Below, in pieces: positions 1 through 64,000 of a stretch of 64,000 nt of DNA. This stretch comes from Podarcis liolepis (Eukaryota): NCBI GenBank assembly GCA_965112155.1, contig OZ218098.1; one strand, given 5' to 3'. A program made the translations under genes and the position numbers. Each line of letters opens with the position of its first letter. Within the stretch, counting starts at the first letter, position 1. The notes under the pieces are model-generated. The model worked only from the letters and a program-made list of their open reading frames with translations, searched no databases and had not been told where the DNA came from.

Positions 1-156
1 CTCATTCTAGTAACTTCTGAGCCTGTCTCTCAAAACTTCATTTCATTTTTCCAAATTACACTTTGGCAGTCCAGCACAGCTGCACTTTAGCATGGCAGTC
101 TAGAGATCACCCAATGCACTTCTAATGCTTAGCAGAATAGATGCTAATAAACTTAC

Positions 157-3100
157 ATCTTCAAGTTGTTTTTCCAAAAGAGCTTTCTTTTTGCGAAAAT
201 CCATTATCATTTTCAGCTCAACTTGAATTAGGCCAATTTCTTTGGCCTTCTTGTTGAATTTTTCCTCCATCTCCTCCAACTGTTTGGTGTAATACTGTAC
301 CTGCAAATCAGAAACTTTTAGCAAGATTAAAAAAAAACCCTAATGGTGCAATCCTACCCTAGGTATCTGCTGGCCGAATGGCCTTTGGAAGTGGAAGAAC
401 TCCTTTTCCACTGGTGGAACTGAACCTACAGAGGCAGAACAAGCTATCCACTGCCAAAACCCTGTTGTTACACTGATGGAAGACCCTATCAGCTGAAAAA
501 TTACACCAGCAAAATCCCAGAGGTAGCGTTGCAGAGAAAAGGGTAGTGCATGGAGGAGAAGCATACTATCAGTGTTTGTAATTGCACACTCATATCCATG
601 AACATGGAGGAAATCTATGTGAGGACACAAACTGGCTTAAGTTCAGATTGTCCCACTGATTACCATGGGAGGAAACAGAGAAAAATGACCATTGCTCAGC
701 CCACCTGCAACATGCTTTCCCTGAGTTCTCCCCCTCCCCTCCCTAGTTGGAGATAGTTAGATGTTGCTCCAATTCTGCAAATTCCTGGACAAAGGCTTTT
801 TGGTAAGAGACACAGGTATGGCAAAAAACATTTTTTTAAAAATTCTGAAAAATGAGCATATTGCATTAGGATCAGCTTGATGTGTAGCATGTTTAAAAAC
901 AATTCACATTAAAGAGCATCACTAGGGAAGAGCGACCACTAAAGAACTAAAATAACTTAACAAAATTAAGCTTTAAATGATGACTTTTTAGAACCAATAA
1001 CAGTATAACAATTCCAAGTCAGTTCTACCTCCAGTTGCATAAGCCAAATGTTGATGAGAACTATATCTCTGACTCTAGGCATGCTTATTTAGTCATTGAG
1101 TTGAATGGAACTTAATCCCAGGTAGGGGTGTATTGCCATGAGGTTGAGTATTAACATACTTTGGACTTAGTTTTCCAATTTTTTTCTGGCAAATCCTGCC
1201 CCCCAAAAACAGTTAAGGTAGGATTGCCATACTCCCAAAAGTGAAAATCCGGACAACGTTGTTGAGTTTTTTTCTTCTGGGGGGAGGGGAGGAGAGGGGG
1301 GACAAAATTGTTAGGAACACACACACACCCCAATTATGTTTTTAGACTTTTAAAATGATTTTTAAAGCATTTCTTTTTAAAAAAGAAACCTCTACTTGCC
1401 ATACGTCCAGGTTTTCCCAGACATTTTGACGCTTCGGCAAAAATCCACCCAGATGCCATTTTCAGAGCCCGAACGTATGGCAGCCCTAGTTAAAGACTTA
1501 GTCATGACTTAAAGAGTAGAACCACTAGAGATTAGAAGATTAAATATATTTACTGTAAAACATTCTTGTGCAACTTATCTATTGTCAGGTACAACCCAAA
1601 ATGTGTTTAGTCTGGTTTTCAGTGTCCCATTGTACCAACAGAATCAAAAGACATGTCCATTCACCAGTTCATCATTCTCTTCTTTGGCTTTTTGCTTCAC
1701 CTCAATCAACTGCAGCTTTAGCTTCTCAATCTACATATTAAAAAAAGAAAATGAGGGGAAAAAATCAATCATTTTATGGATTGGAAAAATCCAGTTCAGG
1801 GCTCACATGGTGGAATGGAAGAACAAAGAGCTTTCCCAAGGTGAGGGTGTGTGACCTAGCTAAGCCTGACAGGACAGCTTTATAGTTTTGGTCCCTCCAC
1901 ACATTAATTAGATTTAAGCATGTTAGTTATATGAGGGTGATTATTTCATACTTTGTTCTCTATATCTTTCTTTGCAAAAGTGCTACAGTAGATAGGGTAT
2001 TTGCTGTGAAAGTCTTACAGTCAGTGGGCTGAATAAGTAGGCTGCTAAATTGTAAAGGAAAGCCAAACTATACATACTGAATGACACTCCATATTAGTAC
2101 TTTTGTACTATTGATTTTGAAGACCAATGGAAAATGAAAGGATAATAGTTTTGGCAAACACTATCTGTTGCAAAGAAAGAAAATCTAAACAGTGTTGAGG
2201 AGAAACACTTTCCTCCTCATCTAGTCAAAATAAAAAAATTCCTTCCAGTAACACCTTAAAGACCAACTAAGTTAGTTCTTGGTATGAGCTTTCGTGTGCA
2301 TGCACACTTCTTCAGATAACAAGTATCTGGTATCTGAAGAAGTGTGCATGCACACGAAAGCTCATACCAAGAACTAACTTAGTTGGTCTTTAAGGTGTTA
2401 CTGGAAGGAATTTTTTTATTTTGACTATGGCAGACCAACACGGCTACCTATCTGTAACTCCTCATCTAGGTTGTTTTTCCACTTAAAAAGTGTAGCAGTG
2501 GCGATTGCTCTGAAATTCTATGTCACGTCTCCATTCTGAAAGTACATGCCATATGACAGGTGTGGGGAACCTTTGGCACTCCAGATGTTCCTGAAGAGGT
2601 GGGTCCCAGCCTTTGGCCACTCTTGCTAGAGCTAAAAAGGCAACATCTGGAGGGTTAAAAGTTTCCCACACCAGTTTTAAGATTGCCTAATGAATACAAC
2701 AGCAATCAGTTCCTTCATTTTTATTTTTATTTTGGTTGTGGGGTTTTTTGTGTATACACACACACGTACACAGTGCTTTTTTCTGGGAGGACGCAGGGGG
2801 ACGCATACCCCTAAACATTTTGTGCATCTAAGTTTGGCCTCATTGAGGGGCAGTATTTCAATATGAGTAGGAAAGTGAGAGCACCCCTAAACATGTTTTT
2901 AGAAAAAGAGAGCACTGCATCTGTGCATAAAAACCGTGGAACTAGGCAGATTATTCTGAATTAGCTCGACAGGCTGGAAAGATCGTAGCCTTCAGCGTTA
3001 AGGGGTAGCAACTCTGCAAAAGGAGGAGGAAGTTCGCCTGCTGTTCCGCACCTACCAGATCTTCCTTCTCTATGTCCTGCCTCTTGAGGTAGCTCATCAC

Positions 3101-3506
3101 GTCCACCGTGTCCCTCTCCAGCCGCCGCTGCTGTCGCTCCAGCTCCTCGTTGTTCAGCGCGAGGCGGCGGGCGGCGGCGCGGTACTCCTTGCGGGAGAGC
3201 TCGGTCACCTCCAGCCTGGCCTCCCATAGCGACGCCGCAGCTTTAGCCCTGTCGGCCTCCGACTCCTCCTTCAGGGCCTTCACGTCAACCTTCTTGCCGC
3301 TGCCGCCGGGGCCGCCCTTCTTCCCCCTGAGGGAAGCGAGCGACACCGCGCCATAGAAGGGTCAAGGGGGCCCGGGCGACTCTCGCCCCCACCCGCCAGA
3401 TTTGCCCGGAGAGGTGTGTCCCAGCGCCATCCCGCCCGCCAGTCCCCGTCTCCCTAGCTACCTACTTCCCTCCTTTCGCCGCTTTCGCCTTCCCTTTCCC
3501 CTTCAT
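157..3506 (-). CDS. BBOF1: Basal body orientation factor 1 (CCDC176), 5' part: exons 3466-3506, 3056-3326, 1665-1730, 157-300; continues beyond the left edge
   Basis: ATG at 3504-3506 gives MKGKGKAKAAKGG, then donor GTAGGT. All introns are GT-AG and phases match (41, 271, 66, 144 nt). Coiled-coil peptide AKAAASLWEARLEVTELSRKEYR...IEKLKLQLIEVKQKAKEE...VQYYTKQLEEMEEKF resembles BBOF1. Head-to-head with ENTPD5, as in the mammalian locus. Confidence 0.9.
2281..2320 (-). ncRNA. Second hammerhead motif, in the opposite arm (short helix I)
   Basis: Reverse complement GTTAT-CTGAAGA-A-GTGTGCATGCACAC-GAAA-GCTC-ATACC. Confidence 0.6.
2329..2368 (+). ncRNA. Minimal type I hammerhead ribozyme motif (Penelope type)
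   Basis: Helix I GGTAT/ATACC; core CTGAAGA; A; helix II GTGTG-CATG-CACAC; GAAA; short palindromic helix III (AGCT); UC cleavage site. Confidence 0.75.
2770..2917. repeat. Interspersed repeat with CAGTGCTTTTTT/AGAGCACTG ends; second copy ~57215-57320
   Basis: Shared block ATCTAAGTTTGGCCTCATTGA.GGGCAGTATT.CAATATGAGTAGGAAA.TGAGAG.ACCCCT.AACAT. Confidence 0.65.
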
Positions 3507-3920
3507 GTTTCCCCCTAGAAGCCACGCCGATGTTTTCCCTCGCGGCGGCCCGTTGCTACGGCAACCGGGCGTCGCGGGAAGATGAGGACGATGGCGGGCG
3601 CGCGCGCACGAGCGGGAGAGACGTCACGCGCGGTGTGTTGACGTGACACGCGGCACCGGCGAGATGTGGAAGGTTGAGGGCTCTGACAAGGCGGTGAGTG
3701 GAGAGGTCTGGACGGGGCAGCGCGTGGAAGTTCTTTCCCCGCCGGCTCAGGGGCGCGCGCGGGCCCAGCCCTGGAGAGCTCCCCCTGCCCCGGCCTTCCC
3801 GGCTCTGGTCTCTCCTGCTTCGGCAGCATTTGCCCTGTCAATACTCCGGCGGCGTATCACTCCGATACACTCAGATGCGTGCACACCCGACACGCGTCTT
3901 TCGGTAGGAATCCGGAGCTT
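3507..3920. promoter_or_regulatory. Bidirectional CpG-island promoter BBOF1/ENTPD5 with RFX X-box (3552-3565) and CRE/ATF-like half sites; probable ENTPD5 non-coding exon 1 donor GCG|GTGAGT at 3693/3694
   Basis: High CpG density ~3050-3930; near-palindromic GTTGCTACGGCAAC; ACGTCAC (3621) and TGACGTGAC (3639). Confidence 0.7.
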
Positions 3921-5363
3921 CTCGACTCGGAGAGACCATGCCTCCCGTTTCAATCTGTTGCGTGCAAACAAAGAAAAGCCACTTTGCCCGTTTAGAAGCA
4001 TCACGAGGAAATACGTAGTTGTTTCCAAGCATCAGCTGAACGTGTCATTTCACTACTTACAAAATTGGTTTGCTCAATGGGTTAAGGCTTGGAAAGAGTG
4101 TTGCTTTTATTCTCCAATTTTAGTTATGCCAATGGCTCCTGAAATCGCGGTGTGGTATTCTAGGGGTGCTGTGATAAAGCGCATTTCAAGCAGTCGCATC
4201 ATCTATTGCTGCATTGTGGCAGTGCCCGCTCCGATCAGCACAGTGTGACATAAGAAGATGAGTCAAAAATAGCTCTTTGTTTTCCCCTGTTCATGAATTG
4301 ACTTTGTGCCTCCTCCCCACCCCCCACCCCATCCTTCTTTTGCAATGAACATTCATCTTGGTAAATTATTTTCTAATTCAGCAATGATTTTTATTGGAGC
4401 TTTTGCCCTACTGAAATATGCCCCTTGAACTTTCCTGGGGCAGGAAAAAAACCCCAACCAAGGCATATTTTCTTGTTTGCCTTAGATAAATGATAAACCT
4501 AGGTTCACAGAAGGTGGTTGGCTTGAACTTTAACATGTAACTCCTGCTTGCTTAATAGCTGAGCATTTTTAGTTGCACTTGCAAATAAAGCTGAGGAATA
4601 GGTGAGTGAAGATATAGTATTGTATTGGAGTTGCTTGGCTAGTTAAATTGCTTTGTGGGGAGGGGGACTTTGGGATTGAAAGAAACTGCCTAAATTTCAG
4701 GTCTTGGATTGAATATATAGTTGTCATGATTGCCATCAAATAAAAACTAAGAGATGCAATATTATGTTTCTTTGTATATACTGTAATGTAATTAACGTGC
4801 ACGGCGCTTTACATATACAAGATAACCGGTCCTATCCATCCCTGAGGGGGCTTACATTCTAATCAATTGACCACAGATAAAATGGAGGGAAATACAGGCA
4901 GGAGTAAGCAGGGGAAGACTCTGTATTTATTTCAGTTACACATTCTTTGGGTTTGTAGTAATTGGAGATTGTGCTAAAGGCTTTATGGAAAAGATGGGTT
5001 TTGTGGAGGGATTTGAAAGAAGTAAGAAAGGTGGTATAACAAAGGTACACTGTATAAGTGCAGCTGGATTCATTGTTCACAGATTTCTAAGGACTCCAAC
5101 TCAACCTAATTGCTTTCTAACCATTGTTGCTCAGCCCTGAACCATTCATACAGATTATACTAAGATTTCAGCATCACATGTTCTAAATCTATTATGAAAT
5201 CCACTGCAGCTTGACAGCTAAGAACACAAAGTACATGAAGCTTATATGTGATTTGCTCATCAATTGGACTATTGTTTATCTGTGAAGGTGTACTAGCCTA
5301 GTATGATGGCAAGTAATGAATGAGCTACAATTTCCAAATACCATTCAATATTGCTTCATATAT

Positions 5364-5533
5364 TACATATTTTTCTGTGTATAAGACTGCCCCATGTATA
5401 ATACGCCCCCTACTTTTGGTGACCCCAAATTTAGAAAATGGGCTTATTCACTATCCATGTATAAGATGCCCCCAGATTTTTAATCTTATTTTAAACTAAA
5501 AAAAACTAGTCTTATACACAGAAAAGTATGGTA
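5364..5533. mobile_element. Mariner-like MITE
   Basis: TACATATTTTTCTGTGTATAAGAC ... GTCTTATACACAGAAAAGTATGGTA terminal inverted repeats. Confidence 0.55.
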
Positions 5534-5827
5534 ATTATCCTGCCTTCCTTTGAAGTGCACAGAGTGGCACTTCACAGGGTAGTTGCAAGAATAAATTAGG
5601 TGTTTGGTGGAACCATAATTATGTCACAGTGGCTTGTGAAATCAGTTCAGCACAAAGAGTGTTGAGCCCAAGTTCAACTATTGATCATTATAATGGCTAT
5701 GCAGATATTTTAATCTAGATCTTCCTAGTCTTAGTTCAGCATTCTGTTGACTACACCACACTTGCTCTGTGGTATCATATAGTACAGGAGCTTCTCCTTT
5801 AGATTTTTGCAGTGAGAGATTTTTACA

Positions 5828-5919
5828 AAATAAAAAAATTCCTTCCAGTAGCACCTTAAAGACCAACTAAGTTAGTTCTTGGTATGAGCTTTCGTGTGCA
5901 TGCACACTTCTTCAGATAC
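5828..5919 (-). mobile_element. Penelope-like fragment (single arm) with a hammerhead motif at 5882-5919
   Basis: Near-identical to the left arm of the 2222 copy; 13-bp direct repeat AGAGATTTTTACA at 5815-5827 and 5920-5932; helix I GTAT/ATAC. Confidence 0.78.
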
Positions 5920-5936
5920 AGAGATTTTTACAGACA

Positions 5937-6101
5937 TTCTTCTTCTCTGGCGATCACTCGTAGCCAAACCATCCTAAATATCTTTGTAGAAGCTTACGAG
6001 AAGCTTGGCCTATCACTCAACATCCCAAAAACCAAAGTGCTGCACCAACAAGTACAAAATAAACCCTCTGCAGCGCCACAAATCCAACTCAATGGTGTAA
6101 C
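5937..6101 (+). mobile_element. Internal fragment of an RTE-clade LINE reverse transcriptase
   Basis: Translates to TILNIFVEAYEKLGLSLNIPKTKVLHQQ...IQLNG, typical of the late RT region of RTE-like LINEs; flanked by TTTTACAGACA repeats (5926-5936, 6102-6112). Confidence 0.6.
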
Positions 6102-6112
6102 GTTTTACAGAC

Positions 6113-6197
6113 AGTCCTGTACATGTCTACTGAGAAGTAAGCTGCATTGAGTTCAATGTGACTTACTCCCAGGTAAGTGAATATAGGATTGCAGGCT
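6113..6197. repeat. ~90-bp palindromic MITE-like repeat (other copies ~22465-22525, 41200-41300, 50850-50925, 52230-52290, 57805-57890)
   Basis: Recurrent CATGTCTACT.AGAAGTAAG...TTCAATG.GACTTACTCCCAGGTAAGTG..TAGGATTGCAG. Confidence 0.55.
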
Positions 6198-7089
6198 TAG
6201 ATATTCACTGGAGGGAAGTAAACATCTCAGTAAATGTGCATAGGATTCCTCTGTATGCCAGATTCCATGCTTATTAGCAGGCTGAGTGGTTGGTAAGAAA
6301 ACTTGAACTGTGAGTTCTAAATCCAGTCTTGGTTACAACATGAATGAGACCTAAGCTTCTATCAAGACTTGCTGAACATTAAGCTGTATTATGCATCTGA
6401 CTACTTTAGTTATTATGCCTTTAACAAGGAGGAAAATGCAAAGTAGAGCAGGTGGGTATTTATTAGAAAATACCCAAGTTTTTAATAAATACTGGCTAGC
6501 ACGATTTTGCATTTTTATTTCCTTTTTGGAAATAAAAAAAGTTTATTCACTATTATGCCTCCAGTTCTATGATAACAATCTATGTTTTTATTTCAACATC
6601 CCATGTGACAACATCCCAAGCTTTATATTTGAATAGGGAAACTACTGGTGGTGCAAAATAACAATTCACTCAACAGGGATGTTAATGGATATTCTCTCAA
6701 AATGGTGTTGGTTATTGGTGAAGTTGAATAAAGGATTTCACTTGTTTGCTACTGCATTTAAAACTTTGTTGTAATTTGATTTAGACAATCAATTTGCTCC
6801 TAAGTTGCTGAAGCTGTCTTTTTAATATAAATTCTGAGTTCATTTGGCTTGGGATGTTCATTGTAAAATTAAAGTTTAGGTTTCAGATTGTTAGACCAAT
6901 TTTTTGCCATTTTGTTATGGCAAAGTATAGCCTAGAATGATATTCGAATGCTGCATATGGAGAAGAGTTTTCAGCAAACTTGTCCTTATCCCTAATTTTA
7001 TGTTAAGAGGGGACTTTATTATGGGATTTCTCTCCAAGAATACTTTCTACTGCTCTTGGAACAAAACATACTGATTTGAATCTAGATGG

Positions 7090-7440
7090 AAAACAACATA
7101 GCTGCTGAGGGAGAGAAGTTTAAAGATTCATTTTAGGTTTTGTAACTAGTCATAAAGTTGAGGGATCAAACTATGAGAGTGGAGCTATGGAATGATAAGG
7201 AAATAAAAAAAAGGCAGAGGGCAAATGAGGTTTCTGAGCGGGAGGGGCAGCAAATTGAAATAGGCATAAGGGTAGAAGCAGGAGAAGATAACAAGTCCAG
7301 TGGATTCAGATGCCAAGTTCTAACCACATGTCGGTGGACAGATATAATTAGTAGATTGGGTGTGCAAATAGTGAGGTGATGTACTATGCTGAAAAGCTGA
7401 TGCATAAAGTAGTTTGAGGCTTTTTAGAAATAAGAGCATG
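7090..7440 (-). mobile_element. Degenerate L2-like RT fragment
   Basis: Purine-rich plus strand; minus-strand peptide resembles the decayed YADD/LNxxKT region of L2. Confidence 0.4.
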
Positions 7441-7465
7441 TCACAGCTAAGTATGGACAAAATCA

Positions 7466-7549
7466 ACCAAGAGTCTTGTGGCACCTTAACAAATAACACA
7501 TTTATTTTGACATAATTTTCTGTGGGCCAGAGTCCACGTCATCAGATGC
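7466..7549 (-). mobile_element. Older Penelope-like relic with a degenerate hammerhead
   Basis: Reverse complement GCAT-CTGATGA-C-GTGG...CCAC-AGAAA-ATT-ATGT followed by ...TAAGGTGCCACAAGACTC. Confidence 0.5.
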
Positions 7550-8826
7550 TCTGTAAGGACTTGCATTTCCCCATAACTTCTTTTTGACAAGTTCTGCATA
7601 GGCTCTAAAACTCAGCACTCTACTCAAATAGGTAAAATGCAATTGGCTACATTAGATTGACTTTTTAGAATTTTTAATTTGAAAGTCTCTGTGTGATGCA
7701 TTACATTCCTCTTTTTCTTCTTCCTTCCCCCTTTCCCAAATAAACTTTATTTCTGTTCTTTGACATTTTGTTTCATGAGCTGAAAATAGTATTCCTCTGG
7801 AATTTCTCCTTAAAGACTTCCATATGTTAGACTGCACGGTTATTAAGCTAGCTCTTGTATTTCAAAATTACCTCATAGAGTTCTATGGTGTCCTCTAAGC
7901 TTTGGAAAAGTAAAACTAAAGCTCATTTTTCCTAGAATATGGCTGGATCACTCTCTGTAGGATTTACCCCTTCATCTCCCCACCCCTTCATTGCTGGATA
8001 ATCTGGGAGATTTAGTATGACTGGTAGCAACCTATCAGAATTCGTCTTTGGTGAAAGCCTTATATGTTCTCTACTTTCTGGGTTCTTGTGAGGTTCTTTT
8101 GTGCTATAATCAGACACAGCATTGGTTGGGAACAATTTGCATCTGATTTGAAAGTAAAAGTTAATACACAAACCAAAAAATATATACTGAAAGATAAATT
8201 TGAGTACAAGGAAAGAAAACTGCATCTAATTCTAATACCCCTCCCATTCTGCCTCTCTAATAACTGTACATAACCATAGTGAAATGGTGTGTTTTACCCT
8301 CCCTGATTTTTAAGCCGCTGCCATCAGGAGAAGATGAGATTCCCATTGTCTGTCGTTTTGAATGACATTTGTGTTCTTTGTCTGCCCAAGCCTGCTAGTG
8401 TTTTAGTGAGGGCACAGAAGTCTTGGCCTGAACACAGCTTAGCCTGAATTGAATAGATTCATGTCAATGGCTTAATTTGGCATTTGGCACAGTTTCAACA
8501 TTATGTTGAAGCTGTTCAACCAGATGCTCTGTGAGGGAGGAGGAGCATAGCTTGCATTTTTATGAAATTGTCTGGAACATTAGAATGCATCTTGAACTGT
8601 TTCGTAGACTCAAAAGATGCAGCCCCTATTGGTGAGAATCAGATTCTTGAAGTGTGTTTGTAGCATGAGCTGTGGTTGGGGTGGCTTTTTAGGATGTTGA
8701 AAGTCTCCTGTGTGTAAGAGGTTTGGTGTAACTAATTATGCTATTGGTTAATAACTCTGCTGCAGGAACTTCTCCAACTCTGCAAATCCTGATTTGTACA
8801 GCGGCTGTCCAAGGCTCCCAAGCACA

Positions 8827-11800
8827 ATGGTACTTTCCTGGGCTGCAGTCATTGCTATGTTTGCGCTTTCCTCCATTTACTGCCTAGTTTCTCACCACGG
8901 CCCAGAGCTGTGGTTTCAAGACCTCTTCCCTTCCAAAGTGTGCCCTGCAAACACCAGCATGGATACGCTATATGGCATTATGTTTGATGCAGGAAGCACA
9001 GGGACACGGATTCACATTTACACCTTTGTACAGAGAAGCCCAGGTAAGATCACATGAGAAGGTTCTAAGCCTATGCTGTGGGGACCTTAGATTGTGAATA
9101 TATTGTATGCTTTTGCTAATTCTGATACCAATGATCTTACTCATCCTCTAAAAGTTGGAGAACTAGATGGAGTACTACTGTGACCAGCCATTGAAACTTT
9201 ATTCTGAGCTCTAGAGTTTCTTAATGCTTCATAAGCCTTTATTCTCAGAGCTTCTGTCTTGTTTTCTTTAACCTTTGATCAGTTTGTACATGTTTGCTTC
9301 TCTTCCTAGATAAAGTTCATTGTGGTTCAGTTGTACTGCTTAGTCATGCTTCTTTTGAGAGGGTGTTCAATTTAAAGTGGCTTTATCACGGAAAACAGCA
9401 GGGGATTTTGGTCTGAAATGTCTGTAACAGAGTGAAAATAAAAAAATTCCTTCCAGTAGCACCTTAAAGACCAACTAAGTTAGTTCTTGGTATGAGCTTT
9501 CGTGTGCTCATACCAAGAACTAACTTAGTTGGTCTTTAAGGTGCTACTGGAAGGAATTTTTTTATTTTGACTATGGCAGACCAACACGGCTACCTATCTA
9601 CTTCTGTAACAGAGTGAGTGTCGGAAAGGTGGGAACTTGATAGTGGTATGAGACGTATATTCACTTCTACAGTGAATTGTTAGGAGATTATCAGATAACT
9701 GTCAAACAAAACAAATAAGTTTTATAAAAGTTACTCTAGGCAGAGGGGAAGATGTTTTGTAACTTAGAAGGTGGCCTTGTTTCAATAAATGGATGAGTGG
9801 GGGGAGGGAATTGGGAAGGATCACCTTAGGACCTGGGTAGGCAAACTAAAGCCCGGGGGCCGGATCCAGCACAATCGCCTTCTAAATCCAGCCCGCCGAT
9901 GGTCCGGGAATCAGCATGTTTTTACATGAGTAGAATGTGTCCTTTTATTTAAAATGCATCTCTGGGTTATTTGTGGGCCATAGGAATTTGTTCTTTATTC
10001 TCTCTTTTCTTCAAAATATAGTCGGGCACCCCACAAGGTCTGAGGGACAGTGGACCAGCCCCCTGCTGAAAAAGTTTGCTGACCCCTGCCTTAGGACATG
10101 CTTGATAAATTTTTCAGTTCCTTATTTTGATTGCTTGGCCTTATCCAGATCAGCTTGCTTTGTCACGTTTCAATTAATTTTGTGCTCACTGGTTGCCCCA
10201 GTAATTCTTTTTACATCTGGATTTGCAGGGCTCAGAATTTCCTTTCCCAAAAGTATACTGAATTTGTCAGTTTGGCTGCATTTTGAAAACAAAGCCACAG
10301 TGGCCCATACTAGAACATTTTCTGTGTGAAAGAAATAATGATGTGTTAGATTGATGTCCTGTGAAACCAGTAAGTTCCTTTTGATAGATATGCACGCATT
10401 TGGGAAGATCAACTATTATAAAAGTTGTTTGGCTTGATTTTTGCAGAAAAACCTGCAGAGTTAGAAGGCGAAATCTTTGAATCAGTCAAGCCAGGACTCT
10501 CCGCCTATGCTGATCAGCCTGGAAAGGTAAGACATTCTGATGGCTTTTTGTGACTATTTGGCTCTCTTCCTCCCCACTCATTCTAAATTCAGTTTATATA
10601 ACATGAAGAAGAAAAAGAAAGCATAATGGGAAGGCGAGGAGGACAAAGAGGCGGGTGAGAAGTAGATGTTTTGCTGTACAGCACCATCAGTAGACATGGC
10701 GCTTGACACAGTTTAAGAATGGGGAGGGGGAGCTGGACAGGAGCTTACAATCTAGGATAACAGAAGAGGTAAGAGAGGGTGGGGCAAGAGGAACTTGGGG
10801 GGGTGGAAGGGACAAATGTGAGTAAATGCAGTTGCATGTACCTGCAACTTAGTTATAGGCGAGAACGAACTTACCAACATTTGTGTCTTGGATTTCTCTC
10901 CAACTTTAGGGAGCAGAAACAGTCAGACAATTGTTGGACATGGCTAAAGAAGCTGTACCGCCCAGTCACTGGAATAAGACCCCAGTAGTCCTGAAAGCCA
11001 CGGCTGGTCTGAGGTTGTTAGCAGAGCATAAAGCCCAAGCTTTACTCTCTGAGGTAACCTTAGGTTGTATTGCAAGGGGGTTGGCTTATTGTGTAAAAGT
11101 TGGGGGCATATGTAACAAGCTCTTTTCAGTGCTTGCCTATGTGCGGTTTTGCCTTGATTTTTTAAAAAATACTATACCAGTCTTGTGAGAGGCACTTGTA
11201 GATCCTACATCTGCTGTCACTATGTTTCAATAAATTCCTGTTTTATACCTGAATGCTGGGTGAAAGCGTTTGACTTGTGCTCACCTTGATTTACCTCCCA
11301 CTGTTTTTTGTACGGGAGGAAAATTATGACATCCACTCATCCATGCATAACCTAGTTTTTTCATTTCCACAGGTCAGGGCAGTCTTTGAGGAGTCACCAT
11401 TTCTAGTTCCTGATAACAGTGTTAGCATCATGGATGGATCTTATGAAGGTGGGTCCTGGGAGGCAGAAAATGGGAAGGAATGGAGGTGAGTTCGGGGAGA
11501 AAGAAAAGGGAGGGGATCAAGTGAGGGAGAATAACCACAGGAGCAAGAGGGAAGGAGTAGCATCTCCCCAGTGCCAAATGAAAGGTAAAATATTGCTGGT
11601 ATCACAGTGGCCAAACCACAATATCTTTCTTAGTCCCAAAGAGACGCTTTAAGTTTCCAGGGGAGAATTAGGTTCCATACACAGGAAAGCAACGAGTCTC
11701 CTTGGTTTTAATGGCAACATTTCATAATGCAAGTACTGTTAGATGAAAAGCAGTCACATAGTTTGCAATTAGAAGAAACTCAAGCAAAGGAAAAATTCAA

Positions 11801-14800
11801 GTAGCCAAACTGGCATAGTGAGTAAATAGTTTTAAGTGTATCTAGCCCAGGGGGGTTGGGAGCCCCTGTATGCCAGAGATGTGCGGGGTTGGAGACAAAG
11901 GTATGCTGCCCGACAGGTGAGACTTTTACCTTTGTACAGTCAGCTACATTGTCAGAGGTCTTTATGCGCACCCCTGCCCCAGTCTCAACAACTGGCATTG
12001 TCAAAGGTCAGGGAAGGAAAAGCAGTGGAAGAGGACGTGGAACAGGGCTGGAGAGAGGTGTGGCCTATGGATGGGGCATGACCTGGTAGGGTTCTGTGGA
12101 CCAGATGGAAAGGCCTGGAGGGCTGCACTGGCCCCTGAGCCTGAGATTTCCTACCCCTAATCTAACAATGACAGCTGGAGTAGAGGTTTTCTGTTTCCTC
12201 ACAAGCATGGTTTATCAGTCAGCCTACATTTACCAAATGATCTTCAACTCACTTTCCATACCTTTGTGATGAACAGTGAATTATTGTTTGTTACTTATTG
12301 GGAAGTACAGGCAAAAGAGCACAGTCCCTGCCTGCACATTTGCAAGCCAAAATATTTTCTGAGATGGGAAACAGTGAGCAGTGCAAAGCTATCCCACCAT
12401 ACTTACTGCGTGCTAAACTCAGCCTGGATCCCCCTCACATGTTCAACATGCCAAAATGGTCAAGTGAATTGTCCCTAAGCTGACAAGCCTGTTAAGCATG
12501 TCCACTAAGAGTAAAGATAATACATTTTTTGTGGGTTAGAAATGAAGTCAAATATATTTCAAGAGCGGAATTGTGGAAGGTCTCAAATGGAAAACAGTGA
12601 AGGCTGATGGGGGTGGAGACTAGAACATATTCAAAACCTAGGGAAGGATTGGAAGAGATTATGCTTGAACAGTGATAGAGGTGGAAATCTAGCAGCAGTG
12701 GATATCTTTCTGGATTGCATTTGGGTCTCAAGATAGATTTCAGTTACGTTTCCTTCCTTTTTGCAGGTATACTAGCCTGGATCACTGTGAACTTTTTGAC
12801 AGGTAATTACTGCTATGTGATTTCTGTTTTGAGGCTTGGATAGAGTCTGTTCCATAAAAACTGAGTAGGCAGTTGGATATTTATAGTGCACGTTTTCAGA
12901 ATACTCTGCTTCTGAAATCCATTCAGGGCTGCAAGTAATAGATAACATGGAAACTCTCTGGGCATGTGGGTAGCCTTTGAACTTCTTCAATGTTCCCTGC
13001 AGGGCAGTTGTATGGCCGGAATCAGCAGACAGTGGGAACCCTGGATCTGGGAGGAGCCTCAACCCAGATCACGTTCCTGCCACAGCGGGAGGTGAGGAAT
13101 CTCGAGGTTGCCAAAATGTTGGATAATTTGGTGCAGGTGTCCCATTTATTTCATGTTTTATTTCATCTAGATCTAGGCTGCTTTAATCTGGCAGGGTCAG
13201 ATAGGCAGGGTACAAATAATAAATTATTGTTATGATTAAATTATTATAATAATATTCATTAGGCTTCTTTGTAAAAGTGTTTTAAATACCAGAAATAATG
13301 TGAAATGGTATGCATTTGATAATGTTGCTTTTCAAGCTGTGACTTCCAAAATGTTGCAGCTTGTTCTTTAAAGTAGTGCCTGTATCTTATTATCATACGT
13401 ATATTCTGACCAGGGAACATGGGTGGCGCTGTGGTCTGAACCACTGAGCCTCTTGGGCTTGCCAATCAGAAAATTGGCAGTTCGAATCCTCACGACGGAG
13501 TGAGCTCCCGTTGCTCTGTCCCAGCTTCTAACCTAGCAGTTCGAAAGCACACCAGTGCGAGTAGATAAATAGATACCGCTGCAGCAGAAAGGTAAGCAGT
13601 GTTTCCATGCGCTCTGGCACTCATCACAGTGTCCCAATGCACTAGTAACAGTTTAGTCATGCTGGCCACATGACCCGGAAAGCTGTCTGTGGACAAACGC
13701 CAACTCCCTTGGCCTGAAAGTGAGATGAGCACCACAACCCCATAGTTGCCTTTGACTGGACTTAACCATCCAGGGGTCCTTTACCTTTTTTCCTTATTGT
13801 GAGCTTTCCAGCATCATCAGTTTATGACTGTGACTACATTTATTATCAACCTTCATACAAGATTTTCTTCCTTACTACAATAGAGCAGACATTTTCTGAA
13901 CATTAATAGTTTAAGATTATCAAAAGTCTCTTGTCTCTTCAAGACTCATGTGAATGTTATATGCTGTACTAATGTTACACAAATGTATCTTGAAATTTAA
14001 AAGTCACTGAAGAATCCTTTTTCATTATCCTAATTTTAGGAAACCCTAGAGCAAACACCAATAGATTTCCTTACCTCATTCGAAATGTTCAACAGCACTT
14101 ACAAGCTCTACACGCACAGGTGAGTCAGGCAGTTCTATGCAAATGACTATTTTTAAGGACACTGTTAGGTATTTGTCAGATGTAATATTGCCTTAACAAT
14201 TTGTATTGCTTATTCTGAAGTCAGCATTTCTTGCTAGTTATCACAACCCCACATGTGTGTCTTTATTCTCATTATAATAAACAGGTAGTTTGTGGATTAC
14301 TGTAAAGAAGCACATGCTAACATTTCATACATAGGCTTAGCAAGGAGGAGGCTGTTTTAGCAGAGTATTGATCTTATATCCTTGTTCATAAAATTGCCTA
14401 GTCTTATAAGTGGGATAGGGTGAACTCCGACTTTAACCAAGTGCTGTTTGGCCTTCTTCATTTTACAGCTATTTGGGGTTTGGTCTGAAGGCTGCACGGC
14501 TTGCTACATTGGGAGCCCTGGAAATGGAAGGTACAGTCAGACAGAATAGCTTTGTGTTTGTGTGTGTGGATGGACTGGGGGGGGGCGTCATCCAGCTGAG
14601 TGGATTCATCCAGTTCCTCGAATTTGTCCTGTTCAGAATTATAATGGGAAATGGTCCTAGACCAGCTTCTGACAGGCTGACTGTCTCTTTATCCCCTTCC
14701 TGGTGTGCATTTTCCTTTTAATGAGATTCTGTTGTCACTGAGACAGGTAACATGACACTCTGTAGGGTTATACAAGCCAGCTGAAAGATAAACTCAGAGA

Positions 14801-15940
14801 GGAGCCAAATTGTGAAAAGCAATTGTAGCTGCCCTTTGTGGTAGGTAACTGCTTATTAAAACCAAGCCTCTAGGTGGAGGCGAGTTTGGGTTGTGATTAC
14901 AAATAAATAAATAAAAATGCACCATGATTATGATCTACATTCTAAACAGTAGATATACTACTTCAGCTCTTTTAAACGGTTCAGCAACTCAGCTTCCTGT
15001 TTTGCTCAAATGTGAAGAAATTCGGGTTCAGGGGGTGCTCTTCGTACTTGAGAACCTTCTAAGTATCGTCTCCTCCTTTTGATTAGCCTTAAACTCGGCC
15101 CTCCAGATGTTTTGAGACTACAGTTCCCATCATCTCTGACCACTGGTCCTGCTAGCTAAAGATCATGGGAGTTGTAGGCCAAAAACATCTGGAGGGCTGA
15201 GTTGGAGGAAGCCTGGCCTAGGAGTCCACTAACATATTAATATCAAGACCCTTTGAGTAGCACATACAGTTATTATCATTTTCACATCCCATTATCATGC
15301 CAACTCACCCAGAATACACTTAGGTTTCATGGCCTCCATCCTGGTGTTGTACATTGCTGCCCCATCTATACATTTTTAGTCCAGTTTGGCTGGGAGCAGA
15401 AGCATTCCTCAACCTGTATCTGTCTCTTCCATTTTTCACCTACCTGTCTATACAGGACCCACCTGCCTACATAGAGTTTAGTGCAGGGGTGGGGAATATG
15501 TGGCCCTCCAGCTGTTCTTGAATTCCAGCACCCATCTGCTCCAACAACCCAGCATGACCAGTGGTCAGGATTGATGGGAACTATAGTACACCAACATCTG
15601 GAAGACCAAAGATTAGCTACTCCTGGTCTAGTGGACTGAGCTTCCTATTTGGGGAAACAAGAAAAAACTTGATTTTCTTCTATAAATGGACTTTGGCATT
15701 TGAACTTTCCCCAACTTCCTTTTCCTGCAAATACCAAGGGTACTGAAAAACATAAGCATTATTAATTTCACCCAATCTATATTCTCTTTAGCGTCAGATG
15801 GACGGACGTTCCGAAGTTCATGTTTGCCAAAACAGCTGGAGGCAGAATGGCACTTTGGAGGAGTGAAATACCAGTATGGTGGCAACCAAGAAGGTAAGTT
15901 AGAGAGATAAAGTTTCCCAAGACTGCTGCTGCTCTGGCTT

Positions 15941-15987
<47 letters not shown>

Positions 15988-18900
15988 CCATCATCTATCT
16001 TCTGGTCCCAGGGAGCTTATTGCTGGGGTAATGGCTTGAAATGGTTTAGACCCAGCCAGAAATAATAATGATCAGGAAGCAGATCCACCTGAAAAGCCAT
16101 TGATTGTGCTTATTGGAGTATATTGTCTCACTGAAGTAACATGGCCAGTCTCTGGTATTCTTATTTCGTCTGGGAATCCTTGATCTGAATCTCAGTGAAG
16201 CTATCCCTTGCCATAATTTATTTGCTTGATGTGATTTTTATTTTGTGTGCTCCCCACTTCTAAACGTTTTGCTACTTACACTTGGAGGGTTTTCTTTTTT
16301 AAGTAACTATTTTAAATAAAATTCATAGGGCACAGGTGGGGAACCTGTAGCCTGGAGGCCAGCGGTCCCAATTTAACCTATGAGGCATTTTACCCCAGGC
16401 CATACTCACCCCACATGTGACTTCCTAGGACATCAGGTGTAGTACAACTGTAGCTACAAAGGAGTGTTAAAGTGCACTAATTTGCCTGCAAGTGGGGCTT
16501 GCATTCAATATCTTTAAACTTGGTGCTGAATACCAGATCTTCTGGGATTAGCTCCACTCAAGAGACTCCGGAACAGAAGTTCTGAATGAAGCCATCCCTG
16601 CCACAAGCAGGGCTTGTGGCAGAGAAAGCACTGCATAATACTTCTTTGCAGGCGCAGCTTGCAGCCGCATGGAAACATTTTCCCTTTTTGCTCGCTTGGA
16701 GTGTGATAAACTTTCAAAACTGACCTGTAGAAGATAGGCCAGTTCTGGATTTGATTTATTGAAAACAGGAAGTTCTTAAATCGTGGATTAAAGATTTATT
16801 TTTATTAAAACCTAGTATTTAAGGACAGAGAAGAGAGAAAGCTGGGAGATGAGTCAGAGATTCATGAAGACACAGAGGCTTTAGTCAGGAAGAGGTGTCA
16901 AGATAAGACCTGAGCTATTTTGCACAGGCAATAGCAGCGGACTTTCTTTTTTGCTAATATTTATTGAGTTTCCATTTCAGATTGCAGCAGGGACAGAACA
17001 TAAATTTTAGGTCCAGGAAGACAGCATTTCCTTTCTCCTCTGGCTACTGTGGCCCTGTTTGCATACCATGCTAAGCCAAATGGAAGCTTAGCACAAAGAC
17101 CCGAGTGAGTGGGCTCCCAGAGATCACAGCCATTTCACTCCTTCCCAGTCATTTTGCTTCCATGCTTGAGTTAAACCAGTTTGGCTTAGGGTGTCATCTC
17201 AACCCAGGCTTGGGTTGTCCAGACTAAGCACAAATTCTAATAAGGTTTTGTCCAGGAGAGCAGAATCACAATCCGTTTTGGCCATGGTAAGCCACGGGTT
17301 AGCTCGGTGTGGAACAGATGCAAAACAATCAGGGAACGAACAAAGCAGCCACCATCTCCTCTCCAAGCCAACACGTTTGTGCTAAGCCATGGTTTGTCTC
17401 AGTGTGGTGTGCAAACCAGGCAAATGAGTCACTTCTGCTCCATTAAAATCTCCATTATTTGGATCACAAGGCTCACAATAAGGTTACCTTGCATAATTCC
17501 CTGACATCTATGGCATTTGATATTGGGTGTATGTTCACAGTTGTAAGAGAGTCATTTTTGTGTAGAGGGCCCCTTTCCCCATCACCTAGGGTTTGCTTGT
17601 TTGTTTTTAAAAAACCGTGTATAATCATAAAGCGTAAGGATAGAGATGGGAATGTGCCCAGGCTGTGCCAATACTGCAAAGCTGTCAGGAAAGACCATTT
17701 ACAACTGTTGCACTTTCCTTAATTTCATTGTTAGCAATTCTTCACTTATCTGCAGTGGGATTCATGACATGTTGAACTTACCTTTGTGTGTTTACCCTGC
17801 CAGGAGTAACGGGATTTGAACCTTGCTATTCTGAAGTGTTGAAGGTGGTAAAGGGAAAATTGCATCAACCAGATGAGATTCGGCACAGCTCCTTCTATGC
17901 CTTTTCCTATTATTACGATCGGGCTGTGGACACCGCCCTGATAGGTGAATAGCAAACATTTGAAATCTTGAGCTCTATGACCCTTGGGGAATGAATGCCC
18001 CTCTTTCAGTCAGTCACCTACACGATGGGACTTGATGAGCCGTTCCAGATGCTCCTCTATTCATGCAATGAATGCACACGGGTCGTTCATTTGTTGCAGG
18101 AATATCTTATTATCCTGACATGGTAAGCACTGGAGGTATATATTGTACCTGAAGAAATATGATTCCCCCAGCCCAGATAGTGTATCCATTGTGAATGCTG
18201 GGGAGAATGTGGTTGCACCAGATGTCACTGGCACCTATTGAATATCACGAGCATGAGCAATGCAGCCAGCACCACTTTATGAACCTTTTAAAACGTGCCT
18301 TCCCCTTTTCAGTTGTTTGAGGATGGATTAAAGTGTGGCTGCAGATGGTTGAGGATAGTGCAAACCCTGAGCCCGGCTTCTGCTGGGGAGGGCGGGATAT
18401 AAATAAAATTTATTATTATTATTAGAACAGAATCCCTTTAACCTCTGGAAGAGCCTTAACAATAAAGGAGTGTTTTTGCATGCTTCCTTCTGAATAAATG
18501 ATTGGTGTTATTTTATTCATTCCTATGGAGAATGAATGCATCAGCACAGCTGGTTGGGCAGGTGCCACTGCCAGGCTATCATGGCTCAGGGGGTCACCAG
18601 CCTTTTTGGGTTGATGGGCACGTTTTGAGCTCTGTGTGTGTGTGTGTGTAGCTATCACCCCCCCTAGTTGCATCTCTCCCAACAAAATGTGTGTGTGTAC
18701 AAGCTTGTTGTTTTTCAGGCCTTGGTAGGGATGAAGGAGGAACTACTGTTCCTCGCTTCATGACAAAGGGGGCAGTAAGCCGGGGGGCAGTCTTTGTGGG
18801 CACCAGAAGTCCATAGGTTTGCTGCTTTGCCCATAACTTCTATACTGGTGCCCATGATCTGAGTTGAAGCTAGTGCTTAAATCTTTAACTTGTTTTAAAT

Positions 18901-21330
18901 TAAACAAACATTAGATGTTTAAATGACAACTTAAAGGTTTGTCATTAATGTTTGCTGTATCTTGCTTTCCTAGTCGGTCCACCTGCCAAGGGTGTGTTCC
19001 ATAGGCCAGTGACAGGACTCTGGGTAAACAGACTATTTGCATTAGCTGTTTTATGTATTGGGGTTCCGTGGCAGACACACACAGCTTCCTTCATAGACCA
19101 ATTGGCATGGAAAGGAAATCTATGAGAAATGTGAAAACCATGGCTTTAAGGACCATATCTGAATCTGCCAAACACCACATTGTAACTCATTTAAATGTTT
19201 GGGGTTTTTTATTATCAGCATCCCATGCCATCCTAAACTGATCAGGAAATCCCTCTATAACTTGTGTTGGGTAGACTACTACACTTGCCACAGAGATAAG
19301 TGTTTTATCAGTTTTTCACAGTATCTCGTAGCCAGAGGATGACCCTTATCTTTTGACATTTCAGATTATGAGAAAGGCGGTGTTCTCAAAGTGGAAGACT
19401 TTAGAAGAAAAGCCAAAGAAGGTAAAATGTACTCTTGAGAGTTGAATTAGGGTACTTCCAGTTAATGAAGCAGTAGTCATGTCACTTTGAAATAGTGCCA
19501 TGTGAGGGTGTATTTTAGTCACTCACTGACATTTGAAATATCAGACCATTGTTGTTTAGGGACAAGGCAAGGCTAATGGTTTGATCAGAATAAAGCAGGT
19601 TTTCGAGTAACTGCTTAAGAAATTAGGAATTCACTCTGCACTTTTGAATTCAGAGAACAACTATGGAATAGCCATGAAACAACCATGGCTATTAACCAGA
19701 AGGTTGGTGGTTTGAGCCCACCAAAGGATGGCTGTGGGCAGGATTCCTCCATTGCATGACCCCAGGGATCCCTTCTCGCTCTATAATTCTATGAGTCTAT
19801 GATTTTATAAGGGCAAGTCAGCCAGTCTACAAGCATTTCAACTACTTGCATAGACTATGTATTCCAATAAAGTGTATTGACATGTATATATATTTAGGAA
19901 CCATTTAAAGTGCAGAGTCTTAATATGGCCAGCAAGTTCCTCTCTCTTCCAGGTAGAAAATATTCCACTTTGGAGTAGCTAAAAACATATACTAAACAAT
20001 TAAGGGATTGGGAACAAGTAGAAGAGTGATGGCTCCCAACTCGGTTTATTATTGCACTTGCACCATTTTCCATGGTTCTTGTTCTCAAATGCTCCTCAAG
20101 CAGCATTTGAAACTAATTCATGCACAAGTGTAGCACAGGTGGGGATGAACAAATGTGGAATGGCCTATGGGATCATACATCTCTTGAGTTGTGGTTTGCA
20201 TTCAGCTAGAATTACATTTAATAGTTTTTGTGATAATATTGCTTATTTTGGAGTCACTTGCTCCAATACTGCTGAATATTCTTCTCAATTTTTTTCTTTG
20301 AAGTGTGTGACAATCTGGACAGCTACAGCTCTGCCAGTCCTTTCCTTTGTATGGATCTCAGTTACATTACAGCTTTATTAAAAGAAGGATTTGGATTTCG
20401 AGACAGTACAGTTTTACAGGCAAGTAAAAATGATTGAAATAAGCCTTGGTTGAAGATTTTATTTTATTGACTAGTTGTTGGTACTGGTACTTTGTTCCAT
20501 ATGCTTTGGTGAAATGGGGTGTGTGAATCTACTTATTTTAGCATGGTAAAGAATAAAGGTAAAAGGTAAAGGGACCCCTGACCTTTAGGTCCAGTTGTGA
20601 CCGACTCTGGGGTTGCGGCACTCATCTCGCTTTATTGGCCGAGGGAGCCAGCGTGACTAAGCCGCTTCTGGCGAACCAGAGCAGCGCACGGAAACACCGT
20701 TTACCTTCCCGCTGGAGCAGTACCTATTTATCTACTTGCACGTTGACGTGCTTTCGAACTGCTAGGTTGGCAGGAGCTGGGACTGAGCAACGGGAGCTCA
20801 CCCTGTCGTGGGGATTCGAACCGCCGACCTTCTGATCGGCAAGTCCTAGGCTCTGTAGTTTAACCCACAGCGCCTGCTAAGTGTCTTTGCAGCTCCTGTT
20901 TTTTTCTTCTAGTCAATTGCAGCTCAAACTTAACAGTATGGAATTTTAACGAATACTTTTCTTATTTAAACTCATAACAGTAGGAAGTCACTGTTCATTA
21001 ATAAGTAGTTGCAGTAGTTAACTCCCAGTTTAAATTGACTTTAATGCTGCTTAGCGTCCAGTAGTCAGATATCCTTGTTTGAGATCTAACTTGCAGTTAT
21101 TTTTACTGCAACTGTACTTTCTATCATATCCATCTGGAGTTATACTGGAAAATATACTCAGCGTATACACTAAAAATGTACTCTGCCTAAAATGTCTGTA
21201 TTGGAACAAGGGTAATTGATCTTTTACTTTTCTTCTTTTACAGCTGGCAAAGAAAGTGAACAACATAGAGACAAGCTGGGCTCTAGGTGCTACCTTTCAC
21301 CTCCTGCAATCTCTTGGACTCTCCCATTGA
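8827..21330 (+). CDS. ENTPD5: Ectonucleoside triphosphate diphosphohydrolase 5 (ER UDPase/GDPase), 428 aa; exons 8827-9043, 10447-10526, 10910-11053, 11373-11448, 12767-12802, 13003-13091, 14040-14119, 14469-14530, 15792-15893, 17804-17944, 19365-19421, 20304-20419, 21244-21330
   Basis: N-terminal signal peptide and all five apyrase conserved regions ([33 protein letters not shown]). Exons sum to 1287 nt in frame and end [10 protein letters not shown]. The last intron is GC-AG. Confidence 0.97.
9435..9602. mobile_element. Penelope-like inverted fragment (63-bp hairpin, ribozyme core absent), ENTPD5 intron
   Basis: Arms 9435-9497 and 9506-9568; same tail as the 2222 copy; direct repeat TCTGTAACAGAGTGA at 9421-9435 and 9603-9617. 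Confidence 0.8.
9831..10090. mobile_element. hAT-like non-autonomous DNA transposon
   Basis: Ends CTGGGTAGGCAAACT ... AGTTTGCTGACCCCTG form imperfect terminal inverted repeats. Confidence 0.55.
13413..13787 (+). mobile_element. Sauria-type SINE, near full length
   Basis: tRNA-like head (GGTGGCGCTGTGG...GTTCGAATCC); body CTAGCAGTTCGAAAGCAC...AGTAGATAAATAG; tail CAGGGGTCCTTTACC; homologous to the copies at 20555 and 53734. Confidence 0.85.
15087..15217. mobile_element. Palindromic hAT-type MITE (related copies ~2556-2672, 15484-15625, 49712-49850, 58454-58575)
   Basis: CCCTCCAGATGTTTT...CTACA.TTCCCATCATC / GATCATGGGAGTTGTAG...AAAACATCTGGAGGG inverted symmetry. Confidence 0.6.
15942..15988. 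repeat. (TATC)n microsatellite
   Basis: About 11 tandem TATC units. Confidence 0.95.
20555..20874 (-). mobile_element. Sauria-type SINE
   Basis: Reverse complement of the same family; AAAGGTAAAGGGACCCCTGACC tail and GGATTCGAACC B-box. Confidence 0.85.
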
Positions 21331-24130
21331 GAAAACATCATCTATAGAATATTATATTTTCTTGAAAGAAGAAAAGGCAATTCTGATGAGCATACAGCCA
21401 AACACAGACCAAAGTAGAACTGGTTACCTTTAAGACTGAGTGGTTCCAAGCTGTAATAAGATGGGTCCTTCTAGGGTAGTAAGATATGCTTCGTTGTACA
21501 ATTGCTTAACTGATGCCAAAGGGCCTGAATTCTGGGTTTATAGCTTTGGAGCTGATCTTGTGCAGAGGTGAAGCACATCTTTAGCCAAGGCATTTGTACA
21601 CATTTGGTACCAATGCATCCCAATATTGATCTTCCTCCATAATAATATTTTGCAGGCCTTCTTGTGCATGAAACTTAAGATTCAAATCTCAAATAGATGC
21701 TTACGTAATGAGTTGTTTTTAAACAAAGCCGGACTGTGCCATTTACCAAACCTTTGGCATTTAACAAGTTGAGATTTTTAAGATTAGTCGACTCCTGAAG
21801 AGGGCTGCTGAAACTGGTGAAGCTTTAGTTGTGACAGTCAGTGGAAAAACTTGTTTGTCAACCCTCACATATACGTAGCTGGCTAAACATAGCAGTAAAG
21901 ACTTTAGGAACATCCCAAAAACTTCTCTCCTTTTTACATCTCTAAAGCTGAGAGCAAGCAAATGCTTGTATATAAGCATTTTCTGGCTACTTTAGAGGTC
22001 CATGAGGAGTGCTGGGGATGAGCTGACATAAATAATTTGCTTCTCAGTCTAGCCTTAAAGAAACTTTTAATACAAGGCATCCTGGTGCCTCCTTCCAGTT
22101 GCAAATGAAGGCCTCCCAAATAAACCTCCTTGGAAAATAGTATGGTTAACTGGACCCCAGCATGGGACTACCACTGAAGCTGATGCACTACATGCTGTCA
22201 CACCTTAAACACTGTGTTTGAGCAGGACATTTCAGACTGCATAAATATGAGACTTAACATGGTAGCCACTGCACAAAGTGTTTCATCTCTGCGTTGTCCA
22301 GATATACCAGTACAGTGTAAACGCTTGCTAAAGAAACCTTGACCAAATTAGGTTAAGACATACCAACCCAATATCTCATTTGACAACACTTTTGGCCTAC
22401 TGCCCTCTTACTGGATGTGAAAAGGTATTCTGGCATTATCTGCAGAATACAAAGTTGGGACACTTACAGTGCATCTTACGCATGTTTGATCTGAAGTAAT
22501 TCCTATTAGCTCATTGGGACTTACAAGTAAGTGCATAGGATTAGCCTTTTGACTGTGTATCCTATTGCCCCAAATAAGCCTTTATTTCTACCTATTTCGG
22601 TATACATTAGAAAATTATAATGGAAGCCTTAGTTTGGCAGAAACTATTCTGCACTATCCTCTCTTTAAGTGTCTGAACTCATGAATTCTTCTCAACTTAT
22701 CCCTATAACCCCAAATCAAAGCCCAGCTTCTCTGCACCTTGCTTTCTTGTCCCATGAGGCAAGTGGTAAAGAAGATGGCAAACTGGAAGCAAAATGTTTG
22801 GTACTGGACCAGAGCAACATAGTTTGTTAAAACTCATAATAAACTTTTCCTCTGAAACCTCATTTGTAAACTCAGGCACAAGATTCTTTTTTCTTGGCAT
22901 TGCTCTTCCTCTACCAAAGTTAACCTATGTTTGAAAAATTCAGGGTCTTTATTTCTTCAGGTACTACGTGTTTTGATTGATGAGTAACTTCTGCTGCTAA
23001 TTAAGAGACCAACCAAAACTGGGCACCAGTTGAGTTTGTCAGGTAGGGCACAAGAGAGACAAGTAGTTTCTTCCTCTTATGATCCCAGTGGTGGTGGTAC
23101 AGAATTCTATCTTGCTTCCACAAATGCCCATACCTTTCCTAGTGCAATGAGATTATTCACAGTATAATGATCTGTACAGTGGCCATGTTGAAAAGCACCT
23201 ATGTAATTGGCGGAGGAGGAAAGAAGCACATATTTAACAGTGTACTAAATTAAGAGTTTTTAAGAAGTCAGAAGTGAAAGCAGATTAAGTTTTACATAAT
23301 CTTGTAGGTTGAAAGGACACTTATTTTGGTTTAGCTTAAACCTATTTTAAAAAGTTAAGCTAAACTGTTAAGCAGACTGAGCCCCTCTTAAATAAATTTC
23401 CACAGATGTAGCATTGCAAGTACAGGTTGAGTGCTGATAAGCCTTAGAATATCTTTTCAGACAAGTTCTGAAAGTAGTTAATTGTCAGACGATAGCGTAA
23501 ATATCCTTGCTTATTAGTTGTGTTCACATTACTTGGTGCTGTAATGCCATTAAACTGATAATGTCTGGCCTGGTTGTTTGGCACATGACTATGACAGGGC
23601 TGTTTGAATGTCTATTTTAGTAATTAAACAATATTTTTAACAAAATGTTCTCAGACTCCATCCTGTAACTTGAGTCTCAATCTTGCAGTCCTTGGAGGTA
23701 AAAGAGAATCATTGCAGTCTTGAAGAGGGAGCAACATTCTGTTCCTCTATTTCGCAGCCACCAAGGCTGAAAGAGATGCTGACTAAGCTTGCAGCTCAGA
23801 ATCTTTTGTCCGAAGCAGTAAAAAAACAACAACCCTGCATATGATCTTCAAACTGGATACAAGTAAATCCATTCCAACAATACTGTTTTCAAGGCCCATA
23901 TTCAGAGCTCCAGATCCAGTACTCTGTCAGATTAGAGATAGACCTTGACATTCTAGAAGAAAACAATCTGCTGGTACTCTTGGAGGAAAGAAGAACTTCA
24001 GCCACAATCGGCAAACGTAAGGAAATACTGTGCTCCCCGTTTTGTTTTAATACCATTTCAAACACAGTCTTTGTAATTGGTGAGTATACAGCAACCACTC
24101 AGGAACTATCATCCTAGAGTCACAAGGATG

Positions 24131-27100
24131 TCACTTGCTAGCAAAAGCCATGATCTGCTCCTAAAGAAAGAAGAAAGAACATTATTTCTATTTCTGATGA
24201 AGCTCTGTCACCCTTTGCTGCTGGACAGGGCACAGAGGGGATCTAAAGCAAGATTACTAAGATATAAGACAGCTCTACTCCAATGTCATCAGCTATGACA
24301 TGCACAAGCTAGCTTTTGTTTGCTTTACACTTCTTAAGTACATAATAAACTAACAGTGCAATCCTATAAAAATCTACTCAGCTCTGTAGCTCTCCCAGCT
24401 GAAAATGAGAGGCTACACCAGAAGCCTTTAGGGTAATCTCTCATAAGCACCAAATGGCAACGCTTCTTACTTAACCAGTTCACACCTCCCTTCAGGATAT
24501 GAAAGACTGCCATAGATGCTGTATTGTGGGTCTGCGTGGATAGTGCCAGCTTGTGGAGTTTGTGTTGCTCCAGACACGCTAGTACTGTTCACCAAGCACA
24601 CTTAATGGGGGAACTAGCATGGTTGGACCAAAGACAGCAGTTATGATACCTTTTCTAAGCTGTTAGATTATCCTAGTAGGAAATAAGATGACCCCATTTC
24701 CTGCATTTGCGTGTTACCTTGTCACCTGGCATAGGAAAGAAAAAATTGGGCCAAACCAAATTACCGAAGTGCAAACTACAGGCTATTGGTTTGGTTTTAG
24801 TTCAAATATCACTGTACCGTAAATGTTTCCCATAGGTCAGTGCCATTTTAGACACATCCCATTGCACTTGGAAATTACAGCGTGTTCATACATTTGTCTC
24901 TACAAACACCTGGTGAGGCTCAAGGTGAGAGCTGGGAAATTGGATAGTTCCTATAAAGAAGGAACCATTCCTCCCTCTTGAACCATAAGAGCAAATTGTT
25001 TAATTCCAGAAATTCATCTGAATTGGTACCCACCTTGGGTCTACCAAATGGAGAAAGGCGAGATATAAATAATAATCAACTATATAGGCCCTAGATGTAG
25101 TGCCCTAGTCTAAATGCTGGTGACTGAGTAACCTTTCTATAGGAAGGAGACACATACTTAGGGAAGCTACACCCTGGTTGCAACACTCTTATTTGGGATT
25201 AAGCAAATTTCTTAATTTAATAAGCAACTTCAAAAAGAAATCTTACTTTAATTGGAGGAACAGCATTAGTTGCTTGCAATCCCCATGTCCTTAGCAGTAC
25301 AAAAGGAGCTATATTTGTAGAGTACAGCCTCTTTAATAAGTCTGTTGTAGCCAAGAGAGATAGGTTGTGCTTTTGCCGCTCTCTTTCATACTGTAGTAGA
25401 TGCTTTAAAGAGCCTAGAACAGAAAGATTATTCCAGAGTAAATTAACTGGTGATTCAGCTGCACCACAGGTACCTATGGGCTAGATTCCATCTACAAAGT
25501 TATTCAATCAGGGCTGACTCATAGTATGTTAAGAAGTTCATCCTGGGCAAGGTTTTTTTTTTTTTGTCATATTCTGTCATATGTTGGATGGGCAGCAGCA
25601 CAACAGTGGTACTATTGCATCCCAGATGGTGAATTATGTTGCCTCTATAGTCAGGCATTCTGGAATTCCGTGTAAATCACAGCAGGAAAACAGTAATATA
25701 TTCATGACCCAAATAATACATAAGAGTGTGTTAACACCCTGGATTCCTACTAGCACATCTTGAATTAGCATTTTCTAAAACAACTTTTTGTAAATGAGAA
25801 TAGGTGGCATGTTGCAGCTTTGTCCTTTCCTTATTAACTCCAATCTGGTGGCATCAATTTCTTATTTTCAGAGAAATGCTCCTAGTCTATAGGAGAACAA
25901 AATGGGGGGCACAAAATTTTCCTGCCACAATACGAAAAATGGGTAGTGTCATTCCTAAAGCTAATAGCCAGCACTTTAAACAGATCATACATCAAGAAGT
26001 TGAATTGCAGAGACCCTAGAAGTGACATTTCGTATTACAGGTAACTCGCAACTTAGGCACATTTAACCTGTGTGCCTTCAGCTTTACATGCATGGTAAAA
26101 AATTAAAAGGGGGAGCGGGCATCCAGGAAAATAAACTGGCAATCCCACCCACCACTGCACCCAGTGTGTTCTGACTATCACTTGGAACGTAACCCCCTCT
26201 TAAGCTGACAGTCGCCTGTGCTATCAGTTCCCTCAGAGTTTTTAATTCTTACCTAGGTCTTTCCCATTAAACGCTGCAGCGCTGAGAAGTTGCCTCAAGC
26301 AGGCTATGTCACCAAAGCCCATATTTACACCCTGACCTGCAAGAGGATGTACTCTGTGAGCTGCATCCCTAAAAGGAAAGGATAATGTCAGCTTATGCCA
26401 TTTACAAAGTCTGGTACTCCACAAGAACCCTGCCAAGTACTATTGCCTGAGTTTCACTATATGGGACTCAAAAGCTCTTTTTTGTCCCTCACTAGAACCT
26501 TAAACGAACACCCCACTTGATACCTGCTGACTTCTCCCACAATTTGTATTCATCCCTGTTAACATTCTAGTTTCTAGGGACATGGGTTAAACTAGGTAGA
26601 CATGTGTTTTCTCCAGACACAATCCACCAATCCCTCCAAAATTAATGTTATACCCTCAAGAATCTCAACCTCCGGAACTAAAAACAGCATACTCCCATCA
26701 GTTAAGAACTCCTCTTCCCAGACCAAATCTACCCTTATCGCAGCATTAAAGTTCCTCAATGTGCAATTACCCAATAAGGGCCACACGGTGTTGGACATAT
26801 TCTGTTGCATGCCCCAGTCCAAGAGGGAACACAGCTCGGCTCTTTGGATCCACTTTTGCAACGCTTGGGGGCAGCTGACGGGCTGCAGTCCCCGATGGCA
26901 TCAAGAGAGAGACAGCAGATCGGAACATGGATCCAGCAGTATCAATGAAGTCAGAGTGATTTGCGTTGCTCCACTGAATAACGATAGATTTATTTATACA
27001 ACACCCTAATATTACCAATAGATTACAAGAGTATGAGAGTCAGAACTGAAACTCTACTAAGTTTTAAGAAATCCTTATCTGTTCCATCTCCAACTGATGC

Positions 27101-30100
27101 TAGAAATATATTCCCTCTGCACAGGAATTACCACAAACACACAACTTATTAGAAATAAAGGGTGACATTCAAATACTCAGAACACACCCACTGAAATTAA
27201 TGAACATAACTAAATTAAGTCCATTTCCACTGGTCTACTCTAAGCAAAACTTAATTGAATACCACCCTAACTTATTGATTCTCGTGCCTCTTGCTAGGAG
27301 AACATAAATAAAAAGAGGAAGGTACTCACAAAAGCAGAGTTGATAGAATCCACAAAACTTTCCTCATCCATTCTCTGAAGTTGGGATGCATGCTCATGTG
27401 ATGTGGACCAAACCAAAGAGCTGACAGTGTCAGAGAGCTGACCCAGCACCAGGAATTAAAAACACAAAATATCCAACCATTACGTCTCTAAAAAATAACT
27501 TCCCCCACCCTAAACAAGTGCAAGGAGTTCATAACTTTAAGAGGAGGATTAATGAACATAAAACAACATACAGTAACTGATTTTTTTTAATATCAAACTA
27601 GCACTTAAACAAAGAAAGGCAAAAGGAAGACAAATATAAAAAATGGGCAAATCAAGTGTTACTAAGTTATTTACCGGGAGGAGAGCAATTGGTCCTGATG
27701 GGAGGAATCTCTGCCATGCTACGTTGTTATCTGTTGCCTGCAGCACATGAAAACCAGAAGACAAATTCATATTATCAAGTTTCCATCACCTGTTTTGACT
27801 GTTCAGAAGATACAACCCAAATGACCATTTTTCTAGGATCTGACCTCAGATAAGTGAAGGGTAGCAACTACAGCTGACTGTCCATATTGATACTGAATAT
27901 TTTGAATACCAGCTGCCTTCCGGACTATGGAGTTCTGCCCATCTGCACCAATCTGTGGACAAGAGAGATTAAAAGAACCCATTAACAGTTTTAACAAAAA
28001 TGAATTCCTTCAAGTCTCATTATGAATAATCAGCCACTAACTAGTTATAGAAACCCAAATATTTCCTCTGCACTTCAATATATAGCTTCTTTATGTATAA
28101 AAATGGTTTTTCCTATATCCAGAATGTCATCATATTTAATTGCTTCCTAGTAAGCATGTTTAGAACCACAATGTTAATCCAAGTATAACCACACTGAACA
28201 TGTTTTACTACTAACCATTATAACCCTTCATGCTGATTGAGTAGCACCACATGAGATTACAACCAAATCCAACGGAAGAACCTAGGAAGAGATAGTGCCT
28301 GACCAAACAGAAGATGAAGGCTTACTTACCAACAGTTTGGTCTGTAGCCTGCGTCCATTTGCTAAATCAATTTGGATCCAAGGGCTTGAGTCAGAGGTTT
28401 CATAAGGAAGGGGCAAGGAGTAGCCAACTGCTCGGCTCCTGTAAAGAACTTCAACGCGGTCTGATGGGGGCACAATATATTGATGTCACCAAATGAGGGA
28501 AGCAAAGAAACCTAAACTACTCAGGCAGAACAGCTCACTAATTTGCCGAATTCCTATCTTTAAGTACTTTTTTGGCTGTTGGTTAGGTATCTCCGAGTTT
28601 CTAAGCTACTGGCAGAGACACTGTACCATATTGAAAAGGACCCAATTTCAAGAAAGCATAATCATTATTTATTTAATTTCTATACTTCTAAAGTTGATTG
28701 CTATAACCCCAAGTTATATGATGGACATAAATGTATCCAATTATCACATGCCTCCACTCAACCCAAATGACAGAGAGTTTCATGTAAACCAATATTGGAG
28801 AAAGTAGCTCATACCTGAAACTGCATCCAGCTGTTTGGTTAGAGCAGACATGATAACATCATTCTCCACTATATAACCCATGTCTTCCAAGTTATCTTTA
28901 TCAAAGATTATCATGGCCTCAGAACAAGCATCCCACACCTGTAGAGAAGAGGAACAGTATTAGCAACAGCAAAGAGGATACAAGACCCAAGAACAGACAT
29001 TTTCTCCTTTATCGTGATGTACAAAATGCAAGGTAACCTCTGATAAATGGAGAATCAAGACAATGACATTAGTGTGAAAAAGAAAGGAAATACAAAAATG
29101 ATAAACTTCTTCTCCAAGTGGTCCACTACTTATTATTTATATGCCATTCTTAAGAACTCAAAGCACTTCACTTATATTTTTATTTAACAGTATTTTTATA
29201 CCGCTTGTGAAATCTCTTAGAAGCTTATGAAAAACATTAAAATTATCAACAAATACAGTTAAAAACCAGAACATTCAAAAATAATAAAAATTAACAGGAA
29301 AAGAGATTAAAAGATGTCAACATCTACATGTCTGGATAGGCTCACATAAACAAAAATGTTTTAAGCAGGCACCAAAAACAGTAAAGGCACCTGCCTGATA
29401 TCAATAAGCAGAGAGTTCCAAAAGTAGATGCCCCAAAACATGAGTTCAGTTGTATGTACACCTCCCACCTAATGGTTTCTGAGGACACTGAGCAAGTGGC
29501 AAGGCTATGGTACACTTCCTGGAGGCTAAGTTCAGGTAATTAACACATAACTAGTTAACCTTAATCAACTTAACATGCACATGGAAGCAGCAACAGAGGG
29601 TGCATGACTGAGTTATCCTCTTTTCACACTTTTGAGGCCTGTGCAAAGGGGGAACCCACCAGTAAATACGAATGTTCCTGTTGAGAGTTTAGTTTACGCA
29701 TCTCCCTGCAAAGAATATATATGAACCCTTTGCACAAGACCCCAGAAACAAAATAGAATGTCCTTGCTTGCATGGACTTAATAATTACATTACCACCCAC
29801 AGACACAGTATATATGTTGCAGTACCAGGCACCTGCATCCGCCGAAATGGCTTGATTCTCATACTGCAAATATGATCCCAAGCACCAAAACCTAGAAAAG
29901 AAAGAGAACGTTAAAGGAATTGTTCTGACACTCTGCAAACTTTTAATGGGGAACCCTCAGTACCAATTCAAATTCCCTCACTATTTCCATCTGGTTTCTT
30001 TCTACTCTCCCTTATTTGCTTGTGGTTTGACTGTGGCCCAACTGTCAAGTTGGGATGTGGATGGTTGTAAGAAACAAAAGCAGTGAAGTCCCCAAGGATG

Positions 30101-32486
30101 GTGAAAGCAAGGACACTGTTATGGAAGCTTCAGGGCAAACCTTGGAGTAGCCATGAGTAACCTGCATTCCTCCAAATGCTTAGTTGTCTGTATAAACTAT
30201 TTTAGGGAGATAAATAAGAAAAAGCACCTGTCGTTTCACAGATGAGCAGATTTGCAGTTATGAAGAGGAAAGTTCTAAGATGTTTGTCAGAAGCTGACTA
30301 AAGGAATGGTGCACCATTTAATTATACCCGACAATTTCTAAGAAAATACCCCCAATGCACAGAGCCAAGCAATTCTGAACAGAAACAGTGACGTAATCTG
30401 GACATGTCCCAATAAGCAACTAACTAGGAAATCATAACACAAAGAAAATCCTGCTGAATCAGACCAAATGCTCATTTTGTCCAGAATTTTGTTCACAAAG
30501 TGGCCACAAGGACATGTGCATAATAGTACCCTCTTGTTTATGTTTTTTCAGCAACTGGTATTCAGACTTGTATAGCCTGATATTGATGGGAATACATGAC
30601 TAAGATAAAGGTAAAGGATCCCTGGACAGTTAGGTCCAGTCAAACAGATCTTGATAGCCTTAACTTCCATGAATTTGTCTAATTCCCTTTTAGAGTTGCC
30701 CAGCTTTTAAGCTGCCCTTTTAAAGCAGCTATCACTACATATTGTAGTAAGAAACTCCAGAATTTCACATCAACAGTCAATTTTATTAGATGCTAGGTAC
30801 AACACTAGAGGATTACTGAGGCCAGAAATATGACAGGCTGGTAACCATTTTTGACCTCCAAACAAAGAGCTCATGTGTGAACCTGAAAATTAATTTCAAC
30901 AAGTGACCGTTACAAGTGCATTCTACTCTAGGTGACTCAAGCCAGTTCTACAATGTATGGGGTTTAATCTCCCCATCTATCCCAAGCCAGTATCCTATGC
31001 GGCACACAAGGTTTTATAGACTCACATCTGTAATTTCATATTCCAACATCAAAACACCATGCACGCATAGTTGGCAACCAAATAACGGGCGAATGCTATA
31101 CTTACTACTGAGAAGTGTGGCTGAACCAGGGGTGATAGCACTGACTCTATTACTGTAACTCTTGGGCAACTGGTTAGACACTTTCTTTGGACGGGCTTCA
31201 AGTAGCAGAATTTTCTTATCAGAAAGATGAACATCATGCCCTTATTAAAAGAAAAAGCCAGATGTTTAATAACATTTTAACCAAGATTAATCAATAATTT
31301 AACATTCTGCAACAGGAGTTTACAAGAGATCTATTTTACATCTTTCCCTGAACATGCAGAATTGTTTAGCACTCTTTAACTCCGAAAAGTGAAAGCTAAC
31401 AGTTCTAGCTTTTCTCTTTTAGAGCCTAAATAAACTGTTGATTTAAAAAATAGCGACTAAAAGCTTTTGAGATGACTTGAATCTTGTGGCACTTTAAAAA
31501 CAAAAATTAAATTATAGTGTAGATTTTTGTAGAATACAGTCCACTTCATCCAATACATGATGTGTTTTCCTGAGTTTCTGATATCTAAACACATGGTTGC
31601 AGCGGAGGGGGGAGGGGGTTGTAAGCAGTGAAGTCAAAGTAAAATTAAATGCAGAAATATGTCAGTGTACATATGAGTAAATATTCACAAAAACAACTCA
31701 GGGCAGCACTTGAAACGGACTCTGATGAAATGGACACTAGTTCTTTCAAGCTTATGCCACAAAGTGTTAGTTTTCAGGGTGCCACAAAACTCCTTGTTGT
31801 TTTGACTGAATAAGCTAACACTGTTAACAACAAACTCCACCTGATCAGAAGAATACAAGTTAATGCATTCTTCAATATTTGGACGCAGCCAGAGTATTCC
31901 ACGCACCAATAACCTTGGAATATTGTTACAGTTAAAGCACTTTAGAGAGCTGTTCCTCCAGTCTATTCAGGTGCTGCCACTGGCATGCACTGAATGTTGG
32001 CGAAATAAATGATTGGTATGAAACTCCCCAACACGACCGACACGAGATTTCAGTCCATATCGCGAAGATTCACCGCTAAAATGGTGTATTTGAAGAAAAC
32101 AGTAACAATGTATATACATAAGCACAGCTGTAAACACTGTAGCCCACAACGCATTTATTGCCTAAATTACGTCGGGAGGGCCAATGGTTCCCTATATACC
32201 ACCAACGAGCCCGAGGACAGGAGCTTGCAGGGATTAAAATTACGAATATGAACTGTGCAAGGAGGGTCTCTAGCCTGGTGATCTGCCTCCTACCCAGTGC
32301 AGCAGCCATGGCGGTCCCGACCATGCCGCCACCCGATACCACCACGTCATACACCGCCGTCGAGCTACTGGGTCTCACCGAGCCCCGCCGCACGAGGGAA
32401 CGGGCAAAGCCGCTCCGGAGACAGAGGCCTTTCCCGAAAAGGGGCCCAACGCCCCGGCACGGTGACAGACCCACCACGGCCGCCAT
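24131..32486 (-). CDS. COQ6: Ubiquinone biosynthesis monooxygenase COQ6, mitochondrial, 478 aa; exons 32294-32486, 31106-31240, 29833-29891, 28815-28938, 28330-28460, 27845-27952, 27675-27737, 27330-27437, 26771-26973, 26253-26368, 25247-25413, 24131-24160
   Basis: Arg/Ser-rich transit-like N-terminus; FAD-monooxygenase motifs [17 protein letters not shown] and [21 protein letters not shown]; ends EQIMAFASK*. Exons sum to 1437 nt in frame, all GT-AG. Confidence 0.97.
31481..31825. mobile_element. Decayed inverted pair of Penelope-like termini, COQ6 intron 1
   Basis: TCTTGTGGCACTTTAAAAAC...TCCACTTCATC (31482-31550) opposite CTGATGAAATGGAC...AAGCTTATGCCAC...GGTGCCACAAAACTC (31722-31793). Confidence 0.45.
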
Positions 32487-32901
32487 TTTGAGGGGGGAAG
32501 TGACGCTCACGTCACTCTCGCGCACCTCGCATTCACCTCAGCAGCACCTTGGCAACCGAGAGCTGCTAACAGAACCGGACCAATGAGAGCCGAGAATTCT
32601 ACCGGGTTGGGCGGGAGCTACGAAAAACAGACCGCGGTCGTTGGCCAATGTGCGAGGAGCGACACAAAAAAGGAGGGTGCCTATTGGCTAGAGACAAAGC
32701 GGGCACGGCGAGCTGGTAGCGGCGGAGCGCTGCGGGCGGCGCAGCAGGTGCGAGGGGGCGATGACAGTGTCGGAACCTCAGGGGGCCGCGGGCGGGGCCG
32801 AAGCGGTGCTCCCGAAGGAAGAGATTCGACGGGTATGCGGGGCGGTTGTAAGCGGTCTGTTACCATGGCAACAGGCGGCGGTTGTACGTTGCCATGGCTG
32901 C
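32479..32901. promoter_or_regulatory. Bidirectional CpG-island promoter COQ6/FAM161B with YY1 site, CCAAT boxes and RFX X-boxes
   Basis: Start codons only 274 nt apart. GCCGCCATTTTG (YY1) overlaps the COQ6 ATG; CCAAT at 32580 and 32645, ATTGG at 32683; GTTACCATGGCAAC at 32859-32872 and GTTGCCATGGCTGC at 32888-32901. Confidence 0.72.
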
Positions 32902-35900
32902 TCCTCAGCGGCTTCACCTGAGCGGGAAATGGGGGTCGGGTATGATGGGGATGGAAGTGCGAGGGCATCCCTGGATGAAACCGATGGGCGGCAGAGGGGA
33001 GCGGGCCAGACCTGTAACAGCAACAGTCACCACAAATAGCAAATAACAATTTAATTTAAACAAAAAAATTTTTTTTTACAAGGAATAACCTCTCTCGTGC
33101 ATCGGTGGGATCCCATTGCATGTGAACCCAAAGTTCAAGGGGTCTTTCTTTACTCCCAAGTTAACTGGGCACAGGCTTGTTGGGGGGGGAAATGCTGGTT
33201 TAATAATAATAATTTATTATCTGTACCCCACCCATCTGGCTGGGTTTCCCCAGCCACTCTGGGCGGCTTCCAACAAGACCAAAAATACACTAAAATGTCA
33301 CACATTTAAAACTTCCCTGAAGCCTTCAGATGTCTTCTGAATGTCAGGTAATTGTTTATCTCTTTGACATTTGATGGGAGGGCGTTCCACAGGGCGGGCG
33401 CCACTACCAAGAAGGCCCTCTGCCTGGTTCCCTGTAGCTTTGCTTCTCGCAATGAGGGATCCACCAGAAGGCCCTCAGTGCTGGACCTCAGCATCCGGGC
33501 AGAACGATGGGGGTGGAGACGCTCCTTCAGGTATACAAAGTGCAAAGTGGTATACAGTATTTCAAATGGAAATGCATTTTCAAAATAGTTTTTTCTTCTG
33601 TGTTTGAAACCTTTGTTTTGCTGTTCTGATTTGCCTAGGTGTTTCCAATTAAAGCACAGTCTCCAGACTTGCAACTGGGTAGTAATGTTTCTCTGCCCGA
33701 TGGCGGTGAGCTGCTAAATTTCCTCCAGTCAGAGGAACAAATAGTAGGTGCCTCGAATTCAGCAGAGGATTTTTACGACTCGCTTCAGGCCCTCAAAAGG
33801 AAAAACAGACAATGTTTGTTAGAACTAGGTCTGATGTACCAGGTACAGTTGGAAAACCACCAGGAACGACCAGAGGAGAACAAGGAGCTGGAAGATTTTT
33901 TCCAGGAAAATGGAAGGTTGACATTGCCATCAAAGTTCCATGAAGCTTTGAGGTGAGATGCAAAAGAGTCTAATGAAATCCATACCATTATTCTCCTACA
34001 CAGGCATAAAGTTTTTACAGTGGTCTTGAATGCTCCTGTTGGACAACAGATTTCATAAAATAATGAAATAGATCTTAGTGTATCATTACTCCTAAACTAT
34101 CTCCTTTCATTTATTCAAAGTTCTCAAATATAACCTTTCTTTTGATTTATTTGGCAATGATAACATTATTTTTTACCATATCCTCAGATCTGGCAACCTA
34201 AGAAGGTTCAGTTCATTGACTAACATCACTGCTGATAACCCAAAAGATGAGCAAAATCATCATTCGTTTCTTCAGTCCTTTTCGAGATCAAAGAGTGCTT
34301 CAGCTACATGGATCTCCCCTATCACTGTCCCTCAACCCTTCAATATGACACTTCGAGAAGCTCGCAGAAAGTTGAAGTCCCATGCATTGTTTGAAATTGA
34401 ATCAGCTGAGTACAAAAGACAAAGCCTAGAAGAAGCTGAATGCCAGAAACAGTTCAGAGCACAACCTGTGCCTGCTCACATCTATCTGCCACTCTACCAA
34501 GAAATAATGGAAAAGAATGAAATTCGTAGACAAGTGGAAACACAAAAGAGAAGAGAACTACTCCTTTCAATGCAAAAACCTTTCAGTTTTCAGGAAAAAG
34601 AAGAAAAACGAAAGGAGGTCATCAGACAGAAGATGCTAGAAGTATTGACTCCAGTTGAGAAATCAGTGCCAAAAGTCAGGAAGAAGATCCCCAAATCCAC
34701 CTATGAACCAATGTTTGGGGATAAACTCAAAGGTAAAACAGCTTTTAATGCACTGTCAACAATATCTAATGGTGGTATGAAGGTATCTTCTTCATCTGCT
34801 ATAGGAGACATTCCAGTTAGTAGATTCATTGTCTGTCATACCAGTACAAAAGAAATAAAAGAAAATAGGCCTTTTATCCTGCCATATCACAAAACACATT
34901 TCTTATCTCAGAGTGAGTAGGACCAATCAGTGGAATTAGTAAAAACAGGACTCAGGGAAGGTGATCAACAATCACATAAAAATTAGGAAACTTCTCTGAT
35001 GCTACAGATTTGCAGTGGTTGATGAATTGGGCATCCTCCGGGCCTTGGCCTCTGCCCCACCTCATAAACCTCTGGAGCTGATTAGCCTGAAAAACAGTGA
35101 TGGCTAGGAACTGTATCCTTCTCTTTAAGGATGCCAACCCGTACCATCCCTTTGGGGAATTCTTCTTAATAGTAAAATGTATCCAGAAATGAATTGCTCC
35201 TCTTGGCTTGTTCCTGAAGCAGGGCTATGCAAATTTCATTTTTTTATTATTTTTTATTAAATTTCTATACACTCCTTGATCTGAGGATCACCAGGCAGTT
35301 TACAATATAAAAACACAAAACACAGTAACATACAAAAACTATGCCTCCCCCCACTGTTTAAAAGGCAATGGATTGTTTAATTAGCCAAAGGTCTGGGAGA
35401 CTTCATGTTGATCATTTTCCTTTCTAGAATACACAGGTTTTTGAAAAAGAACTTGAAAAAGAAATAGAAAATAGAAATTTAAAAAGAATGAGCATTATTA
35501 AGTTGTGCTGCATGATATATCCTGTAACTAGTTTTTTATTTGGAAAATATACGTGTTAGGCAGTTTCAAATGTTCTGGATTTTCAGTTATTGCTTTTGCT
35601 TTAACGCTTGGCTCAACCATTAGCCTCTTTTGTTATTAGTGTCATTAACACTTTTCTTCTGTTGCATTAGCCAGATTTACATACCTTCTCCCAGCCCGTT
35701 CATTACTGTTCATCACTGTTGCTTTTACTCCCCAGAAGCTGAACTCTTACGAAAAATCCGTATTCAGATGAGAGCCAAGGATTTATTGGAAAGTTCCTGG
35801 GCTCCTATTGAGCTTGGCAAGAGAAAAAAAGGATCCCAAATTACCTCTATAAACAGGGAGAAAAAACTGAGCTTTCTGCAAGATAACTTCAGTTTTAAAC

Positions 35901-38118
35901 CAAGAATCAATACATCTGTGCCTGACTTTGAAGGACTTTATTGGGCATTCCAGAGAGAAGCTTTAAGCAAACGAGAAATCAAAGAAACAACTCATAATAA
36001 ACCATTCAGACTTAGAACATCTAATCTCTGTTGCAAACATCAAGTGCCTAATCCGGGGATGATGGTAAAAGGGATTGCTTTTATCTTTGTACCACTTTGT
36101 ATTCCTTTACATACAAATCACTCATGAGTGCAAAACACCAAATATACTTTACCATCCATTTAACTCAGTGTTGAGATAGTTTTAGATCAAGGTCGGCTTT
36201 CTTTGGAACAAATGTTACGGAATAAAACAAGAACAAATGTTGGAACAAATGTTACGGAATAAAACAAGAAGAGTCTCAATGGCACTTCTATTGAAGTGTA
36301 TTTCAAATAGTAGATAACAGCTTTATTACTATTAATATTAAATAGCAAATCACAGTGTCTGAACTAAATTTTGAAGGAAGGTAATCTGAAAAACAGAGAG
36401 AAAGATGAAGTTTTAGGCCCAGTAGACAAAATCAAAAATGACAAATCACCAAGCCCAGACAACATCCACCCAAGAGTTCTTAAAGCACATAAATGTAAAA
36501 TTGCTGAACAAAAATATGTAAATTGTCTCTCAAATCAGCCTCCATACCCGAGGACTGGAAAGTGGCCAGTGTAACCCTAATTGTTTTTAAAGGAATCCTG
36601 GAAATTAAATGCTGTTTAGTTTAACATCTGATCTCTCCCAGGAAAACTGGTGGAAAGTATTGTTAAAGATTAGATCAGCAAAGCTTGTTCTTCTGTATTC
36701 TTGCTTAAGCAGATCTACCATTACTTTCTGCAAAGGCAAGTCCTGTCTCACCAACCAATTAGAATTCTTTGAGAGTGTCAGCAACCATATAGATAGAGGT
36801 TGAAACAGTGTGTTCAGACTTTTAAAAAAAGCTTTCAGCAAAGTACCTCACCCAAGACACTTGTGTAATCTTAGCCGTCGTGGAGTAAAAAGAGAGATTT
36901 TATTGTAAATCAGGAAATGGTTATGTATGTAGCAGGATAACATCCTGTTGTGTACAGGATGTGTCACTTTCCACATTGGCAGCTCTTCGCCCCACTTACC
37001 TGTCAGCATAATGTTTTAAAAAAGTAAAAATGTGAACCTCATAAGAGACAAGCATTTGCAGGTTGATAATAACAAATAGCAAACACTATATATATATGTG
37101 CATGCATGCATGCATGCATACATACATTTGAAGAGAGCACAGCTTCAACTAAGCATTGTACATTAAATATTCTTACTTTCAGGATTTTCAACAACCTTCC
37201 AGGGCACCAATACAAAGGAGTCGGTCTTTGAATTACCTTTCTTCCCTCTCCTCCAACACACTTCCAATATATATCACAGATGCAGTGAGAAAGAGACAGT
37301 CTGCTATTAAGTGAGTAACTTACTCATTTAATTAAAGTATGAATAAGTGCAAAGGTGGAACATCCTGATCCAGACAATGCCTTCAAAACCGTGTAATATA
37401 ACCCTGCCTGTCCCACATGGCAGGTGGAGGCCACCTATGCTTTTGGATACCCCCCCTGAACAAAATTCCCAAAAGCCTGCTAAAATTCAGAGTTAAGAGA
37501 GTACCACATATACTTTGAACAATATTGTTTTAACTTGGATATATGAACTGGCTTTGTATATGTTTTGTTTTGGAAAGCTTAGTGATTTTATTTTGCAATA
37601 AGATTATATCCCATTATCTGCATGTATATTTATAGACGCCTTCAAGAGGATAAGAAATACAAGGAAAATGAAGGAGCTCGTTGGGCAGAGTTGCAGAGAA
37701 AGAGAGGTCAAGCTATGCATAAGTCTCTGAATTGCCGAGCAAAAGCTTTGGATCCCCATAAAAGCTTGGAGGAAACACACAGAGAAAAGCTGAAGCAAAA
37801 CTGGTCAGTATGCTAATTGGCTTTGGTAGCGTACTATTGAAGCAAAATCATTTCAGTTGGAATTACTGATAGCTCGGTATGAGAAATGGGTTTGAGCTTC
37901 AAGTGTTCATAGCTAACAGACAGCAGTCATATTATTCATTTACACTTCATGCTTATCTCACCACTATCCTTAGATATAATTGGTAACACAGCCCCAGAAT
38001 TTGAAAAATAATATATTGTAATAGAAAAGGGATTCAGATTTGGATCTAAAAGGCTTTCCTAAAAAAGCAACATCTCATTACTGTGCCCCTCTTCTCTGCC
38101 TGACTGGGTTTTAAAAAA

Positions 38119-38176
<58 letters not shown>

Positions 38177-40349
38177 TTCCCTGGGTGCTATCATGGACTG
38201 GATGAGCACTAATAAATTGTAACTGAATACTGACAAGACAGAGATCCTATGGGTGGGAGTTTTTCAGTTTTGGGAAATTGAATTTGTACCTGTTCTGGAG
38301 GTAGAGCATTATTTCAGGGTGCTGCTAGATCAATCACTGATGCTAGAGGCCCAGTTGGCTCTGAGCACCCATTACCAACTTTGGTTGGTGCACCAACCTA
38401 CCTTGTCCTACCTTGTTTTTAAGAAATGTTATTGCTTTTTTATTTTTATGTAAATTGCTTATAAATGTTTTGTTGAACAGTATAAATATGTTATAAATGA
38501 ATTGCCAGGGAGCATAGGTGCCCAGATGTTCTTCCGCACCCACGTAGCAGATCTATATGCAGACCATTTCTGTGGAGAGATTCCTATATCTAAATGTGCC
38601 CTCCTACCTGTAATTAAAAGTGCAGCACAGAATAACTGAAGATGATGCATAGTACGGAAACCTTTTGTTTCAGGCAAAATGACCGAAAAAGAACACAAGA
38701 GTATAAAAAGGAACTAGAAGAGATGAAGTTGCGAGTGAAAAACAGACCATATATGTTTGAACAGGTCACAAAGGTAACTATTTTGGTATGGGGAAACTGT
38801 CAAGGTTTAGAGGATCAAACAGTAAATACCAGCAGGTTGTAGCAGGGAGTCAATATTCAAGTAACCTCTTTGCCATTCTGGAAGGGTAAAAAAAACTTCA
38901 TGGGAAAAAGAGTTTGGTAGGGAACAAAATTTAGTTGTTGACCAGCTGTAATGATAGGGAAAATACTGTACACTAAATAGGAAAATATTGTTTTCAAAAT
39001 AAACTGAGGTATATGTTTGAATATAATGGTCTTCAAAGTATTCGCAAACATTTTAAAATATAATTGCTCCTTCCATATTGAGAGAAATATCCAATTACTT
39101 TTCTAGTTTAGAGCGATCACTTAGAATAACTGTAAGTATTCATGAAGGGAAGAGGGCCTACTAAACCGCCTGTCTTCTGAATTCCACAGCAAGGTGCCCG
39201 TCAGGGGGCAGAGAAGCTTTTTCGAGACACCTTGCAGCAGTTTGGGTTGAATGAAGAATTTGTGAAAAGCAAAGGAGGAGACACCACTGACCTAGTAGGG
39301 AAGGAGCAGTCTGAATCACAAAGGTATTTAAAGAACAGAAAATCACCTGTAGCTTCGTAAAAAAATAGTCTTCTACATTCACCTATTAGATATAGGGGCA
39401 TTTATGCTGAGAAGGAAAGAAACTTGCACTTAACAAGCCATGAAGTTGTCGGTGAGTTACCAGACCCAATTCAAGATGAACTGGCTTGGGACCAAATTAC
39501 ATGAAAGAGAATCTTCCCAAATAGGAAACTACCTGTTTGGCAGGTGATGCCTTGTTGGTGATGGTGCTGCTGGGGGCTCCCCAGCTCGCAGTTCCATGTG
39601 ACAGGGCCTCTTCAGCAGGAGTTCCCCATTCATAGGTCCTTCCTGGTTTGGCAGCAGCGCTGACTTGGGCGCCACAATGTCATAAAGTCATGGTGGCGAG
39701 GGGCCCACTGCATCCCCGAAGCACGTCCATGGCTGCAATGTGCCCCAACAGAGGCCTCACGGCAGAGGCGCAGGCCCCGGCCCAGTCGCCGCCAGAGGTA
39801 AGGCACCAGCTGGCAGAGGCCAGGCCCCAGGGCCCTGGAGTTGGTGCCCCTGTTGTGTGGTGTGTCTCCCCTCATAATTGACTTTCAGGATTTTTAAAAC
39901 ATTCCTGTTTACTCAGACATTTCATGGCTGGAAAAAAAAAATCTGTTCCTGGAAACCCTGAGATCACTTGTTGAAAGAATGTTTTTAGAATTTTAAAACT
40001 GATTCATTATTGATGTGTTTAGCCACCCTGGACTCAGAAATAAACTGACATAATAATAAAAGTCCCTGCTCACAGACTGGATTTAGGCTCGTCACACTGT
40101 CTAAAGTATCTCTCAGTTCTTGTGAGGATGAAATATGGAAAACAGTATATAGGATGTTCGGAACTCCTTAGGAGTAGGATTCAGATGTGAACTTTGCAAC
40201 TATGACCACCACTTCCAGTGATTTTATAGCGTGAAATTTTGAAATCACAATTTTTAATCAACAGGACTCATAAGTCGCAGAGGAATACCAAAGCTGGCAT
40301 TATACAAGAACTAGCTGAAGAGGGGCAAAGGATACTACAAACAAAGTAG
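32761..40349 (+). CDS. FAM161B: FAM161B (centrosomal/ciliary FAM161 family), ~624 aa; exons 32761-32832, 33639-33952, 34188-34732, 35736-36064, 37183-37310, 37636-37803, 38674-38773, 39190-39323, 40265-40349 (last exon less certain)
   Basis: UPF0564-type motifs ITVPQPFNMTLREA, QFRAQPVPAHIYLPLYQEIME, AELLRKIRIQMRA, FKPRIN..VPDFEGL, KELEEMKLRVKNRPYMFEQV. Splice phases are consistent. Head-to-head with COQ6. Confidence 0.92.
33214..33532 (-). mobile_element. L2-like LINE 3' fragment
   Basis: Minus-strand peptide RSARMLRSSTEGLL...QRAFLVVAPALWNALP is typical of L2-type ORF2 C-termini; a related copy lies at 58720-59042. Confidence 0.7.
36203..36270. repeat. ~37-bp tandem duplication
   Basis: TTGGAACAAATGTTACGGAATAAAACAAGAA occurs twice with a short spacer. 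Confidence 0.85.
36370..36920 (+). mobile_element. Degenerate CR1 LINE ORF2 (RT) fragment
   Basis: Peptides KSPSPDNIHPRVLK, GKSCLTNQLEFFESV and DF.KAF.KVPH-like, spread across shifted frames. Confidence 0.7.
38118..38175. repeat. (ATT)n microsatellite
   Basis: About 19 tandem ATT units. Confidence 0.95.
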
Positions 40350-40549
40350 GTACCCAGTGGAAGTCTTCAGGTGCCTAAAGCTCATTTCTCCCCTTTAATC
40401 AAATGTCATTAGATCAGGGTTAGGCAACTTCTTCAGCACGAAGAACTGAAGCTAACAAGCTTTTATATAAAAATTTGTAATCACGATATATACTAGATTA
40501 TAGATAACAAATGTATTGCACTTCTTTAGGCAGCCTCAAAAGATTTGGC

Positions 40550-40753
40550 ACCATCCCTCTCAGGTTACATATGCTTCAGGTTACAGACTCCGCTAACCCA
40601 GAAATAGTACCTCGGGTTAAGAACTTTACTTCAGGATGAGAATAGAAATCGAGCGGCGGCGGCGTGGCAGCAGCGGGAGGCCCCATTAGCTAAAGTGGTG
40701 TTAAGAACGGACCTCCGGAATGAATTAAGTACGTAACCAGAGGTACCACTGTA
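40550..40753. mobile_element. Tc1/mariner-like non-autonomous element
   Basis: Right end GTAACCAGAGGTACCACTG followed by TA; internal repeats of CAGGTTAC/CGGGTTAAG. Confidence 0.5.
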
Positions 40754-40855
40754 CTTGGGTGGGTGGAAGTGGGGAGGTATGTGCATATGCAGCCTGCTGT
40801 GCTGACACAGATCCTGGAAGCATCATCCTGTTTGGACGTTTCATGCTAATGGTAC

Positions 40856-40933
40856 CCATACAGATTCTGTACTAACTTAAATTGAAAAGTACCATACAGA
40901 TTCTGTACTAACTTAAATTGAAAAGTACCATAC
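40856..40933. repeat. 36-bp tandem duplication
   Basis: CCATACAGATTCTGTACTAACTTAAATTGAAAAGTA x2. Confidence 0.9.
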
Positions 40934-42469
40934 TAATGTTTTAAACGTTTATGCCTCTCAGGTTCAGAAAGCTGTACAATGGAATTGCTACAGTAGATGT
41001 TGTTAGCCAGTTTTGTTTCTACAGACAGGTTGGCAACAAGTAGTTTTTAGATTTCCCTTCAGTAACTCATTTGCACTATTTTTTAAAACAAAAGATGGCC
41101 AGAGGATATATGCTAAATCCTCTTCTCCATCCCTTGGCCATGCAAGGGTAATAAAATCTAGCAACCTAGATTTCTTATTGTTACAAGTTCACTGAGATTT
41201 ACAGTCCAATATGCCATTATGATTCTATGCTGGCTTACTTGGAAGTAAGTCCGATTGAGGATAAATGGGCTTGCTTACAGATAAATGTGCTTAGGGAGTA
41301 AACTGAAGTGCCTATGCTCCAAAAGCAGTGGTATATTAGTCTAGTAGCAACTACTGAAAAGCATGATGAGTTGTTATTCCATCTGAACGTTTAGTAAAAA
41401 TTAACTCTATTTTCAAAAACATGAATAAAAATCATTAAACCCAAGATTCATAGAATTTAAAGTAACATTTAAAGTTTCTTTATTCATTGAGGACAGGTTG
41501 GGGGGGGGGACCTTTCTGACTCCATGGGCCAGATTCTTACCAAGATCTGCCTTGCAGGCCAAAATTGACGTGAGTGGGGCCACCCACTTCTCAAAAACCC
41601 TTGCTCACTGATCTCAGAGGCACAAAAAAGAAGTGGCAGGAGATTTGCAAAGCCTTTTCCAATTCCCAGAGGGTTGGGGATGTAAAATGGGTGGGGAGAC
41701 TTGCAAAACGATTTAAAACAGCCTCTGCACTCCCTTTTGAGCAAATGAGAGCACAGGAGCTGCATTTAAACCCTTTGCAAAAGCTACTTTGAAACAGCTT
41801 GCAAGTACACGTGAGCTGCTTCAAAAAGTGCTTTTGCACAGACCTTTTAATCCCTGCTCAGTTAATATTTTTTGTGCTGTGCTGTATTCTTGTTCTAATG
41901 GTCTATAATTGTTTTTAAATATTTAAGCTGCTCAGAAAACTTTGTGAGTGGCACAAATACTGTATTTATTATGCTCTGTCTGGTCCATATCAAACCATGT
42001 TAATTCTGAGCTCAGAGGCTGATTAAAAGATTTATGCATTTTCCTATTTTACAAGTAGAACTGTCTGAAGTAAATGAAAGCTTATGCTATAATAAATGTG
42101 CTTGACCTTAAAGGCATTACAAGATTAATTGTTTTCACCTTTTTATATGTTCACAAAAATATATGGTCTTTAAAATATAATGTAGAAACGTGATCTCCCC
42201 ACCCCCCCGCCAAAAAAATAATAATAATAAAAAAAGTGGAAGCTATAGGGGAAGCTTCAGCAACAGTACTTTGGGTGCAGAGTGGCCAATGAGAACATTC
42301 CTGCTCATTTTTGTTCTATTTTTTCTGTTTAATTGTTTTACGTATATAGTAATAGGATTTTGTATTACATGTAATTGCTTGGTACTTGGCTTTAAGGTAC
42401 CCATGAGCATCTTTGAATAGGCAAAGAAAAACACAAAATACACAAATATCAGGAGTTGGAAGTAGATAG

Positions 42470-43128
42470 TTTATTTACAACTGAAGTATACTGAATAGAT
42501 TCTACCTCTGATTTTTTTTTAAATTAAGCCCTAATAATTAGAAATTAAAATCACAGCAAGAAGCAAGGGTGTCTGAGGCAATCCTCTGAACAACATCATG
42601 TCTTCGGTTTGGAGCAGAAACCATAGTAGAGAGTATATCCGCACCAAGCAAGGAGATGTGGAAGATCTAGCTCAAAGAGAAACCACAAACCACCTGATAA
42701 TTCAGAAGCAAGAACAGAACTGCAGTGCCTTGTTGCAGAATTCACTACCATCTAAAGATACTCCTCCAAGAAGAACGAGTCAGTATAATGCTGAGCTTAT
42801 GATCAGCTTCAGGAGAGAAAAAAGTGGCTAGGAACTAGTTCCAAGAGCATTACCTCCTCACCTTTGGGGTGCCAGGTTCAACAGGAACAGTACCCTGTTC
42901 AGACATTAGTAAAAGCTCCTGAAGCCCTTCTTCGGAGGTTCCAGTGATTGAAGCAAACCATATTCCAGGCCTCTGTTCTGACAGGTCACAATAAGTACAC
43001 TAGAGGCACAGCATAAACTCTGGGGATTCAAGTACCACATGGTTTCTTGAGCCCATCATCACACAAGCTTCTTCTTTAGCTTCGTATCTTGTGTTGAATA
43101 CTTCATTCATTTGCTCTTCCTTTTGTAA
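42470..43128 (-). other. ZNF410: Probable terminal 3' UTR exon of ZNF410
   Basis: Donor CAG|GTCAG 8 nt after the stop (44112/44111); acceptor TTTGCAG| at 43129/43128; AATAAA on the minus strand at 42470-42475. Confidence 0.55.
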
Positions 43129-44119
43129 CTGCAAATCAACACATTTTATTTCTATCAATACTAGTTCAGACTTGTTTATAAGAAAGGAACGAATAATAGA
43201 ATGACTCAAGCAACACACTGCTATTATATTTCACAGCATCTTTTTTTTTTTCTTTCAAGCCCTCTCTATATGACAAATTACCAACACAGATGTATGGGAG
43301 AAGTACCTTTACTTGTAACACCTTCTAACGTATTTGTTTTAAATGAAGGGCCTGGCTGATCAGTGCTAAGGCAGTGGGAGGAACTGGCTCACTCCGATCA
43401 GGGTAGAAGTTGGGCAGGGTGGGCAGGGGCAAGACCTTGCTCGCACAAAGCTGAACAGAACATCTTTAGACTGCTTCACTTTTCCCACTCTAATACAAGT
43501 GTATTCTGGAGCAGAAGGCATCTTAGGATTCAACTTGTACTAAAGATTCTGGGCCAGCAAAACATCACAGGAGTACACACTTTGCCTGTGTCATATTATG
43601 AAAGATGGCATTGTGGGTTGGGAACAGCATGACAACAGAGGACAGTGTTATTTTGCAAGAATTGTCGTGCAACTTTGTGGTACCACACCCAATCAATGTT
43701 CAGTGAACAAATGGATATAGTAAGGTTGTAACAAAGAGCCTTGCCTACAGTCATCAGTTAGGAGACTGTAGTAAGCTTTAATTGAAACCAACAGGCACCA
43801 GCAGAGATTGTGATTTTTGTGTCAGACCAAGCTGTATGCCACTATAGTTATATAGCTTCCAGATCAAGTAAATTATTATTATTATTAATTATTATTACCT
43901 TCAATTTAAGATTGAATGGGAATTTTCTTTTAAACCTATTATTACTATAATCTTCCATCAAAATTTCAAACAAATATTTATAAGATTAAATAATAACCAA
44001 AAGCCTCACTGCTATCAAATTCTCAGATAGTAGAAAAGGTGATGTTTTCCTGCACTTTCAAAAGACTAGAATTATGTTGTTCAAAAAGAAATAGCAGTCT
44101 TCTAGGCTGACCTGTAGAT

Positions 44120-47100
44120 TTACTGTAGTAAAGATGACACCCCATAGGAGTGTCTTGATGTTGACATGGGCATCAGATGATGAGATGGCAAAACCACATC
44201 AGATGCAGCATGGAGAGAGTTTGTTGTTGCTTCAGCAAGAACCTCTGCAAATCAAACAGGAGACTAAGTTGTGCTTTATAAAATGTACATTGGGGATTAT
44301 TTTCTCAAGCAACCTGATCTTCAGACAAAAAATGAAGTGTGCATTGTGTGAATGTATTAGACTAGGGCAAATATTAGAAACAGTGGATAAATCAGCACTC
44401 AGGAAAACAAATACAGTATCAGAAACCAATATAAAAGTATTATTATTGCATTCCACCCTTCCTACTGAAACTATGTGTTGGAACTCCAATAAATTATCCC
44501 ATTTAAGACTATCCTGATAGAAAGAGATCCCCTCCCAACTCAGCTCCTGTAAACATTTAATTGCTAATAGAAATATTTTTCTCACCTTCCTTTACACCAA
44601 TAATTGATTCTGTGTCTGGCAACTGCAAGGATTCTACACCAAGGCTGGGAGGTGAGCTCATGGACACCAGATTCTTACTGTGCTCTTCAGATTCTTCCAA
44701 CAAACTACTGCCCATCAACGATTCTGTTGCAAAAACAAAACACCAAGGTGAGGAACAACAGCATCAGTGTCCACTATCACACAGAGAGGGATTTCTGCTT
44801 CACAAATCTGAAGAATGTGGAGAATTGTTTTCTCACTCTTCCTTATCCAAGATTATTTCTTCATGACCTGTATTTTCAGGAAGAGAGTTTGACTTTGTAG
44901 AGTATATTTCGAGATGTGGGCACACACAGCTGAAAAGCACAACTTTACTCACACAGATCAATTTTATAACTGTTTTTCAAAGCTGGGAAATAGTTAAGGC
45001 TTTGTGGTCAAACACTCTTAGCCTCTCTGTTCCTACAGTCTCTTCATGTGATATATTTCACATCCTCAGAAACAGCCGCATTTCTGTCACCATCTCATGC
45101 TAACACTTCTATGGCAGAACAGGTTCTTTTTCTCAACTCGACCCTTCTCATCACTGTTTGAAAGATCCAGTCATACATTCCCATTCTACTCGGTTCCTAC
45201 CTGTTTGTTCATGCTGTCTGTTGCTATCTGTTCCAACTCTGGAATGATGTTTCTTCATGTGTACATTCCTACTACCACTCTGAGAAAATGTCTTCCCACA
45301 GATCTGACACTGGTGGGGCTTTACTCCTGTAAACAATATACAATAATTGCTAGAGCAGAGAATGAAATATCCATTTTCTATGCTTAAGTAGTTTTCATTT
45401 CTCTTGAATTCAGACACCAAAGGCTTAGCTTTAGAAAGGGGCTATCAAGTTCACAGTCAAATTTTGTCAGGAAATTTGAGCGATTTAGAGTCTCAGGCCT
45501 GTATGTACAAGAAGCCTTTGACCTAGAGATTGTAAGATCTCACTTTGTCATGCCCATAATTGTATATACTAGGCAAGATGCAGTTTTTAGCCTACACCTT
45601 TGAAGTTATGAGGCTCAAGAAGAGAAAAGGGAAAGACAGCATAAAAAGCAAAGGGGGAAGGACATTAGTAATTGTTCAGCAAGACCTGGGTATCTCAAGG
45701 AATGAAGTCCCCTTACCTGAATGGACAACTAGGTGTTTCCGAAGGCTGGAGTATTCAGCAAAGGAGCGACCACAGCCCTGAGCCTCACACAAGAAGGGCT
45801 TTTCCCCTGCATTGAAGCATTTGCTTCAGTTAATTCAAAAAGTCACTTGAATTGCATATGCCCTCATATGCAAGGATCCACTTCTTTCTATTAAGTTGCA
45901 GTTTCTCAAATTCAGTCACACACCTTTCATTGTTTACATGAGTTCTTCATTGGCTATCAAATATTAGCGTGGAAGCTTTCTACTTGGAGAGTGAAAACAC
46001 AATTCTCCAAGACTGGAAGTCTCAGAAATTTAATATAATAACCACCAACATGGTTTCCTATTATATAACCTTTTGATCACCTAAAGGAGGTGCGGGAAAA
46101 CTTTGGCCTGGTTCACATGACCCACTAAGCCAAACCTTGACTTACTGACACCATACACAGAGGAGCTCATATCCACGTTGCTCCTCCCTGGTCCTCTTTG
46201 CTACTGTGTCAAGCCAGGTTTGGCTTAGCACGTCATCTGAATCAGCTTTCTCCTCCCTATCTCCTCCCTAGCTGTAACACAGCCGGCATTTGGCCCTCGT
46301 AAACAGCGTCCGGGTGGAAATCGCTGAAGTGTTCAGGAAAATCTGGACATACGGCAACCCATGTCGGAAGTGTAGATTTTGCCTAATTTCATTAAAAATA
46401 CCTCAAAGCTCAACAACTTTGGCAACCCTAAATAAATACTTCGTAACAGGCATAAAGGCAGAGAGGCAGCAGCTGCCTAGTCAGTGCCATGCTCATAATC
46501 TGACTGATAGAAATGCAGAGAAACTTCTTTAACACTTGAATACTGGAACAAAAGAAGAATTTGAAAAAAGGGGAATGGTACACACCAGTATGAATCCGCA
46601 GGTGATTCTTCAGGTTCCCAGCTGTCGTGAACTGCTTCCCACAACCTAGCTCGGTGCAGATGAATGGTTTCTCACCGTTGTGCGTTCTCATGTGTACCTT
46701 CAGCCTCTGCAGGACATAGAAGCTTTTCCCGCAATCTTTTGCTGGACAAATGAAGGAACGGTCATTCCTGGAAAACAACATCACTTTCATGGCACTATTA
46801 TACATGCTGCTGTAATCAAGTAGTCCTCTGCTGGTGCTCTGGCTTTCCTTAATGTGGTGCTGTATGCATTTTTGTTTTTGTTTCAGTTCAAAATGAAGAG
46901 GCTGAAAAGTGACATGGCCAGTTACTGGCTCCACTTGAAGTAACAGTTAAAGTAAAATGAAGAGGCTGCATTTTCCTTGCCTTACACTGTATAAATAATT
47001 TTAATAAACCAGATATTCTCATTTAAAAGTTTAGGTTACATATAACATACACACACAGAGCAGTTTTGTTTGGGCCAGTTGCAAATCACAAGCCACTCCC

Positions 47101-50100
47101 AGGCAGTTAAAACACACAAACAGTGTTTTAAAAACCACATTGAGTGTATTTGCAAAATAGAGGTGAGCTTTTTCTGTTTCAGATTTCTGTACTTTGGTTG
47201 ACTCTATGAATTTGATCGTTCCATAGCAGGACCACTCATATAGCTGCATACAGTTTGCAGTGCTCAGCAAAGTCATAGCTATAGCAACTCTATGCACCTG
47301 TGAGTCTTTAAGTGGTATTTGAAGTGGGCCGGCCACACAAATGTCCTGTCACAGCCCTCAACTGTACATTTCAACTTTTTCTCCACCCGAGGCAAGTGAG
47401 GGATAGGGCTGGATTCTTTCGGTTGAGGGTCTCCTGAGCAAACATGAACATTTTCACCTGGAAGGGGTAAAAAAGAAAAAAAGAATACAATGGTAAAATG
47501 ACAGTGATACATAGGAGGGGGGGAACCCACCTAAATACATTTAAAAAGAGAAACATTTCTGCTCATTTTGTTTAGTCAGCCCCCTGAAGTAGATGCTCTT
47601 GTTCATACTTCAATTCTGTACTCTCTCAAATTTTCAGGAGGTTCTGCAAAATTTACCATTTCTAAAGGCAGGAGCAGTGGGGGTAGTGAAACACTAACAT
47701 AGAAAGCTGCTTTATAACCAGTCACCACTGGTCCATCTGGCTTAGCACTGACCACTCTGACTAGCAAGTTTCCCAGGGTTTCAGACTGGAAGCGTTCCCA
47801 GTCCTACCTGGAGAGATTGAGCCTTCTTCATCCAAAGCAAGTGCTCTGCCAACTGAGCTATAATCCTTTCCCAAAGGTAGGCGGAGGGTAGAGAAGGCAC
47901 GTTAAAATAATAAAGTACTACCTTCCACATTTTTGCATACCTGTTCACATTCACTCTTTCCCTGACTTGCTGTTGCTGCTTGGTCGCCTTCTTAAAAACA
48001 AAACACAAAACTTGAAAGGGCTTATTCACTACCTGATCCCAGCCAACTCACAAATCTCATAGTAAAACTGGCACCACATGGCCAGCTGTAGTTGTGTGAC
48101 AACAGCGAGGGCAAACAATGCCGTTCAATGTTCTCACACTTATGGGGGGAAAGAGACAACTGAGAGGACGCATACCATGTTATGCTGGCAGTTTCACTAT
48201 CTTACTATTATTATGCAGCATATTTTTCTCCTGACCGAGCTCCCATTGCACATAGTTAGGCATGCCTAATGGACAGAACAGGCATGGAGATGTGCATCCC
48301 ATTATAAGCAGTGCCGTACAAACAGATGAAGTTGTGACGGAATGCAAATCATTTCTATTTGAATGTGTTACTTCCAATGGAATGTGCGTCCCAATCTCAT
48401 CGGCAAGAAATTGATGACACACAATTGCATTGAGGAAGGGAACATCAAGTTGGTTACCTAAGCAATGGAGCTGCGTTTGCCAAGCATCAGCAACTCCCAG
48501 GTATACCTGGCATTCAGCAGATTGAATGGCCCAGCAGTTATGCAGCAACAACTGGTGAAAACAGCTCAGAGCCAGGAGCTACTAAACCCCAGAACTCCAT
48601 TTACCCTCACAGCCATGCACAGGCATGGCCAGGTGCTGTTGTGACTGCACAACAGCACCCTTATCAACTAGTTCATAACTTATGGAGACCATTGCCTCTG
48701 CTGGTGGGAGATCAGAGCAGCCTCTGGTCCTGCTCCAAAGACAAATGGAAATTATATGATAGGAAATAGGAAGTATGGCACACCATTGGTCAATCTACAA
48801 CACTATTGTCTATGCTGAGCAGCAGCTCCTCTCCAGAATTTCAGAGGTGGTCTCTCCCAGCCCACCCTGGAAATGCTGGGGGATGAATCTGAGTTAATTT
48901 TAATATAATTATAAGCATCACATTTCTATTTTTGTTGTTGTTCAATATTTTCCCGATTATTCATTATTCACTATGACTCCTCACTGTATTTTTGATTGTC
49001 CTGGCCCTGAATACCACCGTTTGGTATCCAAGCCCCAAACCAAAGTCCTGTTTGAATGCATTTTGGCTGATGAAACTGCTGATGAAAGTAATGATTTCAT
49101 CAGTGTGTGGTGCTTTAGACCCATAACTAAGTAGCAGTTGCCAGGACATTACCATGTTTGCTTTTACGTAGCTGCGTCTTATTTCAGATATCGTGACATA
49201 GTGGTATATTGCGATGTTTAGCTGGTGATATACCATGATATTGAAAACCAGATATTGCCCAGTCCTATTAGGGACATTGAAAGTTTTTTACCTTAAAAGG
49301 CAAGAAGTAAATGACTTGAAGTTTTCAACAACATATGAGAGCTTTATAAGATTTCCTAAACTCATTTTATGGGTGAAAGTAACATTATACCTTGAAAATG
49401 GAAAATACCCCCAACAGAAATAAAAGCCTTCTTACCATTATTGCTTGCTTTGGCATTCTTTGCGAGCTGTGCTCGAGTGGCAGCAATCAAACTGTCATGA
49501 GCCAGTTCCTGCACTCGCAAAAACCATGGGGTACTGCTGTCGGTGCTATCATTCGAGAAGAAATCATTCCCAGAATCTTCTGCTTCATCTTGGACAAACA
49601 CCAAGTGCTCTGAGGGAGAACCTAGGCCTAGAAGGGAGGCAATTTCCATGAGACGATAAGAAGGGGAGTAAACTCTCTTGCTTCCCACAATATCACAATG
49701 AACCTCTACAGCAGGGATGGCTAACCTGTAGCCCTCAATATGTCATTGCACAGCAAGTCCCTTCTGCCCCAGTCAACATGGCCAATGGCCAGGGCAGATG
49801 AGAGTTTTAGTTCAACATCATCAGGAGGTGCCACAGGTTAGCTTCCCTGCTCTCCAGCCACTTTACTGGAAGGAGGTGATGACTCCTGTTAAATGCAGCA
49901 TTGCCCAAATCTCTTTCTGTGCTTTGACGTGCTCAAAGGAGTTACCTGTTCGTGTTAAATTGAGAAGGATAAAAGAAGTGCTATCAGTGGGTTGGAGGTC
50001 TTGCAATAAGCTAGAAGTATCAGGGCTTGGCAGAAGCTCAGGTGGTTTCTGTACTGTTTGTGCCCTTGTCTCCTCACCATCAGGGCCAACGTTCACCTGG

Positions 50101-52542
50101 AGGCTTCGCAAAACAGCAGAAGAGGAGACATCCTTTGAGGAGCTAGTATGACCTGGAGAGTCATCTAATGAAGAAATTTTAGAAAGCATTTGTGAGATTA
50201 TGAATTTCATTCAAGACAAGCACGCTTTCAGCACAAACATGATAGAAAACCATTATAAAACCAGTAACCTTAGCAGTACATTTAATGTTATGTTTTTTTA
50301 AAGTTTTTATTTATACTTTTCAAGTTTATACATTTCATTAGTTGTACAATCAATTTAACATTTCAAAGTTTGACTTGCTTCCCCCTCTTTCTGCAGTTCC
50401 TTAAATGTATTTTCTAATATCTTCTGCATATCCAAATTCATTTAATTTGCTCATTTAATTATCTACTTTAAATATATACTCTTATGAAACTGCAGGTTAT
50501 TACAATAACCCTATTAATGTTTTTATCTGTTTGCAAATTATCTGTAAATATTCAATAAACCATTTCCATTCTTTTATAAAAAGTTTGTTATCTTGATTTC
50601 TTATTCTTCCGGTAAATTTCGCCATTTCTGCATATTCCATAAGTAAGAGAGTGGATTCTGACAAAGCTGCTAGCAATGCTCTAATTAACATTAAACAACT
50701 TATTGAACGTTTAATATTAATTAGAGCATTGTTAGCAGCTTTGCCAGAATCCACTCTATTACAATTTTATCTCACCATTCCTTGAAAAAGAATTGAATTT
50801 TAATTACTGTACATTACAGGAGTATCCCACATCTAAACACAGCATGCACTTCTATGCACACTTACCTGGAAGCAAGCCAAACTGAACTCAGTGGGACTGA
50901 CTTCCAGGTAGACATGCATAGAACTGTGTTGTTAATATCTCAAAAATGGAAACAGCATTTTTAGCATAATCAGGCTTCAGGTTTTACCTGGCAACATCAG
51001 TCTGTTGCATTCTTGGGGTTCAGTAACAGGAAGGAGAGACAAACAGGTTATATCTTTAGGTTCTGATTCCACAAGCTCCTGTCCTAGTGGAATAGACGTG
51101 TTCTGAACAAATTGAACCAGCAGCTGGGGGGAAAGCAAAGATATTAAAGCAGCAGCAAATGCTTAGAACTGAAGCTGAATGCTTTCTGTCAATTCTCCCC
51201 GGTTCCCATTCTACAACTACAGCTGCAAAAGGCAGTAACACAGAGAGATGGTTCATAAACTACACTGTAGTGAATATACTAAAAGTAAATAGTCTGTCAT
51301 TCGGAGCTCAACCAAGAAACAATAATAAATCACCAATGTGAAATAATTACTCACTACTTACTCTGAACTCTTATTTCCCTGTGCAAATGTTAATTCTTAT
51401 GGTAACAAGCATAAACGTTACATGACCTGTTCTTTGACTAAATTCACAACTACCGCTGCTTTTGCACAGTAGTTAGTTCATTGGTTTGTATATTCCACAA
51501 TAATGGCAGCACAGCTCTTCAGAGTTTTAGACTGGGGCCTCTCCCAACCCTACCTGGACATGCTGGGGCTAAGCCTGGCACTTTCTGCATGCAAAGCAGA
51601 AAATCTACCACTGAGCTATGGCCCTTCCCCAGTTTGATTTTGAGCTGAAAAGAAGGAACAGGCAACATACTGGTAATCTACATGAACCACCCCAAAACAC
51701 TTTTGCACTAGTCACAGAGTGCAGGCTATATTACACGTGCTGTTAAATATACAACTTAACGTCACATGTATTTTTTATACACAATATGTAGTATATTTTG
51801 TCACATGTATTTTTTATACACTATATGTAGTATATTTTGTGGAGAATCAAAACCATAATAAGCAGCCTTCTTTTCTCTTGCAAATCTGATTCCAATGGAA
51901 ACAACTCTCCGAAGCTGATAATGGCAGCTTTCTTCTATACTAAATTTCATGAATGGCAGCTTCTTTCCCATGCCAAATAGCAGTTGGGGAAGGGGGGTCA
52001 GGACAGTGGAGAAGCAGTAAAGGATTAGTACACCCCTTCCTTTCATTCTAACTAGCCCCCCTGGCAGCTTTTTACCATGAAGGCCATAAGTATAACTGCT
52101 CTGAGCTGGAAGTCTTTATGTCAAGCAATTGGGTCTTATTGGTACCTCAGAGTTTTTGCATTAAGAGCCATGTGGACTGTTAACCATTTTTTAACTGTGA
52201 GCTCTGTGCATTGCAATGCTACATGGGCTTACTCAGAAGTAAGTCACATTGTGAGGCTCACTCCCATGTAAGTTAGCACAGAATTCCTGCTTAAGTGTCA
52301 CTTGTGATTATAGGTTTTCAAGTGAGACCTTGTGGGTGCAAATCAGATGAGTGATTTTTGGAGCCGTTAATCAAGGAAAAAAAGATTGCACTGCTTCTAT
52401 GCATGATAACCATATACCAACTACACAAATCACTAGGAAACTTATCATTTGCCATAATAATTCCAGAATACAGCCATTGAGCCACAAAACAAATCTAGCA
52501 GTTGCTGACCTCTGGTTTAGACTCTAACTCATCCGATAACAT
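44120..52542 (-). CDS. ZNF410: Zinc finger protein 410 (5 C2H2 fingers), 466 aa; coding exons 52510-52542, 50988-51123, 49946-50164, 49436-49627, 47298-47457, 46586-46767, 45717-45806, 45201-45326, 44586-44723, 44120-44244
   Basis: Start [19 protein letters not shown]; [22 protein letters not shown]; fingers CTVEGC..HLKTH, CPAKDC..HMRTH, CTELGC..HLRIH, CEAQGC..HLVVH, CQIC..HMKKH. Phases are consistent; stop TAA at 44120-44122. Confidence 0.96.
50290..50647 (-). mobile_element. LINE (L1/Tx1-like) 3' fragment
   Basis: Minus-strand [33 protein letters not shown] resembles L1/Tx1 ORF2 C-termini, followed by an A-rich end. Confidence 0.5.
50648..50757. repeat. 49-bp inverted repeat (3 mismatches, 12-nt loop)
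   Basis: 50648-50696 matches the reverse complement of 50709-50757. Confidence 0.9.
51510..51630 (-). mobile_element. tRNA-derived SINE fragment (related ~47760-47870, 48820-48890)
   Basis: TTCTGCATGCAAAGCAGA...TCTACCACTGAGCTATGGCCCTTCCC is the reverse of a tRNA-like head. Confidence 0.5.
51761..51840. repeat. 39-bp tandem duplication
   Basis: GTCACATGTATTTTTTATACAC(A/T)ATATGTAGTATATTTT x2, one mismatch. Confidence 0.9.
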
Positions 52543-53733
52543 TGATTCAAGTTTCCGATTCCCAAAGTCGATCTGGATAAGGCACAAAGCTTAAGAGTTC
52601 AAAGTGAACAACGTTCTGTGTTTATAAATATATTCCAGCCTCACAGCTTTGTGAGGATCTTCTTAGGAGAAGCCGTAGTAGAGAGCTATTCAGTTTAACC
52701 TGAAAAAGAACCAAATATTAAAAATATGACCAACATATTGCCAGTCATGCTGCCGTATTTTAAAACATAATTCTTTCTCACACACAAAACAGCAGTAACA
52801 TAACGTTGATTCTCTTTGCTTTCTACCTCCACTCCATGCCTGTTAAACTGCAACTGTTAAATTCCACTGCCAGGGGCCCAGACTTTGCCAGAGATCAGCC
52901 TCAAGAAACATTTACAGTTCTATGGTTCATTACAGGGATATAGTAACAACAATGAAAAGCTTTTATTTGACCATTACAGAATATCATTAATTCCCTCCTA
53001 CATAACTGCAGCAAGCTTATTTGGAGGTCAGGACCAAAAAAAATTAATACATAAATACCAGCTCTTAAGCAGCTGTCCATTCTCTCCTGCTTTCACATAT
53101 GCCTAGAACTTGCTTCTTTCTCTCTTCCTTCAAACCCATTCCAGATACTTTCAAGGCCAGCTCCAAGCTTCAGCAAGTCCTCACCACAGCAGCATAGTGA
53201 AACCAAAAGGCTCCCCTGGCCTTCATGACAGGGCCATTGGTGTTACAACCACCATATACTGGTACCTCCCATTTTACCTGGCTGTACTACAATGATTATA
53301 ACCCCCCATGAGCTTACTCAGAGGAAGTGCAATTCCTATAGGGAGTGGCCATAATCCTTCATGCTACAGAGCACCCAACAGGGTATCACTACATTATACG
53401 CTGCACAGCATTTACACACACAGCAGTATGTTAAAAAATGGGAGCTACTACATCCATTAGAAAGAGCAACAGGGATGCCTGGGTAAGGCCACAAGTTAGA
53501 AGCTGAATAGCAACATGGGGGTGGGAATCCAACTAGTGGTAACACTACTAGAGAAGGGCTATTGAACAATGTCCAGTGTAGGAGGGAAAACACACTCAAA
53601 GACAGTAGGAGTTTTGCCAGTCCGCCCCATTGACTGCATGGGCCCTGGCAGCCGCCTGTTTCTGGCAGGTGCTGATGTCAGGGCTGGATGTGTTCAAGAC
53701 CTCTTAATCCTTATTCCCAAGCAGTATGTCTTT

Positions 53734-54040
53734 AAAGGTAAAGGGACCCCTGACCATTAGGTCCAGTCATGGCGGACTCTGTGGCTGCGGTGCTCATCTC
53801 GCTTTATTGGCTGAGGAAGCTGGCGTACAGCTTCCGGGTCATGTGGCCAGCATGACTAAGCCGCTTCTGGCGAACCAGAGCAGCACACGGAAACGCCGTT
53901 TACCTTCCCGCCGGAGCGGTACTTATTTATCTACTTGCACTTTGACGTGCTTTCGAACTGCTAGGTTGACAGGGACCGAGCAACGGACCGTTGCGGGGAT
54001 TCAAACCGCAACCTTCTGATCAGCAAGTCCTAGGCTCTGT
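53734..54040 (-). mobile_element. Sauria-type SINE
   Basis: Highly similar to 20555-20874. Confidence 0.85.
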
Positions 54041-54339
54041 GTCTGTCTTAAAACCAATTTGCTCACACTTCTCCTTGGTTTTCACTGCCTCTTCCATCTC
54101 TCCCTCGTCATCCTCCTCTGCTGCCTATCCTCGATTACCGCCCAGGGCTGCTTATTGGAGGGGCATAAATTCGACAAACAACGAAAATAATAAAGATCCC
54201 GGCTATATTATCATGCAAAGCTCTTCAGGGCAGGAGCCTGACTTTTTGTTGTTGACATAACCCTATGAAACCCCACGTGCGCTGATGGAAAGCGGGGAGT
54301 GGGAACCATCGCTATACCAATAATCCTAAACTTTTCCTT

Positions 54340-55435
54340 ACTTTGAACATTAAGGACCGCGGAGCCTTCCAACCACCCAAGGAGGCGGCGGTTCGTCAAG
54401 ACCCGGGAGGGTCGGGGGACGGTAAGGAGGTTCATCCAACAACACGACCCCTCGTGAAACACCGAAGAACTTTCCGGGGCCTAAGCAACAAGCAGGTCAC
54501 CTTCTGGACGGAGTCACCCGGAGTCTCCCGCCAGCCCCTGGGTCCGGGCGGGCGCTGAGAGGGGAAGAAGCAAAGACCCGTGCCATATCGGCGACAAGGC
54601 CGAGGCGGACCCAGGCCGCTCCCCCGGCACCGAGGGCGGAGAGGGAAGGGCTTCTCTCACAGACCGGGATGGACCCAAGAACTGAGGGAAAGGGGAGCAG
54701 GTAGGCGGCGGGAGCCACACAGTGGCGAGTCCCACCGGAGTGAGGGAAGGGAGCGCGCGGGCGGAGGGCGCGTAAACGACGTATTCTCGCGCCCCCTCCT
54801 CTCCCCCCTCCAGCTCCTTCCTTCCCCGAGACGAGCGTTTCTTACCGGCATCTCAGAATCGTCCGGATATGACGCGCACAGCCATCGAAAATGCCTTGCT
54901 CCCATCTAGAACAGACCATAGAGAGAGGAAGAGAGAGAGAGACGAGCCCGTCGCACCTTTGCTGCTCGGCCGGCCCTTAACAAAAAAAACACAACAACCC
55001 ACGACTGCGTAGAGGTAGAAGATTCGCCTCGGAATGCGTTCCTCACTTCCGGTTTCCGTTGGAATACCGCCATATACGGAGCTGGTGCGGAATAGAGAAC
55101 TGGAGTCCGTCCATTGCACCTTAAAAAGCAGGGCGGGGTTTTTGTGTGTGTGTGTCATGTGTGAGTTTTTGTTGTTGTTGTTGTTGCAGCGGACTAACGC
55201 AACTCCCCGGCCCCCATTTCACAGTGCAAAATGGGAGAGTGGGTTGGACAGTGCCCTATTCTATTTCGTTGCATTGATTACCCGCCCCCATGCTCGATTT
55301 AGAACCGGAAGTGTAAAATCCCACTGAGCCTGTGACTCTATGCTGCATGAAGAAAGACGCCGGCCAGGACGCCACAATCAACGGGTAGCTTCCGGCTCGC
55401 ATAGCAAGCGCCGCCCCCTCTCCTGACGTCATGTT
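54340..55435 (-). promoter_or_regulatory. ZNF410 CpG-island promoter with ETS/GABP sites and a full CRE
   Basis: CACTTCCGGTTTCCG ~55045-55058; ACCGGAAGTG 55303-55312; TGACGTCA 55424-55431; CpG-rich. Confidence 0.65.
54846..55050 (-). other. ZNF410: Probable non-coding first exon of ZNF410 (5' end approximate)
   Basis: Donor CCG|GTAAG at 54846/54845 inside a CpG island; acceptor of the ATG-containing exon at 52699/52700. Confidence 0.6.
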
Positions 55436-56335
55436 CTAGTAGTGTGGGGTGCTTGCTGCGTGTACTTACGGATGTTCTGTGCAATCTATTTGCTATGCAG
55501 CGGTTTGATCGAGTCCCAGTATATTTGACGGATATTTTTGGGTGCCTAGCCTGAAACCACCTGCTCGCTCTCTAAACCAGAATGTCACTGATCTAGATAA
55601 TTAATGGCCACAAATCTAATACAAATAGTAATGCTTAGAATCCGTGGGTTGAGTCCAGGTGTATTTCGGCCTCTCTGGATATTGAACATCCGACTTTGCC
55701 ACACTTCAGCAACAAAAGGGACGTTGTTAAGATGGGATTGATATGCAAGTTTCACACTTAACAAGACATGAGCTAAATGCGAAATGGGAATTTATTTAAA
55801 GTAGAAAAGAATTTCACCTCCTTATGTGCTTATGCGTGGTATTTAGCTTGCTTTGCAGATCTGTTATCGGTTGGGAGTCTGATCTTTTACCCTTTGCTTG
55901 TTTGCATTTGTGTTCCACTTACTAATGGAACACACACATCTGTTTGTTTTTCGGCTTTTTGACCTCGCATTCCTCACCCACCCTTATTTTGTCACCACTA
56001 CACATGTGTATGCCATGTACATATCTGCAAGCTGAAAATACCATTTTATGCATCTAATGATACATCTGGCTGAGCCTACTTTATGCTAAAGTGTGTTGTT
56101 TTTCGCTGCAGAAAAGTAATATGGCTGCCTTTCTAGAACACGGCAGTAGCCAGCAAAATGACGAGAAAGCAAATGATGTCACTTGAAACTAGTGAGACCT
56201 AGCTACATTGGATATGGCTCTTACAGAGCAGAGCTGCAAAAGAGTCAGACATACAAACTGAATCAATGAGAGACTAGGCATTCTGTTAGATTTACAATTC
56301 ATGCAGAGTAATCCTTTACTCTTAACCTTCTAATA

Positions 56336-56845
56336 CAGTGGTTTTCAACCAGTGTGCCATGGCACCCTGGAGTGCCTTGAATGATGGTCAGGGGTACTGC
56401 TGGCAACACTGGCCTCTGCCATTCTTTCCTTCCCTCCCTTCTCTGGTGCCCTCTCGCGTTTCTGCCTCCCAAAGGCTTGCATAGCTGTTTGTTGCAGTAG
56501 CCCTGGCTACAAGCTTCCTGGGTGAATGGTGCCTCTAGGACTGGCCAGAGGGTGCTTCCCAGGCCCCTGTATGGCAGTGGGAGGAGACACCTCTCTTTGG
56601 GGCGGGGGCAGGGACAGCTCAGAGACCAGGGGCGGCAGCTCTGGCTACCCAGATAACTCCCAATGAAAGGGGAGAGGAGAAGAGACTGAGGGAACACTCC
56701 ACAAGGGAGGGTGTTTGAAAAAAGGGTGAGAGGCTGCCAGGTATACTGGCAAGGGGTGACAGAACTGGGCTCATGAGCCCCACAGGGGTGCCACAGAAAG
56801 AATGTAGTTGGTCAAGGGACCCAAAAAGATTGGAAACCTCTGCCC
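56336..56845. mobile_element. hAT-like element
   Basis: CAGTGGTTTTCAACC ... GATTGGAAACCTCTG imperfect terminal inverted repeats; GC-rich interior. Confidence 0.45.
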
Positions 56846-58719
56846 TAAGAAGTGGGTTACCAGTGCTGGTTAATGCTTCACAGTCTTGTTCTATGCACAG
56901 GCAGGCATGTTTAACAGGTTTAAAAGACTGGGCTGTACTTCCACTGAATTCAGCTGAACTAAGTTTCAGATAAACATAAATAGTATTAATAATACCACAC
57001 TCAAAATGGGTCTTAAAGGGGAGAGTGCTACAAAAGACAGTTGAACAATCACAGATTAAACTGTGGAGAGATGTGTGTTAATCTAAACATTTTCTGTGGT
57101 TTATTACTGTAGACCCTGGCATGAATAAAAAGGTGGGCATATGGTAATATGACAGGAGACCATCCATTATGAACTTTCTTGACTCTGGTACCAGTCTGAT
57201 CTCAAAACATGTCAAAACATGTTTGTGAATCTAAGTTTGGCCTCATTGACGGGCAGTATTACAATATGAGTAGGAAAATGAGAGTACCCCTGAACATTTT
57301 TTTTAAGAAAAAAACCACTGTGCTGCTTGCATAAATTTTGCTTTCTTAATTGGCATTAATATATTCTCCCACTTTCATTTCATATAATACACCAAGCTTT
57401 ATTCCGTTTGTGTAAGAACTTCTTGTGGGCATAAGGTTAAGAGTAAACACATATTGACAGACGCATGTTGTAACTCTAGCAAAAGATCCTAAACTTCTTG
57501 GTAGTGTATGACTACACAAGTGCAGGGCACATGTGTGGTTTCAGACACATAATTTGTAACAGCACAAAAGCCTGTATTAAAGCATTGTATCTATAAGCTG
57601 TGTTGCCAGAGACCTTAGAAAAGTGCCTGTGCTCTTGCATATGGTGGAGATATTGCATCATGACATCAACTCAGCATATTTTGACTGTGTGTACTTGTGG
57701 ATTATGAACTCACAGTTCAGTTGTGCCTGAGCAGTGACATCAGCACTGAGGAAATAACACCCTATATTTGGAAACAATGCTATATCTAAAGTGGCCATGC
57801 ATAAGCCTGATCCTGTACATGCTAGCTTAGAAGTAGGTCCTTATTAGTGAAATGGGGTTTACTCCTAAGCAGGTACATTTAGGACTGCAGCCATGAAAGG
57901 TATATGGATGTTATGTGAACGCTTGTTTATGAAAATGTGTTTAGGTAGCATGCCTTCATAATTGCAAGAGGAAATAAAAAAGCACCACCATCATCGATAC
58001 TGTAATCACTACTACCATCACAAAATTGCCCATCATTATGGCATGTGCTGCAAAGGTAGGCTTCCATATCCAAGAAACATACTATAAACTCCTGCAAAAC
58101 CCATGTCACTAAAAGCCACTCACCACATGTCACTTGTGGATGGCTGGTTTTACCTTCAGTGCATTCCTATATTCAACAGTTCCTTTTTCTACACAGTAAA
58201 TGAATGGCAACTATTCATTTATATGGGAGAAAGTTAAGGAGTCACTTGGAAATACCACTGAAATCCCTTCTTCTCTTTAGTGCTCCTGGTGACCCCCTGC
58301 ATTGCCCTGTTCTTTCAATTGCATGTTGGGAGCCTTGTTTATTTCTTGGTCAAAAAAGAAAGTGACAGGATTTTGGGAACTGGCAGCTGACAAATGATAC
58401 TGTTAGTGGTGTGCTAGGGTTTTCTGCCCAAGATCATGGTGTCATGTAAGAGTAGGAGTGGAAGAACCCGAGACACAGAAGTTTCTGGGTTGCAACTCTC
58501 ATCATGCCTGACCATTTGTCATGCTGACTGGGGATGATGGGAGTTGAAAGTCCAATAACATTGGAGAGTCACAGATTGTATGAGAGGATGCGTGATTTAT
58601 ATTCTGTGGGAAGATGGCCAGGAAATGGTCCTGCTCTTCAGCTAAGGGCTGCCAAAGTGGCCTTGGTTCCTTCCATCTCTAAGAGCACTCTGTTCACCTT
58701 TCCAGCCGCAAAACGGTAG

Positions 58720-59042
58720 AATTATATGCCGCCCATCTGACTGGGTTGCCCCAGCCACTGTGGGCAGACCCAAAAACACAACAAAACATCAACATTAAAA
58801 ACTTCCCTAAACAGGGCTGCCTTCAGATGTCCTCTAAAAGTCAAATAGCTCTTTATTTCCTTGACATCTGATGGGAGGGCACCACTACCGAAAACGCCCC
58901 CTGCCTGATTCCCTGTAACTTCTCACAGTGAGGGAACCATCAGGCTGCCCTGGGAACTGGACCTCAGTGTCCAGATAAGAGACACTCCTTTGTGTATACA
59001 AGGTGAGGCCATTTAGGGCTTTGAAGGTCAGCACCAGCACTG
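58720..59042 (-). mobile_element. L2-like LINE 3' fragment (same family as 33214)
   Basis: Shares GCCCATCTGACTGGGTTGCCCCAGCCACT, AAAACTTCCCT, CTTCAGATGTC and GACATCTGATGGGAGGGC blocks with that copy. Confidence 0.7.
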
Positions 59043-59289
59043 TGAACAAAATTGTTATTTTGCACACTAGTCATGCTCATGCCTCTGATACAAATGAAAC
59101 AGGACAGGGAGAATATTTTCCCTCTGCTCTTATCTGTCAAGGAAAAAAATAAAAAATAAACTCCACTTAGGTGGTAATAATGGCAGGTTCGTTCATCAGG
59201 CCCCGGTGCTTGCCTATTCCAGCACTTAAAATTATCCTGGAATAAACTGCTTCATTTTAACAGTACAGCGATGTTCGAATTTTGGAAAG

Positions 59290-59755
59290 ATGCAGAAACA
59301 CCGGGCGTCTTCCTCGCCGCGCGGAGGACTTTGTGCAGGCGCGCCTAGGTGGCAGCGCCTCCCGTTGTTCTTCTAAGCGTCCCCGCGGCCTTGCAAAGGA
59401 AAAATCCAGGTCGGCTATCGCGCCGCCCTCCCCATCCTCTGCGAAACTTTCGTTAGGTGGCATCCATCAGCCACGCCAGCCCTTCTCCGCGCGCTGAGTC
59501 ATGAGAGCAACAGTTCCCCGCCACCCCCGCCGGCTGAGCGCACTTTGGTACGCTCCGCCTCCGCTTCTCCCTCCCTCTCGGCGCGTTGGTGCGTTCCATC
59601 CCGCCCCGACAACCCAACCCGGGAGCCCAATGGTACATCTCGCCCTCCCCCTGCGGCTGCGAGCAGTGGTTGGCTCCGGCGGCGGCGGCGGCGGCAGCAG
59701 AAGCAGCAGCAGAGTCTCGTCCGGTCCCGCCCCGCCTCCCTCCGCCTTGTCATTG
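59290..59755 (+). promoter_or_regulatory. FBXO33 CpG-island promoter / 5' leader
   Basis: CpG-rich; TGAGTCA (AP-1-like) 59495-59501; CCAAT ~59627; (GGC)n 59678-59695; GC boxes ~59726-59745. Confidence 0.6.
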
Positions 59756-60300
59756 ATGTTGTTGTTTCTGTCGCAGGAGCCGGAGGGGAGGCCGAGGCCG
59801 GGCTCGGGGCTGCGGCCGCCGGCGGCTGGGCCGGCCATGTCGTCGGTGTGTGGGGGGCCGGTGGGCGCCGGCTCCCTGCCCAGCGAGCTGGTGGTCCACA
59901 TCTTCTCGTTCCTGGCCGCCCCGGACCGGCTCCGGGCCTCGGCCGCCTGCTCGCACTGGCGAGAGTGCCTCTTCTACCCGGCCCTGTGGCCCCGGCTGCG
60001 CCTCAGCCTGCGCGTCTGCCCGGCCGAGCGCCCGCGCCTCGACTTCCTCATGCGCAAGTGCGGCTGGTTCGTGCGCGAGCTCCGCGTCCAGTTCGCCGCC
60101 GACAACTACCCCAGCGGAGGAGCCGGAGGCGGCGGAGCAGGAGCCGGAGGGGGAGGCGGCGCCAGCGGGGTGTGCGAGGAAGCGGCAGCCGCAGCGGCCG
60201 CGGCGGAGGGAGAAGCGCAGCTCTGCCCTCGCTGGCTGGAGCTGCTGAGGACCTACCTGGAGCTCGTACTCTGCGTGCTGAGCAGCGTCCGCAACAACAG
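59756..60300 (+). CDS. FBXO33: F-box only protein 33, coding exon 1 (rest of the gene is outside the window)
   Basis: MLLFLS start; F-box LPSELVVHIFSFLAAPDRLRASAACSHWRECL; RLDFLMRKCGWFVRELRV; YLELVLCVLSSVRNNR followed by donor AG|GTAGGA at 60300/60301. Confidence 0.93.
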
Positions 60301-63300
60301 GTAGGACGGCGTGGTGGGAGGCCAGCCAGCGTTAACTAACATTCACAAACACACACACGTACTAACACCTATGCAAAAACACGCCGAGCGGGAGGGAGAG
60401 TTGTAAAGCCTCCTGCTTCCCAGGTGGGAAGCAGCAGCTAGCTCGCTCGCTCTCTCCCTCCCTCTCTCTCTCTCTCTCAGTTTCAAAGGTTCATGTGCTT
60501 TCTAACATCTGCCTGAAGTTCAGCCGATTGAGTTATTACTGGTTGGGGGAAGCTGCACCTGTTGAATTCCCGGTTGTCACGCATCTACTTAAAGATGCCT
60601 TACTCCTGCTGTGCGCGCCGGGAGGGGGGGGGGAGGGATGTGTGAGCGGCGAGGAAGGAGCCATTCCGGAGCAACTGTAAGGGAACATCACATGAAGGAA
60701 CACACGTCTGCACGTCGCCACCCAAAAGTGCTGCGGTTGGGGGGGGGATCCTTGTGGAGAGGAGTGTTTCTGGATAGGTAGCATCACTACCTTCCGCACG
60801 TCAAGTACCTTCCCTGGGATGTCACCAAAAACGGAGCTGTTGAGAAAGTCGTTATTTGCCCTGTGCCCCCTGTTTTGATGGGCTCATAATACTTTTTGTC
60901 ATAAGCTGCTAGGAAAACCTGACAGTTGCTTTTGGTTTCTTGACTGATAGAAACACTAACCATTCGTCAGCTAACATGTCACTTCTTTAGTGCCTAAATC
61001 CTTCAAAATGGGAGACAGTGGCTTTGTGGTGTGCGTTCTAGAACACCTACTGTTAGTGTACTATTCTGAAGCCAGCAGCAGGGCACATTAATAATTTGCT
61101 CTGCTATAGGCTGTTACATAATTGGGAAACCAGTTAAAGAACACTTTCTTCTTTTTTAAAGGGAGCAATACAGCAATACCAGCTGATCCAAAGTGATATC
61201 TTTTCCTTTCCAGTGACTCTAGTGTTTGTTGTCATACAACAAAGGTGTCACAGTTAGTTACATATTTTGCATTTTTAATTGGGTTTTATAAACAAGAATG
61301 TTTTACAAATAAGTATACCAAATTTTTCATTTCATTTGTATATCACAAAAATAGCATAAACATATTTTGCATTTGTAAGCCTTTAGTACTGCATTCTCCC
61401 TCAAGATTTCCAAAATTCCCATTCTGTCAAGGTCATATAATGAAAAAAATCTAAGTTGATCAGTAATGTTCCAGAGCTGTTTGTTTCCTTTTGTTTCCTT
61501 TTGTGTTACTCTTGTTTCTCTCTGCTCCACTACAGAATGAAATGTCCTTTTCAAGAAAAGATTGTGCAGTTGTCCATGCTGTGCTCATCTCTCTTTCCTA
61601 CAGCCAGTTCTGCACAATAGAATGGACGATAGTTTGCACATCTTAAGTGATTTGCAGTAAGAAAATCCTGTTCAGATCACACATCTCAGAAAATTAAACT
61701 GCTGCAACTGGTACAGCAACCATACGTCAATGAAAAGATGTGATAAGATCTGAAGCAGCCAGGATCAGATTTGTGGCCATTTTTTTCAGAGATTTCCAAA
61801 TTCCGTCTCACTCTGTTGGGTGCTACAGTGACCAGCTTTTGTCATGTGGATACTGAAACACTCAAGTATGTGTGCTGTGAGCCAGGAAATTGCAGTTCAC
61901 TTTCATGGCAGCCAGGAAATTGCAGTTCATATTTCACCTCATCTGTGAACTCACTAGGTGACCCGCTGTGGGGCCTTTCTGTCACTTTTTATTTTTGCAT
62001 ATTTATTACATTTATTTAAATCCCACCTTGCTCCCAAGGAGCTCAGTGTAACACACATGGTTCTTCCTCTCCCTATTATATCCTCACTGCTAGCACCCAT
62101 GTGATGTAGGTTAGACTTGGAGATCATGATTGGCACTCTTACACTCACCTGTGGAAAAGGCAGCTGCTTGCTTCAGGGAAGGAGGTAATCTGCATGAAAA
62201 GTAACAAGCCAAGAACCAGAAAGAGAGAGCAGCAAAGTCCTTTCTTTGAGCTGATACCCTGTCCGTCATCTAGAAGAGAGGCTTACAATACAGCACACAC
62301 TGCAGGATATATGGTTATATAAAAAAACAAAACAAAACAAAATCATGCACCTATTATAAAAACAGCAACACTAAGGCCCAACTCTAACCAGCATCACTAT
62401 CAGCAGGCCTGGACAAATTAATAGGAAACCATTAGACTGATGAAGTGCTAGGTCTGCAACAAGGGTGTGGCAGGCTCGATGAGCCCCTCTCAAGCTAGCA
62501 GCCTATTAAAGCTGTGGGGAATTTGGGCCTCAGCGGTTTCTTATAGGACTTACCCTCCCTTTCACTCTGTTAGCTAATCATGGTACATAGATGACTTCAC
62601 GGGCTTTCTTACTCAATCCTGCAGAATCTGAAGAGTGTAAAGATGATGGTATTGCAAGGGCTATTTGTATCTTGTGGTTGATCCTGCATACTGTCTGCTG
62701 GTTTTCCTTTGAATATCCCTGTTGCTTACCAGTTGAGGCCATGCTTGCATAAAACATTTCTCCAGTTCTATTTATATAGCCTTATTTCTTTACCAGCTAG
62801 GCAAAATAATAATTCTGTAGAAGTTGACCCCAGTAATTCTAACTGCAGCTGGTTGAGATTGCAGAGGCAATCCTGTTTCCTTAAAGTGTTTATGTAAACA
62901 ACCCCATTGAAAGGACCAGCAAACATTCAAAGCGTCTATGTCAGCCTTGTATCCTAACAACTTGCCTTGTGACCATAGGCAACAAGGAATTCCATGCGGC
63001 TAATTAGTTGTCTGGCTAAGGAGGGATGGATTGCTCTGTCCAGGCGCCACCAACCCACTTCATTTCTGTTCTCACCACTGGGGAAGAGGCTTTTATTCCT
63101 CTGAGCAGCAGAACAACACAGCCTACTAGCTTTTTAGCAGGCTAGTGGTTTTACTTTACAGGCTATTAACTCCAGTGGACTTAGTTACAAGGCTGTCTTA
63201 GTATGTCAATGATCAGGTAGCTTAAAGAGTAGACTATGTGTTGCATATAAATGCTCTAGAAGCATATTTACCATCACAAATTTATTCCTGGAACCCCACA

Positions 63301-64000
63301 GAGAGGGAAAGCAGCTCAATTGGTGAGTTGGAAAGAAGAAAAAAAATAGTTGATAATGAAAGAGTAAACCCACCCTGTTGGATCTCTGCACAAGACTTTC
63401 TCCATCTGAAGTTGCTTTTCCTTACAAAAAAAGAGCATCAGGGTTCATTATGTGCATTTTCATATTACTTCGTTCCTATGGTAATGAGCCAGAGCATGAT
63501 CCTTTAGAAAGGATTGCTAGACTAGGGTGTGAGCAAAAAGTAGTGTCTGAACTGTATGTTTTGGTCATGTGCTGTTGAACGCACACGACTCAAATATTGC
63601 CAGAATTCTGACATGCACGCTTATTTGAGAAGTAGAAGGAAATGTGTTTCATTTGGCAGAACCATTCTGAGAGTGCATTAACTAAATCCAGCAAATACGT
63701 TTGACTCTTTCCTTCTCCTAGTGAAGCAGAACTCTCCCTACCCCCGCGGTTAACTTTCAGAATTTATTGAGGAAAATACTTAATTGTTGCAGCAGCTTTG
63801 TTCTGCAACAACACCTTCTGAATAAACCTTTAAAGCTGCAAGTCTAACCACATGTTCCCCTGAATAAGCCCTGTGGATAAACCGTAGAATTCACTTTGGA
63901 ATTAATACGGAGGATTGTGCTGTAAGTAATGTGTCGCACCCAAGAAGTTGTCTTTATTTCGCTTATGCTCTACTCCTCAAAGAGCAAATTGCATGTGGTT

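Follow-up and report, generated by a model that had tools for sequence, protein, structure and literature searches.

How does a perfect hairpin with hammerhead ribozyme motifs on both strands arise inside an intron, and can its ribozymes act there? These questions are raised by a locus in the lizard Podarcis liolepis, within a 64,000-nucleotide stretch of contig OZ218098.1 (assembly GCA_965112155.1) that is referred to here as the window. As the initial annotation described, its two 97-nt arms (2222-2318 and 2331-2427) match each other exactly as reverse complements and enclose a 12-nt loop; the pairing reaches 100 nt if one mismatch is allowed. The folding energy of the hairpin is -186 kcal/mol (z = -27.6), a value equalled by none of 200 shuffled sequences. 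The insert is flanked on the plus strand by the 12-bp direct repeat that had been read as a target site duplication (TSD), at 2213-2224 and 2458-2469. Bases 2222-2224 are shared by the left copy, as its last 3 bases, and the left arm, and give 3 bases of microhomology with the element; at the right copy, the first 2 bases likewise match the element. The insert ends are therefore ambiguous by 2-3 bases. The insert is likely a non-coding stub left by a recent insertion of an abundant Penelope-like element (PLE), in which two cDNAs were probably joined and the hammerheads are predicted to be trapped and inert.

The insert is composed of two unequal copies of the same sequence. The short, tailless arm (2222-2318) lies on the minus strand, which is the strand of the host pre-mRNA, and corresponds to element positions +2 to about +97. 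The long, tailed arm (2330-2457) lies on the plus strand and corresponds to +1 to about +128. Between the two 5' ends is a junction filler (2319-2329), part of which is a short repeat of the bases at the element's start; its G2329 has no template in the autonomous element. The final 30 bases of the long arm (2428-2457, plus strand) form a one-sided 'tail'. In autonomous copies, the long open reading frame (ORF) has its first ATG at the position of 2427-2429. The arms are identical to each other and 98% like autonomous copies; compared to an autonomous copy, the first 123 bases of the long arm show one substitution and an additional T. The arm ends (2242-2407) also resemble the Rfam mir-559 consensus in sequence and shape (59.9 bits, cut-off 95), which is probably an effect of the hairpin.

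The plus-strand letters at 2329-2368 are as first read, GGTAT-CTGAAGA-A-GTGTG(CATG)CACAC-GAAA-GCTC-ATACC. They form a minimal type I hammerhead with its core at 2334-2340, an extra A at 2341, helix II at 2342-2355, GAAA at 2356-2359 and a palindromic AGCU, a layout that predicts cleavage after 2363. Within it, 2334-2363 has every feature given for the published form in the available text of Cervera and de la Pena (2014, PMC4209133): the core C3 U4 G5 A6 N7 G8 A9, G12 A13 A14 A15.1, a UH cut site, the extra base after A9, G10.1-C11.1 and a palindromic 15.1-16.1 stretch. The annotation had counted G2329 into helix I. The sequence is correct, but helix I has 4 bp in the element itself, and the autonomous element has a T at that position. 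The motif is also present on the minus strand, at 2283-2318 (core 2315-2309, helix II 2307-2294), where the hammerhead consensus places a predicted cut between 2286 and 2285. This copy keeps only 3 contiguous helix I pairs because its first base is missing. A loose hammerhead pattern matches three times in the window, once in each hairpin arm and once at 5887-5915, against 0.14 expected; none of 100 shuffles reached three.

The Rfam scan of 1800-2900 detected no hammerhead family at E <= 10 and gave miRNA-hairpin models only, all under the gathering score (best 66.7 bits, against 90); minimal hammerheads without helix III may fall outside the Rfam hammerhead models. Covariation of helices I and II is found between families, in older motifs of the same genome, and not among the variants tested within the young family. 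Across 15 older or divergent motifs, a set that includes one misparsed main-family copy and whose counts are not independent because the motifs are related, 56 of 75 helix II positions pair, compared to 29.5 +/- 3.8 in 2,000 shuffles (maximum 42). Helix II pair 4 is G-C in eight of these motifs, T-A in three and A-T in one, and helix I pair 3 is C-G in seven, T-A in two and T-G in two. In the young family, one helix II position was tested (65 matches, 2 from another family), and nearly all changes there are single and uncompensated, which is what neutral decay predicts.

The hammerhead belongs to an autonomous element. The arm consists of the hammerhead, ORF start and 'tail' of a PLE with intact ORFs, which bears out the annotation's reading of a young Penelope-like insertion. 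A 910-aa ORF that begins at the tail ATG and stops before the next hammerhead carries both an RVT_1 domain (441-586, E 1.3e-11) and a GIY-YIG domain (808-860, E 2.2e-5), each above cut-off, and thus supplies the expected link to a reverse transcriptase (RT) and GIY-YIG element. At loci found with an extended arm, the sequence upstream is the GIY-YIG C-terminus, and when this C-terminus was used as a query, 10 of 150 scored matches lay within 926-aa open frames. Eight regions contain 3,008-bp tandem units, with hammerheads spaced by 3,008 bp in L078, L079, L080, L082 and L085. The order of the unit is a TATA box, an initiator-like A 30 bases on, the hammerhead, a T-rich stretch and the ATG inside the 'tail'. 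Tandem and partial-tandem units forming pseudo-LTRs, a trait of endonuclease-positive (EN+) PLEs, are present. At locus L031, the arm is 99% identical to the window arm, tail variant included, and the GIY-YIG C-terminus lies directly upstream; the window long arm ends in a sister tail variant of the autonomous copy. Because the arm is joined to ORF-bearing units and to L031 in this manner, it is the front end of the element RNA and not a separate family. The protein (P0001) has a CX4CXXC linker upstream of GIY-YIG. In the available text of Craig et al. (2021, PMC8557442), a CX2-5CxxC motif between RT and endonuclease marks the Neptune and Nematis clades, and by this motif the element would be of Neptune/Nematis type. 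The family may already be catalogued in Repbase or Dfam.

The layout of the insert is largely that of its class. As described in the portions available of Craig et al. (PMC8557442) and Arkhipova et al. (2013, PMC3846280), EN+ PLE insertions comprise a head-to-head inverted, 5'-truncated copy, a one-sided tail of 30-40 bases and a TSD. The window insert shares this inverted truncated copy, the one-sided tail with the ORF start and the TSD, and the family shares the TATA box and initiator in the pseudo-LTR and the partial tandems. Unlike the published unit, both halves are here cut back to about 100-130 bases, such that the whole insert is one hairpin. The duplications are also 12-14 bp, compared to 8-10 bp in the rotifer examples given there, and the copy number is in the thousands, unlike those examples. 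The hammerhead resembles those of metazoan PLEs in PMC4209133 in its type I core, the extra base between 9 and 10.1, G10.1-C11.1, the short helix I and the palindromic 2-base insertion that replaces helix III. Its helix II is 5 bp within a self-complementary 14-base stretch, unlike the forms presented in that text. The same source mentions that most copies are truncated, and mentions opposite-strand pairs and reptile examples from turtle and snakes. Its opposite-strand pairs are 100-700 bp apart, whereas those here are separated by 12 bases, and the window family is unnamed in its main text.

Two more copies of the family lie in the window within 7.4 kb of the insert. The first (5826-5920, minus strand) is a single short arm with an intact core and a 13-bp direct repeat and has no adjoining antisense arm. 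The second (9428-9600) is a head-to-head short and long arm with an approximately 15-bp direct repeat and an approximately 80-bp stem. It is joined inside the hammerhead, and neither arm retains the CUGA core.

Genome-wide, the 24-base hammerhead core has 13,038 exact matches, and its reversed control has none. Head-to-head cores no more than 30 bases apart occur at at least 1,541 places. Among the first 50 junction loci listed, 48 pair a tailed with a tailless arm. A direct repeat of at least 12 bases flanks 42 of the 50 listed dual-hammerhead loci, 36 of these repeats being 12-14 bases, and none of 50 mismatched flank pairs has one. The pairing of long with short arms was counted over loci L036-L250 and the three window copies; L001-L035 were excluded because L001-L030 had been chosen with a tail-bearing query. 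A long and a short arm are combined in 93 of 97 head-to-head pairs, while the 86 unpaired arms are divided into 39 long and 47 short (binomial p about 1e-23 against the unpaired split). Short arms have their ends concentrated between about +87 and +100, whether or not they are paired.

Of all cores, 4,462 retain the next 10 upstream bases; two thirds lose homology within 10 bases, and by our own estimate ordinary decay alone would perhaps remove about a sixth of these upstream stretches. Exact starts number 2,360 at +1, 2,495 two bases earlier and 575 at +3, the last figure including point changes. The pile-up is positioned at an initiator-like A with a TATA box 30 bases before it. This is the initiator region, and run-off at the 5' end of the RNA is thus the likely cause. 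A further 2,204 copies are truncated further in. Among the first 100 of these listed, most start in helix II and 4 start at the cut site by manual reading; cut RNA is therefore a minor template at most. Stalling at RNA structure was rejected as a cause of the pile-up, as the ends are found past the 5' strand of helix I rather than short of its 3' strand. In the tandem units L078-L085, the sequence just upstream of the hammerhead can also be read as a branch point, a pyrimidine tract and a CAG acceptor whose last base is one position before the hammerhead. Helix I is where an intron ends in the Penelope element of Drosophila virilis (PMC4209133). The acceptor-like sequence may leave splicing as an alternative origin of the pile-up; no common upstream exon was found among the loose ends or junctions.

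A G precedes 1,537 of the 2,360 copies that start at +1 (65%). At control positions, among the first 100 copies listed for each, a G precedes 14 at -1 and 18 at +3, and it precedes the initiator A in only 103 copies. Among unpaired G-start copies, the extra G is seen in only 2 of the 4 that have a visible duplication; 5 further copies show no duplication. Templated fill could account for many of the junction Gs, and G is often the last base of a fill. These counts are no more than suggestive of a copied cap as the source of the extra G at +1, and G2329 may be one such base.

How could such a structure be made? In our preferred reading, the target would be cut with a stagger of 12-14 bp, and each target 3' end would prime at one of two fixed sites on the element RNA, about 30-35 bases apart. 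Both cDNAs would then run off the 5' end of an uncut RNA begun at the TATA/initiator promoter, and end joining with short templated fills would link the two cDNAs head to head. One start site per target strand is inferred as the simplest joint reading of the arm data and of the anole in vitro results described below.

This scheme resembles LINE-1 twin priming, in which both target strands prime on the element RNA and a 5' inversion results within one TSD. Priming from both strands and an inversion inside a single TSD are common to the two. In LINE-1, the second primer lies at variable internal places and the parts do not overlap, whereas here the two start sites are fixed, with 30-35 bases between them, and both arms are copies of one sequence. 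A nearer system is PAc, a Poseidon element of the green anole, described by Frangieh et al. (2024, PMC11167929). In the available text of that study, two adjacent internal RT start sites bound the tail, both target strands are cut and extended, uncut RNA is the main template and the hammerhead is dispensable for insertion in vitro. PAc belongs to Penelope/Poseidon and its ORF starts inside the hammerhead, whereas the ORF of the window element starts about 95 bases behind it and the linker is of the CX4CXXC Neptune/Nematis type, unlike PAc. Use of the two start sites one per strand is not reported in that text. A literature search, short of most subscription journals, also returned no published description of one-site-per-strand priming for PLEs. 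Beyond the papers cited here, only the counted long/short rule and the 5' pile-up are added here.

A single cDNA could also have given rise to both arms, either by folding back and copying itself or by self-priming on an antisense template, as has been proposed for rotifer Penelopes; the stub would be inert in this case as well. Such self-priming has been put forward in print for head-to-head palindromic junctions (PMC3846280), and the sequence that fills the junctions often repeats the first bases of the element, directly or as a mirror copy. In 60 of the 93 long/short pairs, the window locus included, the 5' ends lie within 10 bases of each other, as fold-back would have it. The window locus alone cannot separate two cDNAs from fold-back, because the ends of its two arms are no more than one base apart. 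More telling are the 33 pairs with 5' ends separated by at least 10 bases. The tailless arm extends further in 21 of them, and in 8 of these the excess is above 50 bases. A single cDNA that folds back cannot explain these 21 pairs, since a tailed cDNA lacks the extra 5' template and a tailless cDNA lacks the tail, although deletions at hairpin tips after insertion could mimic some unequal arms. The position of the short-arm ends, which is the same whether the arm is paired or not, also argues against fold-back, as does the cutting and extension of both strands by the anole protein in vitro (PMC11167929, available text). We regard a fold-back or self-primed origin as unlikely.

The two-cDNA reading can be extended to a dimeric RT-endonuclease that obligately pairs one tail-site with one tailless-site priming event, makes cuts staggered by 12-14 bp, runs off capped, uncut RNA to leave a cap-derived G such as G2329 and relies on end joining. 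We rate the chances of this fuller model as about even. If true, it would supersede antisense self-priming for head-to-head Penelope insertions and would account for the one-sidedness of the tail. An origin from two templates had also been considered from a diagnostic C/T difference between arms. The difference occurs only in loci picked by the window sequence and is absent from the 50 junction-picked loci, and was thus dismissed as a selection effect.

Whether the ribozymes can act depends on the stem. The initial annotation proposed a self-cleaving motif in competition with the duplex. With the hammerhead fold defined as helices I and II formed and the core open, in an equilibrium monomer model without protein, the stem is predicted to win outright. 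In full context, the model gives the fold a probability of 4.7e-45 for the minus (pre-mRNA) strand, 1.7e-43 for the plus strand and about 1e-42 for the nascent minus chain. The predicted cost of the fold is about 63 kcal/mol for the pre-mRNA strand and remains about 60 kcal/mol while that chain is nascent. Outside the hairpin, the probability is 0.07 for the isolated plus arm, 7e-6 for the isolated minus arm and 0.09 for the element's own 5' end. With arms placed head to head, the antisense arm is transcribed first from either strand; in the host pre-mRNA it would emerge first and zip up the ribozyme arm. A monomer hammerhead would be impossible in any case, because there is no helix III and a partner is needed, and dimer cleavage at the window locus is predicted to be blocked.

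The host is a minus-strand gene with four in-frame exons and GT-AG introns. The insert lies in intron 2 (1731-3055, minus strand, GT-AG), between coding exons 3326-3056 and 1730-1665. The annotation named the gene BBOF1; the placement in intron 2 of a minus-strand gene stands, and the name is only likely. Exon 4 has a sub-threshold match to Pfam DUF4515 (E 0.0037, 17.6 bits against a cut-off of 24.5), and exon 2 has no match in Pfam, PDB or Atlas. A genome-wide DUF4515 search returned three other places and not the short exons of the window. These three (G000 C11:168810-169376, C3:125714942-125715505 and C8:53154-53729) lie close to the ends of contigs as open frames without introns (350-371 aa), score above cut-off and may be retrocopies or coiled-coil look-alikes.

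An effect of the insert on this gene would require that the minus-strand hammerhead cut the pre-mRNA, with the help of a dimer or a protein, or that the stem draw ADAR or Dicer, and that splicing or output be altered as a result. The position inside intron 2 of an in-frame gene and the perfect, very stable stem are in favor of such an effect. ADAR typically acts on long intronic duplexes, of which this stem is one, and action of ADAR or Dicer on it is plausible on general grounds. Stem editing is also possible without any function. The two splice sites are some 490 and 600 bases away from the stem, and the folding penalty above weighs against cleavage, with even the isolated minus arm rarely folded in the model. 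In the available texts, minimal PLE hammerheads cut only weakly even as dimers (PMC4209133), and the anole hammerhead cut only once the element protein was added (PMC11167929); such help would be needed for any cut here. The host setting that had been put forward as special is that of one among at least 1,541 like structures, two more family copies lie nearby, and the helix II variants tested are nearly all uncompensated. An effect on the host is therefore very unlikely, and the window locus is likely an ordinary one without effect on its gene.

There is also a hint of an empty allele, which would count further against a host effect. In sequencing run X1, one contig spans 1860-2224 and ends at the TSD; the alignment of another begins at 2458, preceded by 18 letters that do not align. 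These 18 letters and the 12 of the TSD sum to 30, which is how far adjacent contigs assembled from 31-letter words are expected to overlap; this would point to an allele free of the insert, although X1 is possibly the source sample. Runs X3, X4 and X7 give no cover on the flanks at 1957-2211 and are uninformative on the allele state.

Copying of the hairpins as a unit, by which they would form a MITE-like or retrozyme-like non-autonomous family that propagates itself, is highly improbable and already largely refuted: at least 1,541 copies are alike in size and shape and non-autonomous hammerhead-bearing PLE derivatives exist (bioRxiv 10.64898/2026.07.22.740005, available text), but the sequence of the 50 listed junctions varies by locus, with few short fills recurring, and the arm ends vary too, so the hairpins were made anew many times. 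At other loci, the arms continue into the promoter and ORF, up to kilobases. The 12-14-bp duplications are also unlike the 2-9-bp footprint of DNA transposons. A MITE or miRNA precursor was rejected for its want of a fixed internal sequence, the junctions being variable, and for an Rfam miRNA score below gathering. Non-LTR retrozymes, as presented in the available text of the same preprint, are likewise non-coding, carry type I hammerheads and derive from PLE pseudo-LTRs. They are head-to-tail tandem arrays whose hammerheads are able to pair in cis; the insert here is a head-to-head pair, in which each strand holds one hammerhead and its full antisense, and with no head-to-tail tandem units at the window locus this class was rejected.

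The family is very young and very abundant and has intact ORFs, making it good material for the study of PLE insertion. The 93/97 long/short rule and the 5' pile-up are predictions that can be tested in the published in vitro system. The introns of this genome are likely seeded with many perfect hairpins of 90-100 bp, a large potential supply of double-stranded RNA.

Several minor observations accompany these results. At the predicted cut base equivalent to 2363, about a fifth of the family-wide contig depth in run X1 is T rather than C, and the share is similar in three other runs; this is a common subfamily with a UU cut site. Older hammerheads (L225-L231, L233, L237 and L250, around 1501-1533) have a 6-bp helix II and other helix I pairs. 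An exact pattern gave 30 matches, of which roughly half were variants of the main family, and puts these older forms at no more than a few dozen. By tblastn, an ORF end lies within 1.5 kb of only 2 of the 15 older hammerheads. Upstream of the copy at 9428-9600 is a GC-rich stretch at about 3550-3800, which may be a shared promoter, and the plus-strand gene may be ENTPD5, to judge from synteny. Intron 2 itself holds two further high-copy repeats, at 2556-2675 and 2771-2900. One of them is a small element with 34-base inverted ends (82%), and the other has very high depth in all four sequencing runs.
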